Part shown: one piece after another, positions 1-64,000 of the stretch
Position numbering within the stretch: position 1 is the stretch's first letter
Layout: the number at the start of each line of letters is the position of its first letter
Source: Candidatus Kaiserbacteria bacterium
GTDB taxonomy: Bacteria; Patescibacteriota; Minisyncoccia; Phycocordibacterales; UBA918
Length of the DNA: 64,000 nt
Direction of reading: 5' to 3'
Assembly (NCBI GenBank): GCA_031430855.1
Contig: JANPCG010000006.1
Coordinates: 2,531-66,530, forward strand
Made by a program: the position numbers and the translations under genes
The notes under the pieces: generated by a model
Told to the model about the DNA's origin: nothing
The model's database searches: none
Seen by the model: only the letters and a program-made list of their open reading frames with translations

Positions 1-909
1 ATCAAAACGAATGTTGCGGAGTGGCTCGAACAGATTCGTCCGCTGATGGACTTTGACGCAACAATAAATCCCCCCCAGGTGAAATTTAATGGTGACTGGT
101 TATCGAAACTCACCATGGCAGATTTGATTAACCTTACCTCAATGGTCACGGTGCAGCAGATGCTCGAACGGGATATGTTCGAGAAGCGTCTGAAAGAAGA
201 AAAACCAATCCATTTGCACGAATTTTTATACCCACTCATGCAGGGGTACGATAGTGTTGCCATGGAGGTTGATGCTGAGCTGTGTGGGACTGATCAGACC
301 TTTAACGCACTCATGGGGCGCACCCTGATTAAAAATCTTAAAGGTAAAGATAAGTTTGTCGTGACTGTGAATCTGATGGAGAATCCAAAGACGGGTGAAC
401 TAATGTCCAAGAGTCGGGGAACTGGGGTATTTTTAAATACCGACGCCTTCAATAAGTACGGCGCTATTATGACGCAGCCGGACGAGATGATTGACATTAT
501 TCTGGTCAATAACACTCGTCTCGAGCTCGAGGAAATTGCTGAAATCATGAAAGCACCAAATCCACGCGACGCCAAGATGCGGGCAGCCTTTGAAGTAACT
601 AAAATTTTCCACGGTGAAGCAGCAGCGATAGAAGCAGCTGAACGATTTGTACAATTGGTACAGAAGGGAGGAACAGCCGAGAATGTACCCGAGGTACAGG
701 TGAGCGGTTCGGAAATGACAGTTTTTGCCCTCGTGCGCGAAGTCATAACGGACGAAACCAGTACGGAACTCCGACGTTTAATTGAACAAGGCTCGGTCAA
801 AATTAATGGAGAGAAGTACGCAGACCGTGACCAGGTAGTTACCATTCCGGTAGAAGGTATTGATTTGAAAGTAGGGAAGAAACTGTGGTTTAAAGTAAAG
901 ACAGCGTAA
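1..909 (+). CDS. tyrS: Tyrosyl-tRNA synthetase, C-terminal part (5' end outside window)
   Basis: Frame is open from nt 1. Class I KMSKS motif (LMSKSRG), YPLMQGYD motif, C-terminal S4-like domain. Confidence 0.9.
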   Translation: MKTNVAEWLEQIRPLMDFDATINPPQVKFNGDWLSKLTMADLINLTSMVTVQQMLERDMFEKRLKEEKPIHLHEFLYPLMQGYDSVAMEVDAELCGTDQTFNALMGRTLIKNLKGKDKFVVTVNLMENPKTGELMSKSRGTGVFLNTDAFNKYGAIMTQPDEMIDIILVNNTRLELEEIAEIMKAPNPRDAKMRAAFEVTKIFHGEAAAIEAAERFVQLVQKGGTAENVPEVQVSGSEMTVFALVREVITDETSTELRRLIEQGSVKINGEKYADRDQVVTIPVEGIDLKVGKKLWFKVKTA

Positions 910-1107
910 CGTGGGAGACGGATCCCTAAATAGCCGTAATTTCTCGATTTTTTAAAAAAACGCAACTAAAATTGGACGGGGTCAATAGACATTGAGTAAA
1001 TGATAAACCGAGTGATTTCAACCTTAGATTACCCATTCAGCTATATTTTAGGCCATATAATTATACGTTGCGCACTTTAGAGACAGTGGTAGGATGAGGA
1101 CATCCCT

Positions 1108-1536
1108 ATGTCACTCTTTCCCGAATCAAAACTCCATACCCTACTCAAGACTCGCCTCGATACTCTGAAGTGTGAGCTCGAACGACTATCAGTGCGCCAA
1201 ATGGCGGTAACTCGCTTACGACACGCGGCAATTCTCCACAAGAACGCGGAAGGTATTGAAGACGAAGAAGACGAGGCAGTCGACGCCTTGATTGCCAGTA
1301 TCGATGCGGTTGATTTTGATCTCGCCATTTTTAGTGGGCAGTTACATGACCGCCAAAAGCACCTCTCGAAAGGAATCGCTCTCCTTAATGCTTCATCCGT
1401 TGACTCATTTAGAGAGCTGCTCACTGAACATTTTATCGACGAAGCCAATTTAGCAATCCGTGACGCCAAAGTCGCTCGCAAAGGCTACGACGAACTCATT
1501 GCCGATTTACAGACCATCACCGTCCAGCCAAATTAA
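1108..1536 (+). CDS. hypothetical protein
   Basis: 142-aa ORF, weak SD (aggatgagga), no recognisable motif. Confidence 0.35.
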   Translation: MSLFPESKLHTLLKTRLDTLKCELERLSVRQMAVTRLRHAAILHKNAEGIEDEEDEAVDALIASIDAVDFDLAIFSGQLHDRQKHLSKGIALLNASSVDSFRELLTEHFIDEANLAIRDAKVARKGYDELIADLQTITVQPN

Positions 1537-1686
1537 ATGTAATTACATTTAAAGCTGCACCGGGGTCTGCCCTGGGCAATTTCTACTTTCAGTATGTATC
1601 TGCAGAGGCCTTTCCTCCACAAACAAAATCGTCTCACACAAATGTGAGGTGCATTTTGAAACAGTAATTCACTACACGTTTCGTAG

Positions 1687-3336
1687 TTATTTACGCAGGG
1701 GAATCTCGGCGACCACATCACTTGAGAACTGGCCAGACTCCAAACGGAATCGAGTTGCGTCAGCTTTTCCTCGCTCGCCACCCCAGGTCTCGGGTGAAGT
1801 GGCAAAACGCACCCCGCGATCAGTAGGGAACACTTGAATACTTTCAACCGCTCCGTAAATATCAACTGACGACTGGACACCAGAAGCAGCGAGTTCTTTT
1901 CCGAGCTGACTGACAACTGACTCGTTACCAATTTGTACTTTATTACCCTCGTCATCCAAATCATACTGTGGGGTTTCGGCGGCCATTTGGCACGTTACCA
2001 GGATTATCTTCTTACGTCCTTCATCTTGTGGATCATCATCAACACCACGACTAGGTTGCATGTAATTTTCGACGACTCGCGCGAGCCCGCTCATATCATG
2101 CATCGGGGCGTCAATCCGATTTCGTCCCGTCTCAGCAAATGAAGTATTTTTGGCTTCAGTCACTCTTTTTCCATCAGTCACGAGCCAGCGGTCTTTTTTA
2201 ACTTCAGGGTTACGATCATCAGAAATAACAAAACCACCAGCCGAACCGTGCGCAGCAATAGCAACCGTGGCTGGTTTGATCCCGGCTTTTTGCAGTTGCA
2301 CAAACGCCCGATAGATATCTGCCGGGTTTGCTATTTCAAAGAAGAGAGTACGCCCTGAACCATTCGTATCATCAAATGTCTTTGCCCATTCACGCATCAG
2401 GGAGTTATCGCTATCATACCGATTTACAAACAGCACCGAAACATCCCGCTCGCGTAATTCCTCGGACATTTCCTCTGGTTCGGTTATAAGTCGCTCCATT
2501 CGTTCGAGTTGTTCGATGGAATAACTTTCGATACCGATGATGCCAGTTGCCTTGGTCATGGCGCGAAGACGTTCTATGCCGAAGTGGTCGAGACGAGCAA
2601 CTAAATCTATAACCATCTCATCACCATAGCCATGGATAGTGCTAAAGGCGTAATCCGTAACATCAGTTTCAGACAAGCCATAACTATTAACTAAAATTTG
2701 TTCAACCAAAGTTTTCCGCACTTTTTCACTACCGAGTGCACTGGCCTCATCAAAAGAAAAAAGTGCGGTCTGCATCGCTGCTATGACTTTAGGATTACGC
2801 ATTTCTTTACGAACTAATTCAGCGTATGGTGCTCCCTTAAGGGCAAAGAGTTGCGTTGTTTTTTCAAGACCAAACGTATGTTGCACAATTTCAAGCATTT
2901 TTTCACTCGGCTCGGACGCAAGTGCCGTTAGAATAGTTTGACGCACCGGACCGTTCTCAGGCTCAGAAATTACAACTTGAGAAATTTGTTCAGGTGACAG
3001 TCCATAGGTTGCTGATGAAAAACGACTTGCTTCAGATACCGGACGGACATTCTGTGTATCGTAATTTGCATAAAGGCGCTCGTCCAGTCTTTGGAACCTT
3101 GTTTTTATCTCTATAAACCGAGCAATATCTGCTGGGTTTTCTAGCTTATGCTCTAAATCACCGGGAACTGGTTTTTCATACCACCAGTCAGGCAGACGAG
3201 ACATGGTCTCATCCGAAAGCATTTCAACTTCTAACGCATCTATCTTTGTTTGCAGCAAATCAATGTCGTCATTAACTGGTGATTCTGAAAGCTGTTCAGG
3301 TTTGGCTTGTTTATAAGGAGCCTCAAAAAAGTCCAT
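1687..3336 (-). CDS. hypothetical 549-aa protein; C-terminal half has a caspase/CHAT-like His-Cys dyad arrangement
   Basis: Long ORF sharing a divergent promoter region with ychF. 'VAIAAHGSAGGFVISDD' is followed about 90 aa later by 'KKIILVTCQMAAE', a hydrophobic strand followed by Cys. Confidence 0.6.
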   Translation of the reverse strand: MDFFEAPYKQAKPEQLSESPVNDDIDLLQTKIDALEVEMLSDETMSRLPDWWYEKPVPGDLEHKLENPADIARFIEIKTRFQRLDERLYANYDTQNVRPVSEASRFSSATYGLSPEQISQVVISEPENGPVRQTILTALASEPSEKMLEIVQHTFGLEKTTQLFALKGAPYAELVRKEMRNPKVIAAMQTALFSFDEASALGSEKVRKTLVEQILVNSYGLSETDVTDYAFSTIHGYGDEMVIDLVARLDHFGIERLRAMTKATGIIGIESYSIEQLERMERLITEPEEMSEELRERDVSVLFVNRYDSDNSLMREWAKTFDDTNGSGRTLFFEIANPADIYRAFVQLQKAGIKPATVAIAAHGSAGGFVISDDRNPEVKKDRWLVTDGKRVTEAKNTSFAETGRNRIDAPMHDMSGLARVVENYMQPSRGVDDDPQDEGRKKIILVTCQMAAETPQYDLDDEGNKVQIGNESVVSQLGKELAASGVQSSVDIYGAVESIQVFPTDRGVRFATSPETWGGERGKADATRFRLESGQFSSDVVAEIPLRK

Positions 3337-3440
3337 GACTTAATTCTAAGGGAAAACTACTCATATACCAAAGTATAAACCATACATTAACAGCGCTTTT
3401 TGGTTGTCTTTGGTGCAAAATCTGCTACACTGCGCAAATT

Positions 3441-4538
3441 ATGTCACTATCAGTTGGAATTGTTGGATTACCAAACGTGGGGAAGTCGACGTTGTTTACC
3501 GCCCTTACCAAAAATGAGGTGTTGATTGCCAATTATCCGTTTGCGACGATTGACCCTACCGTTGGTGTAGTAGCAGTGCCTGATAGTCGCCTCGCTACTC
3601 TCGCCGCTATTTCGGGGACCGATAAAATTATTCCCGCTGTGGTGGAGTTTGTTGATATTGCCGGATTAGTAAAAGGTGCGTCAGCCGGAGAAGGCTTAGG
3701 AAATAAGTTCCTCGCTAATATTCGCGAGACCGATATGATTGCTGAAGTTGTCCGCATATTTGAAGATGGTGATATTCACCACGTGTCAGGGCTGATTGAC
3801 CCCTTGGGTGACATTGAAGTAATAAACCTCGAGTTAATCCTCGCTGATGCAGAGACGGTCGCCAAGCGACTCGGGAACGTCGAACGTGACGCCAAGCGTG
3901 GAGATAAAGATGCAGTGGTTGAACGTGATGTCCTCGCCCGGATGTTGCCACACCTTGAAGCGGGCAAGCTCGCGAACACGCTCGAGATGACCGAAGAAGA
4001 AACAAAAGCCATCCGTAGTGTTCACCTACTTACCATGAAGCCGTTTTTGTATATTTGTAACAAGAAGACCGATGCATTTAACCTTGATGAACAGAATGAT
4101 GAACGATGGCAGGACCTCATGGAATTCTTTGAGGAAACAAATAGTCAGTATGTGGTCGTTGATGCGGGAATGGAACATGAGCTTCGTGACCTGTCTGAAG
4201 ATGAGAAAAATGATTTCCGTCGTGAATATGGAGCACAAGATAGTGGGGTAGGGAGCCTGATTCGTGCCTGTTATGACCGACTCGGTCTGATGTCCTATTT
4301 CACTACCGGTGAAAAGGAGACTCGGGCGTGGACCGTACCCATTGGGAGTACCGGCCCGAAGGCAGCCGCAGCGATTCACACTGACTTTGAAAAGAAGTAC
4401 ATTCGCGCGCAAGTGATTACATTTGAAGACTTAGTTGCTGCCGGGAGTAAAGTGGTTGCCAAAGAACGCGGCCAGATGCGTGCCGAGGGAAAAGACTACA
4501 TTGTGAAAGACGGAGACGTGATTGAGTTTTTGATTTAA
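3441..4538 (+). CDS. ychF: Ribosome-binding ATPase YchF/Ola1
   Basis: G1 motif GIVGLPNVGKST, Obg-family GTPase signature, C-terminal TGS domain. Confidence 0.95.
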   Translation: MSLSVGIVGLPNVGKSTLFTALTKNEVLIANYPFATIDPTVGVVAVPDSRLATLAAISGTDKIIPAVVEFVDIAGLVKGASAGEGLGNKFLANIRETDMIAEVVRIFEDGDIHHVSGLIDPLGDIEVINLELILADAETVAKRLGNVERDAKRGDKDAVVERDVLARMLPHLEAGKLANTLEMTEEETKAIRSVHLLTMKPFLYICNKKTDAFNLDEQNDERWQDLMEFFEETNSQYVVVDAGMEHELRDLSEDEKNDFRREYGAQDSGVGSLIRACYDRLGLMSYFTTGEKETRAWTVPIGSTGPKAAAAIHTDFEKKYIRAQVITFEDLVAAGSKVVAKERGQMRAEGKDYIVKDGDVIEFLI

Positions 4539-4545
4539 CAAAGCG

Positions 4546-4581
4546 ACAAAGGACCGGCCTTCGCGAAGGCCGGTCCTTTGT
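4546..4581 (+). terminator. Perfect palindromic hairpin (caaaggaccggccttcgcgaaggccggtcctttg) plus T-run; copy 1 of a 36-bp repeat
   Basis: Seen directly; the identical 36-mer recurs at 5275-5310. Confidence 0.7.
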
Positions 4582-4670
4582 GTTTTAACTGGAGATACTA
4601 GAGAGCACATTGCTATTTATGCAATGTGTTGTATTGTTTTCTGTAGAAACATTACGAGAGGGAACAACTT

Positions 4671-5219
4671 GTGGAATCTTCAATCATTCTGGCCGTCTTA
4701 CTCGCTTACGGTGCCATGATTTGCTGTCTCAACAGGGCACGCCCACTATTGACGTATGTGAGTCAGTTTGTCCATGAAAGTGGACACTACCTGGCACTAC
4801 GTCTGTTTGGTGTCTACCCCCTTGAGTTCAAGATTGGCGACACCAGACTGATGTGTCGAATGACCATTCAAACGACAATCTTTTCATTTCACCTAAATAC
4901 CAACAAAAGTACCGTTGTCGTTTCGGGTGATGATATCAGGGGATTGTCATGGTGGCAGCGTCTCGTAGTCTATGCGGCGGGAGCGGCGTTCAATCTGGCC
5001 TTTGGCTTTGCCGCGGTGATGCTCGTCATTTGGTACTTCGGGTTTGCCAATACCGCACTTGAGATTGTGACGGGGTTCGCACTCCTGTATCTGGTTCTTG
5101 AGCTCTTGGGAGTAACCAGCCTCATCTGCTTCGACTGTTTGAGACAAACATCGCCCGATGGACAACAGACCGATGGCTACGCGATTCGAGAAATTCTCGA
5201 AAAGCGCTTTGGCCAATAA
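4671..5219 (+). CDS. Small polytopic membrane zinc-metalloprotease-like protein (HExxH, M50/site-2-protease-like)
   Basis: VHESGHYLAL motif inside a TM helix, downstream DG motif, hydrophobic helices. Confidence 0.6.
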   Translation: MESSIILAVLLAYGAMICCLNRARPLLTYVSQFVHESGHYLALRLFGVYPLEFKIGDTRLMCRMTIQTTIFSFHLNTNKSTVVVSGDDIRGLSWWQRLVVYAAGAAFNLAFGFAAVMLVIWYFGFANTALEIVTGFALLYLVLELLGVTSLICFDCLRQTSPDGQQTDGYAIREILEKRFGQ

Positions 5220-5229
5220 TGAAATCCGA

Positions 5230-5249
5230 CCCCGCGCCACGGCGCGGGG
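5230..5249 (+). terminator. GC hairpin ccccgcgcc-ac-ggcgcgggg followed by a T-rich tract
   Basis: Immediately after the stop of the 4671-5219 gene. Confidence 0.55.
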
Positions 5250-5274
5250 TTGATTGTTTTTATATTAAAACACT

Positions 5275-5310
5275 ACAAAGGACCGGCCTTCGCGAAGGCC
5301 GGTCCTTTGT
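5275..5310 (+). repeat. Copy 2 of the 36-bp palindromic hairpin repeat
   Basis: 36/36 identical to 4546-4581. Confidence 0.8.
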
Positions 5311-5370
5311 TTTAGTGATTTTAAAATTTTTTAGAACATCCAAAAGGAGATGCAGTTCTAGGCGCGCAAA

Positions 5371-5414
5371 CAAAAAACCGCGACACGTACTTTTGTACGG
5401 CGAGCGGTTTTTTG
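5371..5414. terminator. Bidirectional intrinsic terminator (aaaaaaccgc...gcggtttttt)
   Basis: A-run, stem, T-run; lies downstream of the minus-strand ORF 5451-5744. Confidence 0.5.
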
Positions 5415-5450
5415 TGTAGCGCAACAACGAAATGCGTTCGTTTTGATGTT

Positions 5451-5744
5451 CTAAGACCCTTCCATTGGAGGATTAGCCCGCTGAACCGGACTCACAATCG
5501 TCGGCTTCCATTCAGCCGTAATTTCTTTATGTTCCTTTTCGTATTCACTAATTTGATGCGTGAGATACTGCTGCAAGCGCTTGGCGTGCTGAGGCGTTAA
5601 GGAATAAATGGTAGCTTGGTTACCAGAACTCAATCCCATCACAAAAAATTCTGGGGTGTACGCAACGTTAATACTTTCACAGAATAATTTTGGGGCGTTT
5701 TTTAATTCATCTGATTTCATAGAAATATAGTATACCCGGACCAT
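5451..5744 (-). CDS. hypothetical protein
   Basis: 97-aa ORF followed by a terminator; no motif. Confidence 0.4.
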   Translation of the reverse strand: MVRVYYISMKSDELKNAPKLFCESINVAYTPEFFVMGLSSGNQATIYSLTPQHAKRLQQYLTHQISEYEKEHKEITAEWKPTIVSPVQRANPPMEGS

Positions 5745-5830
5745 CGTAATTGTGCGAATACCACCATACCTTCATTGCTTTCACACACAAATGCAGCTAT
5801 TGTAGGCCACGAAGTTCTTTGACGGAGGCT

Positions 5831-6781
5831 ATGTCCATGAAATATGCTGCCACACTGCGTTTCGGTAGTTTCAATACCTGGTCTGGGTGCATCCCCGGGA
5901 GTGCCGGCCAACGTGATCACATCGTTGATTTCATTGTCGACTTGGCGCATACGTTTGATTATTTGGTGCTGCACGAAGTGCATGTCTCAAATGATTCCCA
6001 AACGGAACGGTTTGTGCCGCCACGCTCACCTGGACACCGTCCCGGTCCGCTTGACCTCAAGCTCGGTAACCGCTTGATGGATCGCCTCAAAACGACCCAT
6101 CGATACATGTTTGCGCCACACTTTAATGTGACAGCATTGCATGACTATGAAGCAACAGATCTGCCCGTGTATTACGGCAATCTGGTTCTCATTAAACGCC
6201 AGGTGGCGATAGTGCGTAACGAGGTTGCTCTGATTTACGGGATTGGGAACGTTAATACCGAAACACTCCACCGAGAGACAGGACACGTTACTGGTCGAGC
6301 TGGCTCACGGAAGGCGAACGTAACCACCATCGACACCGGATATGGTCACGTTACCGTAGCAGGAGTGCATGGTCTTCACTCACGAGCCGGGAAGATCGAC
6401 AGCCCCGCTCGCAATGCGCAATCGTCCCAAATTGCTGCCGTGATTGCTCAGCAACGAAAGTTGCTAAAGCTCTCAGGGGACGAACCACACTCGCTTGTGC
6501 TTGGTGATTTAAACCTCACTTCAGAGAACGACGCTTTGCGGAAACTTTTGGAAAACCCCTCTGCGTTTGGGTTTAGCCGCGGGATCAATCTCAATGATCA
6601 GTTCAATATCACTAACACCAGGACAAAGTGGTACCCCAAGTCTAAGTCCAGCCGCGAAGCAAACTTTGCACTTGCTTCGGTAGGGTTGGCAGAGCAAGTA
6701 ACCAAATACGTCGTCCAAAGAAAGACGCCGTCTGACCATGGGTACACCGACCTCACCATCGAAAAAAAGCCAGGCACCTAA
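5831..6781 (+). CDS. Endonuclease/exonuclease/phosphatase (EEP) family protein
   Basis: LVLGDLNLTSEND and C-terminal SDHGYTDLTI motifs typical of the EEP fold. ggagg RBS at 5824-5828; start is ATG 5831 or 5837. Confidence 0.7.
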   Translation: MSMKYAATLRFGSFNTWSGCIPGSAGQRDHIVDFIVDLAHTFDYLVLHEVHVSNDSQTERFVPPRSPGHRPGPLDLKLGNRLMDRLKTTHRYMFAPHFNVTALHDYEATDLPVYYGNLVLIKRQVAIVRNEVALIYGIGNVNTETLHRETGHVTGRAGSRKANVTTIDTGYGHVTVAGVHGLHSRAGKIDSPARNAQSSQIAAVIAQQRKLLKLSGDEPHSLVLGDLNLTSENDALRKLLENPSAFGFSRGINLNDQFNITNTRTKWYPKSKSSREANFALASVGLAEQVTKYVVQRKTPSDHGYTDLTIEKKPGT

Positions 6782-6864
6782 CCGTGCCTGGCAACTTTTT
6801 TATCTAAACAGGAGTATACTTATGAGGTAGTTACAAAGGTATTATTTTTTATAACCATTTTTAC

Positions 6865-7773
6865 ATGAAAGAATCCAACCATAAAAATAGCACTCCGATG
6901 CATTTTGCCCTCCAGCTCGGCTCATTAATTAGCCTCTACCTTTCACTCTCATTTCTCATAGTGCTCCTGTTTGGCATCATTAATCTCAAGTTTCCTGATG
7001 CAACCGAAGGCTACTATATGATCGAGAGCGCCAGCAACAGCGTCCGACTTGGTATCGCTATGGTATTGGTATTTTTCCCCACCTATTTGATTTTGACTCG
7101 ACTCGTAAATAAGATTCGACGTTCCGAAGTAAGTGAACAGTACCTCTCGCTGACTAAATGGTTGATCTATCTTTCTTTGGTTCTCGGTATTGGTGCCTTA
7201 CTCGTTGATCTCGTGGTCGTGATTATGACCTTCTTAAACGGTGAAGTTACCGAGCGGTTTATCTACAAGGCGATGGCAGTCTTGGTCGTTATTGGAGCGG
7301 CAGTTCACTACTATATCCTTGATGCTCGTGGGTACTGGATAAAGAACGAGAGTAAATCTATTCTGTTTGGGATTGGTGCATGTATTGTGGCCTTTACTGC
7401 TGTCGCGTTTGGGTTTTCATACATTGAAACCCCCGCCGCTGTGCGTGAGATGAAACTCGACCAAGCACAAATTATGGACCTCCAAAATATTCAATACAAA
7501 ATTGAAGAGTATCTGGGGACTGAAAAGAAACTACCAGACACCATGAATACAGCCTACGGTGAATTTAATGCTCCTACCGCTCCCGAGGGACGGACAGCGT
7601 ATACCTACGTCGCCACTGAAGCGGGCTTTGAACTCTGTGCTGAATTTTCAAAAGAAAGTCAAACGGACGCCTTTGCCGCGCCATATATAGACGAAAAGAC
7701 AATGATTCAGAATGGTAATGATTGGCAATACAAAGCTGGTGTCTACTGTTTCAAGCGGGTAGTTAAAAAATAA
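6865..7773 (+). CDS. hypothetical membrane protein (N-terminal polytopic region plus C-terminal soluble domain)
   Basis: Several hydrophobic helices; no catalytic motif. Confidence 0.6.
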   Translation: MKESNHKNSTPMHFALQLGSLISLYLSLSFLIVLLFGIINLKFPDATEGYYMIESASNSVRLGIAMVLVFFPTYLILTRLVNKIRRSEVSEQYLSLTKWLIYLSLVLGIGALLVDLVVVIMTFLNGEVTERFIYKAMAVLVVIGAAVHYYILDARGYWIKNESKSILFGIGACIVAFTAVAFGFSYIETPAAVREMKLDQAQIMDLQNIQYKIEEYLGTEKKLPDTMNTAYGEFNAPTAPEGRTAYTYVATEAGFELCAEFSKESQTDAFAAPYIDEKTMIQNGNDWQYKAGVYCFKRVVKK

Positions 7774-7839
7774 ACTTTACAATCGCTCCTCTTAGTCGTA
7801 CTGTAGGCGCAAACAGATCCTTGAGGGAGGACACAAGAC

Positions 7840-8049
7840 GTGGATAGTTTGCATTGTCAAAATTGTGGCTGTGAGCTCGATGAATACCATCTGCCACAGC
7901 CGTGTGCACGGTGTCACACCAAACCTACCACGACCCCATCCAATTACCGAAGCGAACGATGCAACTGTGTAGTCGTCCTTGATAGCAGTGCAACGATTGC
8001 GTATGTCGTCAATCCGAACTGCCCACGTCACCAAAAAGGCCCACCCTAG
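7840..8049 (+). CDS. possible small zinc-ribbon protein (GTG start)
   Basis: ggagg at 7827-7831, 8 nt before GTG. CxxC-x12-CxxC (HCQNCGCE...PCARCH). Hairpin aaaggcccaccctagtgtgggccttt plus T-run just downstream. Confidence 0.35.
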   Translation: MDSLHCQNCGCELDEYHLPQPCARCHTKPTTTPSNYRSERCNCVVVLDSSATIAYVVNPNCPRHQKGPP

Positions 8050-8125
8050 TGTGGGCCTTTGACTATTTTTGGCTACACGGCATAATGATGGGTACCTTTA
8101 CTCATCATGAATTCTGTCTTCTCCT

Positions 8126-10972
8126 ATGCATAAAAAATTTGATTCCACCCAGATTGAAAAGAAATGGCAAGAGCGATGGAAAGAAAGTGGAATCTATACC
8201 GTCGGAGAACGAGACGTAACAAAACCTAAAGAGTATGTCCTGGTTGAATGGCCGTACCCGTCAGGAAACCTCCACATTGGACACTGGTATGCCTTTGCCG
8301 TCCCTGATATCTATGCGCGCTTTAAGCGCATGAAGGGAACCCAGGTCTTATTTCCGATGGGTTTTGACGCCTTTGGACTCCCGGCAGAAAATGCGGCTAT
8401 TAAGCGCAATTTAGATCCTAAGGCGTGGACGAACGACAACATCGCCTACATGCGTGAACAACTCATTTCAATGGGCTGCAGTTTTTCCTGGGACAAAACC
8501 GCCAATTCGACTGATGCTGACTATTACAAATGGACCCAGTGGATGTTCACGCAGTTTTTTGAGCGGGGAATTGCGTATCGTGGTAAGGGAGTGGTTAATT
8601 GGTGTCCGGGATGTAACACAGTGATTGCAAACGAACAGGTACTAACTGACGGAACCTGTGAACGCTCAGGTGATGTGGTAGAGAAGCGAGAAATGCCGCA
8701 ATGGATGCTCAAGATTACAGAGTATGCTGACCGTCTGACTGATGACCTCAATGCGCTTGATTGGCCAGAACATATTAAAGAAGCCCAGCGGCAGTGGATC
8801 GGCCGCAGTCGCGGGGCGAAGATTGATTTTAAGCTTTCAACTGGTGACACTGTTACCGTATTTACTACTCGACCTGACACGTTATTCGGAGCAACATATG
8901 TTGTCCTTGCACCTGAACACCCACTTCTACAAAATGACAAGGTACGAGGCGAGACCTCGAACTTGACGGAGGTTAATAATTATATTACTACTGCGAAGCA
9001 AAAAGATGAACAAGATCGGCTCGATGCCACAAAAGAAAAGACTGGGGTAAAACTCGAAGGGATTACCGCTATTAATCCCGCGAGCGGGGAAGCGATTCCC
9101 GTCTACGTGGCCGACTATGTACTCGGCGGGTATGGCACCGGAGCCATTATGGCCGTACCAGCGCATGATGAACGAGACTATGCCTTTGCAACGAAGTTTG
9201 GGCTACCAATAAAACAAGTAGTTGTGCCGTGTGCTAATGATTCAAAAAACCCACCGCAGTCTGGGTATGAAGAAGTAAAACGAGATACTGTCATCATACA
9301 TCTACGCGACAAGAGTACCGGTAAATTTGCACTCTTAAATTGGCACGGTACTCTCGAAGGAATCACTACAGCAATTATGGGTGGTATTGAAGAAGGGCAA
9401 ACTCCAGAGGAAGCTGCGCTAGCGGAAATAAAAGAAGAAGCTGCTCTAGATAATGTAAAAATCGTTCATTCACTCAAATGGATTACCGCGGCAAAATATT
9501 GCGCCTCACATAAAAAACAAAATCGCTGTGCCCACACCTATACCTTTTTAGGTGAAGTAGAAAATCTCGAACAGCAGGGCTCTATTCCAGAAGCAGAAAA
9601 TTCTCTACATACGTTAGTCTGGGTAGAAAAGACTCAGGTTCTCGCTAAACTTACACCTGATCATCAAAAGCAGGTTTGGGAATTACTCCAAAAGGATACC
9701 GTTTTGACCGGAGCTGGCTATTTAATGAACTCAGGTGAATTTAATGGAATGGATTCAGACGAAGCGAAGGAAAAAATTGTTGCGCAAGTGGGAGGGGAAA
9801 TGACCTCAACCTATCGAATTCGTGATTGGTCAATTGGACGACAGCGATACTGGGGTGTTCCGATTCCAATTGTATATTCACCAGAAGGAGTAGCTCACAT
9901 TGTTCCTAAGGAACATTTGCCGTGGGTACTCCCCGAAGACGTCGATTTTAAACCGACCGGTGTCGCGCCACTCGCTAAAAGTGAAGCGCTAAGGAAACGA
10001 ACTGAGGAAATCTTTGGTGTTGGATGGACACCGGAAGTCGAAACCATGGATACGTTTGTCGATTCATCATGGTATTTCCTACGGTATCTTGATAACGCGA
10101 ATCCTGACTCTCTCTCATCGCTTGAAGCCCAAAAGAACTGGATGCCAATCGATATCTACTTTGGAGGGGCTGAACACACCACAATGCACTTACTCTACTC
10201 GCGCTTCTGGCAAAAGGCACTCTTTGACCTGGGGCTCGTGACTGAAACAGAACCCTATCGTCGACGAATTAACCGTGGACTCATCCTTGGGCCAGACGGA
10301 AACAAAATGAGCAAGAGCAAAGGCAACGTCATCGATCCTGATGCCCAGGTAGCTTTGGTCGGGTCAGACACGGTCAAAATGTACCTCGCCTTTATGGGAC
10401 CATACGAGGGAAGCAACTACCCGTTTGACCTCGGTGGAATTGCTGGTTTGCGTCGTTTCTTGGAGCGTGCGTACGGGCTACGTGATCATATTATCCCGAA
10501 TGAACCACTCACTGTCACCAAGCAACTCCACAAAACCATTGCCAAAGTAAACACTGATATTGTTGAATTTAAGTTCAATACGGCCATTAGTGCCATGATG
10601 ATATTTGTAAATCTCGCCGAAAAGGAAGGGTTAACCGAAGAAACTTACCGAATGTTTACACGACTTTTAGCACCATTTGCCCCGCATATTACTGAAGAAA
10701 TCTGGACTGAATTGGGGGAGACAACATCAATCCACTTAACGGAGTACCCGACGGCAAACCCGGAACTGGCACGCGATACTGAAGTTGTTATTGGAGTGCA
10801 AATTAACGGTAAATTACGAGGAGATATCACACTTAGCCCAAACGCAAGCGAAGCGGAAGCACTCAATATGGTAAAAGAAAATCCTGTTCTCAGGACCAGG
10901 CTAGAGGGAATCACACCGAATAAAGTCATCTACGTGCCCGGGAAAATCATCAACCTCATCCTTCCGACCTAG
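8126..10972 (+). CDS. leuS: Leucyl-tRNA synthetase with a roughly 160-aa Nudix-like insertion
   Basis: HIGH (NLHIGHWYAF) and KMSKS motifs; colinear with bacterial LeuRS except for extra sequence between ...KFGLPIKQVV and GAGYLMNSGEFNG. Confidence 0.95.
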   Translation: MHKKFDSTQIEKKWQERWKESGIYTVGERDVTKPKEYVLVEWPYPSGNLHIGHWYAFAVPDIYARFKRMKGTQVLFPMGFDAFGLPAENAAIKRNLDPKAWTNDNIAYMREQLISMGCSFSWDKTANSTDADYYKWTQWMFTQFFERGIAYRGKGVVNWCPGCNTVIANEQVLTDGTCERSGDVVEKREMPQWMLKITEYADRLTDDLNALDWPEHIKEAQRQWIGRSRGAKIDFKLSTGDTVTVFTTRPDTLFGATYVVLAPEHPLLQNDKVRGETSNLTEVNNYITTAKQKDEQDRLDATKEKTGVKLEGITAINPASGEAIPVYVADYVLGGYGTGAIMAVPAHDERDYAFATKFGLPIKQVVVPCANDSKNPPQSGYEEVKRDTVIIHLRDKSTGKFALLNWHGTLEGITTAIMGGIEEGQTPEEAALAEIKEEAALDNVKIVHSLKWITAAKYCASHKKQNRCAHTYTFLGEVENLEQQGSIPEAENSLHTLVWVEKTQVLAKLTPDHQKQVWELLQKDTVLTGAGYLMNSGEFNGMDSDEAKEKIVAQVGGEMTSTYRIRDWSIGRQRYWGVPIPIVYSPEGVAHIVPKEHLPWVLPEDVDFKPTGVAPLAKSEALRKRTEEIFGVGWTPEVETMDTFVDSSWYFLRYLDNANPDSLSSLEAQKNWMPIDIYFGGAEHTTMHLLYSRFWQKALFDLGLVTETEPYRRRINRGLILGPDGNKMSKSKGNVIDPDAQVALVGSDTVKMYLAFMGPYEGSNYPFDLGGIAGLRRFLERAYGLRDHIIPNEPLTVTKQLHKTIAKVNTDIVEFKFNTAISAMMIFVNLAEKEGLTEETYRMFTRLLAPFAPHITEEIWTELGETTSIHLTEYPTANPELARDTEVVIGVQINGKLRGDITLSPNASEAEALNMVKENPVLRTRLEGITPNKVIYVPGKIINLILPT

Positions 10973-10987
10973 GTTTGTGGCGATGTG

Positions 10988-11016
10988 TTGACGTAAATCA
11001 ATTGGCATGATATAAA
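10988..11016 (+). promoter_or_regulatory. sigma-70-like promoter TTGACG-17-TATAAA
   Basis: Seen directly upstream of 11082. Confidence 0.4.
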
Positions 11017-11081
11017 TGCATTACAAAAAAGCAGAGGGAAATAAACGAAGCAATTAATTTTTAGAAACTACCACTTTAAGT

Positions 11082-12107
11082 ATGATTACGTTTAAACCAA
11101 AACAAGTAACCAAAAAACTTCTCTCTCAACTGCCAGAACGCGCACGTGATGTTCTCATCAAGCGCTACGGTCTTGGAGCTGATAATGAAACCTTCACCCT
11201 TGAAGCCATTGGACAATCATACGGGATCACTCGTGAGCGAGTTCGTCAGATCGAAAACTACGGTATTGCTTCAGTCCAGAAGTCACCTGTCTATGCGGAA
11301 CACGCAGAGTTATTTCTCGAGCTCCAGACTTTAATTCAACAAATGGGAGGTGGCGTCGTTGCTGAACACGTGCTTTTAGATAGTTTGGCGCCTGATGAAG
11401 CCACTCGAAATCATCTCTATTTCCTCCTCGTGGTAGGGGACGCTTTCTACAAAGGCAAGGAAAACCCACTCTATACCCACCGTTGGTTTACGGAAAAGAA
11501 AATTGCTGAAACAGTTGAAAAAGCTTTACGGAACGTTTACGGTACCCTCAATCGCGATGATTTGGTCAGTGAAGCTGAAATCCTCAATCGTTTCCGCACT
11601 GAATTGATTGAAGTGGCTGAAAAGCATGATGACGAGACTTTGAAGCGATGGCTCATGATCTCAAAGCAAATTGCCCAAAACCCACTCGGTGACTGGGGAC
11701 CAAGCGATAGTCCAAACGTGCGCGTGAAGGGAATTCGTGATTACGCATATCTCGCAGTAAAGCGCCATGGTTCACCAATGCACTTCAAAGAAGTATCCGA
11801 ATCAATCAAGGAGCTATTCAAGCATAAGGCACACGTCGCAACTACCCACAACGAACTTATCAAAGATGCCCGTTTTGTCCTCGTTGGTCGAGGTCTCTAC
11901 GCACTCACAGAGTGGGGCTACACGGCAGGTGTTGTCAAAGACGTCCTCCGCGAAATCCTCCAGAACGAAGGCCCCCTCTCACGCGAAGAATTGATTGATA
12001 AGGTACGTAAGGAACGATACGTAAAAGACAACACCATTGTGGTCAATCTCCAAGATACCAATCTCTTCAAGCGGCTCAGTAACGGTACTTACACCATCGC
12101 TGAATAA
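11082..12107 (+). CDS. Sigma-70 region-4-like HTH domain protein (non-canonical)
   Basis: N-terminal RDVLIKRYGL...TLEAIGQSYGITRERVRQIE is a textbook sigma region 4.2 HTH; the rest is unrelated to sigma regions 1-3. Confidence 0.7.
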   Translation: MITFKPKQVTKKLLSQLPERARDVLIKRYGLGADNETFTLEAIGQSYGITRERVRQIENYGIASVQKSPVYAEHAELFLELQTLIQQMGGGVVAEHVLLDSLAPDEATRNHLYFLLVVGDAFYKGKENPLYTHRWFTEKKIAETVEKALRNVYGTLNRDDLVSEAEILNRFRTELIEVAEKHDDETLKRWLMISKQIAQNPLGDWGPSDSPNVRVKGIRDYAYLAVKRHGSPMHFKEVSESIKELFKHKAHVATTHNELIKDARFVLVGRGLYALTEWGYTAGVVKDVLREILQNEGPLSREELIDKVRKERYVKDNTIVVNLQDTNLFKRLSNGTYTIAE

Positions 12108-12180
12108 GCTACCTGATTTCACCTTTTTGACCACAGTTTAACGTGCGAGAGTAGGCGGAGGTAAGGTACAATACTCACAC

Positions 12181-13515
12181 ATGGACGATATACTTAAAAT
12201 CCTCGGCGGCGCAATTATGGGTCCACTACTCGTACTGGTGGCCCTCTTTGTATTTAAATTTACCTTTGACTTAGTCGGGGTCAGCCCGGAACCGATTTTT
12301 GCTTTTATTATTGCACTGTCACCGGTTTGGGTACCGTTTTTATTGTTTTACCTCTTTTATGAAAAGTGGGTGGAATACACGCGTCTTAAATTTTCCATTA
12401 GCCAAGGCCGCTCAACACTTCGCATTAAACTACCACAAGAAGTACTCAAGTCTCCCGAAGCAATGGAGAGTGTGATGGCACAGATTCATAACACCAACGG
12501 AGCGGATAACTTAATGCAGATATACATCGATGGTAAACATCCGCTCACGTACAGTTTTGAGCTCGTCTCCTTTGGGGGTGATGTGCGCTTTTATGTAAAT
12601 GTTCCGACCAAAAAAATTAAGAATCAAATCGAGGCACAATTGTATGCCCAATACCCGGGTATCGAAGTAGTTGAAGAAATGATTGACTACACCTCAGAAG
12701 TAGTTTGGGACCCCGAACAGTGGGAGATGATGTCTTTTCATATGGGTAAAAAAGACGATCAAGTATACCCGATTAAGACCTACATTGATTTTGGGATGGA
12801 TAAACTGCCAAAAGAAGAGCTTAAATTTGAACCAATGGCTGCTATGCTCGAGCAATTGAGTACCTACAAGCCGCATGAACGAGTATGGGTACAAATTTTG
12901 TGTAAACCACACGCCAAACAAAATTTTAAAACGGGAAGTCTCCATAAACACGACACTTGGGAAGGGGAGGTATTTGAGGCAATTGATAAACTGATGGGAC
13001 GAGGACACTTCAAAAAGAATACCCTTAATCCAGAAGAACGAGAAGATCAGCCACGATTAACTACCGGAGAACGAGATAAGATTGTTGCAATGGAGCGAAA
13101 TGTCGGAAAATATGCCTACGAAACTGCTATCCGTTGGATGTATATTGCAAAAAAAGGGAATTTTGATGGCAATGCGATTGCACCGATGATTCGTACGTTT
13201 GCCCAGTATGACGTCCTAAAACGAAATGCAATCGGAGCGCGCTGGCGAACTGATTTTAACTATAATGTTTTTTCTGACTACTCAGGCAAAAAGAAAATGC
13301 GCCTCAAGAAAAGTGAGTTAGCTGATTACAAACAACGTCGGTATACTGTCCGTGAATCTGTAAGCGGTATTGATGCACCAAAGATATTTACCGTCGAGGA
13401 GTTAGCTACCATGTTTCATATTCCCGGTAGTTCAGTAGTTACGCCAGGCCTCGCACGCATTCCATCGACTCGTAAAGAAGCCCCACCAAATCTTCCAACC
13501 GGTAATCCACAATAA
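12181..13515 (+). CDS. hypothetical membrane-anchored protein
   Basis: Two N-terminal TM helices and a large soluble domain; no known motif. Confidence 0.6.
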   Translation: MDDILKILGGAIMGPLLVLVALFVFKFTFDLVGVSPEPIFAFIIALSPVWVPFLLFYLFYEKWVEYTRLKFSISQGRSTLRIKLPQEVLKSPEAMESVMAQIHNTNGADNLMQIYIDGKHPLTYSFELVSFGGDVRFYVNVPTKKIKNQIEAQLYAQYPGIEVVEEMIDYTSEVVWDPEQWEMMSFHMGKKDDQVYPIKTYIDFGMDKLPKEELKFEPMAAMLEQLSTYKPHERVWVQILCKPHAKQNFKTGSLHKHDTWEGEVFEAIDKLMGRGHFKKNTLNPEEREDQPRLTTGERDKIVAMERNVGKYAYETAIRWMYIAKKGNFDGNAIAPMIRTFAQYDVLKRNAIGARWRTDFNYNVFSDYSGKKKMRLKKSELADYKQRRYTVRESVSGIDAPKIFTVEELATMFHIPGSSVVTPGLARIPSTRKEAPPNLPTGNPQ

Positions 13516-13518
13516 TGT

Positions 13519-14538
13519 ATGGCGACTGAATTAGACACAGAGCTCCCCTTGGGAGCATCGGGGGCGCGTGCAAAAAAGAGTATTTATAGGCGACTGGTAA
13601 CAATTTTAATGCTATTTCTTGGATTAACGTTACTCGTAACCTACATTATTCTAACTAAACTCGCTGCTGCGCCTGACAATTTCCCGTTAGGTACTACGGT
13701 TACTGTTCTACCTGGTTCGGGAGTACGAGATATTGCACTCACGATGCGCGAAGCAGGAGTCGTTCAGTCAGAGATGATGTTGTATTTCGCTATTGTGCTG
13801 TACCACGATCCTACCACCCTGAAAGCCGGCACCTACAAGTTTGAAGAAATTATGGATGTCTATAGTATTGCTGAAACCCTCACAAAGGGTGACTTTGATG
13901 CTGATTTAATTTCATTTACGCACCGTGAAGGAGAGTCGGTTGAAGACGTAGCCTTACGCGCCGCTGAGACCCTACTGAATTTTGACGCTGCAGTGTTCAT
14001 GGCTCTGGCCACTTCGTACGAAGGGAAATTATTTCCTGAAACCTACCGCATTCCAACTACCTTCACTGAACAAGAACTGTTCGATAAAATGCGAGCCCTT
14101 TATGAAGAAACACTTACTCCACTGCGAACCAAAATTGCCGAAAGCGGACTCACCGAAGCCGAAGTTATCATCCTCGCGTCAATCATCGAGCGCGAGGCTA
14201 ATTCTCCGGAATCCATGCAGATGGTCGCTGGAATCCTCCGTAACCGTTTGAATGAAGATATGTATCTCCAAGTCGACGCCTCGATTGAATACGCCCTGCA
14301 TAAAACCCTCGCGGAATTAACTCCCGAAGATTTAAAAATTGATTCACCGTACAATACTTATACCAACCCTGGATTGCCGCCCACTCCGATTGGTAACCCT
14401 GGCCTTACCTCAATCATGGCCGTACTTGAGCCAACGTCTTCTGAATACTTTTTCTATATTACTGATGAGGATGGGGATTTCCACTACGCCCGCACGTTTG
14501 ATGAACACAAAGTAAATATTGCTCGCTATTTGCGTTAA
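13519..14538 (+). CDS. mltG: Endolytic murein transglycosylase MltG (YceG family)
   Basis: N-terminal TM; signature NTYTNPGLPPTPIGNPG. Confidence 0.9.
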   Translation: MATELDTELPLGASGARAKKSIYRRLVTILMLFLGLTLLVTYIILTKLAAAPDNFPLGTTVTVLPGSGVRDIALTMREAGVVQSEMMLYFAIVLYHDPTTLKAGTYKFEEIMDVYSIAETLTKGDFDADLISFTHREGESVEDVALRAAETLLNFDAAVFMALATSYEGKLFPETYRIPTTFTEQELFDKMRALYEETLTPLRTKIAESGLTEAEVIILASIIEREANSPESMQMVAGILRNRLNEDMYLQVDASIEYALHKTLAELTPEDLKIDSPYNTYTNPGLPPTPIGNPGLTSIMAVLEPTSSEYFFYITDEDGDFHYARTFDEHKVNIARYLR

Positions 14539-14571
14539 TAAAGCACGACGTGGTAGCGTACCAAGACGCGT

Positions 14572-15621
14572 ATGAATCAACCAAAAAAAGTATTTGTTGG
14601 GCTCTCTGGTGGCGTTGATTCTTCAGTCGCTGCCAAACGACTTTTAGCGTCTGGCTATAACGTTACGGGGGTGTTTATAAAGGTCTGGCACCCAGATTTT
14701 TTGGTATGTAACTGGGAAGCCGAACGACTTGATGCCATGCGTGTCGCCGCTCGCTTAAGGATTCCATTTTTGACGTGTGACGCTGAGGCGACCTACCGTG
14801 ACGCGGTGGCTGCATATTTCATTGAAAGTTATCGGGCAGGCAAGACACCCAACCCAGATGTGATGTGCAACAAGGAGGTCAAATTTGGCGCTTTTATGAA
14901 GTTCGCAGAAGCGCACGGCGCGGATTACATTGCAACGGGACACTACGCTCAGCATATTAGTGACACCCTCGTTCGCGGTATTGATACGAACAAAGACCAG
15001 AGTTATTTTTTGTGGACACTCACCCCTGAACAATTAGCGTATACACTCCTGCCGGTTGGTAACAGTACTAAAGACGTCATTCGTGCGGAAGCGAAAGCGG
15101 CAGGGTTACTGACAGCGGAAAAGAAAGATAGTCAGGGCATTTGTTTCTTGGGTCACGTTGATATTCCTGACTTTTTATCGCACTACATCACCCTTACTCC
15201 AGGGAACGTTCTAAATGAAGCGGGCGAGGTAGTAGGAACACACCGTGGAGCATTTGTGTACACTATTGGTCAACGACAGGGATTCACGCTCGAGACGAAA
15301 GACAGCAACCGTACCCCGCATTACGTGATATATAAAGACATAACAGCCAACACTATTACCGTATCAGCAACCCAACCTACCCAAGCAGTATCAAGTTCCA
15401 TCCTCCTCGGCACAATAACGCTTCGTCGTAACATCACGGTGGGCAATACCTTTTCAGCCCAGAGTCGATATCGGCAAACGCCGTTTACAGTTACCGTCAT
15501 CGCTATTTCTGACGAAACAATTACGCTCGAAATTAATGACACCACGGAAGCTGTAGCCGCTGGACAATCCTGTGTATTATATGACCATGATGTGTGTGTC
15601 GGTGGTGGTATGATTCTGTAG
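14572..15621 (+). CDS. mnmA: tRNA-specific 2-thiouridylase MnmA
   Basis: PP-loop SGGVDSSV; catalytic Cys region; colinear with MnmA. Confidence 0.95.
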   Translation: MNQPKKVFVGLSGGVDSSVAAKRLLASGYNVTGVFIKVWHPDFLVCNWEAERLDAMRVAARLRIPFLTCDAEATYRDAVAAYFIESYRAGKTPNPDVMCNKEVKFGAFMKFAEAHGADYIATGHYAQHISDTLVRGIDTNKDQSYFLWTLTPEQLAYTLLPVGNSTKDVIRAEAKAAGLLTAEKKDSQGICFLGHVDIPDFLSHYITLTPGNVLNEAGEVVGTHRGAFVYTIGQRQGFTLETKDSNRTPHYVIYKDITANTITVSATQPTQAVSSSILLGTITLRRNITVGNTFSAQSRYRQTPFTVTVIAISDETITLEINDTTEAVAAGQSCVLYDHDVCVGGGMIL

Positions 15622-16463
15622 TGTCATATAAGGTAACGAAGGCAGACGGAAGTACCGAGTACTTTAACGTTGAAAAACTACGGCGCTCCCTAAGGCGAGC
15701 AGGCGCCACTCCGGATGAGATCCGCGAGGTAATTATTGTGATTGAACAAAATCTTTATGACGGGATTAAAACGCAAGAAATTTACCGTCACGCCTTTGAA
15801 CTAATCCGTAGAGCAGAGCAGCCTGCCGCTGCCCGCTATTCCCTCAGACGAGCCCTGTTTGGACTCGGACCAACTGGGTTTCCCTTTGAAAAATTTTTAG
15901 GGAAATTATTTGAGGCCGATGGCTACAATACCCGCACGGGGATAATCATTCGTGGCAAATGCGCTCCTCATGAAATAGATATCGCAGCGTACAAGAGTGA
16001 TCATAGTTTTGTGGGAGAGGCTAAATTCCATGCCCGGCCCGGCATCAAAACTGATTTGCAAGTTGCCATGTATTCATACGCGCGGCTCTTAGACTTACGT
16101 GAAGCCCGGATTTGTACCGATGATATTTGTGGCATCACCGAATTTTGGCTCATTACCAATACCAAATTTACCTCAACCGCCGAAGAATACGGTGCGTGCG
16201 TTGGTATCAATATGCTGAGCTGGGACTATCCCCGCAAAGACAATCTCCATGACCGGATTCAACGAGCGGGCATCTACCCCATTACCGTCCTTCATACCTT
16301 AACGAGTAGCCAGATTGCTACCCTCATTTCTTTTGACGTTATCCTCGTCCGTGATTTAGTTGATAAACCACACGTATTGCGACGGCTACATCTGAGCGTA
16401 AGCAAGCATGAAGCGGTCATGGCCGAAGCCTCTGGTATCACGTCGAGTCACATAAGCCGCTGA
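15594..16463 (+). CDS. ATP-cone domain fused to a Mrr-like PD-(D/E)xK restriction-endonuclease domain
   Basis: N-terminal VTKADGSTEYFNVEKLRRSLRRAG (ATP-cone); C-terminal ...ADGY...HEIDIAAYK...VGEAKFH (D...ExK). Start may be GTG 15621, overlapping the mnmA stop. Confidence 0.75.
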   Translation: MCRWWYDSVVSYKVTKADGSTEYFNVEKLRRSLRRAGATPDEIREVIIVIEQNLYDGIKTQEIYRHAFELIRRAEQPAAARYSLRRALFGLGPTGFPFEKFLGKLFEADGYNTRTGIIIRGKCAPHEIDIAAYKSDHSFVGEAKFHARPGIKTDLQVAMYSYARLLDLREARICTDDICGITEFWLITNTKFTSTAEEYGACVGINMLSWDYPRKDNLHDRIQRAGIYPITVLHTLTSSQIATLISFDVILVRDLVDKPHVLRRLHLSVSKHEAVMAEASGITSSHISR

Positions 16464-16551
16464 AAGCCAGCCATTGTCAATATTGCTGCCTCAAATGCGG
16501 TGGTATACTGGACGGTATTAATCTTTATTTCAGCAATTCATAACAAGTTAT

Positions 16552-17082
16552 ATGGCAGAACAAAAAGAAGAAAACCAAAAGACGATTGTTTCATTCGTTG
16601 TAGGACTCTTAATCGGTGGACTATTAGTTTGGGCATTTAGTGGTGACGCCGACAACAAGCCAGTTGATACCAAGAAGGATAACGACAAAGAAATGGCGAC
16701 CGATAAAGAAAAGGAAACAGGTGAGACTGAAGAAGCAATGGAAGAAGAGGTGGCTCCAGTTCTCCCTGTCGGTGATGGCGCAGCGAGTGTTGATAGTACA
16801 GCCGCCGGGATGACGGTAAGTCTCAAAGATGTAACGTTTCCATCAGCCGAAGGTTGGGTAGGTATCCGTGATTACAATGACGGTAAACTTGGTTTACTTA
16901 AAGGCGTAGCCCGTTTCAGTAGTGAACAAGGACTCAATCCAACTGAAGTAACCCTCCAAAGTCCAACTATCAGTGGAAAAGAATACGCAGTGGTCTTCTA
17001 CTCAGAAAGTGGTGACCGTAAGTTCAATTTGGCTGAGGATGTGCAAATCGCCAAGGAGTTTGCTACCTTCACTGCAAAATAG
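16552..17082 (+). CDS. hypothetical membrane-anchored acidic protein
   Basis: Single N-terminal TM, Lys/Asp/Glu-rich linker, C-terminal domain. Confidence 0.5.
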   Translation: MAEQKEENQKTIVSFVVGLLIGGLLVWAFSGDADNKPVDTKKDNDKEMATDKEKETGETEEAMEEEVAPVLPVGDGAASVDSTAAGMTVSLKDVTFPSAEGWVGIRDYNDGKLGLLKGVARFSSEQGLNPTEVTLQSPTISGKEYAVVFYSESGDRKFNLAEDVQIAKEFATFTAK

Positions 17083-17231
17083 GTAATTTATTAGTAAAAC
17101 ACTTTACTGCTTTGTCGCTACGACTTTCTCAGCACTCGCTGTACATCCAGTACGTCTTGCACTGAGAAAATCTATGCTCCTCGCATTAAAGCGTTTTCCA
17201 AAATAAACAATCTTTGCAATCAGTGATTTTT

Positions 17232-17258
17232 AAGAAAAGCCTCCTTCGGGGGCTTTTC
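17232..17258 (+). terminator. intrinsic terminator aaagcctccttcgggggcttttc
   Basis: Hairpin plus T-run after 16552-17082. Confidence 0.6.
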
Positions 17259-17260
17259 TG

Positions 17261-18082
17261 TTGTCTAAAGCGGCGCATGATATACTACCCATACCTATGG
17301 CTGAATACACTAAACGATATAACCCAAACCGAATGGCAGACTGGAACTATGGCGGAGCCAAATGGCGTTTGTCGCGCTCAAAAATAGACTTTTTTATCGA
17401 GTGTCCACGGTGTTTCTATATCGACAATAAACTCGGGACCAAACGACCGGGCATGCCGAGCTTTAATCTCAATATCACGGTTGATGAATTATTTAAAAAA
17501 GAATTTGATGTTCACCGCACTGCCGGTACGCCTCATCCCATTATGACCGAGTACAACATCGACGCGGTACCCTTCAAGCATAAAGACATGGATGTCTGGC
17601 GAGACCCCTTTGTTGGTCTCGAATACAAAGACCCAGTAACCGGTCTCACGGTTTCCGGGGGAGTAGATGATATCTGGCAACATAGCGATGGAACGCTTAT
17701 TGTCGTTGATTATAAAGCGACCAGCAAAGACGGAAAAATCACGAGCCTCTCTGATTCTGCCTGGGAAGCCCAGTACGAACGTCAAATCGGTGTCTACCAA
17801 TGGCTCTTAACCAAGATGGGATTTCCGATCCATCCGATGGGTTACTTCGTGTACGCAAATGCCTTAAAGACCCCGGACGGTTTCCATAACACACTCCAAT
17901 TTGAAACCACCTTGATCCCGTGCACTGGTGACACCTCATGGATAGAGGGAACCTTAGCCAACATTAAAGCTTGTCTCGAGAGTGATAATTATCCCGAAAC
18001 TGGTTCCGCCTGTGAGTACTGCCCGTATCGTGCAGCTACCGGTCAGAAACTTTTAGCCATCCATGCCAAACACAAAAAATAG
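17261..18082 (+). CDS. PD-(D/E)xK nuclease, Cas4/RecB-like with Cys cluster
   Basis: VVDYKATSK (RecB motif III); N-terminal CPRC and C-terminal C...C-x-YC cysteines consistent with a Cas4-type Fe-S cluster. Confidence 0.7.
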   Translation: MSKAAHDILPIPMAEYTKRYNPNRMADWNYGGAKWRLSRSKIDFFIECPRCFYIDNKLGTKRPGMPSFNLNITVDELFKKEFDVHRTAGTPHPIMTEYNIDAVPFKHKDMDVWRDPFVGLEYKDPVTGLTVSGGVDDIWQHSDGTLIVVDYKATSKDGKITSLSDSAWEAQYERQIGVYQWLLTKMGFPIHPMGYFVYANALKTPDGFHNTLQFETTLIPCTGDTSWIEGTLANIKACLESDNYPETGSACEYCPYRAATGQKLLAIHAKHKK

Positions 18083-18344
18083 CCTACCGGAGACATTTAC
18101 AGACTCCGTCAAACGGATAGTCAGGGAAATCCCCAAAGGGGAAGTCCGGACCTATAAAGACATTGCGGGAGCGGCTAAAAATCCCCGGGCAGCGCGTGCC
18201 GTTGCGAACATCATGGCAGCAAACTATGACCCGACCGTACCGTGTCACCGTGTCATTCGAACTGACGGCACCCTGGGTGGATACAATCGTGGAGGAACTG
18301 CCGCAAAACGTGCTATATTAGCGAGTGAGGGAGTTGTTATATAA
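18063..18344 (+). CDS. ogt: Methylated-DNA-protein-cysteine methyltransferase (MGMT) DNA-binding domain protein
   Basis: Active-site PCHRV motif. Confidence 0.8.
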   Translation: MPNTKNSLPETFTDSVKRIVREIPKGEVRTYKDIAGAAKNPRAARAVANIMAANYDPTVPCHRVIRTDGTLGGYNRGGTAAKRAILASEGVVI

Positions 18345-18612
18345 CACTATTATGTATCAAGATACTGAATTAGAAAGACTCGAAGACACTCGTGATCACA
18401 ACATCACTGAGCAGACTAAGGTGTTACGTGAGATTGAAAAAGCTCGTGATCGACTCGAGGATGAGTTAGATCGGGTGAAGCGTGATTGGGGTGGAAAACT
18501 CAGACGTCATGAGGAGGATTTAACCCGTCTTCATGAACAATTACCCCAATTGACGGTAAGAATTAATGCGCGCAAAAACCAAATAGAGCGCGAGCAGGGA
18601 GACAAAAAATAA
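18325..18612 (+). CDS. hypothetical coiled-coil protein
   Basis: Charged heptad-like sequence; start uncertain. Confidence 0.35.
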   Translation: MRELLYNTIMYQDTELERLEDTRDHNITEQTKVLREIEKARDRLEDELDRVKRDWGGKLRRHEEDLTRLHEQLPQLTVRINARKNQIEREQGDKK

Positions 18613-18623
18613 TCCAAACTTTT

Positions 18624-19220
18624 ATGTACTCGTATCGGATTGAACAAGCTATTCGGGCCGCAGCCGTCCTCCACCGGGACCAAACTCGCAAGGGATCGAT
18701 GCCCTTTCCGTACGTAACGCATCTTTTTTCAGTTGCGACGATACTCCCTGACTACACCAACGACGAAGACGTGATCATTGCTGCCTTACTTCATGACACA
18801 ATTGAAGACACCGATTACACGCCAGAGGAACTCGAAGAAGACTTTGGCGGCCGCGTGCGCGAAATTGTTGACACGCTCACTGAACCTAAAATGAATGGGG
18901 AACGAAAGTTGTCCTGGAATGAAAGTAAGACAGCCTATGCCAAACAACTCAAAAATGGACCAAGGGAAGCGGCTTTGATTGCTGCCGTTGATAAGATTCA
19001 CAATTTTCGGACCTCTGTTGAGGAATATTATGACGATCATAATCGTTTCCTCCAAGACTTTGGTAAAAACTTGGATGAGCGGATCGAGGTATATCAAAAT
19101 ATTGCGAACGTCATCAATCACCGTTTAGAGGGACCAATCCTGAACGAATTTAATCATGTCTTTGACGAATACAAGAATTTCATTTATGCCATCAAACAAG
19201 CACAAGAAGTCCGGTTTTAA
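18624..19220 (+). CDS. HD-domain (p)ppGpp hydrolase, small alarmone hydrolase (SpoT/Mesh1-like)
   Basis: ALLHDTIEDT is the RelA/SpoT hydrolase HD signature; 198 aa with no synthetase domain. Confidence 0.75.
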   Translation: MYSYRIEQAIRAAAVLHRDQTRKGSMPFPYVTHLFSVATILPDYTNDEDVIIAALLHDTIEDTDYTPEELEEDFGGRVREIVDTLTEPKMNGERKLSWNESKTAYAKQLKNGPREAALIAAVDKIHNFRTSVEEYYDDHNRFLQDFGKNLDERIEVYQNIANVINHRLEGPILNEFNHVFDEYKNFIYAIKQAQEVRF

Positions 19221-21024
19221 CTACACTCCCCAGAATTCTGCCCCTGCAATAGGCGACTTCAAAACTGAATGGGATCTCAAAAATCTTTATTATAAATCTG
19301 AGTCTGATCCGCACATAGAAAAGGATGTCGTAGCGATTGAGACGGCCTACCGAGTTTTTGCAAAAAAATATGCTGGCAAAGATTTCACGAGTACCCCTGA
19401 GAAACTAGCGGCTGCACTTAAAGCCTACGACGCCCTGATGGACATTCCTTCGAGTAAGCCGATTTTATATTTCTGGTACCGTAATACGCTCGATGCGAAC
19501 GATGAGAAGGCAGAACAGCAGATTAATCTCCTCAGTGACCGTTTAACAAAAGTGGGGAACTTAACGATTTTCTTTAGTCTCGCCATTGGAAAAATCACCA
19601 AGAAAAACCAGGCGACCTATCTTAAGCATCCAAAACTCCAAGCACACCAGTACCTCTTGGAGCGGATTTTCCTCACCGCCAAGCACACCCTCACCGAAGC
19701 TGAGGAAAAAATCCTTAATCTCAAAGCGGCGCCGGCGCGTAGTATGTGGATTGCGGCTACCGATAAAATCGTTAATAAACGAACTATCACGTACAAAAAG
19801 AAAAACATTCCGTTAAATGAGGCAATTGAAAAAGTATCAGCGATTCCTGTTAAAGAAAGACCGGTGTTATGGAATATTGTTCGTACGGAAATTAAAGCCT
19901 TAGCTGAATTTGCCGAGCCGGAATTAAATGCCGTCGTAACTGACAAAAAAATTAACGATGAATTACGTGGGTACACCAAAGCGTACGAATCAAAAGTCCA
20001 AGGGAACGAAAACGATCTCCGTAGTGTCGAAGCATTGGTCGAATCAATTAGTGACAAAGGGTTTGCTCTTAGTCGCAAATTTTATGAACTCAAAGCGAAA
20101 GCACATGGAGTAACAGCGCTTCCGTACGCCTCAAAGTACGACCCGATTGGTCACGAGCCAGTCATTCCATTCAAAGAAGCCGTCGATATCTGCCGAGATG
20201 TGTTCTATGGGGTCAAAAATGAGTATGGAGCGTTTTTTGATAACATGTTGGAGAATGGACACATTGACGTCTATCCAAAGCCGGGACGCAGTGGTGGTGC
20301 CTTTATGTCGAGCGATACTGGGGTACCGACAGTGGTATTTCTGAATCACGTTGATAACTTTAAATCACTCGAGACTCTAGCGCACGAAATGGGACACGCC
20401 TTGCATACCGCCCGCACCAAAACGGCCCAACCGGTGCGTTACCAAGGCTATTCACTCACGACCGCCGAGACGGCGAGTACGCTTTTTGAGAACCTGGTAT
20501 TTGATGCCGTCTACGCTCAGTCTGATGCTGCAACGAAACTTAATTTAATGCATGATCGACTCGTGCGTGACATTTCGACAATTCAACGACAGATTGCCTT
20601 CTTCAACTTTGAAACTGAGATGCACACCTTAATTCGAACCCAAGGGGCAGCGAGTAAAGAAGAACTGGCAGCACTCTTAACCAAACAACTACGCGCCCAT
20701 CTCGGCAAAGGTGTGAGCGTTGATGATGATGACGGATACTCATACGTATACATCGGACACTTCCGTTCAATGTTTTATGTCTACACCTATGCCTATGGTC
20801 TCCTAATGAGTAATCTCATGATTCAAGAGTACCGCGCGGATAAAAACTATGTCAATAAGATTGATCAGTTCCTCCAAAGCGGCGGTAACAGTACGGTTGA
20901 ACAGATCTTCAAGAGTATTGGCATTGATGCCTACAAAACCGCTACATTTGAAGCCAGTTTGGGCAATATTGCCGACAATGTCACAGAATTTGGGCGCCTG
21001 ATCAAAAAACAGCCACTAGTGTAA
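19186..21024 (+). CDS. pepF: Oligoendopeptidase F (M3 family)
   Basis: HEMGH zinc motif (TLAHEMGHALH); M3B architecture. Start is ATG 19186 or 19156, both overlapping the upstream gene. Confidence 0.9.
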   Translation: MPSNKHKKSGFNYTPQNSAPAIGDFKTEWDLKNLYYKSESDPHIEKDVVAIETAYRVFAKKYAGKDFTSTPEKLAAALKAYDALMDIPSSKPILYFWYRNTLDANDEKAEQQINLLSDRLTKVGNLTIFFSLAIGKITKKNQATYLKHPKLQAHQYLLERIFLTAKHTLTEAEEKILNLKAAPARSMWIAATDKIVNKRTITYKKKNIPLNEAIEKVSAIPVKERPVLWNIVRTEIKALAEFAEPELNAVVTDKKINDELRGYTKAYESKVQGNENDLRSVEALVESISDKGFALSRKFYELKAKAHGVTALPYASKYDPIGHEPVIPFKEAVDICRDVFYGVKNEYGAFFDNMLENGHIDVYPKPGRSGGAFMSSDTGVPTVVFLNHVDNFKSLETLAHEMGHALHTARTKTAQPVRYQGYSLTTAETASTLFENLVFDAVYAQSDAATKLNLMHDRLVRDISTIQRQIAFFNFETEMHTLIRTQGAASKEELAALLTKQLRAHLGKGVSVDDDDGYSYVYIGHFRSMFYVYTYAYGLLMSNLMIQEYRADKNYVNKIDQFLQSGGNSTVEQIFKSIGIDAYKTATFEASLGNIADNVTEFGRLIKKQPLV

Positions 21025-21055
21025 TTCACAAATCTAGGGAATATCGTTTAACAAA

Positions 21056-21138
21056 TAGGAGGCAGGACCTCCTACTTACTGTAAAGAAGCCATGTTCAAA
21101 AACATCATACTATCAAGTAGGAGGTCCTGCCTCCTACT
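21056..21138 (+). promoter_or_regulatory. 21-bp perfect inverted repeat (taggaggcaggacctcctact / agtaggaggtcctgcctccta) with a 39-nt spacer, in the alaS leader
   Basis: Seen directly. Each arm is also internally self-complementary (aggagg/cctcct), allowing alternative folds. Confidence 0.5.
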
Positions 21139-21213
21139 TGATAGAAGTGCACAACTCGCCAATTATCGAGGATTTGCTATAGTACAGATTCATTAATCGG
21201 TAATTTATTTTGT

Positions 21214-23160
21214 ATGGGGGGAAATGACATTCGAGAAAAATATCTAGCTTTTATGGCCCAAAACGGCCACGCTATTATCCCGTCTGCGGCCCTTGTCCCC
21301 GAAAACGATCCAACCACCCTGTTTACCGGGAGTGGTATGCAGCCACTGATTCCATACCTAATGGGAGAACCACATCCAAAGGGGGTTCGTCTGACCGACT
21401 CCCAAAAGAGTTTCCGTGCGAACGACATCGAAGAAGTAGGGGACAATCGTCATACCACCTTCTTTGAAATGCTTGGTAACTGGTCTTTAGGTGACTACTT
21501 CAAAAAGGAACAGCTTCGATACTTTTTTTCATTTTTAGTTGATGAAGTCGGGCTTGATCCGGCACGAATTTACGTTACCGTGTTTGCTGGTGATGAATCA
21601 CTCGGTATTCCACGTGACGATGAATCGGTTGCCATCTGGAAAGAACTATTTGCTGAACGCGGCATTGAGGCCAAGGATGTCTTTATTGGAAGCGAAGAAG
21701 ACGGCTACCAAGTCGGAATGCAGGGTGGTCAGATTTTCTACTATGATGCAGCGAAGAACTGGTGGAGCCGCTCGGGTAAGCCTGCTAACATGCCCGCCGG
21801 GGAGATTGGCGGACCCGACAGTGAAGTGTTCTATGACTTTGGCCCAGAACATGCGACCCACCCAGTGTATGGAAGTCTAGCGGCGCACCCAAACAGCGAT
21901 TCCGGACAATTTCTTGAAATCGGTAACTCTGTGTTTATTGAGTACGTCAAACAACCTGATGGTTCATTTACGAAACTACCACAACGTAACGTGGACTTTG
22001 GTGGGGGACTCGAGCGTATTGCAGCCGCAAAAGTTGGTGACCCTGATGTATTTAAAGTTGACCTCTTAAAGACTGTTGTTAGTCAAATTGAAGACCTCTC
22101 AGATAAAAAATATGAAGATGAGCTCATTGCCTTCCGAGTGATTACTGACCACATACGCGGGGCAGTGTTCTTGATTGGTGATGGAGTACTGCCAGGTAAT
22201 TCAGATCAGGGATATTTCGTGCGTCGACTACTGAGGCGAGCTGTTCGTTATGCCGATAAAATCAATATTCCGGCTGGTAAATTCGCTCAGTTATCAGAAA
22301 GTGTGATTTCGACATACGAAGTGCACTACCGTAATTTAACTGAGAAGCGGACTGAAATCATTGAAGCAATCAGTAAAGAAGAGGAGCAATTCCGCAAGAC
22401 CCTTGAGAGTGGACTGAAGCAATTTAACAAAGTCTCGCTCCAGATTCATGTCAGCAGCACCGAAATAGACGGTAAAAAAGTCATTGATAAAAGCGTTAAC
22501 CCAATCACTAAACAAGCCATTAGTGCCCAAAATGCATTTGACCTCTACACCACTTACGGATTCCCGATTGAAGTAACTGAAGAAATTGCCGCCGAGAAGG
22601 GGCTTATCGTTGAGCGAGTAGGGTTTGAAAAACTGATGGAAGAGCACCGCAACCTCTCGCGCGCTGGAGCTGAACAGAAATTCAAAGGGGGACTAGCAGA
22701 CAATTCAGAGACGGTCGTACGTTACCACAGTGCAACCCACCTGATGCTCGCGGGACTCAGACAGATTTTAGGGACTCACGTCCACCAAGCCGGATCAAAC
22801 ATTACAGGCGAACGACTTCGTTACGACTTTACACATGGTGACAAAATGACACCGGAACAAATTGCTGCCGTTGAGGCGTTTGTAAACAACGCCATTAAAC
22901 AAGGTGGTGCGGTAACGATAGATATGATGGCAAAATCCGAAGCCGAAACCGACCCCACTATTGAAGCCAGTTTCTGGGACCGCTATCCAGACGAAGTAAA
23001 GGTCTATACCATGACGGGAACAGATGGAACAATTCTCTCACGCGAACTTTGTGGCGGTCCACATGTAGAAAAATTAGAGGATATCAATGGTACTTTTAAA
23101 ATTACGAAAGAAGAATCCTCTTCGGCGGGGGTACGACGCATCAAAGCAATCTTGGAATAA
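21214..23160 (+). CDS. alaS: Alanyl-tRNA synthetase, truncated form lacking the C-Ala domain
   Basis: Class II catalytic core; editing HxxxH (HSATHLMLAG); CGGPHV zinc motif. 648 aa versus about 875 aa typical. Confidence 0.9.
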   Translation: MGGNDIREKYLAFMAQNGHAIIPSAALVPENDPTTLFTGSGMQPLIPYLMGEPHPKGVRLTDSQKSFRANDIEEVGDNRHTTFFEMLGNWSLGDYFKKEQLRYFFSFLVDEVGLDPARIYVTVFAGDESLGIPRDDESVAIWKELFAERGIEAKDVFIGSEEDGYQVGMQGGQIFYYDAAKNWWSRSGKPANMPAGEIGGPDSEVFYDFGPEHATHPVYGSLAAHPNSDSGQFLEIGNSVFIEYVKQPDGSFTKLPQRNVDFGGGLERIAAAKVGDPDVFKVDLLKTVVSQIEDLSDKKYEDELIAFRVITDHIRGAVFLIGDGVLPGNSDQGYFVRRLLRRAVRYADKINIPAGKFAQLSESVISTYEVHYRNLTEKRTEIIEAISKEEEQFRKTLESGLKQFNKVSLQIHVSSTEIDGKKVIDKSVNPITKQAISAQNAFDLYTTYGFPIEVTEEIAAEKGLIVERVGFEKLMEEHRNLSRAGAEQKFKGGLADNSETVVRYHSATHLMLAGLRQILGTHVHQAGSNITGERLRYDFTHGDKMTPEQIAAVEAFVNNAIKQGGAVTIDMMAKSEAETDPTIEASFWDRYPDEVKVYTMTGTDGTILSRELCGGPHVEKLEDINGTFKITKEESSSAGVRRIKAILE

Positions 23161-23378
23161 GCGAACTTCTAAAAACGAGCGGTTTTTTTGTTGTACTTCG
23201 CAAAATTAATTTCCCCGTATATTAAATACGCATCAAATAATTTTTCTTGTACGCCTCGAAACCACTTCGTTTTAAAAAGTTCTCTGACTCGAATCATTTA
23301 ATATTACTTTGCAATCCATTTTAATGATTTGAAATAGGGGACAGCAAAGCGCCAGTACTACTGGCGCTTTGCTATACT

Positions 23379-24620
23379 ATGGGGGTTATGAAGTTATTTA
23401 GTTCTTCACCAGAATCCATTCGTTATGGTGCTGTCATTGATATAGGATCAGGGAGTGTCCTCGTATCGATTGTGAAGTCAGACCCTACCATGCATCACCC
23501 CATCGTTATTTGGGCTAAACGTGAGTACGCCGTCAATCAAACAAAAACTGACGCTGTGCAAAGTGCCAAAGGCGTTATGACTGCCCTAATGAATAGCGTC
23601 TTATTAATAGACAGTGAAGGACTTAGGGTACTTAAATCACGTGAGCCCGGAGCAAAACTACGCTCAATGCAAGTCTCTATCTGTGCCCCCTGGTCGTACA
23701 CCATCACCAAGGTCATTAACTATTCTGAAGAGAAGGATTTTACTGTTACGAATGCGTTACTGGAGAGCCTCATGGACGCCGCCCAAAAGAAAATTACTGA
23801 AGAACTCAAAGAAAACGAGCTTGCGAGTGATCTGGGTCTTACTATCATGACTCGGGCCACCACAGATATTTTAGCGAACGACTACAAAACTGCTTCGCCA
23901 ATCGGACAAAAAGTAAGTACCCTCACTCTCACTCAAGTCAGTGCGGTAGCGCAAGCGTATCTAACTGAAGCAATTGGTGATCTTCAGAACAAAGTTCTTC
24001 CCCAAGCAGACTTAGAACGCTACTCATTCATGCTGATGTTCCACTGCATTATTCGCGACCTCCATCACCAGATGACGGAGTATTGTTTAGTTGATATCAC
24101 CTTTGAAGCCACCGAGATTGGAATTGTACGGGGCGGTATTTTACGTTACTGCACCCACGCTACTGCAGGCATTAGTACGATAGCCCGTAAAGTAGCTGCC
24201 GCTCTTGATATTCCACTAGCAGAGGCATATACGTTCTTAAAAGAGCCGTACCATACCAAAGCCATGGAAACGTTAAGTGAAACACGACGTAACTCAGTCG
24301 AAGAGATTTTGATAGAATATCGTAACGCTATTTCTTCACTCTTTCACGAAACAGGGGATAGTTTATCAATCCCTAAAGTACTGTTTCTCCACGGCGGACA
24401 GGAGACCGAGGCATTTTTTATGCGCCAAGTTGATATTGCTGCTCGTAACGCGACGCAATCAGTCCACACTACCCACCTGGTAACTGAAGAACTACTGACT
24501 GAACACTACTCACCGGCAGAGAAGGCCGCACTGACCGCAGAAGCACCCGACACGGCACTTCTGGTAGCGGCCCAGTTTTTCCACAAACAACACCATTGCA
24601 GTGAATTTATTCAAGTCTAA
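23379..24620 (+). CDS. Actin-fold (FtsA/PilM-like) protein with degenerate ATP-binding motifs
   Basis: GAVIDIGSGSVLVSIV matches phosphate-1. CLVDITFEATEIGIV aligns with the FtsA DIGGGT phosphate-2 motif but has lost the glycines. Confidence 0.5.
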   Translation: MGVMKLFSSSPESIRYGAVIDIGSGSVLVSIVKSDPTMHHPIVIWAKREYAVNQTKTDAVQSAKGVMTALMNSVLLIDSEGLRVLKSREPGAKLRSMQVSICAPWSYTITKVINYSEEKDFTVTNALLESLMDAAQKKITEELKENELASDLGLTIMTRATTDILANDYKTASPIGQKVSTLTLTQVSAVAQAYLTEAIGDLQNKVLPQADLERYSFMLMFHCIIRDLHHQMTEYCLVDITFEATEIGIVRGGILRYCTHATAGISTIARKVAAALDIPLAEAYTFLKEPYHTKAMETLSETRRNSVEEILIEYRNAISSLFHETGDSLSIPKVLFLHGGQETEAFFMRQVDIAARNATQSVHTTHLVTEELLTEHYSPAEKAALTAEAPDTALLVAAQFFHKQHHCSEFIQV

Positions 24621-24644
24621 GCAGCTATACTGTATACTAGTACT

Positions 24645-26042
24645 ATGACACAAAAATGGAATCTACAGGACATTCGTCCAGCCCAACCACGTGAGCGACG
24701 ACCAAGTGAGATGCCACCAAAGATGGAATCTAATCGTCCTTCGGCAACACCAACATTACGACAGCCAGCACGACCAGCACGAGATGCAGAAGAACTACCG
24801 GAAGTATTTTCTGACGAAGAGGAAGGCCGCATTCCGGTTATAAACGGTAACAAAAAAAGCCGTAGCCAACTGATTGTTGGAGTCATTATTGCTGCCCTCG
24901 TCATCGGTACCGGGATAGGTATCAGCGCACTTACAGGTGGTGCTACCGTGACCCTTGAACCAAAAGTCCGTGAATTGAATGTAAACGCAGAATTTACTGC
25001 GTACAGTGAACCAAAAGCTGGTGAGTTGAGTTACGAAATCATGACCCTTGAAGCAACTGACGAGAGTCAAGTAAAAGCCAGCGGCCAAGAAACCGTAACA
25101 ACCCAAGCGACCGGCGAAATCGAAATCTCGAAAGCGACCGCTGGAGCTGAACGATTGATTAAAAATACTCGCTTCCAAACTGCAGATGGATTAGTATTCC
25201 GCATTCAAGAATCGGTGGTTGTACCAGGGGCCCTCAAAGACGCGGGTGGTACACTTGTTCCCGGCAGCACCCGAGCGCAGGTATTTGCTGACGAAGCAGG
25301 AGATAAGCACAATGTAGCTGCCGGAACCGTGATGAATGTTCCTGGCTTTAAAGAAGGTGGATTTACAGACTTATATAATGCCATTACAGCTAAAAATACC
25401 GCCGCTTTTACGAACGGTTTTAATGGACCAAAATTTATCATTAACGAAGGCGAGCTAAGTACGGCGAGACAGTCTCTCCAACTCAATCTTAGAAACCAGC
25501 TCCTGGCTAAAGTCGCCGCTGAACGACCCGCTGATTTCACTACTTTTGATTCTGCCATCGCTATTACCTATACCGAACTACCTCCCGTTCAATCGGGTGA
25601 TGATCTTGTAACTATCAGGGAACAAGCCATTTTGCAGATTCCACTTTTCAAGAAAACTGACTTTGCCGCCTTCCTAGCTCAAGAAACTGATGTAGCCTAC
25701 GATGGCGACCCCGTTCGTATTGATAACATTAATAATCTTACCTTCAGCTATCTCTCTGCAACCACGAGCCAGAACAATATTGCCAATCTCGAAACACTCC
25801 AATTCAAAATTGCAGGTGTTCCAAAAATTGTTTCGACCGTTGATGCAGAACGAATGAAAGCTGAACTATTAGGTATGGAGAAAACTGCCCTTCAGGGTGT
25901 CCTCAGTAAGTATAAAGGTATTGTCCGCGGAGAAGTCGAAGTTCGTCCATTCTGGAAACGCACCTTCCCAACAAGCCTAAATGATATAATCATTGAAGAA
26001 CGATTCGCGGGAGAATCAGAAGCGAGACAGCTTTCTAAGTAA
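24645..26042 (+). CDS. hypothetical single-pass membrane protein with an extracytoplasmic domain
   Basis: Pro/Arg-rich N-terminus, one TM (LIVGVIIAALVIGTGIGISAL), about 350-aa C-terminal domain. Confidence 0.5.
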   Translation: MTQKWNLQDIRPAQPRERRPSEMPPKMESNRPSATPTLRQPARPARDAEELPEVFSDEEEGRIPVINGNKKSRSQLIVGVIIAALVIGTGIGISALTGGATVTLEPKVRELNVNAEFTAYSEPKAGELSYEIMTLEATDESQVKASGQETVTTQATGEIEISKATAGAERLIKNTRFQTADGLVFRIQESVVVPGALKDAGGTLVPGSTRAQVFADEAGDKHNVAAGTVMNVPGFKEGGFTDLYNAITAKNTAAFTNGFNGPKFIINEGELSTARQSLQLNLRNQLLAKVAAERPADFTTFDSAIAITYTELPPVQSGDDLVTIREQAILQIPLFKKTDFAAFLAQETDVAYDGDPVRIDNINNLTFSYLSATTSQNNIANLETLQFKIAGVPKIVSTVDAERMKAELLGMEKTALQGVLSKYKGIVRGEVEVRPFWKRTFPTSLNDIIIEERFAGESEARQLSK

Positions 26043-26141
26043 AAATACTGGTACCGTGTCTAAAAAACCACATTATAAACAGCTACTAAGTGCTCTTTAT
26101 TTGACTATATGCGATTCTTTTGCTAAACTCATGCCCGTCTA

Positions 26142-26369
26142 ATGGACCAGCCAGAATTATCAACAAAAGATGACCTCGTGTACGGTGTCGTAGAGGAAGC
26201 TCTCCCGAACGCCCTTTTTCGTGTCATACGAGATGACACCGGGGAATCTCTAATTGCCTATCTAGCTGGCAAGATGCGACGGTTCAGAATCAGGGTTTTA
26301 GTTGGGGACAAAGTCGGTATGGTTATCGACCCCTACGGAGGAAAAGCACGAATTAGCAAACGAGTTTAA
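26142..26369 (+). CDS. infA: Translation initiation factor IF-1
   Basis: S1-like; GKMRRFRIRVLVGDKV. Confidence 0.95.
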   Translation: MDQPELSTKDDLVYGVVEEALPNALFRVIRDDTGESLIAYLAGKMRRFRIRVLVGDKVGMVIDPYGGKARISKRV

Positions 26370-26379
26370 GTAACACAAC

Positions 26380-26496
26380 ATGAAAGTACGATCATCAGTT
26401 AAAAAAATGAGTCCAGATGATATCATCGTCAAGCGACGGGGTGTTGTGTTTGTTATTAATAAAAAGAAGCCCCGCCATAAGCAGCGACAAGGCTAA
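26380..26496 (+). CDS. rpmJ: Ribosomal protein L36, cysteine-free (C-minus) form
   Basis: [38 protein letters not shown]. Zn-ligand Cys replaced by S, D and N; His retained. Not in the ORF track (38 aa). Confidence 0.8.
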
Positions 26497-26507
26497 CTAT
26501 ATAGTGT

Positions 26508-26885
26508 ATGCGTATTTCAGGTATCAACATCCCCGATGACAAGCAGCTCGCCTACGGCTTAACTGCAGTGTTCGGTATAGGTCTCTCTCGAGCGAAGGAT
26601 ATTCTTTCGAGCCACAAGATTGAACACACCGCCAAGCCAACCACTCTCTCAACTGAGCAGGAAAATGCCGTTCGAGAAAGTGTTGAGGCTTTCACTATTG
26701 AAGGAGAACTCAAGCGATCAATCGCTGCTAATATCAAACGCCTTAAAGACATTGGTTCATACCGTGGCTCACGTCACTCAAAGCGTCTCCCAACACGTGG
26801 ACAGCGCACAAAGACCAATGCGCGAACTCTCAAGGGAGCGAAAAAGACTATGGGTAGTGGACGCCGTAAGCTCGAAAAGACTTAA
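26508..26885 (+). CDS. rpsM: Ribosomal protein S13
   Basis: Typical S13 sequence. Confidence 0.95.
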   Translation: MRISGINIPDDKQLAYGLTAVFGIGLSRAKDILSSHKIEHTAKPTTLSTEQENAVRESVEAFTIEGELKRSIAANIKRLKDIGSYRGSRHSKRLPTRGQRTKTNARTLKGAKKTMGSGRRKLEKT

Positions 26886-26912
26886 CATTTATTAGCACTA
26901 ACGTAACGACAT

Positions 26913-27344
26913 ATGGGTAAGAAACGTACAGTAAAAAAGAGTGGGGGTTCAGATATCGCGGGTAGCTCTCGTGCATTGAACCGTATTCCGAAGCGAAAGG
27001 TTCCGGCCGGACGCTTAAACATTCTTGCGACTTTTAATAATACTCTTTTAACACTTTGTGATCCAAAAGGGAACGCAGTAATGAGTGCCAGTAGTGGAGC
27101 GCTTGGTTTTAAAGGATCTCGCAAGAGCACACCGTTTGCCGCTGCCAAAGTTGGTGAAATTATTGGTGAAAAAGCTCAGCAAATGGGAATGAAAGACGCT
27201 GAAGTAGTGGTTCGCGGAGTTGGCGCTGGTCGTGAATCAGCCCTCCGTGCATTCTCAGGAAAGGGAATTGGCATCACTCGGATTGTCGACATGACTCCTG
27301 TCCCCTTTAACGGTACCCGTCCACCAAAGCCACGACGCATTTAA
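26913..27344 (+). CDS. rpsK: Ribosomal protein S11
   Basis: Typical S11 sequence. Confidence 0.95.
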   Translation: MGKKRTVKKSGGSDIAGSSRALNRIPKRKVPAGRLNILATFNNTLLTLCDPKGNAVMSASSGALGFKGSRKSTPFAAAKVGEIIGEKAQQMGMKDAEVVVRGVGAGRESALRAFSGKGIGITRIVDMTPVPFNGTRPPKPRRI

Positions 27345-27358
27345 TTTACTATTATCAT

Positions 27359-27964
27359 ATGAAAATCGGTCCTAAATACAAAATTGCCAAGCGTCTCGGC
27401 GCCCCAATTTTTGAAAAAACTCAAACTGCTAAGTTTGCACTTTCACAAGCTCGTGTTGGTCGTACGCGCAAGCGTGGCGGAATGGCGAGTGACTACAAAA
27501 AGCAACTCATCGAGAAACAAAAAATGCGTTTTACCTATGGTATTACTGAAAAGCAACTCAGTCGCTATGTAGCTGAAGCTACGACTTCAAGTCATCAGCC
27601 AATTGCGCTCTTGATCGAACGTTTAGAATCTCGTCTTGATAATGTAGTCTACCGCCTTGGTTTAGCTAAAACTCGTCGTTTTGCTCGTCAGATGGTTTCT
27701 CACGGTCACATCTTTGTAAATGGTCGTCGCCTTAATGTTCCGTCATACAAAGTCAAAGCAGGTGACGTTATAGCGGTACGTGAACAGAGTAAAGCAAGTG
27801 GACTCTTTACTATTCTTGCAGACTCACACGAGACACTCAGTGTCCCAAGTTGGCTTTCATTCGACATTAAGACAATGTCAGGCTCAGCAGTAGGCATGCC
27901 ATCATACGTGGCAACTGATCATATGTTTGATCCAGAACAGGTTCTCGAGTACTACAGTCGCTAG
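27359..27964 (+). CDS. rpsD: Ribosomal protein S4
   Basis: S4 N-terminal and S4 RNA-binding domains. Confidence 0.95.
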   Translation: MKIGPKYKIAKRLGAPIFEKTQTAKFALSQARVGRTRKRGGMASDYKKQLIEKQKMRFTYGITEKQLSRYVAEATTSSHQPIALLIERLESRLDNVVYRLGLAKTRRFARQMVSHGHIFVNGRRLNVPSYKVKAGDVIAVREQSKASGLFTILADSHETLSVPSWLSFDIKTMSGSAVGMPSYVATDHMFDPEQVLEYYSR

Positions 27965-27990
27965 GTACACACGGTTTATTAAAGTTTAAA

Positions 27991-28962
27991 TTGAACACTA
28001 TGTTAGAAACAAATGTAACTCTACCGTCAAAGCCACGCGTTGTATCCGAAGCTGAATTCTCGGGGATTTATGAAATTGACGGACTCTACCCAGGCTACGG
28101 ACACACCCTCGGAAACTCTCTCCGTCGCATCATCCTTGCCTCACTACCAGGAGCTACGGTAACCCAAGTCAAAATCGAAGGTGTCCAACACGAGTTCTCT
28201 ACCATGGCTGGAATGAATGAGGATGTGATTACGCTTCTCTTGAACCTCAAGCGCGTTCGCTTCATGCTTCATGGCGACGAAGCGATGGTTGTCAAACTCA
28301 AGAAGAGTGGCCCAGGAATGGTAACCGCTTCAGACATTACCTGCCCAACCCAAGTTGAAGTCCTAAATCCAACCCAGCACATTGCTGAATTAACAGCGAA
28401 GGGTTCGGCCCTTGATATGGAAATCACTATTGAACGAGGTCTCGGCTACGTTCCGCGCGAAATCCACCAGCGAGACAAGGTAGAAATTGGAACCATTGCC
28501 CTCGATGCTGTCTTTACGCCTATCCGTCGCGCAAACTACGAAGTAGAGAACATGCGTGTTGGTGACCGAACTGACTATAACCGTCTTCGTATTTCAATTG
28601 AAACTGACGGAACGATTACTCCGCGCCAAGCGCTCGAGAAATCAATTGAAATAATGATTCACCAATTGAAGGCAATCATTGGTTTCCAAGACCAATCAGC
28701 TCAAAGTGCTGTTGTTGAGAACACACTTCCAGCTGCCCTAGAAGTGACTGCCGTAGATACAGAGATGCTTAAGACTCGAATCGAGACCCTTGAACTCTCA
28801 AGCCGAACACTCGCTGCACTCGAGACTGCTTCAATCCGAACGGTAGGGGGACTTGTGCGAAAGACAAAAGATGATATCCTAGCCCTCGATGGGATTGGAC
28901 CAAAAGGAGTTGAAGAGATTCTTAGTCTCCTCGAATCTATGGGTCTCTCACTCGGAGCATAA
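27991..28962 (+). CDS. rpoA: DNA-directed RNA polymerase alpha subunit
   Basis: Alpha-NTD dimerisation and alpha-CTD. Confidence 0.95.
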   Translation: MNTMLETNVTLPSKPRVVSEAEFSGIYEIDGLYPGYGHTLGNSLRRIILASLPGATVTQVKIEGVQHEFSTMAGMNEDVITLLLNLKRVRFMLHGDEAMVVKLKKSGPGMVTASDITCPTQVEVLNPTQHIAELTAKGSALDMEITIERGLGYVPREIHQRDKVEIGTIALDAVFTPIRRANYEVENMRVGDRTDYNRLRISIETDGTITPRQALEKSIEIMIHQLKAIIGFQDQSAQSAVVENTLPAALEVTAVDTEMLKTRIETLELSSRTLAALETASIRTVGGLVRKTKDDILALDGIGPKGVEEILSLLESMGLSLGA

Positions 28963-28967
28963 ATTAT

Positions 28968-29324
28968 ATGATACACGGAAATAAAAACCGAACATTTGGA
29001 CGCAGCCGCTCTCAGCGGACTGCACTTGTTCGAGGTCTCGCAGTCTCACTCATTGAGAACGGGAAAATCAAAACCACTGAAGCAAAGGCTAAGGAACTTC
29101 GCCCATTCATTGAGCGTTTAGTTTCTCACGGCAAAAAGAATACCGTGGCTGCTCGCCGCATTGTGGCGAGTCGACTTGGTGAACCTGCAGCTGATATTAT
29201 TAAAAAAGTGTTCGAAGAAATTGCGCCTAAGTTTGCCACTCGCGCCGGTGGTTACACCCGTGTAATCAAAATGGGGCGAACGCCAGCTGGTCGTGATGAA
29301 GCAGTCATCGAATTTGTTGAATAA
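28968..29324 (+). CDS. rplQ: Ribosomal protein L17
   Basis: Typical L17. Confidence 0.95.
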   Translation: MIHGNKNRTFGRSRSQRTALVRGLAVSLIENGKIKTTEAKAKELRPFIERLVSHGKKNTVAARRIVASRLGEPAADIIKKVFEEIAPKFATRAGGYTRVIKMGRTPAGRDEAVIEFVE

Positions 29325-29332
29325 ATTATTAT

Positions 29333-29695
29333 ATGGAAAAGAACAACCAAAACCGCGTTCACACGATTGACGCAGCCGGAAAGCGGCTCGGCATCGTTGC
29401 GACCGAAGCGGCTCACGTTCTCCTTGGTAAGGATCAGCCAGATTTTGTAAAGAATCTTGTTGCTCCAGTTACCGTAGAGATCACCAACGTGAGTAAGCTC
29501 GATATTCCCGAGAGTAAAAAGAAGGAAATTTATCAGTCGTACTCAGGATGGCCGGGAGGACGAAAGGAAGAGACGCTTGAGCACCTTGGAAAGCGTTTAG
29601 GATATGCCGAGGTCGTACACCGTACGATTGCTGGAATGCTCGCTAACACCAAGCTCAAGAAGCCAATGCTTAAGAACCTCGTAATTACTGAATAA
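29333..29695 (+). CDS. rplM: Ribosomal protein L13
   Basis: Typical L13. Confidence 0.9.
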   Translation: MEKNNQNRVHTIDAAGKRLGIVATEAAHVLLGKDQPDFVKNLVAPVTVEITNVSKLDIPESKKKEIYQSYSGWPGGRKEETLEHLGKRLGYAEVVHRTIAGMLANTKLKKPMLKNLVITE

Positions 29696-29696
29696 T

Positions 29697-30107
29697 ATGG
29701 CAACAAAAACACCTGGACGCTATATTGAAGCAATTGGTCGCCGTAAAACAGCCACTGCACGAGTTCGTCTGACACCAGCCTCAGAAACGACTATCATGGT
29801 CAACGATAAGAAACTCGAAGAATACTTTCCACACCTCGCCCTTCATAAAGATGTACACTCAGTGCTTGATACGAAAGATGCCGGTATCGAAACCTACACC
29901 ATTACCGCCAAAGTTCTCGGTGGAGGACTCTCTTCCCAAGCCGAAGCAATCCGTCTCGGTATTGCCCGCGCACTCGTAAAGGAGAAAGAGGCTCGCCGCG
30001 TAACCCTAAAGAAAGCGGGGTTCCTCAAACGAGATCCACGCTCAGTAGAACGTAAGAAGTTTGGATTACTGAAAGCTCGCAAGCGACCTGCCTGGTCAAA
30101 GCGATAG
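29697..30107 (+). CDS. rpsI: Ribosomal protein S9
   Basis: C-terminal GGGLSSQAEAIRLGIARAL...KKFGLLKARKRPAWSKR. Confidence 0.95.
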   Translation: MATKTPGRYIEAIGRRKTATARVRLTPASETTIMVNDKKLEEYFPHLALHKDVHSVLDTKDAGIETYTITAKVLGGGLSSQAEAIRLGIARALVKEKEARRVTLKKAGFLKRDPRSVERKKFGLLKARKRPAWSKR

Positions 30108-30135
30108 TAGTTGGCGCATACCTTTGTCGCACTAC

Positions 30136-30180
30136 GAAAAAGACTCTTCCTGGACATTTGTCCCGGTCGAGTCTTTTTTC
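30136..30180 (+). terminator. intrinsic terminator (aaagactc...gagtcttttttc)
   Basis: Hairpin plus T6 after rpsI. Confidence 0.6.
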
Positions 30181-30184
30181 TTGT

Positions 30185-30550
30185 TTCTTACAGAAACTGT
30201 CCACTCATTGGTTAGTTTATTTCGCTTCACTCATAAACTAACACAATGAGTCTTGCGAAGTGACATTAGGTCACTTCTCACTCCTTGCTCTGCATCTTAT
30301 TTGTAACGCTTTGAAACCGCAGCGATACGAATCGCCCCTTTCCTGGGGCGATGAGGCAGCGAGGTGGGCCCGCGAGTACTTACTAGAATAAGAGTGCAGC
30401 GAATTATTATAGTTAGTAACTCGTGGGGAAGCGATAAATTTTGCCTTACTCTCCATTCCATTTATATCACTTCCTACTTACGCGATAAAAAACTCCTTTA
30501 GGATTTTTTTGTAACATTTTGAATATAAAATTTTCTTTTCTCATTACAAG
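30185..30550. ncRNA. candidate structured non-coding RNA region (class undetermined)
   Basis: About 370 nt with no credible ORF between two terminators. Multiple GC stems, e.g. gaagtgac-atta-gtcacttc, cgcccc-tttcct-ggggcg, gcgat-acga-atcgc. Confidence 0.25.
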
Positions 30551-30554
30551 AAAA

Positions 30555-30583
30555 AGGCCCCTCCAATCATGGAGGGGCCTACT
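30555..30583 (-). terminator. intrinsic terminator of the aspartokinase gene (minus strand: aggcccctcc-atgatt-ggaggggcct plus tttttc)
   Basis: Seen directly. Confidence 0.6.
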
Positions 30584-30584
30584 C

Positions 30585-31358
30585 TTATGTTCTCGTTGCT
30601 CCAATAAACGTACTTTGTGAATTGGGAGCAAAAGTGTTTCGGATCTGTACCCGGACACCAGCCTGGGACACAGGAGCTATGGCCTCAGGATGAAAGACTG
30701 TCGCTCCGGTCAGAGACAACATTTTTGCTTCACGATAGGTGAGATAGGGAAGATGTCTGGCTTCTCTAAATTTGCGCGGGTCTGCGGTATACACACCCGA
30801 AACATCAGTCCAGTTTTCGTAGAGATCTGCTCCTATCTGTGCTGCCACAAGTGCACCAGAGAGGTCAGAGCCACCTCGAGGAAATAATTCAATCCCACCT
30901 GCATAAGCAGCGCCATAGAATCCCGGAATCACCACCCGTTCATGAGGCTTCCATACGCAAGATACAGCCATTACTGCTCCATATTGATTGAGCGTAAAAA
31001 CCCGTCGTGCATCCACAAACTTCCAATCGAGAAACTTGGCGAGGATATACGCACTCATATACTCACCGAATGCAACACGCGACTTTACTGACGAGCGGGA
31101 AATCCATGAGAGCATACCTGATAACTCATTTGTAGAGACACCAAGATCAGCCATGATCTCCTCGAAGCGCTTACCTACTGCCTCAAGATCATTAATCAAA
31201 AGCAGGTCAGTAACTTTGATTGGATACCCTTCAGACACCCCAGGCGCTGAAACAACCGCCACTTTACGACGTGAGTCCTGCAGCAGAATATCTGCTACAA
31301 GCCTGATTGATTTGGCGTCAGCCATTGATGTTCCGCCAAATTTTGTCACAATCGTCAT
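30585..31358 (-). CDS. ask: Aspartokinase catalytic domain only (no ACT regulatory domains)
   Basis: IVTKFGGTSMADAKSI, AVVSAPG and GGSDLSGALVAAQIGADLYENWTDVSGVYTADPR align with AK catalytic motifs. Start ATG 31358 has an agggag SD. The extra 29 codons of the ORF-track start (31445) come from the leader hairpin. Confidence 0.8.
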   Translation of the reverse strand: MTIVTKFGGTSMADAKSIRLVADILLQDSRRKVAVVSAPGVSEGYPIKVTDLLLINDLEAVGKRFEEIMADLGVSTNELSGMLSWISRSSVKSRVAFGEYMSAYILAKFLDWKFVDARRVFTLNQYGAVMAVSCVWKPHERVVIPGFYGAAYAGGIELFPRGGSDLSGALVAAQIGADLYENWTDVSGVYTADPRKFREARHLPYLTYREAKMLSLTGATVFHPEAIAPVSQAGVRVQIRNTFAPNSQSTFIGATRT

Positions 31359-31376
31359 CTTCGTCTCCCTGAAAAA

Positions 31377-31413
31377 GAACAAACCACCAGCCTTCTTGGC
31401 TGGTGGTTTGTTC
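31377..31413 (-). terminator. 16-bp perfect hairpin plus UUUUUC located 18 nt upstream of the ask start codon (leader attenuator)
   Basis: gaacaaaccaccagcc-ttctt-ggctggtggtttgttc. An upstream near-copy of one arm lies at 31439-31454. Confidence 0.6.
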
Positions 31414-31580
31414 TTTGTTTTGACACTAGTATGACAACGAACCAAACACCAGACAAGAAAGCCCGGTTTGCTTGGTAGTAGTTGTCATTACAAAATACAT
31501 GAAATATGTATAACAAACGAATTCGTAGTTGTAAAGTATTTACACGAATAAGCACGACGAGCGGATTTAATCTGGATTTT

Positions 31581-31609
31581 GACACGACCTCCTTTTGCAG
31601 TTATAATGG
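31581..31609 (+). promoter_or_regulatory. consensus sigma-70 promoter TTGACA-17-TATAAT for grpE-dnaK-dnaJ
   Basis: Perfect -35 and -10 hexamers; the -10 ends 6 nt before the grpE ATG. Confidence 0.6.
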
Positions 31610-31615
31610 TCTGGT

Positions 31616-32215
31616 ATGGTGAATATAAACAACGAAGACGAGACAAATGAAGATATTGAAACCATTGATGACGATACTGATACGACTGAAATGGAATTAG
31701 AAGACGCCGAAGAAATTACTGGTGATAAATTAAAATCCCTCCGCAGTAAACTTAAAGAAGCGGAAACAAAAGCCCGTGACCTCCACGAAGAATTGCAGCG
31801 GAACAAAGCGGACTTTTTAAACGCCCGCAAACGACTTGAGGAAGAGCGTCTCCGCGATCGAGAACGAGCAGCCGTTATGCACGTTGAAAAACTGCTACCA
31901 CTTTGTGATAGTTTCTTTCTCGCCATGCAGGATAAAAATGCTATCGATAGCAGTGATCCGAAGTGGCGACGAGGTATTGAAGGAACATACGCACAATTAC
32001 GGGGCATCATGGATTCGTATGGCATTACTGCCTTTGACCCCACTGGCGAGGAATTTGACCCAACACGACACGAAGCTCTTACGATGATACCAGTGAGCGA
32101 TGAGAGTAATCATAATCGGATTATATCGGTTATTCAGCAGGGCTATACACAGAAACGCGGTGACGTGATTGAACTAATCAGACCAGCTCGAGTGACCGTT
32201 GGAGAACTTGGATAA
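31616..32215 (+). CDS. grpE: Nucleotide exchange factor GrpE
   Basis: GrpE coiled coil plus C-terminal beta domain ([25 protein letters not shown]). Confidence 0.9.
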
Positions 32216-32240
32216 TATTACTGATAATAACGAGAACATT

Positions 32241-34133
32241 ATGGCAAAAATTTTAGGAATAGATCTTGGAACTACTAACTCAGCCATGGCTATTATTGAA
32301 GCCGGCGAGCCAGTAATTATTGAAAATATCGAAGGTGTCCGTACGACACCATCAATTGTAGCGATTTCAAAAACCGGCGAGAGACTCGTCGGTCAAATCG
32401 CAAAACGACAAGCAGTGACGAACCCTACCAATACCATCTACGGTATTAAGCGCTTTATGGGTCATGAGTATGACGAGGACGTCGTTCAAAAAGACAAAGC
32501 AATTGTACCGTACGAAATTAAAAAAGGTGCAGACGGTGGAGCGGTTGTTATCATGGGAGATAAAGAGTACCGTCCAGAAGAAGTATCAGCGATGATACTT
32601 TCTAAACTAAAGGCAGACGCTGAAGCCAAAACTGGCGAGAAAATTACCGAAGCAGTCATCACGGTACCGGCGTACTTTAATGACTCACAGCGTAAGGCGA
32701 CACAGGATGCTGGCAAAATTGCCGGACTCAATGTTCGCCGCATCATTAATGAACCAACTGCCGCAGCTCTTGCGTACGGATTTAATAAAAAGAAAGACGA
32801 GAAGATTGTGGTGTACGACTTCGGTGGAGGAACGTTTGACGTATCAGTGCTCGAAGTAGGGGATGATGTGATTGAAGTGCAATCAAGTGACGGAGACGCG
32901 CACATGGGCGGTCGTGATATCGACCAGGCGATTATCCGTCACCTCATTGCGGCCTTTAAAGCCTCAGACGCGATTGACCTCAGCAAAGACAAACTTGCGC
33001 TCCAGCGTCTTGACGAAGCGGCTGAAAAAGCAAAACTCGAACTCTCAACCACACCGGAAACAGAAATTAACATTCCGTTTATTTCTCAGGGCAGTGATGG
33101 ACCAGTACACATGGCAGTGAAACTCACCCGGGCAAAGCTCGAAGAGCTCGCGCATGAGTTTATCGACAAATCAATTGAGATCACCAAGCGCGCCATGGAA
33201 GCCTCAGGCCTCAAAATTGCGGATATCGATGAGATCATCATGGTTGGTGGCCAAACCCGTATGCCAGCCATTCAGGCAGCGGTAAAGGCATTGTTTAACA
33301 AAGAACCAAACCTCACCATTAACCCGGATGAGGTAGTGGCACTCGGTGCCGCGATTCAGGCCGGTATCTTCCAAGGTGACGTACAGGACATTACCTTGGT
33401 AGACGTGATTCCACTCTCTCTCAGTATCGAAACGATGGGTGGTGTCGCGACAAAACTCATCGAAAAGAATACCCACATTCCAACCAAAAAATCCCAGATA
33501 TTCTCAACCGCTGCTGACAACCAAACCTCAACCGAAATTCACATTGCCCAAGGAGAACGACCAATGGCGACTGATAACAAGTCCCTCGGTAAGTTTGTGC
33601 TTGACGGCATTCCACCAGCACCACGCGGAGTACCACAAGTAGAGGTAACCTTTGATGTTGATAGTAATGGTGTCCTTAAAGTAACCGCCAAAGATAAATC
33701 AACCGGAAAAGAACAATCGATCCGTATTGAAGCCTCTTCAGGCCTTACTGAAGCCGACATAGAGCGTATGCAAAAAGAAGCTGAGGAACACGCGGGCGAA
33801 GACGCCAAGAAGAAAGAATTGATTGAGGCCCGAAACCTCGCAGAACAAATGGTCTACACCGCCGAGAAGGCACTCAAAGATCACGCCGAAAAGGTACCGG
33901 CGGAAATTAAGACTGATGTTGAAGCAAAGATTACTGCCGTAAACGAAGTAAAAGGGAAAGACGATAAGGGAGCAATTGAAACAGCTGCCTCAGCTCTCTC
34001 TGACGCGATGCAAAAGATTGGTGAAGCGATGGCGAAAGAACAACCGGCAGACACTTCAACTCCAACCAGTGACGCCACACCGGAAGGAAATGTCCGAGAC
34101 GCTGACGTGACCGGAACTGACGAAACCAAGTAA
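32241..34133 (+). CDS. dnaK: Chaperone DnaK (Hsp70)
   Basis: [19 protein letters not shown] and other Hsp70 signatures. Confidence 0.97.
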
Positions 34134-34237
34134 CCTACGTGTAGTTGTCGCGGCTGCAAACTCGTTTTGCAGCCGACCCAACTCTGTGTAACACTACAAA
34201 AAAGAGTCATTATTGGTTGGTATAACAGAACAACGTT

Positions 34238-35299
34238 ATGAAAGACTATTACCAAATCTTAGGACTACAAAAAGGAGCGTCGCGTGACGAAGTAAAGAAG
34301 GCGTTCCGTAAACTCTCGGCCCAATTCCACCCTGATAAAAAAACGGGCGACGAAGCCAAATACAAAGAAATTACTGAAGCCTACGCTACGTTAGGTGACG
34401 AGAAGAAAAAGGCTGAGTACGATACGTATGGTCATTCATTTGCCGGTGGCCAGCCAGGTGGCGCTGGTGGATTTAACTGGGCTGATTTTGCGCAAGGTGG
34501 CGGTAACGGACAAGGGTTTGAATTTGATATTAGTGATATCTTTGAAAACTTTGGCTTTGGTGGTAATAAAAAATCATCACGTGGTCGCGACATCTCAATT
34601 GATATTAATCTCAACTTTGAGGAATCAGTCTTTGGTGTTACCCGCAAAGTTCTCCTTACCAAAAACAGTACCTGTGAGGCATGTACTGGTACTGGAGCAA
34701 AGAAGGGAACTGAAATGACCACCTGCACTACCTGCAATGGTGCAGGGAAGATTCACGAGACTCGTCAGAGCATCATGGGCAGTTTCTCAACCGTGCGTGA
34801 ATGTAGCACCTGTAACGGCTTAGGTAAAGTACCAAAGGAGCGATGCGGTGCATGTGCCGGCGCTGGAGTCACTCGACGTCAAGAAGAAATCGAGATTAAG
34901 GTCCCAGCCGGAATTCAAAACGGGGAAGTCATTCGCATGACTGGCCGCGGGGAGGCGATGCCACACGGACAGCCGGGTGACCTCTACATTAAAATCCACG
35001 CCGAAGGTCACAAAACCATCAAGCGTGATGGCAGCACTCTCTACAGTAAACTTCCAATTAAATTGACTGACGCCCTCTTGGGTGGTAGTTACCGCATCGA
35101 GACCCTCGATGGTCACGTCGACATTAATATCCCCGCTGGTATAACGCACGGCGAGCTGTTGCGTATCAAAAATAAAGGCGTCCCGGTCGACGGCAATCGT
35201 CGCGGTGACTTCATGGTCCAAATCTCCATTGAAATTCCAAAGTCTCTCTCCCGCAAAGCCAAAAAGATGATCGAAGACCTCCGCGCCGAAGGTATCTAA
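34238..35299 (+). CDS. dnaJ: Chaperone DnaJ
   Basis: J-domain with HPD; G/F region; four CxxCxGxG repeats. Confidence 0.95.
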   Translation: MKDYYQILGLQKGASRDEVKKAFRKLSAQFHPDKKTGDEAKYKEITEAYATLGDEKKKAEYDTYGHSFAGGQPGGAGGFNWADFAQGGGNGQGFEFDISDIFENFGFGGNKKSSRGRDISIDINLNFEESVFGVTRKVLLTKNSTCEACTGTGAKKGTEMTTCTTCNGAGKIHETRQSIMGSFSTVRECSTCNGLGKVPKERCGACAGAGVTRRQEEIEIKVPAGIQNGEVIRMTGRGEAMPHGQPGDLYIKIHAEGHKTIKRDGSTLYSKLPIKLTDALLGGSYRIETLDGHVDINIPAGITHGELLRIKNKGVPVDGNRRGDFMVQISIEIPKSLSRKAKKMIEDLRAEGI

Positions 35300-35304
35300 A
35301 TAGC

Positions 35305-35820
35305 ATGAAGCTACTTACTGAGCTTAGCGAGAAGTCATTAGGAATAAATCCTGAACAAAAAATAGTTGGCGAAACCTTTAAGTTGCGTAAAAGTGCCCGA
35401 GCCATTGTTATCAATCACGATGGCTTAATGGCCGTTCAGCACATACAAAAATATAATTATCACAAGCTCCCAGGCGGAACCATGGAAGAGGGAGAAGTGA
35501 TCGAAGAAACACTCCGAAGAGAAATCAGAGAAGAAATAGGATGTGAAATTGATTCAATAAAACCAGTAGGGATGATTATCGAGTATCAAAACGAATTAAT
35601 TCAAATTTCATATTGTTTTAGTGCCAATATGGCTAGTGAAATTAGTGAACAGAATTTTGATGAAGCTGAGATTGAAAACGACCAACGGACGATCTGGCTT
35701 AATCCAACCGACTGCCTCGACACTTTCAAACATGATTTAACTACAAAGAGAGAGGGTGATTTTATTATAGCGAGAGAAATTGCCTTCTTGTCCGAATTTT
35801 TAAATTTACAAAACAGTTAA
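35305..35820 (+). CDS. NUDIX hydrolase
   Basis: Nudix box GGTMEEGEVIEETLRREIREEIG. Confidence 0.85.
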   Translation: MKLLTELSEKSLGINPEQKIVGETFKLRKSARAIVINHDGLMAVQHIQKYNYHKLPGGTMEEGEVIEETLRREIREEIGCEIDSIKPVGMIIEYQNELIQISYCFSANMASEISEQNFDEAEIENDQRTIWLNPTDCLDTFKHDLTTKREGDFIIAREIAFLSEFLNLQNS

Positions 35821-35845
35821 CTTGTATTTCATCTAATAACCGAAA

Positions 35846-35878
35846 AGGGTGCTCTCACGAGCACCCCCTGTTCTTTTC
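35846..35878. terminator. hairpin gggtgctc-tcac-gagcaccc plus T-rich tract
   Basis: After the stop of the Nudix gene. Confidence 0.5.
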
Positions 35879-36025
35879 GAAAATTGCCAGCACCAAGATC
35901 ACGAGTGCCAGCAACACGTAGGGCAAGACTGGCCACCAAACACCGATCAGAGTTGCACGCACTGCACAGATGTACAGAAGCATGAGTGACAATAAGCCGT
36001 AGCAAATTCGCTGTACGTTCGTCAT
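35855..36025 (-). CDS. possible 56-aa hydrophobic small protein
   Basis: ORF below the track threshold; weak SD; its stop overlaps the terminator hairpin. Confidence 0.2.
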   Translation of the reverse strand: MTNVQRICYGLLSLMLLYICAVRATLIGVWWPVLPYVLLALVILVLAIFEKNRGCS

Positions 36026-36083
36026 CTTCGGTCCTTTCGCTAAATCTGTTTAAACCCTATCAAATCTGAGCTACAATGCAACT

Positions 36084-36503
36084 ATGCCCCAACAAAACAC
36101 TCGTTTTGACTTTGGTAGCTCGAGGACTCCCTCTGAGCTGTTTACCCTCTATGAGTATATTATCGAGGACCGTGGGAGTAAATATTCCGTCAGCATGGGT
36201 CATGTCACCGGCCGTGACGATATCAAAACATTTCTAAAAACCTTGAAATCTAAAAAGCACTACCAGAAGGCTGACCATCACAGCTGGGCCGCGAGGCTAC
36301 GTCATGAGGGCTCAATTTTTGAAACGAAAAATGATGACGGCGAGACTGGAGCAGGAATGGTGATTCTTCGCTTGATGCAGGCTGCTGACGTCGCTGATTG
36401 TATCGTCGCGGTGACACGCTGGTTCGGCGGAGTAAAGTTAATGGGAGACAGATTTAAACACATCCAGGACAGTACAAAATATGCTTTGGATAAATTATTA
36501 TAG
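36084..36503 (+). CDS. IMPACT/YigZ family protein (UPF0029)
   Basis: ...DDGETGAGMVILRL...VAVTRWFGGVKLMGD matches the YigZ N-terminal domain. Confidence 0.8.
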   Translation: MPQQNTRFDFGSSRTPSELFTLYEYIIEDRGSKYSVSMGHVTGRDDIKTFLKTLKSKKHYQKADHHSWAARLRHEGSIFETKNDDGETGAGMVILRLMQAADVADCIVAVTRWFGGVKLMGDRFKHIQDSTKYALDKLL

Positions 36504-36629
36504 CCGAACCAGTGGAGCTGATGAGGGGTGAGAAGCGAAAACTTGGAGCTTCGCAAGAATAAATGGGAGACCGTTATAAACATATCCAAGATGCCACCCG
36601 CCACGCCCTCGAGCTCCGCACCTAATCTC

Positions 36630-37350
36630 CTAAACTTAGGGGTGTCACCCCTAAGTTTATTCAAAAAGGATTTTATCTTGTTTGATTGCTTTTCTCTTCT
36701 CATAAATACTTTTTGCCAAAATGACACTTTCATCAAAGTTATATTGTGTATCAAGCTGCATGTTTATTATTTTACTTTTGGCTAATCCTTGATAGTGGAG
36801 TGAACTTGAATGACAAATTTCACGCTCAGCTATAAGATTGTGTACAAATTGATTTTCATTTACATAGACGAATAAATATTGATATTGTTCCTGTCTCTCA
36901 ATATGAACTCTTTTAAATGATCCTTGAAAAAGTGCCCCCGAACGTTCATATTTTTGATTAAAATAATTTGCATACCCACCACCAACTCTGCGCATAAATT
37001 CACTGATACCTGATTCAGTTACGGATTTTATAATTAAATGAAAATGATTAGGAAGAAGTGCATATGCTTGAATATCTACTAATCGATTTCCCTGGAATGA
37101 ATCTGTTGAATTATTTACTTTAGTGCGTACAAAATCAAAATTTACTATAGCCTCTTCTGAATTAAATAAGTTAAGTGATTGGTAAAAACGTAAGTAATCA
37201 CTTTTATCAAGAAAAATATCCCGTTTATCGACTCCGCGGTTAAACACATGATATGTCTCGCCTTCAATAATTGGAACGATTTTTTGTGGCATATAATTTT
37301 TATTCTGTATTAATTATACAAAACTTAGGGGTGTCACCCCTAAGTTTTCA
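36630..37350 (-). mobile_element. Minimal IS200/IS605-type or RAYT-like element: HUH Y1 transposase gene bounded by identical 27-bp palindromes
   Basis: aaacttaggggtgtcacccctaagttt at 36632-36658 and again at 37321-37347; lower GC than the flanks. Confidence 0.75.
36657..37292 (-). CDS. tnpA: IS200-like / REP-associated tyrosine (Y1, HUH) transposase
   Basis: HVFNRG, HUH motif LPNHFHLII and GALFQGSFK typical of IS200/IS605 TnpA and RAYT. Confidence 0.85.
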   Translation of the reverse strand: MPQKIVPIIEGETYHVFNRGVDKRDIFLDKSDYLRFYQSLNLFNSEEAIVNFDFVRTKVNNSTDSFQGNRLVDIQAYALLPNHFHLIIKSVTESGISEFMRRVGGGYANYFNQKYERSGALFQGSFKRVHIERQEQYQYLFVYVNENQFVHNLIAEREICHSSSLHYQGLAKSKIINMQLDTQYNFDESVILAKSIYEKRKAIKQDKILFE

Positions 37351-37448
37351 ACTGTAATTCTGTAGCAAACACAGGTAGTGGGGGACAAGGTCATGTATGT
37401 AGACGTATAATAGAGCTACGACATTCGTCGGACACAGTACCCTCCGCT

Positions 37449-37934
37449 ATGGACACAGACACTATTATCACTACTCTTAAAGAACTCATATACCTTTTTT
37501 CGGTATTCGGTTTTTTTCTTACCTTCGTTTTAGTTCGCGGCAGGCAAGCACTTATTAATCTCATCTTTGGGCTCTACTTCGCCCTCCTCATCTCAATTGA
37601 ATTTCCGTACTACGATGCAGTCCTAGCTTCAGCAGGAGGAGCGCATGGTACCGCCATCGCAAAGTTAATTATCTTCTTTATCTTTACGGTCCTCGCAACC
37701 ATTCTCGTAGCCCGGGTAATGCCTGACCCGTTCCGCGAAAAGAAATTTGAGAGTTTCTTTAAAAAAATTCTTCTGGCGCTTGCAGCGACCATCCTTATTA
37801 TGGTCTATAGCTTCCATGTATTACCCGTCACTGAATTCCTTACTCCTGGCACACCAATCCAATCTCTCTTTGCTCCCGCCCAAGTATTCTTCTGGTGGCT
37901 CCTCGCTCCGTTTGTTGTGTTGTGGCTTAATTAA
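37449..37934 (+). CDS. hypothetical membrane protein (4-5 TM)
   Basis: Hydrophobic helices; no motif. Confidence 0.55.
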   Translation: MDTDTIITTLKELIYLFSVFGFFLTFVLVRGRQALINLIFGLYFALLISIEFPYYDAVLASAGGAHGTAIAKLIIFFIFTVLATILVARVMPDPFREKKFESFFKKILLALAATILIMVYSFHVLPVTEFLTPGTPIQSLFAPAQVFFWWLLAPFVVLWLN

Positions 37935-37937
37935 AGA

Positions 37938-37972
37938 TTAAGACCCCGAACTGCACGCAGTTCGGGGTCTTG
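37938..37972. terminator. bidirectional terminator aagaccccgaactgc-acgc-agttcggggtctt
   Basis: Between convergent genes. Confidence 0.65.
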
Positions 37973-37978
37973 GTTTGC

Positions 37979-38620
37979 TTATGACTTGGGATGAGGTATC
38001 ATCGTACGCTCGAGCATCTCAGCAAACGTTTCGATCTGGTGTTCCTTACGAAATTTCTCCCAGACCGGTTCGAAGGTGGCGCGGGTAATCGACAAAGCAT
38101 GCCGACCGTACCGTTTCCCTTCAATCAGGTGACGACCGGGTAGAAATCCGTCGTACATATACCCGCACGCGAGACAGTAGCGCAGACTTCGTTCGTTGAA
38201 CTCAAGTACGAACGATTCAATCAGTTCAAGATTGAGCTGATTAAAGGCGTGATTCAAGAGAACAATCTTTGCCTTTCGTCCATACTGCTTACCCCAGTAG
38301 TTGGTATCAAACATCATCGACCCAGTAGTCGCAGTGCGGTTTTTATAGTCGATATTATGGATACCCATCGTACCGATGGTCGGACCCTCTGTCAGCACGA
38401 TCTTGAACACCTGGGCATCATCGCGCCGCTTGGCAAGCCCTTCAATCCATTCTACCTGCTGATGTAGTTGCTTCGGTTCAACCCGATCAAAGAGATGCCG
38501 CTGCGTAGGGTCATTCCAACCTGTATAGATCAGTGGGGCATCGCTCGGCTCAATCGGACAAAGATCACCACCAGGGAAGTGGAGGAAGGGTGCGAACGGG
38601 ACTTTAGTTTCGTCAGTCAT
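37979..38620 (-). CDS. GNAT family N-acetyltransferase (RimJ/RimL-like)
   Basis: GNAT motif A region (IGTMGIHNIDYKNRTATTGSMMFDTNYWGKQYGRKAKIVLLNHAF). Confidence 0.7.
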   Translation of the reverse strand: MTDETKVPFAPFLHFPGGDLCPIEPSDAPLIYTGWNDPTQRHLFDRVEPKQLHQQVEWIEGLAKRRDDAQVFKIVLTEGPTIGTMGIHNIDYKNRTATTGSMMFDTNYWGKQYGRKAKIVLLNHAFNQLNLELIESFVLEFNERSLRYCLACGYMYDGFLPGRHLIEGKRYGRHALSITRATFEPVWEKFRKEHQIETFAEMLERTMIPHPKS

Positions 38621-38672
38621 GGCTATATGCCTTTCATTTAAAGTACTTGCCGCGTCATCTAAAAACCCTATG

Positions 38673-38708
38673 GCTTCTAGGCAGCCATAGGGTTTTTATG
38701 AAGGGAGA
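38673..38708. terminator. orphan bidirectional hairpin (aaaaccctatggc...gccatagggttttt) inside a divergent intergenic region
   Basis: Seen directly; A/T runs on both sides. Confidence 0.4.
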
Positions 38709-38894
38709 TAACGAGATTACGTTGATTTCATACAAATGCTATAGCTGTCCATAAGCGTCCCCGGGAGGACGATAGACGCATCAAAACCGGCCTTAGACGC
38801 CCATGGCGCTCGGCAGACTTCGGTATTTCGCATTTGATATGTGTATAACATATGATTTATGTATACCACGGCATTATTTCGTGTCAAATATTGA

Positions 38895-40169
38895 TTGCCA
38901 ACCGAGCTATTGGTCGCTAGACTAGAGACCATGCGTGATCGACAAGTATTTGAAGAGACGGTACTCCAAAATGGAATGCGGGTTAATTACTATCAGACCG
39001 ACCAGGCGTTTGTGAACCTGACGGTATACATACCAATTGGAAGTACATACCACAAAGAAGGCCATCCCGCTGGCTTGCCACACTTCTACGAACACATGAC
39101 CTTTCACCGCTCTCTCTCGTTTCCAGAAAAAGACTCATTCTCGCAGTGGGTGAGTAGCAAAGGTGGGGAAGTGAACGCGATGACTCGTCCGTTTTGTACA
39201 ACGTATACGGTAGAGATACCTATATCGTTTGTTGCCGAAGCCTGGAATGGTCTTTACAATCTACTCTTTCACCCTCAGTTTTCAAGCGTGGACGTCACGA
39301 CCGAACGAACAATCGTCGCCAACGAACGCGACCAGCGGAAATGGTATCCGGGCGAAAGTGAAATCGGACACTACTTGAGTACCGAGTGGTTTGACGGCAG
39401 GATAACCGAGAAGGAGTATCTGTTTGGAAGTGACACTGATCTCTCTGCTATTACCCCAGAGATACTAGTCGAATTTACTAAAAATTACTCATCACACGAA
39501 CTACGGGTATTTGTAACCGGGCCAGATAACTATTCTTTTATAGCAACTTCGTTAGAAAATATCAGACCGAACGAACATCGTCACGACCAGCATCAGATCC
39601 GGCCAATTTGGAAACAGCCGATATTTCATTCGCGTGAATTTGTCGACATTGATAAACCAGTGTATTTCTTGGGTTCAATTTATCAACTACCAACCAATCA
39701 GGAACGAGCGGCGATACATTTTATATTAGAGTACCTGACTGATTTTTCGACCGGACCACTACACCTCTGGCTTCGGCACGACCTCGGATGGACCTACGGC
39801 ATCAGCTACGAGCGTGTGATTCAAAAATCACATGAAATAATTATTATGGAAATCCCACTACAATCTGTCGAGCAAGTCGCCACGGTGCGAAGTGAGATTT
39901 TTAATCGAATGGAATCAGCCCTCACCGACAGAGGAGTTCTCGAAAGGGAACTTGAACGACAACTTGGAAGGCGCGTCTTCTTCTACCAAAAAACGAGCTA
40001 CGTTGTAGATGATGCGATTAATGACCTCACAAATTACGACAGCGTCATAAGCGAAACCGAATACGTGTCCTTTCTTAAACTCTGTGCCGACCCCGCGTAC
40101 CTAACCGGAATCTATCACAAGTTTTTTAACCCAGAATTAAGAGGAGAGTTCTGCGCCCTCCCGAAGTAG
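38895..40169 (+). CDS. M16 (pitrilysin/insulinase) family peptidase-like protein
   Basis: Inverted zinc motif HxxEH (GLPHFYEHMTF). Start may instead be ATG 38931. Confidence 0.7.
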   Translation: MPTELLVARLETMRDRQVFEETVLQNGMRVNYYQTDQAFVNLTVYIPIGSTYHKEGHPAGLPHFYEHMTFHRSLSFPEKDSFSQWVSSKGGEVNAMTRPFCTTYTVEIPISFVAEAWNGLYNLLFHPQFSSVDVTTERTIVANERDQRKWYPGESEIGHYLSTEWFDGRITEKEYLFGSDTDLSAITPEILVEFTKNYSSHELRVFVTGPDNYSFIATSLENIRPNEHRHDQHQIRPIWKQPIFHSREFVDIDKPVYFLGSIYQLPTNQERAAIHFILEYLTDFSTGPLHLWLRHDLGWTYGISYERVIQKSHEIIIMEIPLQSVEQVATVRSEIFNRMESALTDRGVLERELERQLGRRVFFYQKTSYVVDDAINDLTNYDSVISETEYVSFLKLCADPAYLTGIYHKFFNPELRGEFCALPK

Positions 40170-40486
40170 TAAACCATATCATATCTGGATATATTATTTG
40201 CATGAAAGGTGATATATATGCTAATTGGAATGCGTCCAATAGAAATCTTTGAGTTTGGGTCAATTCTTCAAAATTTATTACTCCTCCTAAGTAGACACAT
40301 TGTTTTTCAAGAAATAAGTCACACATTATTCAACCTAGTTACTAATTTTTACACAAAATGAATCAGTGCTGGATATCCCCAGTTTAGCATAGTGACTTGA
40401 CAAAAACGTATAATATGCTAATATATTAAACAAGGGAATTACTTCCCAAACGATACACATGTACATATAGAGGAGGCGACGGACGG

Positions 40487-41143
40487 ATGAGAATTGTAGC
40501 TATTCAAAAAAACCAGAGTATTACCCGATCTGTTGGGGCAGTACTTGGGTACAGCGGCGCCGTAACAAGTGCTACCGCGTACACATGGTACGCTATCTAC
40601 CTGATGCAAGGTGAGGCTGATACCAACGTAATCACATGGACCCTTTGGGCACTCGAATCTGTCCTAAGCTTCTTCATTTACAGGAGGCAGACCGGAAACG
40701 ATTTTGCCAGCTATCTTGAAGAGGCAGTCGCATCGTTGGGATGTATTTCAATCACCCTACTGATGACTTTTCGAGCCATTTGGTTTGATGCGGACATATT
40801 TGGTCCGCTCGAGTGGATTGACGGAATTAGTGCCGTCCTGTTCTTGTGGGTGCTAAAGGTATATCGTCGCACAGAAAGAACTGGAGATGTTTGGCCTGCC
40901 ACCTTGTGGTTCCAAGTACTACTGGTTGTCAGTTCACTTCCACTGGTTCGGTCAACATGGGAAAACCCACACGGCGAACCGCTCTGGCCATGGGTGATAT
41001 GGTCAACGGGGTTTGCATTACAGCTTACCTGCGCATATCTCAGGAGAGAAGGGAAGAGTTTCCGCACTTTGCTTACACCTTTCAATTATTTCTTCTGGCA
41101 CGCAGCAGTTGGCGTGATAGTAATGACCTCGGGCGCCGCATAA
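40487..41143 (+). CDS. hypothetical polytopic membrane protein
   Basis: agaggagg SD; about 6 TM helices. Confidence 0.6.
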   Translation: MRIVAIQKNQSITRSVGAVLGYSGAVTSATAYTWYAIYLMQGEADTNVITWTLWALESVLSFFIYRRQTGNDFASYLEEAVASLGCISITLLMTFRAIWFDADIFGPLEWIDGISAVLFLWVLKVYRRTERTGDVWPATLWFQVLLVVSSLPLVRSTWENPHGEPLWPWVIWSTGFALQLTCAYLRREGKSFRTLLTPFNYFFWHAAVGVIVMTSGAA

Positions 41144-41168
41144 ATCATGCGGCGCCCACTTTTTTTAT
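41136..41168 (+). terminator. intrinsic terminator gggcgccgcat-aaatc-atgcggcgccc plus T7
   Basis: Seen directly. Confidence 0.65.
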
Positions 41169-41213
41169 TCTAAATTTTACTTCAAAAAGTTAAAATAATT
41201 TTGCTTTTAAAAA

Positions 41214-42050
41214 CTAGTTATTTTGACTTGAAATCAATCTACTGTCAAAGGCACAAACACCATACGAAATTGCAGACATTGCCGTGGTAAATAAAAGATC
41301 AGAAATACCTCCAGGTACAAAGGTTTCTAGGGTTGTTTGATACGAAAACGAGAAATCAGCAAAATAGTTAAAAATAAAACCAGCCAACAACACATATATA
41401 GCTAGTCTAAACTTACCGCCAAAATATTTAAATGATAAACCGTAAATGATAGTAGCGAGTGTCAGTATCACAACATCACCAATCGGATAGGCTAAATCAA
41501 AAAATATTTTTATAGAATCTTCTGAAGAGCTGATTACTCCGTCTCGAGCAACTACTACAAGTAAATAATACGAAAATGCGATTGCAATAATTGGTATAAC
41601 TAAAATCATTATTTTACTAGAAAAAGTATGGAGTGCAGTTTTAACACCAGTTGCACGTGATAAATACACCATACCAATTCCCCAAAGTGGCCAACTAACT
41701 ATAAAGGCAACATCAGCCAATGAAGGATAGGGCACTTCAACTCCCAACAATAAATTATAGTACCCAGCAAAAATTAGTTCACCAACTCCCCAACTAATAA
41801 GACCTGCTGATAAAAATAAAACCGATCGACCAATCACACTTCGTAACCCACCCCATCTCTTTGCTTGGAACAACCCATACAATCCTGCGGCAAGGGGTAT
41901 CAACCCTTCTAGTACTGTATATAAATAATTTGATAAAGTAACATTGTCGCCACTTTTATCTAACAAAAACCACCAAACTATTGAAAAAAAATATACAGCG
42001 ACTAATATTTTAGTTGCATTATTTGGTAAAAATGTGTGAGCGTAGTTCAT
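41214..42050 (-). CDS. hypothetical polytopic membrane protein (about 8 TM), AT-rich island
   Basis: Hydrophobicity pattern; low GC. Confidence 0.6.
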   Translation of the reverse strand: MNYAHTFLPNNATKILVAVYFFSIVWWFLLDKSGDNVTLSNYLYTVLEGLIPLAAGLYGLFQAKRWGGLRSVIGRSVLFLSAGLISWGVGELIFAGYYNLLLGVEVPYPSLADVAFIVSWPLWGIGMVYLSRATGVKTALHTFSSKIMILVIPIIAIAFSYYLLVVVARDGVISSSEDSIKIFFDLAYPIGDVVILTLATIIYGLSFKYFGGKFRLAIYVLLAGFIFNYFADFSFSYQTTLETFVPGGISDLLFTTAMSAISYGVCAFDSRLISSQNN

Positions 42051-42069
42051 AAAAACTTCATAAATTGTA

Positions 42070-42846
42070 CTACTTTAGCTTAACTCGCGCAAACATAATA
42101 CTGACAAAACCTTCATTTTCACAGTCAGGAACACTATGAGTTTCAATTAAAATATCTTCAATATTATTATTTCCAGCAATAATTGCTTCCCTCAAGTCAA
42201 CTTCATTTACGTTTGCACAAGGAAAATACTTATCCCCAACACGATACATTTTACAATTCCGTAGTGCACTAACAAGCACCAAACCTTTCGGGGAAGCTAG
42301 GGAGAGTAAATTTTTTATATAATTTTTCCACTCAGACTTTGAGCTAGTGATCGATTCAGCACAAAATAGAGATGTAACTAAATCATAATCAGTACAAATA
42401 GTAGAAAGCGGTGACTCTTTAGTTATGTCGCCGAAGAGTGTTTGCGTAAGTTTTAGTTTCAAATCGTTAGATCTATTTATTACATTTTGTGGGGAAGGGA
42501 CTACACCTTCTTTAGAAAGGATGTACTTAGTACATTCATCCCAATTAAACGCATCGTTTTTATTATCAACCCATTTTGATATTTCTAAAAGGTTTTTCTC
42601 TAAATAATCAGAAACATGCAGTTCATTCACATAAGGAGCAACCGCGAGCGCACCAAATAGAGTTGGACCTGAACCAAATTCTAATGCCTTTTTGAATGGA
42701 GTTCCTTTATATGAGTTTAATGTTTCTACAATAAAATCGAGAGTTTTATAAGTATCACTTGCAGGAGAAGCGTAGTATGTACTTAAGTACCTACTTGCAT
42801 TCCAATCACCCCAACCAGAAATTTCATTAACTATTGTTTGACTCAT
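42070..42846 (-). CDS. NNMT/PNMT/TEMT-family (PF01234-like) SAM-dependent small-molecule methyltransferase
   Basis: SRYLSTYY, LEFGSGPTLFGALAVAPYVNELHVSDYLEKNLLEISKWV...AFNWD and C-terminal NEGFVSIMFARV parallel human NNMT blocks (RDYLEKYY, IDIGSGPTIYQLLSACE...TDYSDQNLQELEKWL...AFDWS, NEGLFSLVARK). Confidence 0.75.
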   Translation of the reverse strand: MSQTIVNEISGWGDWNASRYLSTYYASPASDTYKTLDFIVETLNSYKGTPFKKALEFGSGPTLFGALAVAPYVNELHVSDYLEKNLLEISKWVDNKNDAFNWDECTKYILSKEGVVPSPQNVINRSNDLKLKLTQTLFGDITKESPLSTICTDYDLVTSLFCAESITSSKSEWKNYIKNLLSLASPKGLVLVSALRNCKMYRVGDKYFPCANVNEVDLREAIIAGNNNIEDILIETHSVPDCENEGFVSIMFARVKLK

Positions 42847-43125
42847 GTAGATTTTATTATATCTGCACTAGATTTGTTTTGTTATAACCTGCCTAACCAT
42901 TAAATTCTAGTGCTTTAAAACGAACAACTAATTTAACTAGTACGGAATTGTTTTTAACCCTAGACTAATTAAATTTTAATGTTGCTCAACAAATTAATAA
43001 ATATTACAATAATATACGCTGAATTTTAAAATTGTCAATAGCATACTCAAGATAGACAAAAAACGTACAACGTTATATTCTTTTCAAAATTATGATAGTA
43101 TTAAAACAACTATCCTATTTTAGTC

Positions 43126-43419
43126 ATGAACACAAATCTTTTACAAGAATTGACCGTACGGATTATCCGTGAACAGGAGCTTGTAATTGGACCCTTGGCC
43201 TGGATTGAGGCTGCCAAAGTACCTGGACTTTTAGTAATTGATCAACGGGTAGGAACTATAATGTTTACTGAACAGGACAATGCAATCGTTATTAATAAAC
43301 TTGTCGCACAATACGAAAAACTCTTTGGTAGGGCTTCACATGAGGTATCTAAAGATGCAGTTAAAAGTTTAATTGCGAATGTACCGCTCGAGGAAATTCC
43401 AAGCAGCTTGCGTCCATAA
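43126..43419 (+). CDS. hypothetical protein
   Basis: 97-aa ORF directly upstream of the GAF kinase. Confidence 0.4.
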   Translation: MNTNLLQELTVRIIREQELVIGPLAWIEAAKVPGLLVIDQRVGTIMFTEQDNAIVINKLVAQYEKLFGRASHEVSKDAVKSLIANVPLEEIPSSLRP

Positions 43420-43430
43420 CATTTGCCACC

Positions 43431-44744
43431 ATGACTCCAGAAGAACAACTCCGCCTCACAAATGAGACACTGTATAAACATAGTCATGAACTTGCAGTAA
43501 AGAACAAGGTATTGTCATTCCTCGGGAGACTTTACGAAATTAGTACATTAACACTCACTCAAAAACAACTTGCCGAACAAGTAGCTGTTGCACTACAGGC
43601 TGAGTTTGACTTTGAAATGGTAGGCATCTACCAATTTTTTAAGGAAACTGATGATTTAGTACCTTTATCAGTAGTTTTATCAGAACGAATTCGCGATATA
43701 TCACAAAATCAGTTCGACATCTTACATTTTTCAAATGTATCTCAATACAATTTTTTACATTCGGTGATTTCAAAAGAAATCATGCATTATTCTGAAAAGT
43801 TAAGTGACGTCTGGAATCATCCTGAATTGCAAGAAATCTGTTCTAAAATTGAAACTGAAAAGTATATTAGGTCTTCACTTGGATACCCACTTATTATTGG
43901 ACATGAAGTGATTGGGGTTGTACTTATTAGCTTAAATAGAACATATAAAGATCTCATTGATTATGAACGTGATTCAATGCTCAATTTTATGAACGTGATT
44001 TCAATCACGCTCAACCGTGTGACTCTTTATGAAGAACTTGAGCTTGCAAATAAACGACAAGAAAATCTTATTCACTTTATTACTCACGAAGTTAAGGGTT
44101 ATCTTACAAAAAGCCAAGCTGTTTTTGCTGCAATTTCTGAAGGTGATTTTAAGGGTGTTCCAGATAACCTGATGAACTTAGCTGTGAGAGCATTGGCTGA
44201 AACGCGAAATGGTGTAGAAACTGTTACCAACATCCTAGAAGCTTCTAACCTCAAGAAGGGGACAACTCAATACACACAAAATTCTTTTGATTTTAAAAAA
44301 CTTATTGATGAAGCAATAGAAAGTTTTCAACCAGCAGCCACAGAAAAAGGGCTGGTGATCACAGGAGATACTACTAATGAATCATATCCATTTTTAGGTG
44401 ACGAAAAGAAGATATCGCGTCATCTTATACGAAACTTAATTGATAACGCTATTCGTTATACACCAAATGGATCAATTTCTATATCCTTACGTAAAACAGA
44501 TTCAAGTTATCTTTTTACCGTACAAGATACAGGCGTGGGAATAGACGAAGAGGATATAGGGAGGCTTTTTGTTGAAGGAGGAAGAGCGAAGGATTCAATA
44601 AAAGTGAACGTTGATTCAACTGGCTATGGGCTTTTTATTGCAAAAATGATTGTTGAGGCACATCATGGAAATATCTGGGTAGAATCAGAAGGACGTGGAC
44701 ATGGATCCACATTCACTGTTACTTTTCCACAACCCAAAGGATAG
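43431..44744 (+). CDS. Cytoplasmic GAF-domain sensor histidine kinase
   Basis: H-box ITHEVKGYLT; HATPase_c N, G1 and G2 boxes (LIDNAIRYT, VQDTGVGI, GYGLFIAK); no TM. Confidence 0.85.
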   Translation: MTPEEQLRLTNETLYKHSHELAVKNKVLSFLGRLYEISTLTLTQKQLAEQVAVALQAEFDFEMVGIYQFFKETDDLVPLSVVLSERIRDISQNQFDILHFSNVSQYNFLHSVISKEIMHYSEKLSDVWNHPELQEICSKIETEKYIRSSLGYPLIIGHEVIGVVLISLNRTYKDLIDYERDSMLNFMNVISITLNRVTLYEELELANKRQENLIHFITHEVKGYLTKSQAVFAAISEGDFKGVPDNLMNLAVRALAETRNGVETVTNILEASNLKKGTTQYTQNSFDFKKLIDEAIESFQPAATEKGLVITGDTTNESYPFLGDEKKISRHLIRNLIDNAIRYTPNGSISISLRKTDSSYLFTVQDTGVGIDEEDIGRLFVEGGRAKDSIKVNVDSTGYGLFIAKMIVEAHHGNIWVESEGRGHGSTFTVTFPQPKG

Positions 44745-44930
44745 CTTTCCTTGCTACAATAGAGACATGAACAATAGTACTCAGGCGATGTTTGTAAGAA
44801 TCTTTTTAGCTATTAGTATTCTCTGGTCAGTATGGATGATGTACTACACTCATATCATCCAACAGGATTATGAAATTTTGCAAAATCCTGATGGCATCCC
44901 GACGTTCTCTGAAGAATAAACATCTCGTAT

Positions 44931-46607
44931 ATGCCAAACATTGTTGATCCTTTAATTTGTAACTGGAGTGCCGCTGAGTACTATATTATTTCTGAGAACT
45001 TGCTCGGTAATTTCCTCTACTATTCACACCTCTTTCCCTCAATTTCTGGACTGATTATTGCCATTTTTGTATTGAAATCTAATTACCGCAATAAGGCGGC
45101 ACAGGCGCTGTTGTTTACCACCACCATGTTCAGTATCTGGTGTTACATGGCCTTAATTACCTGGGCCTCGGAACGCTCGGACGTCATCATGTTCGTCTGG
45201 TCTGCCATGATGTACCCTGAACTCTTGATGTACGTGGGTGCCTTCTATTTCGTCTACGCTTATTTCAGAAATTCTTTCCCAGGAGCGAAAATTGAGATGA
45301 TGATTTTCTTGATGTTTTCTCCACTCATTATTTATGGACATACTAAACTCAACCTGATTAATTTTGATTTCACCAACTGTGAACGCAATGCGACGGAGGG
45401 TCCCTTGTGGCAATACTATGTGTACGGATTTGAATTCCTCTTTATCGCAATTATTTTATGGCTCACCATTACTGAAATTCACAAGAAAAACCACATTGCA
45501 CGCGAAGCTTCTATCGTAGCTACTGGTATCCTCTCGTTCTTATTGTTGTTCTCGTGGCAGAATATTGTAGGAAGTTTCTTTGATAATTGGAAGATTGGTC
45601 AAATTGGGCTCTTTGGTATGCCAATCTTTGTAGCTCTTTTGGGGTACATCCTCGTTCGCTACCAAACGTTCCGCGTAAAGCTTTTGGCGACAGAGGCCTT
45701 GATGGCAGGGCAGTTGATTCTCCTAATTTCGTTGCTGTTTGTTCGAACCATTGAAAATGCGCAGATCATTGCGATTATTACCATTCTCTTCTTCTCAGTC
45801 CTTGGAGTACTTTTGGTCATGAGTGTACGGAAAGAGGTCGAGCAACGTCAACAGATTCAAAAATTAGCGACTAATCTCAAGAACACAAATGAGCAGCTTA
45901 AAATTGTTGATCGGCAGAAGTCAGAATTTGTCTCGATTGCCTCACACCAATTACGTAGTCCTCTCACGGCTATTCGGGGATACACCTCAATGATGCTTGA
46001 TGGAAACTTTGGTACCACTCCCGAAGCAATGCGCGAACCAATTGGCCGCATTCACGAGTCAGCCAAGCTAATGGCGCTCTCGATTGAAGACTTCCTCAAC
46101 GTTTCTCGAATCGAATCAGGTAATATCAAATACGACAAAGTTGATTTTAATCTCAGAGATCAGGCGGAACATATCGTAGACGATTTGCGCCCTGAAGCGA
46201 TCCATAACGGCATCATGATGGTATTCAGGAGCAATCTCACGAGTAACGGTGTGGTAAACGCAGATGTCGGAAAGACTCAGCAAATTCTCCATAATCTGAT
46301 TAATAACGCTTTGAAGTACACCAAACAGGGGAGTATCACCATATTCGTACATGAGGACCTTAAGCTCAAGAAGTTATACGTTGAAATTATTGATACTGGT
46401 ATCGGTATGAGTGCCGAAACTATCAGCGGATTGTTCCAGAAATTTGCCCGCGCCAAGAACGCGAACAGTATCAACATAACCGGAACCGGACTCGGATTAT
46501 TTGTGGCCAAAGAAATGGCAGTAGCAATGGCTGGTGATATCAGTGCCTTCTCAGAAGGAGAAGGTCATGGTTCCCACTTTGTACTCACTCTTCCATTGGT
46601 GAACTAA
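44931..46607 (+). CDS. Membrane sensor histidine kinase with N-terminal multi-TM sensor domain
   Basis: About 7 TM helices, then H-box FVSIASHQLRSPLTAIRGY and HATPase_c (LINNALKYT, IIDTGIGM, GTGLGLFVAK). Confidence 0.85.
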   Translation: MPNIVDPLICNWSAAEYYIISENLLGNFLYYSHLFPSISGLIIAIFVLKSNYRNKAAQALLFTTTMFSIWCYMALITWASERSDVIMFVWSAMMYPELLMYVGAFYFVYAYFRNSFPGAKIEMMIFLMFSPLIIYGHTKLNLINFDFTNCERNATEGPLWQYYVYGFEFLFIAIILWLTITEIHKKNHIAREASIVATGILSFLLLFSWQNIVGSFFDNWKIGQIGLFGMPIFVALLGYILVRYQTFRVKLLATEALMAGQLILLISLLFVRTIENAQIIAIITILFFSVLGVLLVMSVRKEVEQRQQIQKLATNLKNTNEQLKIVDRQKSEFVSIASHQLRSPLTAIRGYTSMMLDGNFGTTPEAMREPIGRIHESAKLMALSIEDFLNVSRIESGNIKYDKVDFNLRDQAEHIVDDLRPEAIHNGIMMVFRSNLTSNGVVNADVGKTQQILHNLINNALKYTKQGSITIFVHEDLKLKKLYVEIIDTGIGMSAETISGLFQKFARAKNANSINITGTGLGLFVAKEMAVAMAGDISAFSEGEGHGSHFVLTLPLVN

Positions 46608-46613
46608 AATAGC

Positions 46614-47609
46614 ATGAAGAGGCATAATTTGGTAGTATATCAATCTATGAATACCTCTACCCGTCAGACCATTTTTACTGGACTTCAGTCATCAGGTGAT
46701 CTGCATATTGGCAATTATTTTGGTGCCATGAAGCCATTTCTTGACCTCTATTCGGAACGACACGCTTCGGCTGACTTCTTTCTTATGGTAGCTGACTACC
46801 ACGCCCTGACTTCAGTGCGTGATGGGGCAGTGCTTCGCACCAATATCTACAATACAGTGCGAGATTACCTCGCTATCGGCATTGACCCTGCGGCTGTCAC
46901 CATGTTCCGACAATCTGACAACCAAGACCATATGGAATTAGGATGGATCCTTAATTGTCTCGTGACCGTGCCGTTTTTGATGCAAGCACACGCATATAAG
47001 GACAAGGTAGCAAAAGGAGCCGAAGCGAACGCCGGACTCTTTACCTATCCAATGCTGATGGCAGCCGATATCCTTTTGTACAACACTGACATCGTGCCTG
47101 TCGGTGAAGACCAGCGACAACATCTCGAGTATGCGCGTGAAGCCGTAAGTAAATTCAACAATGCGTATGGTGAGCTGTTAAAAGAGCCCAAGGAACTCAT
47201 CTATGATGCAGTTGGGGTTATTCCTGGAACCGATGGGGCCAAAATGAGTAAAAGTTATAAAAATACCATTCCACTCTTTGGGAGCCGAGAAGAGATTCAA
47301 AAAGCCGTTATGAGTATTGTAACTGATAGTAGCAGTGAACGCCCACAGCACGTCTACGCGATTCATAAACTTTTCCGGACTGAAGCTGAATTAGAGACAC
47401 TGTATACCGAAAACCACGGTAAATATAAAAACCTTAAAGATGCGTTGATTGAGGACATCGAAGCCATGATCGCTCCAATGCGTGAGAAGCGAGCGAATAT
47501 TACTAATGAAGATATTCATGAAGTTCTTAGAAGTGGAGCAGAGCGAGCTCGAGCCGTATCAAGCGCCAAACTAGCCGAGGTGCGCTCACTCATCGGTATT
47601 TCGTTCTAA
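46614..47609 (+). CDS. trpS: Tryptophanyl-tRNA synthetase
   Basis: HIGH-like GDLHIGNY and KMSKS. Start may be ATG 46647 (MNTSTRQTIFTG). Confidence 0.93.
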   Translation: MKRHNLVVYQSMNTSTRQTIFTGLQSSGDLHIGNYFGAMKPFLDLYSERHASADFFLMVADYHALTSVRDGAVLRTNIYNTVRDYLAIGIDPAAVTMFRQSDNQDHMELGWILNCLVTVPFLMQAHAYKDKVAKGAEANAGLFTYPMLMAADILLYNTDIVPVGEDQRQHLEYAREAVSKFNNAYGELLKEPKELIYDAVGVIPGTDGAKMSKSYKNTIPLFGSREEIQKAVMSIVTDSSSERPQHVYAIHKLFRTEAELETLYTENHGKYKNLKDALIEDIEAMIAPMREKRANITNEDIHEVLRSGAERARAVSSAKLAEVRSLIGISF

Positions 47610-47610
47610 C

Positions 47611-48003
47611 ATGCGTCTTTTTAAATTCCCGAGCAATCGTGAACGTGAACAAGGGCCGTCCCGACTAGAACGAACTGTTCTTACACTCTGTGAACACATT
47701 TGCGCTATTCAAGCTGATGGTGGAGAGGGGATCAGTGGATTTACTACCGAGTCGAAAAAAATTTCAGATTCTGTAGCAGAAATTTCAGTTACCAGACTTA
47801 TGACAACTGGTAACCAAGTAGGTTTAGGTCGAGCTGAACTACAGCCAATTTGTGACCTGTTGAACAATCATCTTCGTATCGACGCCCGACCTTTTACGGT
47901 TTCAATTCTCGAAAGTCGGGACACCATACCAAGCACACCTGACGATGACTTTACTCAAAATGCGCATTTTACCTTACAGGTTAGAGCGCAAGATAACATT
48001 TGA
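47611..48003 (+). CDS. hypothetical protein
   Basis: 130-aa ORF overlapping the trpS stop; no motif. Confidence 0.4.
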   Translation: MRLFKFPSNREREQGPSRLERTVLTLCEHICAIQADGGEGISGFTTESKKISDSVAEISVTRLMTTGNQVGLGRAELQPICDLLNNHLRIDARPFTVSILESRDTIPSTPDDDFTQNAHFTLQVRAQDNI

Positions 48004-48252
48004 CAGACCAGCCATCTGTACTACTATAGACAGATACCAACGACGCAGCTGACACTGCCGAGGTGAGAGCAGAACGCTAGAAAACCTTTTAGTTAGTAGA
48101 CCTCTTCGGGCGCGCCCGCAATCGCGCAATCAAAAACAAGCGCCTTGAGTTGTACATACACAACCAGGAAATAGGGTGGCACCGCGACTCACATCGCCCC
48201 TATGAATGTATTACTAGAGTAGTATATTCATAGGGGCGATTTCGCTTTTATG
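48004..48252 (+). promoter_or_regulatory. T-box riboswitch leader of aspS
   Basis: Exact T-box box AGGGUGGCACCGCG at 48173-48186. AUAGGG pairs with CCCUAU in the 5' arm of a 14-bp terminator stem (48194-48207 / 48226-48239) followed by UUUCGCUUUUA. UGGC bulge fits the G73 discriminator of tRNA-Asp. GAC-A candidates for the specifier at 48003-48006 and 48029-48032. Confidence 0.75.
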
Positions 48253-48270
48253 AATATATAAATAAAAATT

Positions 48271-49671
48271 ATGAAACGAACACTCATAAAAGAACTTGAT
48301 ACACACATTGGAGAAACTATTACCATCCAAGGCTGGGTAGACGTGGTCCGTGACCAAGGCAAAATGGCCTTTTTTGATTTCCGTGACCGCAGTGGATTAG
48401 TTCAAGGTGTTGTATTTGGCAAACCAGAGGTATTGGAAGTTGCTAAAACGACTCGTCCGGAATTTGTAGTTGAAGTAACTGGCATTGTAAATAAGCGGCC
48501 AGAAAAAATGATCAATGCTTCCATTTTAAATGGTGACATAGAACTTGAAATTACAAATATAACAATACTGAACGAAACTGTCGTTTTACCATTTCCGATT
48601 AACGAGGACACTCGGATTGTGGATGAAGCGATCCGACTCAAATACCGGTACCTGGACCTGCGCAGTACGCGAATGCAAAAAAACGTCAAGGCACGGCACA
48701 CGATTCAAAAGTTTATCCGCGACACACTCACAGAAAAAGATTTTATCGAAGTCGAAACACCTCTTCTTTCAGCACCAACACCGGAAGGTTCTCGCTCGTA
48801 CGTCGTGCCGTCACGCCTGAGTCCAGGGACGTTTTATTCTCTCCCGCAATCACCACAGCAGTATAAGCAACTTTTGATGGTTGGTGGGTTTGAACGTTAC
48901 TTTCAGTTTGCCCGCTGCCTCCGTGACGAAGATTCTCGAGGGGATCGTCAGCCAGAGTTTACCCAACTCGACATGGAACTTTCTTTTGTCACCGAAGAAG
49001 ATGTCATGAGTTTAAACGAACAAATTCTGATTGAACTTGTGACTAAATTTTACCCAGAAAAGCATATCCAGCAGGTACCGTTCCCACGGATGACATACCA
49101 TGACGCCATGGAGAAGCATGGCAATGACCGTCCCGATATTCGAGAAGATAAAAATGACCAAAACCTCTTAGCTTTTTTGTGGGTGACTGATTTCCCGGCG
49201 TTTGAAAAAACAGGACAAGATAACGTGGACGGCACGGGAGAATGGACCTTCACACACAATCCTTTTGCTAAGGTAAAGGACGCCTACCTCGAAGACTTTA
49301 TGGCAGGGAAAAATGTTGGAAACCTCATCAGTACGCAATATGATATCACCTTAAATGGGTACGAGATTGGTGGTGGAAGTATCCGTAATCATGTCTCATC
49401 ATGCCAAAAGAAAACCTTTGAAATTATGGGGTATGACGAAGTCCGTATTATAGATAATTTTGGACACATGCTGACAGCGCTTGAATTCGGCGCACCGCCA
49501 CATGGGGGAATTGCTTGGGGTTTTGATCGTTTGATCATGATCCTCGAAGATGAACCAAACATCCGTGAAGTAATTCCGTTTGCAAAAACGGGTGAAGGGA
49601 AAGACCTTATGATGGACGCTCCAGCCAAGGTAAACGAAAAGCAACTGAAAGAACTTGGGATAAAAATCTAA
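48271..49671 (+). CDS. aspS: Aspartyl-tRNA synthetase, bacterial type lacking the GAD insertion domain
   Basis: OB anticodon-binding domain; motif 2 FRDEDSRGDRQPEFTQLDME; motif 3 GGIAWGFDRL. 466 aa versus about 590 aa. Confidence 0.93.
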   Translation: MKRTLIKELDTHIGETITIQGWVDVVRDQGKMAFFDFRDRSGLVQGVVFGKPEVLEVAKTTRPEFVVEVTGIVNKRPEKMINASILNGDIELEITNITILNETVVLPFPINEDTRIVDEAIRLKYRYLDLRSTRMQKNVKARHTIQKFIRDTLTEKDFIEVETPLLSAPTPEGSRSYVVPSRLSPGTFYSLPQSPQQYKQLLMVGGFERYFQFARCLRDEDSRGDRQPEFTQLDMELSFVTEEDVMSLNEQILIELVTKFYPEKHIQQVPFPRMTYHDAMEKHGNDRPDIREDKNDQNLLAFLWVTDFPAFEKTGQDNVDGTGEWTFTHNPFAKVKDAYLEDFMAGKNVGNLISTQYDITLNGYEIGGGSIRNHVSSCQKKTFEIMGYDEVRIIDNFGHMLTALEFGAPPHGGIAWGFDRLIMILEDEPNIREVIPFAKTGEGKDLMMDAPAKVNEKQLKELGIKI

Positions 49672-49674
49672 CCA

Positions 49675-49712
49675 AAAAACAATCGGTCACACAAGTGACC
49701 GATTGTTTTTAA
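49675..49712 (+). terminator. intrinsic terminator aaaacaatcggtcac-acaa-gtgaccgattgtttt
   Basis: Perfect 15-bp stem plus T-run. Confidence 0.7.
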
Positions 49713-49750
49713 AATCCAAAATTTAATGGTTCTGTTATAATAGACAATAT

Positions 49751-51214
49751 ATGTCACACCCAAAAATTACGGTAACTAAAAAGTCGCTGGCTGAATCACC
49801 AAAAAAATTCACCAAACTAATCCTGACGGAAGACTCACCCCAGTATCACCGCTTTGTTGAAACGAGTGACGGAAATACGGAGTATCGCATGGGGGTCGGA
49901 AAATTTGGTGATATAACGGCACGAACACTCCGCACCCTCATCCGCGGAATTGTGCTGGCGGCTAAAAATCACCAGGTAGAATTTCTCGCGGTTGAACTTC
50001 ATAACACCCAGTTTCCAGGACTCTCGCACCATTCGGCTACGTGGTTTTATTCAACCCTGATTGAAAATCTCCACCTCGCTTCATACGAATTCAAAACGTA
50101 TAAAACCAAACCACAATCAAAAACAGCACTAAAAGAAATCCTGGTTTGCAGCATTGCGACAGCAGAAGCCTTTGCAGGGACCAAACGAGGTGAGGTGGTA
50201 GGAACATATACTAACGCCGCTCGCGATATTGCGAATACGACCGGAGATGATATGACCCCAAAGCACCTCGCTGCGGCGGCAAAAAAAATGGCGACCGGAA
50301 CCAAGATTGCCGTTAAAGTACTGGGACTTACTGAAATCAAGAAACGTAAAATGGGATTGCTTGAAGCCGTCGCAAAAGGCTCTCACCACGAACCGCAATT
50401 TATTGTGATGGAATACTGGGGTGCGGGAAAATTGAATGCGGAATATGGAAAAGAGAAGAGTAAAAATAAAAAAATAAATGAAGCTACTCAACCTTTAGTC
50501 TTAATTGGTAAAGGTATCACGTATGACACCGGTGGACTTAACGTGAAGCCGACTGGTGCTATGCACGACATGCACATGGATATGTCAGGCGGGAGTAGCG
50601 TCATGGCAGCCATTACTGCGGCAGCTATACTCGGTGTAAAACGAAATATTATTGCGCTTATCCCCGCTGCCGAAAATGCTATTTCAAGCACCAGTATGCG
50701 CGCCGGCGACATCGCAACCAGTATGAGTGGTCAAACCGTTGAAATCCTTCACACAGACGCAGAGGGACGACTCGTGCTCGCTGATGCTCTCACGTACGCT
50801 ACGCGTTATAACCCCCGCGCGATTATTGATGTCGCAACCTTGACCGGAGCCGCCTTGATTGCCCTCGGTCAACAGGCGAGCGCAGTTATGACGAAGAACC
50901 CCGAACTCGAGAGTGAACTTCGCCGCTTAGGAGAGGAATCGGGAGACCTCGTGTGGCCACTCCCGCTCTGGGACGAATACAAAATTGGACTTAAGAGTGC
51001 CCGAGCAGATATCAGTAACATTGCTACGAATTTTTCTAAATTCGGTGGTGCGATTGAAGGAGGGATCTTTCTCTCACATTTTGCACCGAAAGACGTCGCC
51101 TGGGCTCATATCGATATCGCCCCACGTATGGATAGTATTCCAAGTGATAAACTCGCCAAGGGCTCAACTGGCGAACCAGTCCGCCTCCTGATTGCCTTTT
51201 TGGAACAGTATTAG
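49751..51214 (+). CDS. pepA: Leucyl (cytosol) aminopeptidase, M17 family
   Basis: NTDAEGRL signature; metal-ligand residues. Confidence 0.9.
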   Translation: MSHPKITVTKKSLAESPKKFTKLILTEDSPQYHRFVETSDGNTEYRMGVGKFGDITARTLRTLIRGIVLAAKNHQVEFLAVELHNTQFPGLSHHSATWFYSTLIENLHLASYEFKTYKTKPQSKTALKEILVCSIATAEAFAGTKRGEVVGTYTNAARDIANTTGDDMTPKHLAAAAKKMATGTKIAVKVLGLTEIKKRKMGLLEAVAKGSHHEPQFIVMEYWGAGKLNAEYGKEKSKNKKINEATQPLVLIGKGITYDTGGLNVKPTGAMHDMHMDMSGGSSVMAAITAAAILGVKRNIIALIPAAENAISSTSMRAGDIATSMSGQTVEILHTDAEGRLVLADALTYATRYNPRAIIDVATLTGAALIALGQQASAVMTKNPELESELRRLGEESGDLVWPLPLWDEYKIGLKSARADISNIATNFSKFGGAIEGGIFLSHFAPKDVAWAHIDIAPRMDSIPSDKLAKGSTGEPVRLLIAFLEQY

Positions 51215-51301
51215 AAGTAATTTCCAAACATTTGCACAGGTCTTGCCTGTGCAAAGACTTGTCCGAAATGAGGAATTTTGTCGTGTTAGAATATCACTAC
51301 A

Positions 51302-52051
51302 ATGAGCGTAGTCAGTCATCATTCACCCTTAGCATTTTCGTTTAAAACGAACGTTTTTGAAGGTCCGCTTGAACTCTTAATTGAACTCGTCGAAAAGCGT
51401 AAGCTGCTCATTAATGACATCAGTCTCGCTGAAGTAACGGATGAGTACATCCGGCAAGTTAGTGAAATGCAGGAAAAGTCTCTCCCGCACACGGCGCAAT
51501 TTGTCCAACTCGCTGCCACGTTATTGTTGATTAAATCAAAATCGCTCCTTCCCGTCCTTGAACTCACCAAAGAGGAAGAAGCCACGATTGAAGACCTCGA
51601 GGAACGCTTAAAGCAGTACCAGATCTATCGCGACGCTGGGATGATACTGACGGCACAGTTCGGCAGACAGATTATGTACGCTCCGCGATTTATTGCGCCA
51701 AAAGACGCAGTGTTTGTACCGGATGATTACTGCACCCTAAACGCTATGCGAGCAGCGATGAATAGCGTCTTGCAGAACCTCCCGAGAAAAGAAGTAAAGC
51801 CAAAAGTTCAAGTTAAACAAACGATCAGCCTTGAGGAAATGATGCTGAGTCTTCGGAAAAGAATCGAGGGTCAACTAAAAACCACATTTTCCCAAATGCG
51901 GAGCGAGGCTCCCGAGCATAAAACTATTATTGTTGGGTTCTTAGCAATTCTTGAGCTCGTTAAACAGGGAAATGTTCTCGTGACCCAACTCGGCCGGTTT
52001 GATGATATAGAAATTGAATTAGAACAAGGGAGTACGCCGCGTTATTATTAA
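51302..52051 (+). CDS. scpA: Segregation and condensation protein A
   Basis: FEGPLELLIELVEKRKLLINDISLAEVTDEY is the ScpA N-terminal signature. Confidence 0.9.
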   Translation: MSVVSHHSPLAFSFKTNVFEGPLELLIELVEKRKLLINDISLAEVTDEYIRQVSEMQEKSLPHTAQFVQLAATLLLIKSKSLLPVLELTKEEEATIEDLEERLKQYQIYRDAGMILTAQFGRQIMYAPRFIAPKDAVFVPDDYCTLNAMRAAMNSVLQNLPRKEVKPKVQVKQTISLEEMMLSLRKRIEGQLKTTFSQMRSEAPEHKTIIVGFLAILELVKQGNVLVTQLGRFDDIEIELEQGSTPRYY

Positions 52052-52133
52052 AAAACGGTGAATTCTTAGGGTTGTCAACAAAATGCCTGGAAAAACGTAG
52101 TTTTTCCAGGCTAAAACTGTTAAACTGAAGGTA

Positions 52134-52682
52134 ATGCCGCTTGATATCCTCATCGAAGGACTGCTTTTCTATAAGTCCGCACCGCAAAAAAAGGCCACCT
52201 TGCGTAAGGTGTATTCAGTGAGCAGTGAGGATTTGCAGGTTGCCTTAGATATGCTTTCCATACGTCTCCAAAGTGGAGCCCTCCGTTTAATTGAAACTGA
52301 CACCGAAATTCAGTTAGTTACGTCACCTGAATTAGCGCCATTTATCGAAGACATACGAAAAAATGAGATTAAAAATGACATCGGTAAAGCGGGAGCTGAG
52401 ACACTTGCTATCATTTTATATCGCGCACCAATTACCCGAGTAGAGGTTGACCGAATTCGTGGAGTGAACTCCTCATTTATTTTACGAAACCTTTTGATTC
52501 GAGGACTGATAGAACGATCACAAAATAAACAGGGAAGTGGTTACACGTTCTCTGTCACGCCAAATCTCTTGGCCCACCTCGGTGTCTCTTCGACCCGGGA
52601 ATTAACTGATTTTGCGCGAGTGACAGATGCTCTCGAGCAGTTTGTGGTGGACCAGGAAGCGGTAACTGAAACAACAGCATGA
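52134..52682 (+). CDS. scpB: Segregation and condensation protein B
   Basis: Tandem winged helix; colinear with ScpB. Confidence 0.88.
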   Translation: MPLDILIEGLLFYKSAPQKKATLRKVYSVSSEDLQVALDMLSIRLQSGALRLIETDTEIQLVTSPELAPFIEDIRKNEIKNDIGKAGAETLAIILYRAPITRVEVDRIRGVNSSFILRNLLIRGLIERSQNKQGSGYTFSVTPNLLAHLGVSSTRELTDFARVTDALEQFVVDQEAVTETTA

Positions 52683-53689
52683 GTGAAAATGAGCAAGACT
52701 ACATCATAGAGACTACTGACACCGCAACTGTACAACCGCCGCGTTTTCCTGTAGTAGCCCAACTAACTATTCTAGGTTTTATTCTCTTTGCCATCTTAGG
52801 TTTTTCCGTTCTTCCATTACTGCGAGGTGAGATAACAGAGACGACAGAAGCAGTACCCGTCTCACCACTCGTAATTGCGGGAACCTCAACAAACCTCGCC
52901 TTGGCCCAAAAAATGTCAGAAGTCACCGTACGAGGAAAGTCGGCTTTTGTCTATGACGTGAAAGCAAAGCGCGTTCTCTACCAAAAAAATGCAGATACCG
53001 TGCTCCCACTCGCCTCGATTACGAAACTAATGACCTCACTCATTACACATGAACTAGTAGAGACTGATGCCAAAATTGTAGTTCCAAAATCAGCCGTGTT
53101 TCAATCAGGAGAAAGTGGACTTCGTGAAGGAGACGTTCTCACGACACAGGCCTTAGTAGATTACGCCATGCTCTCGTCATCAAACGATGCCGCCTACGCA
53201 CTTGCGGCTGCTGTCGGAACTATCCTTGAACCGAACAGTAACCCACAACAAACATTTGTCACGAGCATGAATATTCGAGCCGAGGAACTGGGGCTCCCGA
53301 ATCTTACATTCTACAACCCGACCGGACTTGATATTTCACTCACTGAACCGGGTGCCGTCGGAACCGCGCGTGAAGTGACATTTTTAATGGAATATATTCT
53401 GAGCAATTATCCAAGCATCCTCGAACCTTCAACATTTACGAGTACCCGCGTGTATGACACCGGCGGCGCGTACCATCAAGCTGAGAACACGAATCCGATT
53501 GTGACGCAAATTCCTAATCTCTTGGGCTCAAAAACTGGCTATACCGATTTAGCTGGAGGCAACCTCACGGTCGCCTTTGATGCGGGATACAATCGTCCAA
53601 TTATCGTTACGGTCATGGGATCAAGCTATGACGAGCGCTTCACCGATGTATTAAAACTCGTCACAGCAGTAACGGGAACAATTGAATAA
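52679..53689 (+). CDS. D-alanyl-D-alanine carboxypeptidase (S11, PBP5-like)
   Basis: SxxK (SITKLMT), SxN (SSSNDAA), KTG (KTGYT); N-terminal TM. Confidence 0.85.
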   Translation: MSENEQDYIIETTDTATVQPPRFPVVAQLTILGFILFAILGFSVLPLLRGEITETTEAVPVSPLVIAGTSTNLALAQKMSEVTVRGKSAFVYDVKAKRVLYQKNADTVLPLASITKLMTSLITHELVETDAKIVVPKSAVFQSGESGLREGDVLTTQALVDYAMLSSSNDAAYALAAAVGTILEPNSNPQQTFVTSMNIRAEELGLPNLTFYNPTGLDISLTEPGAVGTAREVTFLMEYILSNYPSILEPSTFTSTRVYDTGGAYHQAENTNPIVTQIPNLLGSKTGYTDLAGGNLTVAFDAGYNRPIIVTVMGSSYDERFTDVLKLVTAVTGTIE

Positions 53690-53695
53690 TTTTAT

Positions 53696-54754
53696 ATGGA
53701 ATATCCAATTCTCAAACTCTTGATTCCCGCGGCTCTCGCTTTTATTACTGGTCTTCTTATAACGCCGCTCTTAACCCACTATTTATATAAATTTAAAGTC
53801 TGGAAAAAAACGGGAGGTAAAACAACCCTCGCGGGAACGGTCGCAACGGAATTCAATCGCCTTAAAGGAACTGATGAAATCAAAACCCCGCGCATGGGTG
53901 GCATTGTCATTTGGGGAAGCGTGCTTTTAACACTCGGAATTCTCTATGCACTTAGTATCCTTTTCCCTGAATCAATTTTCAAAGATTTATTTTTCCTGAG
54001 TCGATCGCAAACGTGGCTTCCGCTCTCGGCCTTGATTGTCGGGGCTGCTGTTGGTTTTATGAATGATTATTATGACGTCCACCACGGAGGAGTAGGGATC
54101 AGACTGCGCACCCGGATTATTATTATCACCTTATTGTCGGCATTTATTGGTTGGTGGTTTTATGCAAAATTGGGCATCAGCAGTATCGGTATTCCGTTTG
54201 ATGGGGCCCTTGAAGTCGGGTGGCTGATTATTCCGTTTTTTATCATCCTTACGATTGCCCTCTATGCAAGTGGGGTTATCGATGGGATTGATGGTCTCTC
54301 CGGTGGGGTATTTGCGTCAATTTTCCTCTCGTATGCTGGAGTCGCTCTTATTCAGTCACAATTAGATATAGCGGCCTTTTGCGCAACGGTGGCGGGAGGC
54401 ATCCTCGCGTTCTTGTGGTTCAACGTTCCGCCGGCTCGATTTTGGATGACAGAAACAGGATCAATGGCACTCACACTTACCCTAGCCGTTGTTGCTCTCA
54501 TGACTGACGAGATGGGGGAAGGAGTAGGGGTAGCGTTACTCCCCATTATTGGTTTACCGCTCGTTGCTACCGTTGCATCAAATATTATCCAGGTTGGCTA
54601 CCGAAAAGTCACCGGTAAAAAATTCTTCCGTATCGCACCTTTGCATCACCACTTTGAAGCCATCGGCTGGCCATCAACAAAAGTCACAATGCGGTATTGG
54701 ATTATTAGTATCATGTGTGCCGTTATTGGTATCGCTTTAGCGTCGGTCGCCTAA
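53696..54754 (+). CDS. mraY: Phospho-N-acetylmuramoyl-pentapeptide transferase
   Basis: Polytopic; DGIDGL motif; conserved C-terminal HHHFE. Confidence 0.93.
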   Translation: MEYPILKLLIPAALAFITGLLITPLLTHYLYKFKVWKKTGGKTTLAGTVATEFNRLKGTDEIKTPRMGGIVIWGSVLLTLGILYALSILFPESIFKDLFFLSRSQTWLPLSALIVGAAVGFMNDYYDVHHGGVGIRLRTRIIIITLLSAFIGWWFYAKLGISSIGIPFDGALEVGWLIIPFFIILTIALYASGVIDGIDGLSGGVFASIFLSYAGVALIQSQLDIAAFCATVAGGILAFLWFNVPPARFWMTETGSMALTLTLAVVALMTDEMGEGVGVALLPIIGLPLVATVASNIIQVGYRKVTGKKFFRIAPLHHHFEAIGWPSTKVTMRYWIISIMCAVIGIALASVA

Positions 54755-54759
54755 TTTTT

Positions 54760-55869
54760 ATGCCGGGAAAATCTGTTGATGCGATTTTATTAGGACTGGT
54801 ATTGACCCTCGTGATTGGTGGGTTTTTGATATTCTCTTCAGCCTCTTTAGGACTCCTTGCGCGTGATGGCGCAAGCTTCTCGAGCGTAGCCTTTAATCAA
54901 TTCCTCTTTGGCGTTGTTGGTGGTGGGATAGCATTATTTGTAATGAGTAATGTGTACTACCGCAATTTAAGGCAGTATGCCTTTTACATCTTTTTATTTT
55001 CACTTGTTCTTACTCTTTTGGTGTTTGTGCCAGGAGTTGGCACTAGCTACAACGGTGCTGCCCGTTGGATTACAATTGCTGGTTTCTCAATGCAGCCGGC
55101 TGAAATACTCAAAATTGGTTTTGTGATATATATCGCAACCTGGCTCTCAGGCATGCAACACCACATCAGTAACTTTAAAAGTGGCACGTTGCCATTTGTG
55201 GGGATTATGGGAGGAGTTGGGATTATTATGCTTAAGCAGCCTGATACTGACACTTTTATGATTATGGCAGCCGCTGGGGTCGCAATGTTTATTACTGCTG
55301 GTGGCAGATGGCGTGACGTCGGTCTCATGTTTCTTTCTGCCGTTGTACTCCTGGCTATTATTGCGTTTATGCGACCGTATATTATGGACCGTATTACGAC
55401 TTTTATTAACCCCGACACTGACCTTCAGGGGAGCGGGTATCAAATTAATCAATCACTGATTGCGGTTGGTTCAGGCGGTATTACCGGACGAGGATTTGGT
55501 CAAAGCATCCAGAAATTTGAATACCTACCAGAACCAATTGGCGACTCAATCTTTGCTGTGTATGCTGAGGAATTTGGTTTTATCGGAAGCGTGTTACTGA
55601 TTGCACTCTATTTAGGGTTCACCTTCCGCGGTTACAAAATTGCAGCAACTGCTGGAGACATGTTTGGCATGTTACTCGTCGTTGGCTTTATGACCATTAT
55701 CGTATGCCAGGCATTTTTAAATATTGGTGCCATGGTTGGCATCGCACCACTCTCAGGACTTCCACTCCCATTTATTAGCCACGGGGGGACCGCTCTCTTA
55801 ACCACCCTCACGATGATCGGTATCGTCCTTAATGTGTCGAAATATCGAAAATCAACCGTGCGGACATGA
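54760..55869 (+). CDS. ftsW: SEDS-family peptidoglycan glycosyltransferase FtsW/RodA
   Basis: SEDS signature GSGGITGRGFGQS...; start ATG 54760 follows the mraY stop. Confidence 0.9.
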   Translation: MPGKSVDAILLGLVLTLVIGGFLIFSSASLGLLARDGASFSSVAFNQFLFGVVGGGIALFVMSNVYYRNLRQYAFYIFLFSLVLTLLVFVPGVGTSYNGAARWITIAGFSMQPAEILKIGFVIYIATWLSGMQHHISNFKSGTLPFVGIMGGVGIIMLKQPDTDTFMIMAAAGVAMFITAGGRWRDVGLMFLSAVVLLAIIAFMRPYIMDRITTFINPDTDLQGSGYQINQSLIAVGSGGITGRGFGQSIQKFEYLPEPIGDSIFAVYAEEFGFIGSVLLIALYLGFTFRGYKIAATAGDMFGMLLVVGFMTIIVCQAFLNIGAMVGIAPLSGLPLPFISHGGTALLTTLTMIGIVLNVSKYRKSTVRT

Positions 55870-55884
55870 TAGACTAAGTCTATT

Positions 55885-56994
55885 ATGAGAATTGCGTTTG
55901 TCGGCGGTGGAACAGGTGGACACTTTTATCCACTCATAGCCACAGCAGAAGCATTACGAACCACTAATGTACCCGTGGACTTGATTTACATTGGACCAGT
56001 ACCCTATAACCAAGAAGAACTGGCAGCGTCAAATATTAAATTTGTATATTGCCCAGCGGGAAAGCTGCGTCGCTATATATCTATTCAAAACTTCTTAGAT
56101 TTCTTCCGGACGGGTGCAGGTTTTTTTGTTGCGCTGTATAAATTATTTATCTGGTACCCCGACGTTGTCTTCTCAAAGGGCGGCTACACCAGTGTGCCCG
56201 TACTTTTAGCAGCACGCTTTTATCGTATCCCGGTAGTCATTCACGAATCAGATAGTAAGCCTGGTAGAGCTAGTCTCTTAGCGAAAAATTTTGCTCGCTA
56301 TATTGGTATCGCGTACGAAGAAGTCGCCTCCTCATTCCCGCCAGAAAAAACAGCCTTAATCGGAATTCCCATTCGTTCCGTCATCAAGCAGATTGACCCC
56401 AATCCGTTTCAATCTCTCGGTATTCCGTCTAATATTCCTTTAATATATGTAACTGGTGGCTCTCTTGGAGCAGAGCGTATCAATAACCTTGTCTTACGAA
56501 GTCTCAAAACATTACTTCCACAATTCCAAATTTTCCACCAGACAGGAGTCTCGCTTGAAAAAAGTGTTATCCAAACAGCCCAGGCCCTTGTACCAGACCA
56601 AGCGTTATTAGGTCGCTACTACGTACGGGGAAGTGTTGACGCCCGAACCGTTTCGACTCTCTACGATGCCGCAGCGCTCATTATTTCTCGAGCCGGAAGT
56701 ACCACTCTCTTTGAAATTGCCTTGCATGGGAAACCGTCAATCATTATCCCAATTCCTGAAGAAATTAGTCATGATCAACGGACTAACGCTTACGCCTATG
56801 CTCGAACGGGAGCGGCAAGCGTACTCGAGGAAGGGAATTTGACCGACAATTTGCTCATCGCCGAAATTCAGTCTATTATGTCAGACCAGGCTAAATACTA
56901 CAGCATGAGTTTGGCTGCTCGGTCGTTTTCAAAACCGAACGCCGCTCTTGCTATGGCCCAAGTCTTAATTTCTATCGGTAATGAACACAACTAA
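55885..56994 (+). CDS. murG: UDP-GlcNAc:lipid I GlcNAc transferase MurG
   Basis: GGGTGGHFYP N-terminal motif; GT28 C-terminal domain. Confidence 0.93.
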   Translation: MRIAFVGGGTGGHFYPLIATAEALRTTNVPVDLIYIGPVPYNQEELAASNIKFVYCPAGKLRRYISIQNFLDFFRTGAGFFVALYKLFIWYPDVVFSKGGYTSVPVLLAARFYRIPVVIHESDSKPGRASLLAKNFARYIGIAYEEVASSFPPEKTALIGIPIRSVIKQIDPNPFQSLGIPSNIPLIYVTGGSLGAERINNLVLRSLKTLLPQFQIFHQTGVSLEKSVIQTAQALVPDQALLGRYYVRGSVDARTVSTLYDAAALIISRAGSTTLFEIALHGKPSIIIPIPEEISHDQRTNAYAYARTGAASVLEEGNLTDNLLIAEIQSIMSDQAKYYSMSLAARSFSKPNAALAMAQVLISIGNEHN

Positions 56995-58441
56995 TTTGCC
57001 CGTTGTCACGCGCTTTGCTCCCTCACCAACTGGATTCCTCCATATTGGTGGTGTCCGCACTGCACTTTTTGCCTACCTCTACGCCCGTAAACACAATGGG
57101 ACATTTATCTTGCGCATCGAAGACACTGACAAAGAACGCGAGGTAGAGGGGTCAATTGCCCATATCCAAGAATCTCTTTCCTGGCTTGGTATTACCTGGG
57201 ATTTTGGTCCTGAAAACCCGGGAACGTTTGGATCGTGTATCCAATCAGAACGTCTTCCACTATACCGCGAGTACGCAGAGAAACTTATCAAGAAAGGGTT
57301 AGCCTACCCTGATCCGTATACTGCTCTTGAGGTGGCCGCATTTAAAGAAGTTGCCGCTCTAGAAAAGCGACCGTTTCTCTTTCGTGACCACAGACCAGAA
57401 ACCTTTGGTACCTGGGACGGATCAACGGCACTCCGCCTTAAAGTGCCCGAAATTAAGCGCTACACCTGGGATGATGCAGTCCGGGGGGAACTTTCTGCCG
57501 GCCCAGAAATGCTTGATGATGTGATTCTGATTAAGTCAGACGGCTACCCAACGTACAATTTTGCCCACATTATTGATGACCTCACCATGGGTGTCACACA
57601 TATTATGCGAGCGGATGAGTTTATTTCAAGCATGCCGAAATTTCTGAGTATCTATGATGCACTTGAGATTCCATACCCGATATTTGTTACTCTTCCACCA
57701 ATTCTTCGAGACGACCGAACCAAAAAATTAGGTAAGCGAGACGGTGCTAAAGATATTCTTGATTACCGTACTGATGGTTATTTACCCGAGACGATGATGA
57801 ACTTTTTGGCATTAACCGGTTGGAATCCGGGGACAGAACAAGAATTATTTTCAAAAGACGATCTTATCACTGCGTTTGATATCACCAAGATTCAGCGAGC
57901 GGGAGCGGCATTTAACGAAGAAAAGTTATTATGGATGAACAAAGAACATCTCAACACATTTAATACTGAGGCATTTGCTTCATATATTGCAATGAGTGAA
58001 AGTTCTCATCTCAAGTCTCTTCCTAACTTCACCGTTGAACAATTAGCGAAAGCTGCACCTCTCATTCGAGAACGAATTCATACTCGAGCGGAATTTATTG
58101 AACTGGCCGAAACAGGGGAGTATGATTTTGCCTTTGCTGCCCCACAGTACGATACAGACCTTTTACAGTGGAAAAATGACACGTCACCAAAAGACTGCTT
58201 ACCACGACTCAAAGAGGCATTAATTCTACTGCAAAACGCTGATTTTAGTACTCCAGACTCTATTAAGGCTGCACTTATGCCGTATGCCGAAGCAGTGGGG
58301 AAGGGAGAGCTCTTATGGCCAGTACGAATTGCGCTCTCGGGCAAAAAACAGTCACCTGACCCCTTTACGATTGCGAATATTATTGGTTCGGGAGAAACTC
58401 TGAAGCGCCTCGAGACTGCCTGTGATAAACTAGAGGGGTGA
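56981..58441 (+). CDS. gltX: Glutamyl-tRNA synthetase
   Basis: HIGH region RFAPSPTGFLHIGGVRTA; class I. Confidence 0.93.
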   Translation: MNTTNLPVVTRFAPSPTGFLHIGGVRTALFAYLYARKHNGTFILRIEDTDKEREVEGSIAHIQESLSWLGITWDFGPENPGTFGSCIQSERLPLYREYAEKLIKKGLAYPDPYTALEVAAFKEVAALEKRPFLFRDHRPETFGTWDGSTALRLKVPEIKRYTWDDAVRGELSAGPEMLDDVILIKSDGYPTYNFAHIIDDLTMGVTHIMRADEFISSMPKFLSIYDALEIPYPIFVTLPPILRDDRTKKLGKRDGAKDILDYRTDGYLPETMMNFLALTGWNPGTEQELFSKDDLITAFDITKIQRAGAAFNEEKLLWMNKEHLNTFNTEAFASYIAMSESSHLKSLPNFTVEQLAKAAPLIRERIHTRAEFIELAETGEYDFAFAAPQYDTDLLQWKNDTSPKDCLPRLKEALILLQNADFSTPDSIKAALMPYAEAVGKGELLWPVRIALSGKKQSPDPFTIANIIGSGETLKRLETACDKLEG

Positions 58442-59748
58442 TACACCACAAACGGATTGTTGCCTTCATAATTGGACTCGGAATGTTACCCGGAGTCTTT
58501 TTTAGTGCACAACCAGTTACCGCCCAAACAGAAATTGAAAAACTCCAAACTGAAATCAGAGATAGAAATGGTCGACTCGGAGAAATTGAAAAAGAAATTG
58601 CAAAGTTTGAGAGCGCTCTCAAAGAAGTCGGGGCTGAAAAGAAGACTTTGCAAAACGCTATCAATCGTCTCGAACTCGAGCGCGGAAAGGTACAGGCTGA
58701 CATTCGATATACTGAACAAAAAATCAGCTCCACTGATCTCGAATTAAATAAACTTATTCTAGAAATCACGAAGGCCGAGGATGAAATCAGTAAAAATAGG
58801 GCGGCCATGAGTGAAATTATACGTCGCGCCTACAAGACCGACAACGATTCAATGATTGAAGTCCTTTTGACTCACGAACACCTTTCAGAATTTTGGAATA
58901 CTCTCGAAACTCTCGACACTGTTAAAGCGAGCTTGAATGTGCGCGTTGATAACCTCAAAGACCTGCAAACAACTCTTGAAGAAAAGCGCGGCGAGACCGC
59001 AGAACGACGAGGTGAATTAGTTGACCTTAAGTCACAGTATAGTGACCAGAGTACGGTATTGGCTAATAACAAAGCAGAACGCTCAGAACTCTTAACGGCT
59101 ACTAAAAACGAGGAATCAAACTACCAAAAACTCCTTAAACAAAAGCAAGCTGCACGGGAACAGATCGTAAAAGAAATGCGTGACTTTGAGGCCAAACTGA
59201 CCTTTATCCTCAACCCAAATTCTATTCCAGCTGCCGGTACTGCCGTATTCCAATGGCCCCTTAAAAATATAGTTATTACCCAATTATTTGGGGGGACGGA
59301 GTTTGCGAAACGGAATGCGAGTGCATACGGGGGGCGAGCGTACCACCCGGGGGTCGACTTTGGCGTCCCAAGCGGGAGTCAAATCTTTGCACCGCTCGCA
59401 GGTACGGTGCGTGCGATTGGTAACACTGATGCGGTGCCTGGTTGTTATTCGTGGGGAAAATGGACCCTCATAGACCACGCCAACGGCCTCTCCACCCTCT
59501 ATGCGCACCAGAGTGTTCAGAGCGTTGTACCAGGCCAACGTGTCGCTACTGGGGAAGTGATTGGGTACTCAGGTAACACCGGTTTCTCTACTGGCCCACA
59601 CCTTCACTTTACAGTATACGCCAAAGAGGGCGTAAGCGTCCGTGCATTTAATGAAATTAAGGCCGTCACGAGCTGTGGGTCAGCTACCACTCCGGTTGCT
59701 GCCACCGAAGCCTACCTCGACCCTATGTTGTACCTTCCACCACGATAA
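58438..59748 (+). CDS. M23 family metallopeptidase with N-terminal coiled coil (EnvC-like)
   Basis: HxxxD (YHPGVDF) and HxH (PHLHFTVY) LytM motifs; long coiled coil; signal/TM. Confidence 0.85.
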   Translation: MIHHKRIVAFIIGLGMLPGVFFSAQPVTAQTEIEKLQTEIRDRNGRLGEIEKEIAKFESALKEVGAEKKTLQNAINRLELERGKVQADIRYTEQKISSTDLELNKLILEITKAEDEISKNRAAMSEIIRRAYKTDNDSMIEVLLTHEHLSEFWNTLETLDTVKASLNVRVDNLKDLQTTLEEKRGETAERRGELVDLKSQYSDQSTVLANNKAERSELLTATKNEESNYQKLLKQKQAAREQIVKEMRDFEAKLTFILNPNSIPAAGTAVFQWPLKNIVITQLFGGTEFAKRNASAYGGRAYHPGVDFGVPSGSQIFAPLAGTVRAIGNTDAVPGCYSWGKWTLIDHANGLSTLYAHQSVQSVVPGQRVATGEVIGYSGNTGFSTGPHLHFTVYAKEGVSVRAFNEIKAVTSCGSATTPVAATEAYLDPMLYLPPR

Positions 59749-59755
59749 AAAATAT

Positions 59756-60349
59756 ATGAAAGAAGAAATCGAAGTTAAATTTCTTGCACTTAGTCACGAC
59801 ACTATCAGAAACAAACTGTCTGCTATCGGTGCAGTATGTCAATCGCCAATGCGATTAATGCGTCGGGCAATTATTGATTATCCTGACCGTCGATTACAGA
59901 ACGGTGAGCACAACGCGTATATCCGTGTCCGTGACGAAGGCGATAAAATTACCCTGACCTTTAAGCAGTTTCAATCACTCACGGTTGCAGGAGCGCGCGA
60001 ACTTGAAACAATTGTTCAATCATTTGATGACACAGTGGCAATCTTCGTTGCAGCTGGACTGGAAGTAACGTCATTACAAGAATCAAAGCGGGAGACCTGG
60101 ACACACAGTGATTGTGAAATTGTACTTGATGAATGGCCGTGGCTTTTACCCTACATTGAAATCGAAGGACCAACCGAAGCAGCCATTAAGCACGTGGCTC
60201 AAATACTAGATCTCGCCTGGGAAAACGCTGAATTTGGCGATGTGATGGTAGCATATCGAGCCCAGTACCCTCACCTAAAAGATACGGAAACTATTGGCAA
60301 CGTACCGACTGTTGTTTTTGATACTGAACCACCCGCTTTCCTACAATGA
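59756..60349 (+). CDS. CYTH-domain protein (triphosphate tunnel metalloenzyme / class IV adenylyl cyclase-like)
   Basis: N-terminal EIEVKF (ExExK) motif; start ATG 59756 just after the M23 stop. Confidence 0.7.
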   Translation: MKEEIEVKFLALSHDTIRNKLSAIGAVCQSPMRLMRRAIIDYPDRRLQNGEHNAYIRVRDEGDKITLTFKQFQSLTVAGARELETIVQSFDDTVAIFVAAGLEVTSLQESKRETWTHSDCEIVLDEWPWLLPYIEIEGPTEAAIKHVAQILDLAWENAEFGDVMVAYRAQYPHLKDTETIGNVPTVVFDTEPPAFLQ

Positions 60350-60870
60350 GTCACCGCCACGTCCTACCATTTATCGGAATAATCTCCTTAGTGAGTTATT
60401 TTTGGTACTGCATTCTTACTCCTCAGGTATGGCACTTCGTTGATTTTGTGAACCTTATTTTTCATGAGGCTGGTCACACTATTACGATTTTCTTTCCGGA
60501 CATAATTACCGCATTAGGAGGAAGTATTCTGCAAATCTTGGTACCTATTGTTTGTGCAGGATATTTTTACCAAAGAGGGGAGTTACTGTCGGCGAATCTC
60601 ATTAGCTTATGGGTAGCCCAAAACCTCAGTAGTGTGTCACTTTATGTTCGCGATGCACCATTAATGAACCTTCCATTATTAGGCGGAGAATCAGTTATTC
60701 ATGATTGGAATTTTATTCTCAGTACCATAGGCATATTAGACAAAAGTGCATTACTCGCAAACGTTTTTCTAATTATCGGCTACACGATATTAGTAGTCAG
60801 TACCATATTGATAGTCCAGTATTTCTGGCACCCAATTGAGGGTGGGGATAGTGTCAAAACAGGGAAGTAG
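60346..60870 (+). CDS. Small polytopic membrane protein with HExxH motif (paralogue-like of 4671-5219)
   Basis: IFHEAGHTI within a TM; 4-5 helices. Confidence 0.55.
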   Translation: MSHRHVLPFIGIISLVSYFWYCILTPQVWHFVDFVNLIFHEAGHTITIFFPDIITALGGSILQILVPIVCAGYFYQRGELLSANLISLWVAQNLSSVSLYVRDAPLMNLPLLGGESVIHDWNFILSTIGILDKSALLANVFLIIGYTILVVSTILIVQYFWHPIEGGDSVKTGK

Positions 60871-60999
60871 GGTAGATGCTATAGTAAAAGTGCGATGGAA
60901 ACATCGTAGGAACTTACCCTCAAGGAAGCCCAAGCAAAATGCTTGGGCTTCTAGGGCGGAGAAAACTACGATGTTTAACCTACAATAAATGTAAACAAA

Positions 61000-61030
61000 A
61001 AACTCCGTACGGGAGTTTTTTGTTTTATAA
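61000..61030 (+). terminator. hairpin aaaaaactccgtacgggagtttttt with long T-run
   Basis: Perfect stem; lies in a gene-free AT-rich spacer. Confidence 0.5.
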
Positions 61031-61697
61031 AAAATTTTTTTATAAAATTCAAAAATATATTTACCGTAAGTGGGGGAGCCACCGATATTTTAATGACATA
61101 CTTCAAACAGGTACAAGTCCCCTATCTATATTTATATTTTTCAGCACGTACATTCACTCTGTGTACCCTGTCCACAACTACGATGACCACATTAGCGCTC
61201 TTACTTACACTAACAAAGTATTTTTCAAATCAGATAGTAATATCGACTTTAACAGATTTTTAAAGACGATAATACCTACCAGTCAAAACCACCTTCGACC
61301 CGATCCGTTACCTGACCAAAATTTATGATGTATAGAATGCATCATCTAAAACTCTGCAAGGGCCTTAGAATCGAATTTTGAGCCTCATGCGGATGGCCTC
61401 AGGAGAGAAAAAAGAGGTACTAAGGTACCAGGGTAAAATATTGAATATTGAAAATAAAGAAAATGTAATTACGTAAATTAATTAGAAACTAAAAAAGTTA
61501 AGAAAAGAATAAATACAAAATGATGTAAAGCTTTAAAAGAGAAATAAACTAATATATGACGGTATTGTTAAACCATTATTTAAAAGGCTCGGTGGGGCTG
61601 GGGATACCAAAGATGCAGAATACCGTTATTTTATATATAATACTGAGTATTAGAGTTATTATACTCAGTTATTAGTTACATAAGAGGGTACTCCCCT

Positions 61698-62657
61698 TTG
61701 ATACAATATATCAATATGAACCACCTGCCTCTCATCGACGATTTCCTTTTGCACATTCAAGCCAATAACTACTCCCCCGAGACGTTGTACAACTACGAAC
61801 GTGACCTCGATACCTTTGCGCATTTTTTAACTGATGAACTCAGTGGACTCGATTTCAGTAAAATTACCAAAAAGACTATCGAGCAGTATAAGGCCTACCT
61901 CAACTCCCCCACTCGCAAGACCTCGGCCGGGAGCGAGTCTGAAGTGAAGTTAAAAAGTGGGTCCATTAATCGTCACCTGACGTCGCTCAGACGTTACCTT
62001 GGATTCCTGATGGATATGGATGAGACCGTACCTGTCCCCCCCACTGCTATCAAGCTCCTCCGCATGCAAAAGCCAACTGGTCAATTACTTGAGTTGAATG
62101 AATTGATTAAACTCATTGAAGCGCCGAGCACACTAGAAAAAGATGAATATGTCGCAGTCCGCAACCGCGCCCTCCTTGAAACTCTGTTTGCGAGCGGCAT
62201 GCGTATCTCGGAACTGATTAGTCTCAAAATTAGTCAACTTGATCATACGGGTAAAATATACATTTTAGGAAAAGGTCGTAAGCAACGTTTCATCTACCTC
62301 ACTCCCCGCGCTGAAGGCTACATCCGTGCGTATCTAAAAATGCGTGATGACGACTGTCCGTATATGTTTGTTGCACAGCGGGGCCTGAACGCGAAAGACC
62401 TCAAAAAACACATCTCTGCCAATTACCTCCAGATGAAAATTAAATGGTACCGTGAACTCTTGGGTATCAGTATTCCGACGAGTGCTCACTCACTACGCCA
62501 CGGTTTTGCGACCTATCTCGCTGAACAAGGCGCCAATCCGGCTGCTATCCAAGTCCTATTAGGTCACGAATCACTCGAGACCACGTCCCGTTACGTACAT
62601 GCGAGCGACCGCTACGCCGAAACCACCCACAATCAATTCCATCCACTAAAGGAGTAG
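61698..62657 (+). CDS. Tyrosine site-specific recombinase/integrase (XerC/XerD-like)
   Basis: Catalytic R...HxxR...Y region HSLRHGFATYLAEQGANPAAIQVLLGHESLETTSRYVH. Confidence 0.9.
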   Translation: MIQYINMNHLPLIDDFLLHIQANNYSPETLYNYERDLDTFAHFLTDELSGLDFSKITKKTIEQYKAYLNSPTRKTSAGSESEVKLKSGSINRHLTSLRRYLGFLMDMDETVPVPPTAIKLLRMQKPTGQLLELNELIKLIEAPSTLEKDEYVAVRNRALLETLFASGMRISELISLKISQLDHTGKIYILGKGRKQRFIYLTPRAEGYIRAYLKMRDDDCPYMFVAQRGLNAKDLKKHISANYLQMKIKWYRELLGISIPTSAHSLRHGFATYLAEQGANPAAIQVLLGHESLETTSRYVHASDRYAETTHNQFHPLKE

Positions 62658-62659
62658 GC

Positions 62660-63259
62660 TTATTTTTTGACTTCCCACCGTAGCTTTAAATCTTCAATCC
62701 TTTGTAGCAAAACAGGATGATGAATAAAGTTTATAGAGAACCTAAGAAACTCATCAAACAAGGCAATTCCCTGTTGATGCTCGTATTCTAACGCTTTCTC
62801 TACTCCTTGATACTTGTCCAATTGTCGTCCAAACGAAGCTGCTGGATCATCTGAGTTTTCAAAACGTAACCAAAGAGCCATGACCTCTTTACCATTCGGT
62901 AAGTCGGCGCAAATTTGAGCTAGGGCCTTCTTTTCATTTTCAAATTTTACATCTTTCAAAGCCTTCCGGTCATCTGGTTGCAACTCTAAAATAACTTCAT
63001 CCCCATGAATTGCCTCTGGCCAATCGTGCACTTCGAGCATATCAATCAAACCATCACATTCTTCCGGTGTAAGGTAAGGCGTAAGTTCATACGCTAAAGC
63101 AAGCAGCGCTTCCGTGTGTTCTTTGACTGACTCTGGGTTCTCTACTCCTCGATTAACCCAACCGGTACGCTTCAGCTCCTGCAAAGACTGATAGACCTGC
63201 GGAGCAATCGATTCTAATTTGAGAAGTGTCTGAATATTCTCTTTTTCAGGTAAATGCAT
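62660..63259 (-). CDS. HD-domain hydrolase (YfbR-like 5'-deoxynucleotidase family)
   Basis: H...HD...D pattern (ESVKEHTEALL...EVHDWPEAIHGD). Confidence 0.7.
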   Translation of the reverse strand: MHLPEKENIQTLLKLESIAPQVYQSLQELKRTGWVNRGVENPESVKEHTEALLALAYELTPYLTPEECDGLIDMLEVHDWPEAIHGDEVILELQPDDRKALKDVKFENEKKALAQICADLPNGKEVMALWLRFENSDDPAASFGRQLDKYQGVEKALEYEHQQGIALFDEFLRFSINFIHHPVLLQRIEDLKLRWEVKK

Positions 63260-63313
63260 ATGTGTTTAAAGATAAAATTTTGTGTTTTTTTGAAATGTAA
63301 GACACTAATTCAT

Positions 63314-63904
63314 TTATATACCTTGTAGTAAATGGCTATAGGCCTGAAACTTACTTTCTACTCTTTGAATGAGCATTTCTTCAACCTCTTTCGGCTCACC
63401 ATCAACCGAACCGTGATAATCAACGTAAACTACTGAATCTACATGATCAATTAAATCTTTAGTAAGCGGTTTCATTTCAATTAAAAAGCTAACTATGGCT
63501 GTTTTGGCATCTTCAAATTCAAACCCTTCTCCTTCGAGAAGCTGGGCGGAGGAATTAACTTTTTCTTGATTTAGGTTTGTAAAAATAGTAATAAGATTGT
63601 CTTTTGTTACTGTTTCGTCAACCTGCTCTAATTTATAAACTTCATGTAAAGCGGCAATGTAATAAATAAGTCGTTTAGAATCCTCTGTAATGACAGCATT
63701 GGCAAAATCCAAATTTCGCACCCCTCCAAACTCCAAATCAAGCTGCTTTATTTGATTCTTCACTTCCCATACCTGATCTTCATTATCATCTCTAAAGTTT
63801 GGATACCACTTCTTCAGCTCTTCAATTTTTGCAGACCCTTTTTCTGCCCACCCCTTATCTGCGCGTACTGAATTAAAGGAGTAATAGGTTATATCGAAAC
63901 TCAT
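63314..63904 (-). CDS. hypothetical protein
   Basis: 196-aa ORF; no motif. Confidence 0.45.
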   Translation of the reverse strand: MSFDITYYSFNSVRADKGWAEKGSAKIEELKKWYPNFRDDNEDQVWEVKNQIKQLDLEFGGVRNLDFANAVITEDSKRLIYYIAALHEVYKLEQVDETVTKDNLITIFTNLNQEKVNSSAQLLEGEGFEFEDAKTAIVSFLIEMKPLTKDLIDHVDSVVYVDYHGSVDGEPKEVEEMLIQRVESKFQAYSHLLQGI

Positions 63905-64000
63905 ACGTTTTAAATTGATTTATTTATAACACTAAACTACACATTCGGATACTTCTGCTTTCTTGCCTCTGTATACAAAAACCACTGTTTGGCTACTTCC

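Follow-up and report, generated by a model that had tools for sequence, protein, structure and literature searches.

A predicted Nudix-fold domain nested as an apparently exchangeable cassette in the CP1 editing domain of a Patescibacteria leucyl-tRNA synthetase

Few proteins are as conserved as the aminoacyl-tRNA synthetases (aaRS), which serve both as phylogenetic markers and as drug targets. Add-on domains are carried by eukaryotic aaRS, and the leucyl-tRNA synthetases (LeuRS) of archaea and eukaryotes have lineage-specific insertions in CP1, a known hot spot of such insertions. An extra globular domain on a canonical synthetase is also represented by the NCBIfam entry NF040702 ('isoleucine--tRNA ligase, N-acetyltransferase domain-containing'). 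The LeuRS described here shares this basic design, but its extra domain has a Nudix-type enzyme fold, is polymorphic between near-identical genes, and recurs among relatives at several sites, in several copies and with counterparts in ProRS. Known members of the Nudix superfamily (PF00293) are either free-standing or terminally fused, whereas the present one is nested within a domain of another enzyme. A literature search retrieved no paper describing a Nudix domain inside LeuRS, which agrees with the original prediction that such a module is undescribed at this position of an aaRS.

The stretch of DNA analysed as a whole, referred to as the window, comprises 64,000 nucleotides and contains the LeuRS gene on the forward strand at 8126..10972 (948 aa plus stop), as identified from its open reading frame, TIGR00396 and Pfam. 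The gene product scores 873.8 bits against the NCBIfam model TIGR00396 and, like other bacterial LeuRS, exceeds the cut-off of 548.4 for a bacterial leucine--tRNA ligase equivalog. It has the same catalytic core, CP1 motifs, anticodon-binding and C-terminal domains as the CP1-containing LeuRS of E. coli (4aq7/4arc) and T. thermophilus (1h3n/2byt), and the domains tRNA-synt_1, LeuRS editing domain (PF13603, 207 bits) and Anticodon_1 are recognised by Pfam. The HIGH (aa 50-53) and KMSKS (aa 727-731) motifs are invariant among the relatives in alignment A4, and so are TTRPDT (aa 247-252) and HDERD (aa 347-351) of the CP1 editing domain, including the residues T247, T248, R249, T252, H347, D348, R350, and D351. 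As judged from these residues, the editing site is intact. The full-length AF2 model of the protein reached a pLDDT of 88.2 and a pTM of 0.78. In relatives, the locus is syntenic in the order DUF5671, LeuRS, Sigma70_r4/HARE-HTH, DUF8128 and YceG, and the neighbours of the LeuRS gene are housekeeping genes.

The insert occupies positions 9227..9709 on the forward strand (aa 368-528) and divides the CP1 editing domain into two parts. The pre-insert part (8789..9226, forward strand; aa 222-367; PF13603) aligns with residues 220-363 of T. thermophilus LeuRS, and the post-insert part (9710..9820, forward strand; GAGYLMNSGEFNG...RIRDW) with residues 380-439. The latter is also the putative right-hand conserved flank for cassette exchange, and DNA identity between relatives resumes there. 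Since the T. thermophilus enzyme (1h3n/2v0c) can be aligned as far as ...FGLPIKKVI(363) and then again from PGIMVNSG(380) onwards, a CP1 loop of 16 residues (364-379) in the solved LeuRS is replaced by a Nudix domain of 161 residues in the window protein; close relatives without the insert have 14-42 residues at the same position. The PF13603 match covers aa 222-375, corresponding to model positions 1-149 of 185, and breaks at position 149, the exact start of the insert. When the DNA is compared with that of a syntenic relative, the two sequences diverge at about 9225-9730 of the window, in agreement with the boundaries of 9227-9709 and the size of about 160 residues at a short-loop site that had originally been proposed.

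The assignment of the insert to the Nudix superfamily, which was likewise part of the original prediction, is borne out by profile search and by structure prediction. PF00293 matches residues 388-515 with 36.9 bits in the context of the full protein, and the isolated insert reaches 41.1 bits (E 2.2e-10), both against a gathering score of 21.1. The AF2 model of the insert alone shows an alpha/beta/alpha sandwich with a loop-helix-loop motif, a fold that is entirely Nudix, at a pLDDT of 93.9, and the same region reaches 88-96 within the full-length model. As modelled, residues 368-528 thus represent a genuine, independently folding Nudix-fold domain nested in a CP1 surface loop of a complete LeuRS from Patescibacteria (CPR). 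The insert resembles other members of the superfamily in its size of about 150 aa, in the first Gly and the three glutamates of its loop-helix-loop box, and in a conserved downstream Glu, while it differs by a clade signature of its own (Y/F-x4-K-x2-N-R and a Trp). In searches with curated models of Nudix subfamilies (RppH, MutT, NudB, NudC, ADPRase, and others), it remained far below every cut-off.

The variant Nudix box, GGIEEGQTPEEAALAEIKEEAAL, is located at 9380..9448 on the forward strand, correcting the earlier assignment to nt 9381-9449. Its first Gly and all three glutamates of the REUXEE motif are retained, but it reads G-x5-Q-x7-A-E-I-x-E-E-x-A-L and deviates from the strict consensus GX5EX7REUXEEXGU at three of nine specified positions (Glu to Gln, Arg to Ala, and Gly to Ala). 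These three positions are replaced throughout the clade of the window protein, whereas most LeuRS-embedded relatives of the larger Nudix clade do possess a strictly canonical box. The metal ligands described for Nudix enzymes are the Gly that opens the box, the glutamates within it, and a Glu or Gln remote from it (PMC5424795). Across the insert subtypes, G53, E68, E71, K97, and W133 are invariant and E72, E125, R20, and N100 nearly so (numbering of alignment A5), and the window allele keeps all residues aligned with the putative metal ligands (G53, E68, E71, E72, and E125), of which the conserved downstream E125 is taken to be the remote one. Between the box and E125 lie a Tyr at a distance of 17 residues from the box and then the clade signature HKKQNR (9509..9526, forward strand), in which Lys and Asn are invariant or nearly so and Arg is nearly invariant (columns K96, N99, and R100 in alignment A2; K97 and N100 in A5); the same type of motif is present in the Nudix copies embedded in ProRS. 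Note that the Glu and Arg positions of the box co-vary across the family, with 174 sequences of the E/R type, 67 of the Q/non-R type and only 9 mixed ones, which looks like the replacement of a residue pair rather than decay. The window insert belongs to the Q/non-R subtype, which is also known from free-standing proteins.

A view on the distribution of related sequences shows that the insert belongs to a distinct Nudix clade, as defined by the apparent succession of Nudix box, Y/F-x4-K-x2-N-R motif and conserved Trp. A word-index search with the insert yielded only three fragments. In an exhaustive search, about 100 of the best 150 matches to the insert were LeuRS, and a recognisable Nudix box was present in 112 of the 120 best LeuRS relatives, nearly all of which also carry a precomputed PF00293 hit. 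A Nudix domain occurs at this site in more than 100 independent LeuRS of CPR bacteria, and most clade relatives detectable by exhaustive search are embedded in aaRS. Members of the clade are found at no fewer than four LeuRS sites (around residues 210, 242, 367, and 460), and a single protein may hold as many as three of them (Pfam recognises three NUDIX stretches each in P0006 and P0008). They also occur in ProRS, for which the closest named relatives come from DPANN archaea. In addition, free-standing homologues exist, and some LeuRS loops of the relatives hold Ham1, HAD, or alpha/beta-hydrolase (Ser_hydrolase) inserts or a second Nudix domain. The suggestion of a lineage-specific decoration therefore holds with regard to lineage, as the relatives with the insert are CPR LeuRS, but is incomplete, because the insert behaves as a cassette that can be exchanged at a hot spot and is one of several hydrolase inserts in these enzymes. 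Another Nudix gene reported for the window, the free-standing one at 35305-35820, is confirmed by PF00293 (49.6 bits); with 28% identity over 68 aa, it is not the source of the insert, and a recent duplication of this gene was rejected. A further match, a 4818-aa repeated type III polyketide synthase (P0026), is unrelated.

The cassette-like behaviour of the insert is apparent from LeuRS pairs that are nearly identical in the remaining protein. Pairwise identities of body and insert were used for this comparison, as single-linkage typing of the inserts at 38% identity had chained most subtypes together. In three pairs, 97.9, 97.7, and 95.5% identity of the LeuRS body contrast with only 28, 32, and 25% identity of the inserts, and in another pair (96.6% body identity), one protein carries the insert and the other does not. 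At the DNA level, identity amounts to 98-100% up to about nt 1080 of the gene and again from about nt 1660, but only to about 50% in between; the insert-less allele has an unrelated loop of 31 aa at the same locus. LeuRS genes that otherwise share 95-98% identity may therefore contain Nudix subtypes unrelated to each other, two domains in tandem, or just a short loop, which by sequence comparison marks the insert as an exchangeable cassette. The exchange apparently took place by recombination inside two conserved flanking segments, ...GLPIKQV[VI] and G-x-G-x-L-x-NSGEF. Because alleles without the insert exist at 96.6% body identity, the domain is dispensable for LeuRS function. The arrangement is reminiscent of hypervariable regions with recombining ends as in flagellin, where conserved flanks likewise surround a replaceable middle part and permit homologous recombination between alleles. 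In both cases this middle part may encode an enzyme, as the hypervariable domain of flagellin holds an enzyme domain ('flagellinolysin') in some clostridia. However, flagellin is a surface structure, whereas LeuRS is an essential cytoplasmic enzyme, for which no antigenic selection is expected.

Within a subtype, the insert is well conserved. Among window-type inserts, identities of insert and LeuRS body run in parallel within the clade (80/80 and 81/79%), and in distant hosts the insert is even more conserved than the body (70 versus 48, 66 versus 55, and 63 versus 45%). The dN of the insert is also lower than that of the LeuRS body, a comparison limited to dN and given without omega values because dS was saturated in the available pairs.

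The best overall explanation of these features is a real Nudix cassette in LeuRS that most likely acts as an Mg2+-dependent pyrophosphohydrolase, or at least as a nucleotide-binding unit, a reading to which we assign a probability of roughly 0.5. Likely substrates would be dinucleoside polyphosphates or related NDP-X compounds such as arise as by-products of aminoacyl-adenylate chemistry, and the Nudix activity would be physically attached, in cis, to the synthetase, whose aminoacylation and editing functions presumably remain unchanged. The diversity of alleles suggests that different cassettes might confer different substrate ranges in the manner of accessory genes. The proposal that the domain may sense or act on Ap4A-type nucleotides gains modest support from structural neighbours. 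Besides the MutT/nudix protein of E. faecalis (2azw), the nearest solved structures include the diadenosine polyphosphatase Rv2985 of M. tuberculosis and the Ap6A hydrolase Ndx1 of T. thermophilus, and there are profile matches to the Ap4A hydrolases 1f3y and 3i7u. A Tyr about 17 residues after the box, reportedly identified in 1999 by Dunn and co-workers as a marker of ApnA hydrolases, is present as well. However, the structural neighbours also include the decapping enzymes AvrM14 and RppH as well as NudB and NUDT15, which leaves several candidate substrate classes. LeuRS is a poor producer of Ap4A compared to LysRS or PheRS. The Nudix clade may be functionally coupled to adenylate chemistry, and if the domain does degrade Ap4A-type products in cis, this would be the first case in which an aaRS is physically linked to the enzyme that clears its own alarmone by-products.

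A less likely alternative regards the domain as a passenger or nested accessory gene, i.e., a common house-cleaning hydrolase that is functionally independent of leucylation and resides in LeuRS because its loops are permissive. The conserved flanks of an essential and constitutive gene would then provide both expression and homology arms for transformation or recombination in organisms with few promoters. This is consistent with the insertions at many LeuRS sites, with the free-standing homologues of the clade, and with the accessory-gene pattern by which presence, absence and subtype differ among near-identical LeuRS. The unrelated small-molecule hydrolases in neighbouring loops (Ser_hydrolase, HAD, Ham1, or a second Nudix domain) are explained by a merely permissive carrier no less well than by a specific link to adenylate chemistry. 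On the other hand, the multi-domain hosts retrieved by the exhaustive search are almost exclusively aaRS, namely LeuRS and, in a different domain of life, ProRS, an outcome not expected for a neutral carrier, and the conservation of the window subtype above the level of the LeuRS body in distant hosts points in the same direction.

The original prediction had suggested a possible binding rather than catalytic module, and a corresponding model, in which a pseudo-Nudix domain of the Q/non-R type binds a nucleotide or the acceptor/5' end of tRNA and regulates or assists either LeuRS or a canonical Nudix partner, is regarded as unlikely. In its favour, three box residues, Glu(x5), Arg, and Gly, are replaced throughout the window clade, and so speaks the occurrence of Q/non-R domains beside a canonical copy, in tandem, in P0006, P0008, and P0013 as well as in the window relatives P0157, P0158, and P0163. 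The window domain, however, stands alone without a canonical partner and strictly keeps the initial Gly, the three glutamates of the REUXEE motif and the downstream E125. Moreover, the Glu and Arg were lost jointly as a co-varying pair (174/67/9) and not by scattered decay, dN is below that of the LeuRS body, and most inserts of the clade are canonical, so that a function in binding only is not supported. Since the box Glu and Arg absent from the window allele are present in nearly all characterised Nudix hydrolases, this particular allele may still be weakly active or inactive within the preferred reading of a Mg2+-dependent pyrophosphohydrolase or nucleotide-binding cassette.

It is considerably less probable that the cassette is a conflict module under diversifying or frequency-dependent selection, which neutralises nucleotide-like toxins or signals such as adenylate-mimicking antibiotics directed against LeuRS or nucleotide messengers of phage and host. 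Such a role would explain the many alleles at the hot spot and agree with their sharp replacement in genes of 95-98% identity while several subtypes persist, and LeuRS is indeed a target of the adenylate-mimic toxins agrocin 84/TM84 (PMC5059758). Against it stand the housekeeping neighbours of the LeuRS gene, the slow evolution of the domain within a subtype, and a PADLOC-DB search in which the window insert matched no known defence protein; other insert subtypes gave weak matches (21-40 bits) to the candidate Nudix model PDC-S07, which reflect generic Nudix similarity.

The plasticity observed here is unexpected for a core gene: the proofreading domain of an essential LeuRS contains a second, complete enzyme fold, which is swapped between genes with 98-100% identical flanking DNA. 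It is also relevant wherever CPR phylogenies rely on LeuRS as a marker. Tentatively, though with some caution, the essential aaRS genes of ultra-small symbionts, namely CPR (and for ProRS apparently DPANN), may be regarded as recombination-anchored landing pads for Nudix, Ham1, HAD, and alpha/beta-hydrolase cassettes, which would provide nucleotide and metabolite hygiene at strain level and constitute a new organisation of the accessory genome. CPR and DPANN organisms depend on salvaged nucleotides, and the finding offers a route into their poorly understood nucleotide housekeeping. Natural pairs of alleles with and without the insert (e.g., P0154 and P0221) represent ready-made controls for experiments.

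An assembly artefact (frameshift, chimeric join or mis-assembly at 9220-9710), suggested only by a slight dip in GC content of the insert (0.41-0.43 versus about 0.47 in the flanks), is virtually ruled out by the continuous reading frame, the confident folding of the Nudix region in the full-length AF2 model and the same architecture in more than 100 homologues from NCBI, JGI, ENA, and Logan, and was thus dispelled as an objection to the original prediction. An intein or homing element was rejected as well, since Pfam recognises only NUDIX and no Hint or endonuclease domain in the insert; boundary repeats were not found around it. An Rfam scan of the window detected no RNA family, so no RNA element appears to be involved. 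Also against an artefact, the protein P0153, which is identical to the window LeuRS over its full length (100% in BLASTP), has been recorded both at NCBI and in Logan, while two ENA members belong to its 90% cluster. Many of the Nudix-bearing LeuRS are named merely 'class I tRNA ligase family protein' by NCBI, a downgrading attributable to the insert.

The LeuRS gene of the window (8126-10972, + strand, 948 amino acids) encodes a complete enzyme, which reaches 873.8 bits against the bacterial LeuRS equivalog TIGR00396 (cut-off 548.4), with a Nudix-fold domain embedded in its CP1 domain. The LeuRS editing domain of Pfam (PF13603) covers residues 222-375, stopping at model position 149 of 185, and PF00293 (NUDIX) lies at residues 388-515. 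An alignment with the LeuRS of T. thermophilus (1h3n/2v0c) runs to FGLPIKKVI(363) and picks up again at PGIMVNSG(380), so that the 16-residue CP1 loop of the solved LeuRS corresponds to 161 residues here. Translated alone, nt 9227-9709 match PF00293 with 41.1 bits (E 2.2e-10; gathering score 21.1), which bears out the original prediction of a Nudix fold inside this synthetase, as does the AlphaFold2 model from an alignment of 35 inserts (pLDDT 93.9, pTM 0.87) with its Nudix order of strands and helices; the full-length LeuRS model (pLDDT 88.2, pTM 0.78) attains 88-96 in the insert region. Structural neighbours further down the ranking include DIPP1, RppH, NudB and Ap4A hydrolases, and the clade profile matches AvrM14, lupin Ap4A hydrolase, NUDT12 and NudC by sequence, while none of the curated Nudix subfamily models tested matched the insert at its cut-off. 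The free-standing Nudix gene proposed at 35305-35820 (+ strand, 171 amino acids) is also genuine (PF00293, 49.6 bits) and has a canonical-looking box, GTMEEGEVIEETLRREIREEIG. Its kinship to the insert is distant (28% identity over 68 amino acids), which leaves the genome with two or more unrelated Nudix proteins.

An exhaustive phmmer search with the insert against 1.84 billion representatives gave 170 matches at E<=1e-3, and about 100 of the best 150 are LeuRS or LeuRS fragments; the domain is embedded in LeuRS of related genomes, and free-standing copies exist too. The Nudix clade is strongly associated with aaRS. In the numbering of the window LeuRS with the insert removed, the four sites among the matches listed are ~367, the window's own (85 cases), ~210, often with a tandem pair (12), ~242 (4) and ~457-475 (2). 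Pfam recognizes three NUDIX stretches in each of the related proteins P0006 and P0008 and two in P0005 and P0018. Outside the box, a Lys is invariant across the clade, an Asn invariant or nearly so and an Arg mostly conserved (HK-x2-NR); a Trp and a downstream Glu are shared as well. The same clade and motif occur in a ProRS (P0091) and four relatives (P0275-P0278; 641-674 amino acids for the set), between the anticodon-binding and C-terminal domains. Among the closest relatives of these ProRS, which bear the names Nanoarchaeota or Woesearchaeota (DPANN archaea), most have no insert; those without Nudix are 72-80% identical over the aligned part. With 38-69% identity, the ProRS inserts are more variable than the ProRS body (73-77%).

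A recognizable Nudix box is present in 112 of the 120 best LeuRS relatives, which have 65-80% overall identity, and a precomputed PF00293 match in nearly all; the named hosts are Patescibacteria, Paceibacteria or Parcubacteria, and the proteins are frequently annotated merely as 'class I tRNA ligase family protein'. Relatives embedded in LeuRS also came from a scan of the species representatives of GTDB, in MAGs that bear the labels Kaiserbacteria, Saccharibacteria, Moranbacteria, Adlerbacteria, Taylorbacteria and Falkowbacteria. Nudix-bearing LeuRS with the same site also occur at loci from MAGs labelled Bacilli (L014, L015) and Gammaproteobacteria (L007), whose titles are not Patescibacteria; this may reflect mislabelled or contaminated bins, or a true spread beyond CPR.

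When body and insert of each LeuRS are compared separately, the insert proves to be exchanged like a cassette. Body identities of 97.9% (P0229/P0194), 97.7% (P0219/P0156) and 95.5% (P0252/P0248) go with insert identities of 28, 32 and 25%, and P0221, whose body is 96.6% identical to that of P0154, has no insert. P0154 and P0221 occupy one syntenic locus, whose flanks are ~93% identical, and an unrelated 31-amino-acid loop replaces the Nudix domain in P0221. In the DNA of P0156 and P0219, identity is 98-100% for gene nt 1-1080, drops to ~50%, and is back at 98-100% from ~1660 to the end; the window and its closest body (P0171/L087, 86%) are ~80% identical, but only ~50% at 9225-9730. Inserts of the same subtype keep pace with the body (94.6/91.9, 91.0/91.4; window versus P0154, 80/80), and in distant hosts window-type inserts are even closer than the bodies (70 versus 48%, 66 versus 55%, 63 versus 45% and 60 versus 45%). 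The dN of the insert is below that of the LeuRS body; dS is saturated and gives no omega for the insert. LeuRS without insert fall into several separate parts of the neighbour-joining tree. Taken together, the identity splits, DNA breakpoints and insert conservation indicate that there are long-lived, selected Nudix subtypes, that recombination in the conserved flanks ...GLPIKQV[VI] and G-x-G-x-L-x-NSGEF carries them from one LeuRS background to another, and that gain, loss or replacement of the insert has happened repeatedly. Both Nudix hydrolases and aaRS that carry accessory domains are known kinds; the most unexpected element is the cassette behaviour within an essential synthetase. A full-text literature search found no description of a LeuRS, or of any CPR aaRS, with a Nudix domain inside; the architecture is visible through Pfam matches already in databases, yet undescribed as far as we found.

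The Nudix box of the window, predicted correctly except for a one-base offset, lies at 9380-9448 (+ strand) and reads G-x5-Q-x7-A-E-I-x-E-E-x-A-L. A count over 269 boxes shows the Arg to vary jointly with the Glu that follows Gx5 (E/R 174, Q/non-R 67, E/non-R 5, Q/R 4); because the sequences are related, a Fisher P cannot be read as a real probability. No subtype has lost the initial Gly, the three glutamates or the downstream Glu; their counterparts are metal ligands of Nudix enzymes (PMC5424795), and the putative ligands are retained in the window insert. The Q/non-R subtype also occurs in free-standing forms and often adjoins a canonical copy in tandem arrangements; it is therefore a conserved type rather than a decaying relic. 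Where two Nudix domains adjoin (P0006, P0008, P0009 and P0013 at ~210; P0157, P0158 and P0163 at ~367/537), one is usually canonical (E/R) and the other often Q/non-R, which hints at a heterodimer-like pair of active and variant subunit. The window-type subtype further shows a Cys-x2-His...Cys-x-His pattern around the K-x2-NR motif (9497-9535, insert residues YCASHKKQNRCAH), with the first Cys and the His nearly fixed and the second Cys variable (C/T/R/H); the pattern may mark a metal site or have arisen by coincidence.

We prefer, with a probability of about 0.3, to read the insert as a Mg2+-dependent pyrophosphohydrolase for dinucleoside polyphosphates or related NDP-X, a putative hydrolase tethered to an enzyme class producing such compounds as side products, in which different cassettes would confer different specificities. 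Other hydrolases are inserted in CPR LeuRS as well. A second, canonical Nudix follows ~10 residues downstream of the first or in tandem in 8 of the 120 relatives, and Ser_hydrolase or alpha/beta-hydrolase (P0166 at ~242; P0004 at ~424-432), Ham1 (ITPase-like, P0223; P0078, 197 bits; P0116) and HAD phosphatase domains (P0007, P0048) occupy ~237-242, ~424-432, ~457-475 and ~634 in insert-free window numbering, sometimes accompanying Nudix in one LeuRS of up to 1330 amino acids; two more inserts of ~190 amino acids (P0109, P0132) matched no Pfam family. The HAD, Ham1 and alpha/beta-hydrolase inserts favour a passenger house-cleaning enzyme with LeuRS as carrier and recombination anchor, an equally tentative reading. 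A non-catalytic binding or partner module is slightly less likely, and a conflict-related module improbable, the window insert being without PADLOC match. An assembly artefact is ruled out for practical purposes by the frame running uninterrupted through the insert, by P0153, which is 100% identical by BLASTP over the full length (NCBI and Logan sources; two ENA members in its 90% cluster), and by the recurrence of the box among the best relatives; boundary repeats at the insert edges were looked for, and none was found.

The window and its relatives share a neighbourhood of DUF5671, LeuRS, Sigma70_r4/HARE-HTH, DUF8128, YceG, MnmA and an ATP-cone protein. The Sigma70 region 4/HARE-HTH protein (341 amino acids, 11082-12107, + strand) directly follows LeuRS and is found there in every syntenic relative examined (L082, L084, L085, L086). 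An Rfam scan of the whole 64 kb (1-64000) found no family at the gathering score, and no tRNA, rRNA or riboswitch match. The AlaRS at 21214-23160 (+ strand) has only 648 amino acids (tRNA-synt_2c and tRNA_SAD) and apparently lacks the C-terminal region, the E. coli enzyme being much longer (~875 amino acids); the same genome thus combines an enlarged LeuRS with a shortened AlaRS.

Follow-up and report, generated by a model that had tools for sequence, protein, structure and literature searches.

In the threonine attenuator of Escherichia coli (thrL), a short leader open reading frame (ORF) rich in Thr codons (8 among 21), with Ile codons as well, is followed by a terminator before thrA (AK-HSD I), and low Thr-tRNA leads to read-through. 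The tryptophan attenuator (trpL) has a leader whose translation depends on a Shine-Dalgarno (SD) sequence, carries two Trp codons, and has an outcome that is decided kinetically. The lysine riboswitch (L-box; RF00168), found before lysC/ask in Firmicutes and Proteobacteria, senses lysine directly through a ~180-nt aptamer. CPR bacteria are generally thought to be without most amino acid biosynthesis. Leaderless leader-peptide attenuators have been described in Actinobacteria, at ilvBNC of Corynebacterium glutamicum (PMC11857589), as have leaderless poly-Cys short ORFs in mycobacteria (bioRxiv 10.1101/834739). A 2005 survey of Actinobacteria did not detect any conserved RNA element in front of threonine operons (PMC1262725), and as of 2010 leader-peptide systems were known from Proteobacteria and Actinobacteria only, plus a new case in Firmicutes (PMC2965389). 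Our literature searches found no leader-peptide attenuator in CPR/Patescibacteria and nothing relevant on attenuation or aspartokinase in CPR. Here, we describe a conserved RNA element before an aspartokinase gene without ACT domains (ask) in a Candidatus Kaiserbacteria bacterium, which is very probably a ribosome-mediated transcription attenuator sensing Thr-tRNA through a leader peptide. The mechanism itself is textbook; our searches turned up no account of it in this phylum or before an ACT-less ask.

The DNA analyzed was a single stretch of 64,000 nucleotides (hereafter the window; contig JANPCG010000006.1), in which ask occupies positions 30585 to 31358 of the minus strand. The plus-strand genes rpoA-rplQ-rplM-rpsI extend to 30107, and a divergent spacer of 257 nt separates ask from grpE-dnaK-dnaJ (plus strand, from 31616), in agreement with the divergent promoter region named in the initial annotation of this DNA. 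Among named relatives, the RpoA protein is closest to those of Patescibacteria/Parcubacteria, with 82% identity to Ca. Kaiserbacteria. Neither tRNAs nor rRNAs occur in the 64-kb window, and none of the Rfam families reaches gathering score there. A search of 30 window proteins for the products of asd, hom, thrB, thrC, or dap yielded none, a point that weighs against the attenuator reading.

Ask is 257 amino acids long (not 258, as first annotated). Its sole Pfam match is AA_kinase (residues 1 to 241, 7.6e-32), with no Pfam match to ACT domains. Alignments with the NCBIfam aspartate-kinase models cover the first ~290 of ~450 model positions, and the match to aspartate kinase NF006540 (1.4e-61) lies under the cutoff for full-length proteins, owing to the truncation. 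The closest PDB relative is 3tvi (Clostridium aspartokinase, 446 residues), matched at 2e-47 over residues 5 to 276, the catalytic domain; the C terminus of Ask corresponds to approximately residue 280 of the 446 residues in 3tvi. As the match is to AA_kinase only and the alignments with the models and 3tvi are confined to the N-terminal part, Ask is a catalytic domain without ACT domains, as had been annotated, and by homology the gene product is a predicted aspartate kinase (EC 2.7.2.4). The same truncation is common to ~25 protein clusters (253 to 261 amino acids). Allosteric end-product inhibition was presumably lost along with the ACT domains.

The start of ask is ATG 31358, preceded by the SD sequence GGGAGA (31364 to 31369, minus strand; read from the sequence). 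This SD-preceded ATG, favored in the initial annotation, is the start conserved in orthologues; the alternative upstream ATG that had been considered at 31445 is a TTG codon, and the corresponding extension is not kept in orthologues. A purine-rich SD is present at the ask position in all orthologues, and most first genes of the window have none; an SD of its own is what would be expected of ask as an internal cistron. The ask transcript is monocistronic and ends at an intrinsic terminator (30555 to 30580, minus strand; 11-bp stem with 8 GC pairs, then TTTTTCTTG).

Immediately upstream of ask lies a hairpin with a perfect 19-bp stem (31374 to 31392 paired with 31398 to 31416, minus strand) and a 5-nt loop, 15 nt from ATG 31358. 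The stem is followed by UUC on the minus strand; counted from a 16-bp stem, the tail reads UUUUUC. The initial annotation had noted a perfect 16-bp hairpin with UUUUUC, 18 nt before the ATG; the hairpin is real and that distance holds for the 16-bp version, while the full stem is longer and closer to ask. For the 141-nt region, the folding energy is −64.1 kcal/mol (z = −7.1; 0 of 200 shuffles equally stable); for the terminator hairpin by itself, it is −33.2 kcal/mol in the window (range over leaders, −21.8 to −35.4 kcal/mol). Its 5′ arm and loop make up region 3 (31393 to 31418, minus strand), which can pair with region 2 (described below) or with region 4; the latter (31371 to 31392, minus strand) consists of the 3′ arm GGCUGGUGGUUUGUUCUUU and UUC, with UUUGUUCUUUUU as the U-rich tail. 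A consensus terminator scan of the window missed this hairpin because the stem takes up three U residues. An intrinsic terminator is thus present between the leader ORF and ask, and it is conserved in orthologous leaders. Since the ~15 nt between stem and ATG are filled by the SD, there is no space for a separate ask promoter, and therefore ask would be expressed only by read-through. The possibility that the palindrome is an HrcA operator was rejected, as the window has no CIRCE element. Like the L-box, the locus would place an aspartokinase gene under terminator-based control in cis, with an end product of the pathway as the signal, and the position of the terminator just before the aspartokinase gene is that of thrL. 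Unlike thrL, the target is a single ACT-less kinase gene rather than the thrABC operon, and the host belongs to Patescibacteria rather than Proteobacteria.

For comparison, contigs encoding orthologous short Asks were collected, giving 12 distinct ask loci with Ask identities of 43 to 100% to that of the window. The same order of elements was found in 12/12 loci, namely, promoter, Thr-run ORF, helix 1:2, 2:3 antiterminator, 3:4 terminator, and SD-ATG. In relatives with Ask proteins 54 to 66% identical, the intergenic DNA is divergent, yet the hairpin is nearly unchanged and the small ORF remains in frame.

The leader ORF of the window (31426 to 31500, minus strand) has 24 codons plus TAG and encodes MYFVMTTTTKQTGLSCLVFGSLSY. 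Its regulatory codons (31465 to 31485, minus strand) are ACA ACU ACU ACC (four Thr codons, 31485 to 31474), AAG (Lys), CAA, and ACC (Thr), as identified from the translation, the RNA folds, and codon counts. An ORF of 21 to 25 codons is kept in the same frame in all 12 distinct leaders, with 2 to 5 consecutive Thr codons (3 to 7 in total) followed by Lys. The peptides of the 11 other loci are MHLMKTTTKQTRLSCLVLRSLLS, MHFVMTTTTKQTGLSRLVLRSLL, MHFMKTTTKQTWLSCLVFRSLLS, MNFTHTTTTKQTRTYCLVFGSLSV, MHYCTTTTTMKQTGLSCLVIGSLL, MSFVRMQSMKTTKITKRLVAWFLVS, MFRLMTTTKKQSGFAVRFLAC, MHRMNTTITKQRALVAWFLVC, MYRMSITTTKQASLVAWFLVC, MHRHTNIVSITTKRTSFVAWFLYC, and MNRIMMTTTKKQTTLVAWSLVC, and the Thr runs occur within the motifs TTTTKQT, KTTTKQT, TTTTTMKQT, KTTKITK, TTTKKQS, NTTITKQ, ITTTKQ, SITTKRT, and TTTKKQTT. 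Differences among the Thr codons of the leaders are confined to the third position (ACA, 20; ACC, 23; ACT, 6; ACG, 3), and the share of Thr is 18.9% among leader residues versus 7.3% in window proteins. No comparable short ORF was found in other intergenic regions of the window.

Of the three signals that had been expected for an aspartokinase (Lys, Thr, or Met), Thr is the one supported by this run. The Lys codon AAG follows the Thr run in all leaders and Ile is present in 6/12; neither residue is enriched over background among leader residues. Lys and Ile were accordingly dropped as co-signals, and Thr alone is claimed as the signal. The shortness of the Thr run counts against the attenuator reading. 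A Thr-rich short leader ORF, with Ile in some of the leaders, is also what characterizes thrL, but the present run of consecutive Thr codons is shorter and always followed by Lys-Gln/Arg. There is no sequence or structural homology between the two, and the Thr_leader family (RF00506) was not matched at an E value of ≤10.

Upstream of the ORF we infer a promoter with a −35 box TTTACA (31530 to 31535, minus strand; read from the sequence), a 17-nt spacer, and an extended −10 element TGtTATACA (31507 to 31515, minus strand; hexamer, 31512 to 31507) placed 6 nt before the leader ATG at 31500. All 12 leaders have a −35 box (TTGACA, TTTGCA, or TTTACA), a spacer of 16 to 18 nt, a −10 box, and 6 to 8 nt to the ATG. 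Because the −10 box lies 6 nt before the leader ATG, a leaderless transcript is predicted, probably starting at or beside the A of ATG 31500. Many first genes of the window have a like spacing between −10 box and ATG, among them grpE, whose ATG comes 8 nt after a perfect TTGACA-17-TATAAT. A regulatory short ORF that begins on or beside the transcription start, a three-hairpin attenuator, and runs of amino acid-specific codons are the points of likeness with the actinobacterial attenuators, which differ in their amino acids (Ile/Val/Leu, Cys, or Trp there; Thr here), their target genes, and their phylum. The apparently leaderless mRNA without an SD also sets the present leader apart from thrL. 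The ORF and its promoter extend to 31535, partly beyond the stretch to which the initial annotation had assigned the element; that annotation had left the sensor class open, and a leader peptide with a run of Thr codons is now identified as the candidate sensor.

The leader RNA can form alternative helices. Region 1 (31461 to 31491, minus strand), defined from minimum free energy (MFE) folds, is the 5′ strand of an anti-antiterminator (1:2) and holds the Thr codons. Region 2 (31429 to 31459, minus strand), supported by covariation, provides the 3′ strand of helix 1:2 (31454 to 31429) and the 5′ strand of the antiterminator 2:3 (31459 to 31434). It contains a near-copy (31439 to 31454) of one terminator arm (31377 to 31392), identical at 13/16 positions, which had been noticed in the initial annotation and proposed there to pair with the terminator 5′ arm as an antiterminator. 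Matches to the terminator arm at ≤3 mismatches number 5 in the window versus 0.57 expected, a count that by itself is only suggestive of an antiterminator. The complementarity is more extensive than the near-copy, in that 31434 to 31462 can pair with 31390 to 31418, the terminator 5′ arm and loop (29 nt, 83%). Together with the masked folds and the covariation given below, this bears out the proposed pairing. The initial annotation had counted three elements in the leader; these correspond to regions 2, 3, and 4, and region 1 with its Thr codons had been overlooked.

When folded unmasked, each leader forms two hairpins, 1:2 and the terminator 3:4. The first of these arises by pairing of the 3′ part of the ORF with the Thr codons and the ACCAAGCA that comes after them. 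For the leader-ORF RNA of the window, the folding energy is −28.6 kcal/mol (z = −6.1), and the 1:2 hairpin is present in the MFE structure of 12/12 leaders (−16.5 to −30.9 kcal/mol; z, −1.2 to −6.1). Its register differs between the two leader subgroups, and support for 1:2 therefore comes from per-sequence stability rather than from covariation. The leaders L094–L103 form the more distant subgroup. Ribosome stalling was modeled in 11 leaders by masking the nucleotides that a ribosome at the Thr codons would cover and cutting the RNA after the terminator loop; with this mask, helix 2:3 forms in 11/11 leaders (−17 to −27 kcal/mol) and reaches into the terminator loop. Folding of the leader, as the initial annotation had suggested, is thus consistent with a switch between 1:2 plus 3:4 and 2:3. 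The leader stop codon lies ~9 to 25 nt before the terminator stem in all leaders, in or right after region 2; in the window, the stop (TAG, 31428 to 31426) is 9 nt before the stem.

Nearly all nucleotides of the ~130-nt leader belong to three mutually exclusive helices. Exclusive 1:2, 2:3, and 3:4 helices are known from thrL, and four regions, regulatory codons in region 1, and a ribosome at the stop codon that blocks region 2 are known from E. coli trpL. As the terminator is the most stable of the helices, kinetics must decide the outcome, as they do in the trp attenuator. Unlike the present leader, that of trp is SD dependent with two Trp codons, and the sequences are unrelated.

Covariation was assessed in an alignment (A2) of 11 sequences and 134 columns. 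In the antiterminator 2:3 (24 pairs, 11 sequences), 88.6% of cells are paired, versus 37 to 53% with the partner slid by 1 to 3 columns, and ten pairs have double changes. In the terminator 3:4 (19 pairs), 96.1% of cells are paired and seven pairs have double changes. For both helices, 0/500 shuffles match the observed values. Columns 110 to 113, in the terminator loop, covary with the upstream columns 36 to 39, the loop/upstream pairs being AAGAA/UUCUU, GAGAA/UUCUC, AGUAA/UUACU, GAUAA/UUGUC, AACGA/UCGUU, and GACGA/UCGUC. The loop needs no partner for termination, yet it covaries, and the alternative helix 2:3 must therefore be under selection. The 11 to 12 sequences are related, and the shuffle statistics thus overstate independence; the case for covariation from slid controls and independent double changes is strong despite this kinship. 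The covariation that the initial annotation had thought worth seeking in orthologous leaders is accordingly present in both helices, with the structure conserved in 12/12 loci.

These observations bear on whether the product of the leader ORF is a small, functional, hydrophobic protein whose gene has a terminator of its own, in which case ask would depend on constitutive, leaky read-through and the Thr codons would play no part in sensing. The C-terminal half of the leader peptide (LSCLVFGSL / LVAWFLVC) is indeed conserved and hydrophobic, and trans-acting leader peptides are known, e.g., peTrpL (PMC7298713). However, this conservation is accounted for by the nucleotides of region 2, which covary with region 3 and the loop, and a plain gene terminator gains nothing from a covarying helix that destroys it. 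The Thr run is, moreover, located exactly in region 1, and a function in trans would add to attenuation, not replace it. We consider the small-protein explanation very unlikely.

A different role for the hairpin would be that of a 5′ stabilizer of an mRNA from an internal promoter (start at ~31421) or of a translational repressor in which a CUCC anti-SD at the base of the stem hides the ask SD. A weak site resembling a promoter, TTGTCT-17-TGtCATACT, does lie just before the hairpin at 31456 to 31428 of the window, but it is not conserved among orthologues and was rejected as the main start. In most MFE folds, the ask SD is paired with a C/U-rich stretch immediately 5′ of the stem, although in most leaders composition-matched shuffles do as well as the anti-SD:SD duplex (z, about −0.5 to −1.5). 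Both versions leave the covariation of 2:3 and the Thr ORF unexplained, so that either one is scarcely credible in place of attenuation; SD masking could act as a secondary layer atop it.

A covariance model was built from A2, with one leader (L103) left out of training. It gave full-length matches (89 to 122 bits) only upstream of short ask genes, and it matched L103 at 98.7 bits. When contigs were searched with the Ask protein, all matches were to full-length Asks with ACT domains (~40 to 44% identity; Firmicutes and other phyla); their loci were unsuited to leader comparison and were used as a negative control. In 80 full-length ask loci of other phyla the model found nothing comparable, nor did it find a further copy in the window, and no known riboswitch was found before full-length ask in the 20 loci checked. 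An exact-pattern metagenome scan for the terminator matched only ask leaders, on three contigs already in the comparison set. Because matches of both the model and the scan are confined to ask leaders, the element is neither a dispersed palindromic repeat, which was rejected on these grounds, nor a generic terminator.

The initial annotation had left the choice between a ligand-controlled riboswitch and an attenuator; the comparative evidence favors the latter. A metabolite-binding RNA of a known or new class, driving the terminator and antiterminator with the small ORF being incidental, would share an architecture that is common to riboswitches, and lysC/ask genes of Firmicutes and Proteobacteria often have lysine riboswitches. 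Such a reading is nevertheless extremely unlikely here. Between 31200 and 31750, the Lysine family (RF00168), SAM families, T-box (RF00230), and Thr_leader, and with them all amino acid riboswitch and leader families, are absent even at an E value of ≤10, where the only matches were to spurious miRNA/sRNA hairpin models far under gathering score; the initial impression that no canonical T-box or L-box is present was therefore correct. There is also no room for an aptamer, as nearly all of the ~85 nt upstream of the terminator belong to 1:2, with no conserved multihelix junction or unpaired core. A riboswitch would need no ORF, reading frame, Thr run, or −10-to-ATG spacing, all of which are kept in 12/12 leaders and would be left unexplained. 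Unlike the L-box, the element thus has no aptamer, and its sensor would be the translating ribosome.

Stabilization of 2:3 or 1:2 by a factor in trans, either a protein of the TRAP/PyrR/LicT type or uncharged tRNA as in the T-box, would make translation irrelevant. The motif ACCAAGCAG in region 1 is nearly invariant among leaders, which speaks for such a factor; however, the invariant ACC-AAG-CAG reads Thr-Lys-Gln in the conserved frame. Repeated protein-binding triplets are absent, as are a T-box match and any specifier-loop or T-box motif. Nor is there a conserved adjoining regulator gene, as the neighbors of the short ask vary by subgroup (grpE/rpsI versus NTP-transferase/LAGLIDADG genes). 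Control by a factor in trans is, on this evidence, highly improbable.

We therefore return to leader-peptide attenuation. The sequence elements, their conservation, and their geometry are read directly from the alignments, as is the covariation of both helices; from them we infer a transcription start, translation of the leader ORF, a response to Thr, and a physiological role, as follows. Transcription would begin with the A of ATG 31500 or right beside it, and on the resulting leaderless mRNA a ribosome would translate the 24-codon leader. With charged Thr-tRNA scarce, the ribosome would stall on ACA-ACU-ACU-ACC and mask region 1, leaving region 2 (31459 to 31434) to pair with region 3 (31418 to 31393) as it emerges; with 2:3 formed, no terminator would arise, and RNA polymerase would continue into ask. 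With ample Thr-tRNA, the ribosome would reach TAG 31428 to 31426 and cover the 3′ half of region 2, region 1 would re-pair behind it with the remaining part of region 2, the 19-bp terminator 3:4 would form, and transcription would halt in the tail before ask. In the absence of translation, 1:2 and 3:4 would both form, likewise resulting in termination. The read-through logic would be the same as that of thrL.

As Ask has lost its ACT domains, the attenuator is probably the main feedback control of ask, replacing the allosteric feedback that went with them. Should the remaining pathway genes really be missing from the genome, an orphan ACT-less Ask could serve as a starvation-triggered source of aspartyl-phosphate for a noncanonical purpose; alternatively, the abundant attenuated RNA of ~130 nt or the leader peptide could have a function in trans, like that of rnTrpL/peTrpL. 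We regard these readings as unlikely, but if true, they would go beyond simple feedback control of Thr synthesis.

The compact (~145-nt), putatively Thr-responsive element described here is a well-supported cis-regulatory RNA in Patescibacteria/CPR, a group with very few known regulatory mechanisms, and its covariance model, with 12 sequences and two alternative helices that covary, is ready for a new Rfam-type family. It would mark the expression of ACT-less ask as following the charging of Thr-tRNA, and the leaderless 5′ AUG would imply tight coupling of transcription and translation in Patescibacteria. The finding argues that in these reduced genomes one step or more of the aspartate pathway is kept and under regulation, and it would show how transcriptional attenuation can substitute for allosteric feedback after the loss of regulatory domains.

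In minimum free energy folds of the ask leader, a C/U-rich stretch directly 5' of the terminator stem (31419-31424, minus strand) lies opposite 31364-31369, and the ask Shine-Dalgarno sequence pairs with it across the base of the hairpin. The stretch reads CUCC, CCUC or UCCUC at the equivalent leader position in most orthologues; in most leaders, the pairing was no better than in shuffled controls. The folds hint at an extra translational layer that may act on ask.

Downstream, ask and the convergent rpsI are separated by a 478-nt spacer (30108-30584), which contained no open reading frame longer than 63 amino acids (aa) and no Rfam match, the ask terminator (30555-30580) aside. Spacer length in relatives varies from about 80 to 480 nt, and in some of them gene callers place unannotated open reading frames of 74 to 242 aa there. 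Contig JAYTDW010000006.1 (GCA_043735715.1, NCBI; locus L001) matched the window base for base over the stretch that runs from dnaJ through ask, and the identity extended another 414 nt. Identity ended approximately 63 nt past the rpsI stop codon (window position ~30170), with complete divergence thereafter, and a 371-aa open reading frame followed by the contig end replaced rpsI-rplM. The difference (L001 positions 4189-5590) has two candidate causes: an insertion or rearrangement specific to the strain, or a break in the assembly.

Across the window (1-64000), no tRNA or rRNA genes and no Rfam families at gathering score were found, and ask was the only amino acid biosynthesis gene. The genes of the window include seven or more for aminoacyl-tRNA synthetases, together with a partial cell wall cluster (D-Ala-D-Ala carboxypeptidase, mraY-like, ftsW, and murG-like). 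In the leucyl-tRNA synthetase (8126-10972, plus strand; 948 aa), the editing domain is directly followed by an inserted NUDIX domain (residues 388-515; E = 4e-9). A 341-aa protein (11082-12107, plus strand) has a Sigma70 region-4 domain at its N terminus. It also matches HARE-HTH weakly (E = 5e-7 for the protein as a whole, with no single matched stretch above threshold); the pairing of these two domains would be unusual.

Divergently from ask, grpE is preceded by a promoter of perfect consensus (TTGACA-17-TATAAT; promoter and start, 31579-31616, plus strand), and no CIRCE/HrcA operator was found anywhere in the 64-kb window. The grpE ATG lies 8 nt past the end of TATAAT, so the transcript would be leaderless or nearly leaderless; sequence comparison showed that relatives keep this promoter-to-start arrangement. 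Elsewhere in the window, −10-like hexamers (TACAAT, TATACT, TATAAT, and TAGAAT) stand 6 to 9 nt before the start codon at many first genes, for example, those at 12181, 24645, 36084, 42846, 49751, 51302, and 52134. These genes lack an upstream Shine-Dalgarno sequence, which is visible in the window at only a few genes (ask and those at 40487, 4671, and 61698). Judged from this close spacing and the missing Shine-Dalgarno sequences, leaderless mRNAs seem to be common in this organism.

Follow-up and report, generated by a model that had tools for sequence, protein, structure and literature searches.

A methyltransferase of the NNMT/PNMT/TEMT family beside a recurrent membrane protein-histidine kinase module in a Candidatus Kaiserbacteria genome

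INTRODUCTION

A large share of bacterial diversity belongs to the CPR bacteria, which live attached to other cells; to our knowledge, very few recognisable sensing systems are found in them. The window analyzed here, a 64,000-nucleotide stretch of a Candidatus Kaiserbacteria contig, encodes a methyltransferase (MTase) resembling nicotinamide N-methyltransferase (NNMT) next to a protein with eight transmembrane helices (8-TM protein), and two histidine kinase genes lie close by. What does such an enzyme do in this bacterium, and do the membrane protein and the kinases belong with it? An earlier reading, made from the DNA letters without database searches (the sequence-only reading), took the MTase and the 8-TM protein for a horizontally acquired, eukaryote-type methylation and export module followed by two orphan sensor kinases.

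RESULTS

Organization of the locus

The features of the locus are listed below by position in the window.

40487..41143, plus strand: m218, a 218-aa polytopic membrane protein, convergent with the module
41131..41167, plus strand: intrinsic-terminator-like hairpin with a T-run, 11-bp stem with 9 G-C pairs
41144..44750, no strand: low-GC island with four genes (8-TM protein, MTase, 97-aa ORF, HK1)
41214..42050, minus strand: 8-TM protein, 278 aa, uncharacterised family, putative membrane sensor/transducer of the module
42070..42846, minus strand: MTase, 258 aa, SAM-dependent, NNMT/PNMT/TEMT family PF01234, optional enzyme partner
42847..43125, no strand: divergent intergenic region, GC 0.247, separating the two halves of the split module
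43126..43419, plus strand: 97-aa soluble protein, uncharacterised family, putative adaptor and near-universal partner of the 8-TM protein
43431..44744, plus strand: HK1, a 437-aa cytoplasmic histidine kinase with a GAF-like region, a DHp domain with its His, and HATPase_c
44767..44919, plus strand: orf50, a 50-aa single-TM ORF between HK1 and HK2, a gene call in the NCBI record
44931..46607, plus strand: HK2, a 558-aa membrane histidine kinase with a polytopic N-terminus, HisKA and HATPase_c

The MTase and 8-TM genes, which the sequence-only reading had placed on the minus strand at 42070-42846 and 41214-42050, were found exactly there, in the same orientation and separated by 19 bp. On the other strand, HK1 follows the 97-aa ORF after 11 bp, and HK2 stands in a tight operon with HK1, separated by 11 bp from the preceding gene and by 6 bp from the TrpRS gene. 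The module is thus split here into divergent halves, MTase to 8-TM on the minus strand and small protein to HK1, orf50 and HK2 on the plus strand. Between the halves, on the minus strand, lies the region's best promoter-like match (TTGACA-16/18-TATATT/TATTAT, 43038 to 43009, 11 of 12 positions, counted as consensus matches only). The left edge of the low-GC island is marked by the hairpin at 41131-41167, close to where a terminator had been proposed (41136-41168). For orf50, no match was found in Pfam, and the ORF at the same position in the related locus L005 was 42% identical over 40 aa (E = 3.6e-11). The called genes with Pfam families within about 10 kb of the MTase encode kinases, tRNA synthetases, peptidases and chaperones.

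Composition and history of the island

The GC content of 41150-44749 was 0.347, compared with 0.454 ± 0.012 in non-overlapping 3.6-kb windows (z = -8.8). Codon usage agreed, with GC3 in the range 0.24-0.32 (8-TM, 0.251; MTase, 0.243; 97-aa ORF, 0.316; HK1, 0.256) against a median of 0.446 for the long ORFs of the window. HK2 and m218 matched the rest of the window (GC3 of about 0.50 in both; GC 0.49 in m218). A GC drop of this size in the four genes lies far outside chance variation. The sequence-only reading had seen this drop but ended it at about 43430; it extends to about 44750 and includes the 97-aa ORF, overlooked as a gene, and HK1, previously placed outside. In 70 other loci, the GC difference between module and flanks was just -0.013 ± 0.032.

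Composition favors horizontal acquisition, in keeping with what had been proposed. Comparison with relatives makes a recent acquisition doubtful, because L005 has these genes at the corresponding site, split in the same way, with a divergence like that of the flanks (61-86% identity for the module, the upper value being that of the 97-aa protein, versus 65-73% for flanking genes), and because the MTase co-diverges with its partner (Pearson 0.66 between the MTase and 8-TM identity matrices; Mantel 0/2000). Flanking repeats or insertion scars were not found at the island edges, and the nearest transposase lies about 4 kb away. Of the marks of an acquired island, the composition was present, and absence or relocation in relatives, or borders made of mobility genes or repeats, were not seen.

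Family, residues and relatives of the methyltransferase

The sole Pfam match of the MTase was PF01234 (E = 4.5e-35, 121.6 bits versus a cutoff of 25, profile positions 15-258 of 261). This family had been proposed from the motifs YLSTYY, EFGSGPT, SDYLEKNLLEISKW...AFNWD and NEGFVSIMFAR, all of which occur in the translation. The best Foldseek matches of the AF2 model (pLDDT 88.3) were NNMT, INMT and PNMT (TM 0.80-0.84, E about 1e-21), and NNMT was matched at E = 3e-20 in a phmmer search of the PDB. Score and coverage, as well as the fold and residues of an NNMT-type class I SAM-MTase, place the protein in PF01234.

Across 16 CPR orthologs, the residues GxGPT (G58/G60/P61/T62), D80, N85, D140 and Y20 are conserved, with no variation in the SAM motif or at the Tyr20 equivalent. 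The counterpart of NNMT Asp197 is Ser193 in the window MTase and S, T, A or G, never Asp, across the 16 orthologs. Asp197 and Tyr20 are both indispensable for nicotinamide methylation by NNMT (PMC8956669). With Tyr20 kept and Asp197 replaced by Ser193, the protein does not correspond to nicotinamide N-methyltransferase proper (EC 2.1.1.1). A small-molecule amine, as the sequence-only reading had suggested, is a plausible substrate. The MTase shares family, predicted fold and the GxGPT, acidic, Asn and Tyr20-equivalent residues with NNMT, INMT and PNMT but is only 22-23% identical to them, lacks the Asp197 counterpart, and is a bacterial protein encoded in an operon with a membrane sensor-kinase module.

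The MTase had also been described as eukaryote-type and rare in bacteria. An exhaustive search returned 1387 homologous clusters (50% identity) at E ≤ 1e-3, and the best 150 of these all scored at least 112 bits, compared with 76 bits for mammalian NNMT. The relatives that carry names, among the matches listed, were from Patescibacteria, Anaerolineae and Abditibacteriota. By these scores the closest relatives appear to be bacterial; a eukaryotic origin and bacterial rarity were rejected, and a eukaryotic source is not indicated. The N-terminal extensions of longer relatives contained no known domains. Three of these extensions looked membrane anchored by eye.

Among NCBIfam models, the equivalog NF041360 (GntF) was matched above its cutoff (87.2 versus 60 bits), as a partial match over profile positions 25-254 of 273, and the SCO2525-family methyltransferase model NF040568 was matched far below its cutoff (70.4 versus 240 bits). 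Like the MTase, GntF is a bacterial member of PF01234. It is predicted to be the N-methyltransferase that makes pre-guanitoxin in an L-arginine-derived pathway (PMC10673588). A GntF/guanitoxin role was rejected for the MTase even though the cutoff was passed, as no other gnt-type genes were apparent, judging by Pfam families, among the called genes within about 10 kb; the organism, moreover, is not a cyanobacterium. The name "GntF" is given by the NCBI pipeline to homologs from Anaerolineae and Abditibacteriota, which looks like over-annotation, and the NF041360 cutoff appears permissive.

The 8-TM protein, the small protein and the kinases

Eight transmembrane helices, as proposed, were seen in the AlphaFold (AF2) model of the 8-TM protein (pLDDT 86.7), and the positive-inside rule gave an N-in/C-in topology. 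Conserved motifs lie at the outer face (VPYPSxAD, FFDLAYPxGD, ADFxFSYxTT and D251) and in cytoplasmic loops (the lysine-containing KRWGG and KYFGG, and SRATG). At least 435 homologs were found, and the named ones are from Patescibacteria, so that the family appears to occur almost only in CPR bacteria. A search of 47 members against Pfam at E ≤ 1 gave scattered noise and no family match, including to MASE1/8TMR-UT, 7TMR-DISM and 5TMR-LYT. There was no sequence relative in the PDB, and the best Foldseek match there was a generic 7-TM bundle (E = 0.028). The 97-aa protein likewise had no relative in Pfam or the PDB.

HK1 contains HATPase_c (90.2 bits in Pfam), and HK2 contains HisKA (57.8 bits) and HATPase_c (80.7 bits). 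Both kinases thus have the His and ATPase domains of a two-component system. A cognate response regulator was not found: CheY and PhoB probes detected no receiver domain within the 64-kb window. In related loci these probes did detect receivers, 23 in all, of which about a dozen immediately follow the kinase. The N-terminal domain of HK2 recurs beside the module in L005, L074 and L043, in the last case as a fusion with an HK1-like cytoplasmic part. Neither this domain nor the extension of HK1 in L005 showed similarity to the 8-TM protein, and both were rejected as relatives of it.

The 8-TM gene was surveyed in 83 loci, 78 of them non-redundant and nearly all from Patescibacteria. A homolog of the 97-aa gene adjoins it in 75 of the 83 loci, an HK1-type kinase gene lies near it in 65, and the usual order is 8-TM, small protein, kinase on one strand. 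The module is present in at least 73 species-level genomes. Fusion proteins join the same parts. The small protein is attached to the C-terminus of the 8-TM protein in four loci (L031, L049, L072 and L081; BLASTP E = 2e-20), and in L063 the 8-TM domain is fused to a GAF-HisKA-HATPase part, with which HK1 residues 11-434 align (E = 1e-40; His box THEVKG in place of SHELRT). NB-ARC/STAND NTPase domains are fused to it in L048 and L056, and by similarity in L077. These kinase and NB-ARC fusions place the 8-TM domain in the sensor position, and the N-in/C-in topology fits both fusion ends. As is characteristic of a receptor domain, the 8-TM domain occurs on its own as well as in fusions with different intracellular signalling modules. 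In L068, an N-terminal extension of the 8-TM protein looked HTH-like by eye and had no Pfam match.

Gene order and fusion proteins show that the core module consists of the 8-TM protein, a cytoplasmic partner of about 95 aa and the cytoplasmic GAF-type histidine kinase HK1. Two kinases do follow the pair, as the sequence-only reading had it, but HK1 is no orphan: together with the 97-aa ORF it belongs to the core of the module that includes the 8-TM protein.

The convergent gene m218 belongs to a recurrent neighbor family. It had no match in Pfam or NCBIfam but aligned in hhalign (probability 99.9%, E = 1.7e-36) with the 202-aa "mem202" family, members of which lie no more than 3.5 kb from the 8-TM gene in 19 loci. 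The sole PDB matches of the mem202 profile were four SemiSWEET/MtN3 chains (E = 0.12-0.63, weak), and a small transporter is possible.

These results bear on the export module that had been proposed, in which a horizontally acquired, eukaryote-type MTase would act on a pyridine, amine or thioether, the methylated product would leave through the 8-TM protein and the kinases would be unrelated neighbors. The low-GC island is real, and the MTase and 8-TM genes form an adjacent, co-oriented and conserved pair, with an NNMT-like MTase gene in 16 of the 78 non-redundant loci (directly upstream and co-directional in 15, 0.5 kb away in the sixteenth). A cation path through the 8-TM protein is conceivable, given acidic residues within or close to its TM helices. 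However, about 80% of 8-TM genes lack an NNMT-like MTase, whereas the small protein and a kinase accompany nearly all of them; the MTase is an optional add-on to a widespread, undescribed CPR signalling gene cluster. The 8-TM protein resembles no transporter or exporter by Pfam, PDB sequence or Foldseek and is fused to kinase and STAND NTPase domains, and m218/mem202 offers a separate candidate transporter in the same neighborhood. The island itself includes HK1 and the 97-aa gene, the nearest MTase relatives appear bacterial, and L005 has the module at the same site. We consider export unlikely, even though the decarboxylase link described below recalls decarboxylase/antiporter pairs.

The enzyme slot upstream of the 8-TM gene

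The position upstream of the 8-TM gene is variable. A SET-domain MTase was found in 20 of the 78 non-redundant loci, and none of these coincided with the 16 loci carrying an NNMT-like MTase (hypergeometric P = 0.0046), showing that the slot holds one type or the other, never both. Thirty-six of the 78 loci have one of the two, mostly as the gene immediately upstream of the 8-TM gene, and no decarboxylase lies nearby in 25 of these 36. The slot often also holds a basic-amino-acid-type decarboxylase (19 of 78 loci, including four PF02784-SET fusion proteins and six decarboxylase-MTase-8-TM operons, among them those of L023 and L035) or else a carbamoyltransferase (10 of 78). The "OTCase" of L009, a locus from the window's own clade, was considered as a putrescine carbamoyltransferase and rejected, since it is PyrB (326 bits versus a cutoff of 237).

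Independently of the 8-TM gene, the decarboxylase link was also seen in a separate sample of 80 metagenomic MTase loci. A decarboxylase lay within 2.5 kb of the MTase gene in 18 loci and immediately upstream on the same strand in 16; farther away, a decarboxylase match in 81 kb was found in just 1 locus. The 16 upstream decarboxylases belong to three unrelated families (PF02784, pyruvoyl PvlArgDC-like and OKR). A specific substrate could not be assigned to the neighboring decarboxylases, all of which scored below curated cutoffs. The L-arginine-derived pathway of GntF fits this decarboxylase link.

SET domains are classically protein-lysine methyltransferases. The MTase, or elsewhere the SET protein, might accordingly methylate one of the module's own proteins (8-TM protein, small protein or kinase), at a lysine or another residue, and so tune signalling as CheR does with chemoreceptors. 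The frequency of either MTase beside the 8-TM gene, mostly without a decarboxylase, the co-divergence of MTase and 8-TM protein, and the lysines in the conserved loops KRWGG and KYFGG are in line with this. On the other hand, we know of no PF01234 member that methylates proteins, the decarboxylase-SET fusions and decarboxylase-MTase operons point to a small-molecule substrate, MTase-decarboxylase pairs exist without any 8-TM gene, and slots holding only a decarboxylase or only a carbamoyltransferase would be left unexplained. Modification of the sensor is therefore improbable.

DISCUSSION

The best reading of the locus, to which we give an even chance, is that the MTase N-methylates an amine derived from decarboxylation and that the 8-TM protein, the small protein and HK1 form a membrane sensor-kinase unit tied to it. 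The MTase would be an active SAM-dependent N-methyltransferase whose acceptor, rather than nicotinamide, may be a small amine of the agmatine, putrescine or cadaverine type, formed when a basic amino acid is decarboxylated. An outward-facing pocket of acidic and aromatic residues in the 8-TM protein could bind the cationic product or a related one, and the 8-TM protein would then control HK1 autophosphorylation via the small protein. The whole might be a signal-synthesis-plus-receptor circuit or a feedback sensor for the amine.

The invariant Asp, Tyr, Ser and Pro motifs clustered at the outer face, the repeated helical-hairpin build and the variable small-molecule tailoring enzymes upstream would also suit a kinase-regulated membrane enzyme or flippase that puts a (methylated) amine on a lipid or surface polymer, but this is very unlikely, given that kinase and STAND fusions are typical of sensor domains and less so of enzymes, that the 8-TM protein has no similarity to a known membrane transferase or flippase, and that no lipid or glycan genes recur in the 8-TM neighborhoods.

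The preferred sensor-kinase reading has partial parallels in known systems. In the phcBSR system of Ralstonia, the methyltransferase PhcB makes a methyl-ester signal that is sensed by the kinase PhcS, and Bacillus comQXPA and Staphylococcus agrBDCA are signal operons with polytopic receptor kinases. The likeness would lie in an enzyme for making or modifying a small signal that shares one operon with a polytopic membrane receptor and a histidine kinase. In the CPR module, by contrast, the roles of receptor, adaptor and kinase usually fall to separate proteins from unknown families, and the enzymatic part is an N-methyltransferase, a decarboxylase or both.

UhpC-UhpB and BceAB-BceS are systems with a separate membrane co-sensor, where a polytopic membrane protein likewise gives input to a kinase without its own sensor. 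MASE1/8TMR-UT, 7TMR-DISM and 5TMR-LYT are stand-alone bacterial receptor modules, membrane domains that also occur both free and fused to different signalling outputs. The 8-TM protein differs from all of these in having no sequence match to them even at a Pfam E of ≤ 1, in its additional protein of about 95 aa and in its near restriction to CPR bacteria. The amino-acid decarboxylase/antiporter modules AdiA-AdiC and CadA-CadB, the latter with CadC, also set a basic-amino-acid-type decarboxylase beside a polytopic membrane protein and a regulator, but no test identified the 8-TM protein as an APC-type antiporter, and the CPR module differs further in its added methyltransferase step and in having a histidine kinase as regulator.

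A wider reading is offered tentatively, as a possibility that we rate below an even chance. The module may be a CPR lineage-wide, previously undescribed signalling system in which a possibly four-hairpin 8-TM receptor and an adaptor of about 95 aa feed a cytoplasmic histidine kinase, hard-wired to an interchangeable decarboxylase, NNMT-like or SET N-methyltransferase, or carbamoyltransferase. These enzymes would make a modified cationic amine, giving a self-made signal with its own receptor for cell-cell or symbiont-host communication. A search of the available literature on CPR signalling modules, bacterial PF01234 members and decarboxylase-SET fusions found nothing relevant. If the wider reading holds, ultra-small episymbiotic bacteria would possess a communication circuit, and decarboxylase-fused SET domains of bacteria would have free amines, not proteins, as their methylation substrates. 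Such a non-canonical small-molecule role for bacterial SET domains is suggested by the exclusivity of NNMT-like and SET MTases together with the decarboxylase coupling; with the three decarboxylase families, the exclusivity also leads to the testable prediction of N-methylated products of the agmatine, putrescine or cadaverine type.

A module built on two families absent from Pfam and the PDB would provide a handle on how CPR bacteria sense their surroundings or hosts. The labels "eukaryote-like NNMT", "GntF/guanitoxin enzyme" and "orphan kinases" are likely annotation errors that the present analysis corrects. A related arrangement was seen in Anaerolineae, where the MTase gene overlaps a PvlArgDC-like gene and is adjoined by genes for a CHASE4 kinase and a response regulator.

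Conserved neighborhood of the 8-TM gene

The methyltransferase locus is very probably one part of a conserved sensor-kinase module of the Patescibacteria (CPR), composed of an eight-helix membrane protein (8-TM), a small protein and an HK1-type histidine kinase.

Genes at the locus in the window
40487-41143, plus strand: 218-aa membrane protein
41214-42050, minus strand: 278-aa membrane protein (8-TM)
42070-42846, minus strand: 258-aa NNMT-like methyltransferase
43126-43419, plus strand: 97-aa small protein
43431-44744, plus strand: histidine kinase HK1
44767-44919, plus strand: orf50, 50 aa with a single TM segment, no known family
44931-46607, plus strand: sensor kinase HK2

Both minus-strand ORFs lie where the sequence-only reading had placed them, 19 bp apart, and every motif that it quoted for the methyltransferase was found. 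The 278-aa protein, described there as a polytopic membrane partner, was modelled with eight TM helices (AlphaFold, pLDDT 86.7).

More than 435 homologs of the 8-TM protein were found, and all named ones belong to Patescibacteria. A scan of species-representative genomes gave 73 loci from Paceibacteria-type, Microgenomates-type and other CPR groups, together with two weak matches in Nitrososphaeria; some 8-TM loci carry the depositor labels 'Saccharibacteria' or 'Gammaproteobacteria'. The archaeal homologs (L082 and L083, ~5938-6771; 29% identity, E about 1e-16) are accompanied by neither the small protein nor the kinase and have a ~406-aa protein upstream.

A homolog of the 97-aa ORF adjoins the 8-TM gene in 75 of 83 loci, almost always directly downstream, and an HK1-type kinase is close by in 65 of the 83, usually immediately after the small-protein gene. 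The link among the three proteins was confirmed by fusion proteins that join them. The 8-TM and small proteins are fused in four loci (L031, L049, L072 and L081; BLASTP E 2e-20), and in L063 the 8-TM domain is fused to GAF-HisKA-HATPase (Pfam). Residues 11 to 434 of HK1 align to the cytoplasmic part of the L063 protein (E 1e-40), and the phospho-acceptor His residues of the two coincide. Further fusions involve STAND NTPases.

STAND NTPases with a C-terminal 8-TM domain
L048:459-2639, NB-ARC/STAND NTPase (NB-ARC by Pfam)
L056:1380-3725, NB-ARC/STAND NTPase (NB-ARC by Pfam)
L077:2127-4448, STAND NTPase (by similarity)
L068:5521-8105, STAND NTPase (two tandem proteins)

By eye, the L048 protein and both tandem L068 proteins are extended at the N-terminus by a stretch resembling an HTH domain, which Pfam did not support.

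The 8-TM domain occupies the sensor-domain position in every fusion. Its topology by the positive-inside rule is N-in/C-in, compatible with both kinds of fusion, and its most conserved motifs (VPYPSxAD, FFDLAYPxGD, ADFxFSYxTT and D251) lie at the outer face. The 8-TM protein is rather likely a sensor and not a carrier. The proposal of a methylation and export module, with the 8-TM protein as exporter, becomes less likely because a kinase is linked almost universally, because the 8-TM protein is fused to signalling proteins and because it resembles no transporter. Less probably, the protein is an envelope-modifying enzyme.

A Pfam search relaxed to E <= 1 and a PDB profile search gave no match for the 8-TM or the small-protein family, and Foldseek against the PDB returned only generic 7-TM bundles for the 8-TM protein (E >= 0.028). 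A literature search found no description of the module. In its working it would most resemble kinases whose membrane co-sensor is a separate protein, or else operons that pair a signal synthase with a receptor, such as phcBSR, comQXPA and agr. The membrane protein and the putative adaptor appear, as judged from these searches, to fall outside all described families. The 64-kb window lacks a response-regulator gene; in about a dozen related loci, a CheY-like single-domain receiver directly follows the kinase.

Identity of the methyltransferase

Pfam assigns the 258-aa protein to PF01234 alone (E 4.5e-35; 121.6 bits, cutoff 25), over nearly its full length. Its top PDB sequence matches are mouse/human NNMT, INMT and PNMT (E 3e-20 to 1e-14), on which its AlphaFold model (pLDDT 88.3) superposes with TM 0.80-0.84. 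A eukaryotic source is not indicated. A word-indexed search gave only 8 relatives, and an exhaustive search gave 1387 clusters at E <= 1e-3, of which the best 150 all score at least 112 bits, above the 76 bits of mammalian NNMT; those relatives that have a name are bacterial. Three relatives from apparently high-GC organisms (P0191, P0206 and P0215) have an extra hydrophobic region of ~180 aa at the N-terminus, in which Pfam recognizes no domain, and would be membrane-tethered NNMT-like enzymes.

The residues that bind SAM, and the one corresponding to NNMT Tyr20, show little or no variation across 16 CPR orthologs, and the methyltransferase therefore looks like an active enzyme. Where NNMT has Asp197, the window protein has Ser, and none of the orthologs has Asp. 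Asp197 and Tyr20 were reported to be indispensable for nicotinamide methylation (PMC8956669), and nicotinamide is thus an unlikely substrate on the basis of this alignment. The protein passed the NCBIfam GntF 'equivalog' model (87.2 bits, cutoff 60) and fell below the SCO2525-family cutoff. GntF is the predicted N-methyltransferase for pre-guanitoxin, in a pathway that begins with L-arginine (PMC10673588). No gnt cluster was found around the window gene. The enzyme adds a bacterial member to PF01234 and is neither NNMT proper nor demonstrably GntF. NCBI already names homologs from Abditibacteriota and Anaerolineae (P0290, P0308) as the guanitoxin enzyme GntF, which is probably an over-annotation.

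Enzymes upstream of the 8-TM gene and the candidate substrate

The pairing of the methyltransferase with the 8-TM gene is conserved elsewhere. Of 78 non-redundant loci, 16 have a PF01234 methyltransferase. Its gene immediately precedes the 8-TM gene on the same strand in 15 of them; in the sixteenth, L074, it lies 0.5 kb upstream. Twenty of the 78 encode a SET-domain protein (Pfam-confirmed on representatives), never together with the PF01234 enzyme (hypergeometric P 0.0046, kinship ignored). Decarboxylases occur in 19 loci (15 of PF02784/PF00278 type, 4 of OKR_DC_1 type), and 10 have a NodU/CmcH-type carbamoyltransferase nearby, in nine of them as the divergent gene next upstream. Overall, 53 of the 78 loci encode one or more of these four enzymes; the window has no decarboxylase, SET domain or carbamoyltransferase. 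The type of partner tracks the clades of the 8-TM tree, with the NNMT-like type in at least four separate groups. Pairwise identities of the methyltransferase and 8-TM proteins were correlated (Pearson 0.66), a value reached in 0 of 2000 Mantel permutations.

Six loci (L023, L025, L027, L035, L046 and L048) have operons in the order decarboxylase, methyltransferase, 8-TM and small protein, mostly with the kinase next. In four others, an Orn/Arg/DAP-type decarboxylase (PF02784/PF00278) is fused to a C-terminal SET domain, suggesting a free amine as a possible SET-domain target. These are 542-aa single proteins encoded directly upstream of the 8-TM gene (L016:4276-5904, minus strand, and likewise L020, L064 and L065).

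The decarboxylase association is independent of the 8-TM gene. In a second, independent sample of 80 metagenomic methyltransferase loci, a decarboxylase lies within 2.5 kb in 18, and in 16 of these it is the co-directional gene just before the methyltransferase (0-15 bp apart or overlapping). Three unrelated families are represented among these decarboxylases (PF02784, pyruvoyl PvlArgDC-like and OKR), and only one locus gave a decarboxylase match in the 81 kb farther from the methyltransferase. In L084 and L086 (Anaerolineae; 5535-6765), the PvlArgDC-like gene overlaps the methyltransferase gene, and the pair adjoins a divergent CHASE4-HAMP histidine kinase and a response regulator. The PvlArgDC-like pairing was seen in about 9 metagenomic contigs (L100, L143-L145, L154-L156, L158). 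In L085 the neighbor is a GGDEF/HD protein.

The decarboxylase association and the role of GntF in an L-arginine pathway led us to infer amine N-methylation, and there is about an even chance that the enzyme N-methylates a small amine derived from decarboxylation of a basic amino acid. We name no particular amine because all decarboxylases fall below the curated cutoffs (best match LysA-like, 195-203 bits versus 298). An improbable alternative is that the methyltransferase acts like CheR and methylates the sensor complex. SET domains canonically methylate protein lysines, and 25 methyltransferase-bearing loci lack a decarboxylase, both consistent with CheR-like action; it leaves unaccounted for the decarboxylase-SET fusions, the methyltransferase-decarboxylase pairs lacking an 8-TM gene and the loci with a decarboxylase or carbamoyltransferase alone. 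With a small amine as substrate, the methyltransferase would supply or modify the 8-TM ligand, the acidic and aromatic outer face of the 8-TM protein would bind the cationic amine, and the 8-TM protein would control HK1 via the small protein.

Local gene arrangement

In the window and in L005, the closest relative, which has the module at the same site, the usual operon is split: the methyltransferase and 8-TM genes run on the minus strand, and the small-protein gene, HK1, orf50, HK2 and TrpRS follow on the plus strand. Intergenic gaps are 6-22 bp, and the 279-bp spacer between the divergent halves (25% GC) holds the best promoter-like match of the region. orf50 is conserved at the same L005 position (42% over 40 aa, E 3.6e-11). 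The HK1 ortholog of L005 (597-2657, minus strand) has a 257-aa N-terminal extension, by eye two TM segments around an extracytoplasmic domain, and is separated from the small-protein gene by an aldehyde dehydrogenase gene; the window has neither the extension nor the dehydrogenase gene. In L008, a close relative of the window module, a second, unrelated class I methyltransferase (CMAS/UbiE-like; 10204-10998) follows the small protein where the kinase is expected, and the contig ends just past it.

A second family that recurs near the 8-TM gene, at most 3.5 kb away in 19 other loci, includes the 218-aa membrane protein (hhalign probability 99.9%). The profile of this family matched only SemiSWEET/MtN3 chains in the PDB, non-significantly (E 0.12-0.63), a weak hint at a transporter distinct from the 8-TM protein.

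Composition and origin of the low-GC island

The reported GC drop is real and large (0.347 at 41150-44749 versus 0.454 +/- 0.012 in other 3.6-kb windows; z -8.8), and the terminator at its left edge was recovered as a strong hairpin with a T-run at 41131-41157; the right end had been misplaced at 43430. GC3 is low in the 8-TM (0.251), methyltransferase (0.243), 97-aa ORF (0.316) and HK1 (0.256) genes against a median of 0.446, and ~0.50 in the flanking 218-aa and HK2 genes, so that the island comprises four genes and ends near 44750.

In 70 other loci, with hosts of 33% to 66% GC, module GC follows host GC (difference -0.013 +/- 0.032), which makes the offset in the window, about -0.09 to -0.10, exceptional. 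The window module is more AT-rich than that of every relative in its 8-TM clade. This speaks for the horizontal acquisition proposed earlier; against it, L005 has the same genes in the same split layout at the same site, its identity to the window is similar for the module (61-86%) and the flanking genes (65-73%), and no repeats flanking the island were found. The L005 module has GC3 somewhat below that of its own flanks. Both recent acquisition and ordinary native DNA are poor fits for the island.

The closest mobile gene is an IS200-type Y1 transposase ~4 kb to the left (36657-37292, minus strand; PF01797, 33.4 bits), whose GC3 of 0.197 is the lowest among the long ORFs of the window. A Y1 transposase is also found 1.7 kb from the module in L009. 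The right end of the window may hold another foreign or mobile segment: a tyrosine recombinase (61698-62657, plus strand; Phage_integrase, 111 bits) stands beside further low-GC patches (61000-61500 and 63300-64000), and the ORF at 63314-63904, which has no Pfam family, has a GC3 of ~0.30.

Follow-up and report, generated by a model that had tools for sequence, protein, structure and literature searches.

T-box leaders have been divided into four classes, among which Class III is characterised by a short Stem I that lacks the elbow-binding motif, by a 5–6-nt apical loop holding the specifier and by its dependence on Stem II (PMC10482949). Classes III and IV are described as elements that 'mostly regulate translation initiation' (PMC10482949), and Class III T-boxes are known from the translational ileS leaders of Actinobacteria (Nocardia farcinica, Mycobacterium tuberculosis; PMC7583486, PMC10482949). 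According to the review literature, a T-box that acts through a terminator depends on a long Stem I that contacts the tRNA elbow, short versions of Stem I being associated with slower, reversible control of translation; in transcriptional T-boxes, the elbow contact is argued to be needed for fast capture of the tRNA (PMC7583486). In canonical T-boxes, helix A2 has a G.U wobble at its base, and steric sensing of the aminoacyl group is ascribed mainly to this pair (PMC7583486). Roles have also been described for the S-turn and the pseudoknot, as has a motif composed of RRRxG, Stem III and AA (PMC7583486). The literature that we searched contained no paper linking T-boxes to Patescibacteria or candidate phyla; Sherwood 2015 and Vitreschak 2008 lay outside its coverage, and may already mention a short Stem I coupled to a terminator.

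Patescibacteria are ultrasmall and have very few recognised regulators. Here we describe what would be a riboswitch that senses tRNA and controls an essential synthetase gene of this group, located in the leader of aspS within a 64-kb stretch of DNA (the whole of which is referred to below as the window). The leader is a real, conserved T-box of the tRNA-Asp type, and very probably one that responds to tRNA-Asp by transcription attenuation, using a short-Stem-I ('Class III') module for decoding. The original prediction, of a canonical T-box at this locus, was right about the 3′ half of the leader and wrong about the 5′ half.

The aspS locus and related leaders

The product of aspS matched PRK00476 (591 bits in two stretches; NCBIfam) and TIGR00459 (541 bits). 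Its closest homologues, at up to 88% identity, came exclusively from metagenomes and metagenome-assembled genomes (MAGs), the named ones belonging to Parcubacteria or Candidatus Paceibacterota, and the homologues in MAGs of these groups were 466–480 aa long. The names of these homologues place the organism in Patescibacteria (Parcubacteria/Paceibacterota-like), outside the phyla with documented T-boxes. The leader runs from the stop codon of a 130-aa ORF (48001–48003) to the ATG of aspS (48271), and the measured intergenic gap of 267 nt is the length originally given for it. Coordinates of the features discussed below are collected in Table 1.

A total of 160 aspS loci were taken, 80 from species-representative genomes (all MAGs of the Patescibacteria type) and 80 from metagenomes, and a family covariance model (R1) was built from 11 leaders with full architecture. 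R1 detected about 48 leaders, 11 among the genome loci and 37 among the metagenome loci. When the window itself was scanned with R1, the next best match after the aspS leader scored only 12.3 bits. Small ORFs lying between the T-box and aspS in some relatives were unrelated and shared no theme.

Table 1 Features of the aspS leader and genes named in the text, with positions in the window
Feature	Position	Strand	Details
leuS	8126–10972		T-box-free in the window
alaS	21214–23160		T-box-free in the window
trpS	46614–47609		T-box-free in the window
Probable sigma-70-type promoter	48000–48027	+	−35 TTGACA 48000–48005, 16-nt spacer, −10 TACTAT 48022–48027
Short Stem I	48036–48064	+	29-nt predicted K-turn hairpin; distal elbow-binding motif absent
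Stem I C-stem	48036–38/48062–64	+	From Rfam alignment and covariation
Stem I K-turn (predicted)	48039–48044/48059–48061	+	Bulge AAC 48039–41; tandem G.A pairs 48042–43/48060–61; C.C mismatch 48044/48059
Stem I 4-bp helix	48045–48/48055–58	+	Apical hexaloop CUGACA 48049–54, closed by G48048–C48055
Specifier	48051–48054	+	GAC (Asp) 48051–48053 and 3′ purine A48054, in the apical hexaloop
Stem II	48065–48106	+	Lower helix 48065–69/48102–106; distal hairpin 48076–82/48087–93
Stem II S-turn (loop E)	48071–74/48095–48100	+	AGAA opposite AGUAGA; conserved columns
IIA/B pseudoknot	48107–48126	+	IIA CGGG 48107–10/CCCG 48115–18
IIB	48111–14/48123–26	+	CGCG in the IIA loop pairs with CGCG
Discriminator, 5′ part	48138–48170	+	Purine string AAGCG 48138–42 (RRRxG), Stem III, AA 48169–70
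Stem III	48144–48168	+	9 bp, one bulged A, loop ACAUAC; from MFE fold and motif check
Antiterminator	48171–48203	+	A1 48171–76/48198–203; A2 48184–87/48194–97; loop CUCACA; −10.0 kcal/mol
T-box sequence	48173–48186	+	AGGGTGGCACCGCG; lies in the antiterminator
Antiterminator bulge	48177–48183	+	UGGCACC (7 nt), placed by Rfam
Intrinsic terminator	48194–48249	+	Hairpin 48194–48239, then U-tract UUUCGCUUUU 48240–48249
aspS	48271–49671	+	Bacterial-type aspartyl-tRNA synthetase, 466 aa, without internal insertion domain

Antiterminator, terminator and mode of output

The T-box sequence of the window is identical to the general 14-nt consensus AGGGUGGNACCGCG, and AGGGTGGCACCGCG was the single match in the 64 kb at ≤1 mismatch, with 0 in 100 shuffles, which bears out the exact consensus that had been placed at 48173–48186. 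Relaxing the pattern to 2 mismatches gave 7 matches across the window against 4.6 by chance. The pattern search, Rfam in E-value mode and R1 all came back empty upstream of leuS, alaS and trpS, three genes for which the absence of a T-box had been correctly anticipated, and on these grounds further T-boxes in the window were rejected.

The segment AUAGGG (48171–48176) is, as claimed, complementary to CCCUAU (48198–48203), which lies within the 5′ arm of the terminator. The perfect 14-bp terminator stem (48194–48207/48226–48239) was also found where it had been predicted, and it extends with G-U pairs to 21 bp (48194–48214/48219–48239) at −33.2 kcal/mol. The 3′ strands of both antiterminator helices, A1 and A2, are incorporated in the 5′ arm; these helices pair in 90–97% and 98–99% of alignment cells, respectively, with compensatory changes. 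Similarly, hairpins followed by U-rich tracts, differing in sequence, occur in nearly all relatives, where they reuse the antiterminator 3′ strand and end 17–60 nt before aspS wherever aspS is the first gene. The expression used to find them in relatives misses the interrupted U-tract of the window, whose terminator comes from a dedicated scan. The shared strands, the energies of the two folds (−10.0 versus −33.2 kcal/mol) and the likeness of the relatives together support a T-box leader of aspS with competing antiterminator and terminator, and the more stable terminator would therefore make OFF the default state. The U-tract was only partly as described, in that a U-rich run (UUUCGCUUUU) does follow the hairpin on its 3′ side but is interrupted and ends 21, not 20, nt before the ATG. 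Other clean hairpin-plus-U terminators are also present in the window.

As Classes III and IV are mostly translational (PMC10482949), the hairpin at 48194–48239 could alternatively sequester the ribosome-binding region, as in the Class III ileS leaders, and both the imperfect U-tract and the GGAGG found in the hairpin 3′ arm of several relatives would fit such a role. However, the terminator hairpin of the window ends 31 nt before the aspS AUG, its 3′ arm (AUAGGGGCGA) has no GGAGG, and no motif resembling a Shine–Dalgarno (SD) sequence precedes aspS in the intervening AUGAAUAUAUAAAUAAAAAUU. Across the window, just 5 of the 40 long ORFs have an SD-like motif. With no SD before aspS and few in the window, there is no target for a mechanism based on SD sequestration, which was rejected as the output of this leader. 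Nearly all relatives, moreover, have a U-rich tract 3′ of the hairpin. Translational control is therefore unlikely, and transcription attenuation is the preferred reading.

The bottom pair of helix A2 is G48184–C48197 and not the conserved G.U wobble; alignment A3, with 30 distinct leaders, shows G.U at this position 19 times and G-C 11 times. Within the antiterminator bulge, UGGC (48177–80) would pair with a tRNA 3′ end reading GCCA, predicting G73. No tRNA genes were found in the 64-kb window. In a related locus, L101, the T-box is itself of the UGGC, GAC type and is preceded at a distance of approximately 1 kb by a tRNA-Asp(GUC) gene; this tRNA, which belongs to a relative and not to the window genome, reads ...CUGGUGC-G, with discriminator G73 and no encoded CCA. 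The anticipated fit between UGGC and the G discriminator of tRNA-Asp thus holds for the gene of a relative.

A short Stem I with an apical specifier

At its curated thresholds, Rfam reported nothing in the window. In E-value mode, RF00230 gave an end-to-end alignment (48031–48204) with E = 1.1e-6 in a local search and 1.6e-4 over the whole window, placing the K-turn, S-turn, IIA, Stem III and the antiterminator. The covariance check of the original prediction was therefore positive by E-value but, at 36.6 bits, remained below the gathering score of 93, a shortfall that arises because 74 Stem I positions of the model are replaced by 4 nt. The gathering threshold of RF00230 was likewise out of reach for all 20 relatives tested (0/20), so genome annotation leaves elements of this type unreported.

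Stem I reads 5'-ACC-AAC-GA-C-GCAG-[CUGACA]-CUGC-C-GA-GGU-3' (48036–48064), a layout that recurred in approximately 29 of 37 distinct relatives when parsed automatically. The parser picked the wrong hairpin in eight leaders; L015, L017, L082, L092, L138 and L142 were corrected by eye, and L091 and L140 are left out of the loop tables. The helices of Stem I pair in 100% of cells in alignment A2 and 95–100% in alignment A3, with compensatory changes. In the layout ACC-AAC-GA...GA-GGU, the GA dinucleotides are invariant columns and align to the K-turn positions of Rfam, which points to a K-turn (GA motif) at the base of the stem.

Hand-checking covered 35 leaders, namely that of the window and 34 others upstream of aspS, and all except three have a GAC or GAU triplet followed by A at the identical position of the apical loop; the loop positions A-C-A are invariant in alignment A2. 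GAU was present at five loci, representing three distinct sequences; AAC was found in L100, in its duplicate L113 and in L021, and GAC in all the others. In the window, GAC-A specifies Asp, in agreement with the identity of the regulated gene (aspS).

In a canonical Class I T-box, the specifier would instead be one of the tetramers further upstream, and a long Stem I would carry an internal specifier loop and an elbow platform. The 3′ half of the leader is indeed canonical in its T-box sequence, bulge, antiterminator and terminator, GAC-A and GAU-A tetramers do exist at 48029 and 48033, and a small hairpin is possible at 48012–48034. However, the first of the tetramers lies at 48002 and not at 48003, and none of the three is the specifier: all were rejected, as they fall within or just after the promoter, upstream of and outside the K-turn hairpin, while relatives, the three AAC leaders apart, carry GAC or GAU in the apical loop of their short hairpin. 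As expected, a fold of Stem I exists in which the specifier loop contains an Asp codon, but this loop is terminal. The checks proposed for Stem I would fail, as it has neither an internal specifier loop with an S-turn nor a distal AG bulge or distal loop, and AG-bulge or distal-loop motifs occur nowhere in the 267 nt. With 74 Stem I model positions deleted from the Rfam alignment and a score of 36.6 bits against 93, the label 'canonical' does not apply.

The promoter provides further evidence on this point. Its hexamers match the consensus at 10 of 12 positions, and its location would put the transcription start at approximately 48034–48035. In 31 of 34 related leaders, a TAnnnT box starts 10–17 nt 5′ of the nucleotide at which Stem I begins, compared with 12.6% of random positions. 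With the −10 box directly 5′ of Stem I, the RNA would start at the short hairpin, leaving no room for a long Stem I, and a long Stem I hidden upstream was ruled out by the Rfam alignment together with this conserved, abutting box. The Class I reading is therefore effectively refuted, with next to no chance of being correct.

The relatives with AAC also bear on the identity of the tRNA. An Asn codon at the same loop position in two independent relatives (L100/L113 and L021) raises the question of whether the switch also, or instead, monitors tRNA-Asn, through a non-discriminating AspRS and GAC–GUU pairing with a first-position G.U wobble. Several phyla lack AsnRS (PMC2494555), and many AsnRS-less bacteria use a non-discriminating AspRS. 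In contrast, the GAC codon of the window is a perfect match to tRNA-Asp, and one wobble in a 3-bp helix would strongly weaken binding, making it very unlikely that tRNA-Asn is sensed here. The expected ligand of the window element is tRNA-Asp.

Stem II, pseudoknot and Stem III

In the lower helix of Stem II, 5/5 pairs covary and 96% of cells are paired. The AGAA and GUAGA columns of the S-turn are invariant or nearly so, with the Rfam alignment matching GAA and AGUA. The topology of the IIA/B pseudoknot is shared by 9 of 13 related leaders with different sequences (UUUGC/GCAAA, CUGCA/UGCAG, UGCGC/GCGCA, UUUG/CAAG), and a search of each sequence separately gave a mean score of 5.8, versus 2.1 in shuffles. 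This search and its shuffles were used because the pairing of the pseudoknot on the MAFFT alignment, at just 56–74%, is lowered by register shifts. Stem III is absent from several close relatives, in which insertions in helix A2 are found instead.

Covariation and conservation across relatives

On a MAFFT alignment of 11 full-architecture relatives, scored against a hand-drawn structure and free of model-fitting bias, 88.7% of cells were paired and 14 of 30 pairs were compensatory; slid registers gave 37–50%, and 0 of 500 shuffles reached the observed values. A model-guided alignment of 30 distinct leaders gave 93.6% paired cells, with 20 of 26 pairs compensatory and slid registers at 40–53%; fitting this alignment to the model biases it towards the structure.

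These data also speak to whether the leader is a decaying relic in which the T-box core and terminator persist through chance or descent, aspS being constitutive and the hairpin merely ending the upstream trpS-orf130 transcript. Consistent with decay, a T-box was found at only 11 of 80 diverse genome loci, most Patescibacteria aspS loci having none, Stem II and/or Stem III have been lost in some relatives, and the sensor pair of the window is G-C instead of G.U. However, compensatory changes occur in every helix among leaders whose AspRS are 50–88% identical, and the nucleotides of the specifier, K-turn, S-turn and T-box do not vary (K-turn GA dinucleotides, loop A-C-A, AGAA/GUAGA and T-box core). 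In addition, a dedicated promoter lies between the upstream gene and Stem I, and all eight close relatives for which upstream DNA was included keep the T-box element. A relic is therefore extremely unlikely, and the leader is better read as a maintained T-box.

Loop length and Stem II were closely associated among the 34 hand-checked leaders, Stem II being present in 14/14 with a 6-nt loop and absent from 19/20 with a 7–9-nt loop. Typical long loops were CUGACAA or CUGACAC, the first of which fits the anticodon-loop consensus of tRNAs, Y-U-NNN-R-A. Lacking both the elbow platform and Stem II, this long-loop group fits none of the published classes. According to Grosjean and Crothers, anticodon loops with complementary triplets reportedly form unusually stable complexes, which would provide a rationale for putative minimal leaders without Stem II. 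We tentatively suggest, with confidence just short of even, that the window leader and its relatives form an unrecognised, Patescibacteria-wide lineage of terminating T-boxes without elbow contact, including a smaller Stem II-less sub-class whose Stem I is cut down to a K-turn hairpin with the 7-nt loop CU-GAC-AA and would act as a pure loop–loop 'kissing' sensor. The Stem II-less sub-class occurs in relatives and not in the window.

Proposed mechanism

By analogy with established T-box biology, the leader would bind tRNA, sense its charge and terminate transcription as follows. Transcription would begin at approximately 48034 from the promoter at 48000–48027, and the nascent RNA would first fold the 29-nt K-turn hairpin, exposing GAC-A in its apical hexaloop. 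On pairing with tRNA-Asp (anticodon GUC), the codon–anticodon helix would be docked by the purines of the Stem II S-turn, with the IIA/B pseudoknot fixing Stems I and II in position; contact with the tRNA elbow would be impossible because the distal part of Stem I is missing. If the tRNA is uncharged, its G73-C-C-A end would pair with UGGC in the T-box bulge. If it is charged or absent, the more stable terminator (−33 kcal/mol) would form and transcription would stop at the U-tract, approximately 25 nt before aspS. If fast capture of tRNA by transcriptional T-boxes does depend on the elbow contact, as has been argued (PMC7583486), a form coupled to a terminator but lacking that contact may function inefficiently, or may require transcription to be slow or paused.

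The approximately 48 natural leaders that combine a short Stem I with a terminator, in SD-poor organisms, make this kinetic argument directly testable. If functional, they would contradict the need for an elbow platform in kinetically controlled T-boxes, and would be the smallest natural tRNA-sensing switch.

Comparison with known systems

Judged from its sequence, the window element fits every structural feature of Class III, yet it carries a terminator, Asp specificity and a Patescibacteria host. It resembles the Class III ileS leaders in its short Stem I without the double T-loop motif, its 5–6-nt apical specifier loop with a purine, its basal K-turn and its compact IIA/B pseudoknot; in both, Stem II contains an S-turn and the discriminator carries a UGGN bulge. 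In contrast to them, it has an intrinsic terminator and U-tract where they have an SD sequestrator, precedes aspS with an Asp specifier in Patescibacteria and not ileS with an Ile specifier in Actinobacteria, belongs to a host largely without SD sites, and has a G-C in place of a G.U pair at the base of helix A2. As Class III is 'mostly', and not always, translational, the element could also be counted as an ordinary new member of the class and not as a variant of it.

With Class I (the Bacillus subtilis tyrS type, and the aspS and hisS-aspS leaders of Firmicutes), the element shares the 14-nt T-box, the competition between antiterminator and terminator with an OFF default, the Stem II S-turn, the IIA/B pseudoknot, Stem III with its flanking purines, and the match between an Asp specifier and aspS. 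Unlike Class I, it has no long Stem I, internal S-turn specifier loop, AG bulge or distal loop (IDTM). The glycine leaders of Class II (glyQS) are likewise transcriptional and reduced, and some relatives of the window element similarly lack Stem II. However, reduction has gone the other way: glyQS is glycine-specific and keeps the long Stem I and elbow platform, whereas in the window element it is the platform that is lost and Stem II that is kept. In this leader, short-Stem-I decoding of the Class III type is joined to an intrinsic terminator.

Specifier loops and Stem II

Among the aspS T-boxes, the length of the specifier loop and the presence of Stem II form a clean dichotomy: all 14 elements with a 6-nt loop have Stem II along with its S-turn and the pseudoknot, while Stem II is absent from 19 of the 20 with a loop of 7–9 nt. 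These longer loops resemble an anticodon loop (e.g. CUGACAA), and the Stem II-less elements that bear them, which measure ~100 nt, lack the elbow platform as well.

Two independent aspS T-boxes, that shared by the relatives' loci L100 and L113 and that of L021, have AAC (Asn) in place of GAC at the specifier position, in both cases with a UGGU bulge. These elements may represent tRNA-Asn-sensing control of a non-discriminating AspRS. The loci L081 and L088, close relatives whose AspRS proteins are 81–84% identical, combine a GAC specifier with UGGU rather than UGGC, which implies either a U.G wobble with G73 or another discriminator base.

Coordinates of T-boxes and other features in the window and in aspS loci of relatives (L-numbers)
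Feature	Locus	Positions	Detail
AAC-specifier T-box	L100	1279-1439	loop ACAACA; upstream of aspS homologue
AAC-specifier T-box	L113		identical to L100
AAC-specifier T-box	L021	192-303	loop AAAACA; upstream of aspS homologue
GAC/UGGU T-box	L081	53-200
GAC/UGGU T-box	L088	1282-1439
Loop/Stem II example	L083	1331-1434
Loop/Stem II example	L147	1386-1481
Loop/Stem II example	L062	2244-2353
Loop/Stem II example	L119	59-181
Mini-ORF	window	48250-48261	AUG AAU AUA UAA
ORFs with TAnAAT-like box upstream (examples)	window	49751, 51302, 23379, 24645, 61716, 42846(-)
AspRS	window	48271-49671	466 aa
LeuRS	window	8126-10972	948 aa
Inverted repeat upstream of alaS	window	21056-21077 / 21115-21136	perfect, 22 bp
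Leu_leader match	window	5224-5329 (-)	31.7 bits

Gene layout and translation starts

In L090, L093/L094, L097/L137, L117/L118, L121, L140 and L141, an Asp-type T-box lies 480–1100 nt upstream of aspS, separated from it by one or two unrelated small ORFs that are presumably co-regulated with the synthetase. A mini-ORF of three codons, probably incidental, occurs in the window downstream of the terminator's U-tract and ahead of the aspS start codon. Across the whole window, an SD-like motif precedes only 5 of 40 long ORFs, and many ORFs have a TAnAAT-like box no more than about 20 nt from the ATG, a proximity which suggests that leaderless or very short-leader mRNAs are widespread here.

Synthetases and other leader candidates

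The window AspRS aligned with the bacterial profile (590 aa) over two separate segments and, given also its length, seems to have no internal insertion domain; homologues as long as this one are common in Patescibacteria. In the window LeuRS, residues 388–515, adjoining the editing domain, form a NUDIX hydrolase domain (PF00293 in Pfam; E = 4e-9).

The inverted repeat within the 189-nt gap upstream of alaS (folding z = -6.9 for the region) has no U-tract and is not a T-box; on each of the two strands the region matches a model of a microRNA hairpin. A weak match to Rfam Leu_leader (gathering score 50; E = 0.013) is probably due to chance.

Stem III and the antiterminator

Several relatives with the full architecture (L015, L069, L081, L082, L087, L088, L144 and L157) go from the pseudoknot to the T-box sequence with no Stem III hairpin, and some of these (L081, L082, L087 and L088) have an additional hairpin inserted within the antiterminator helix A2 (columns 116–163 and 181–211 of the alignment of full-architecture relatives, also named A2). 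The bottom pair of this helix is G-C in the window (48184/48197) and in 11 of 30 relatives (columns 323/383 of A3, the model-guided alignment), whereas canonical T-boxes have at this position a G.U wobble credited with sensing the aminoacyl group.
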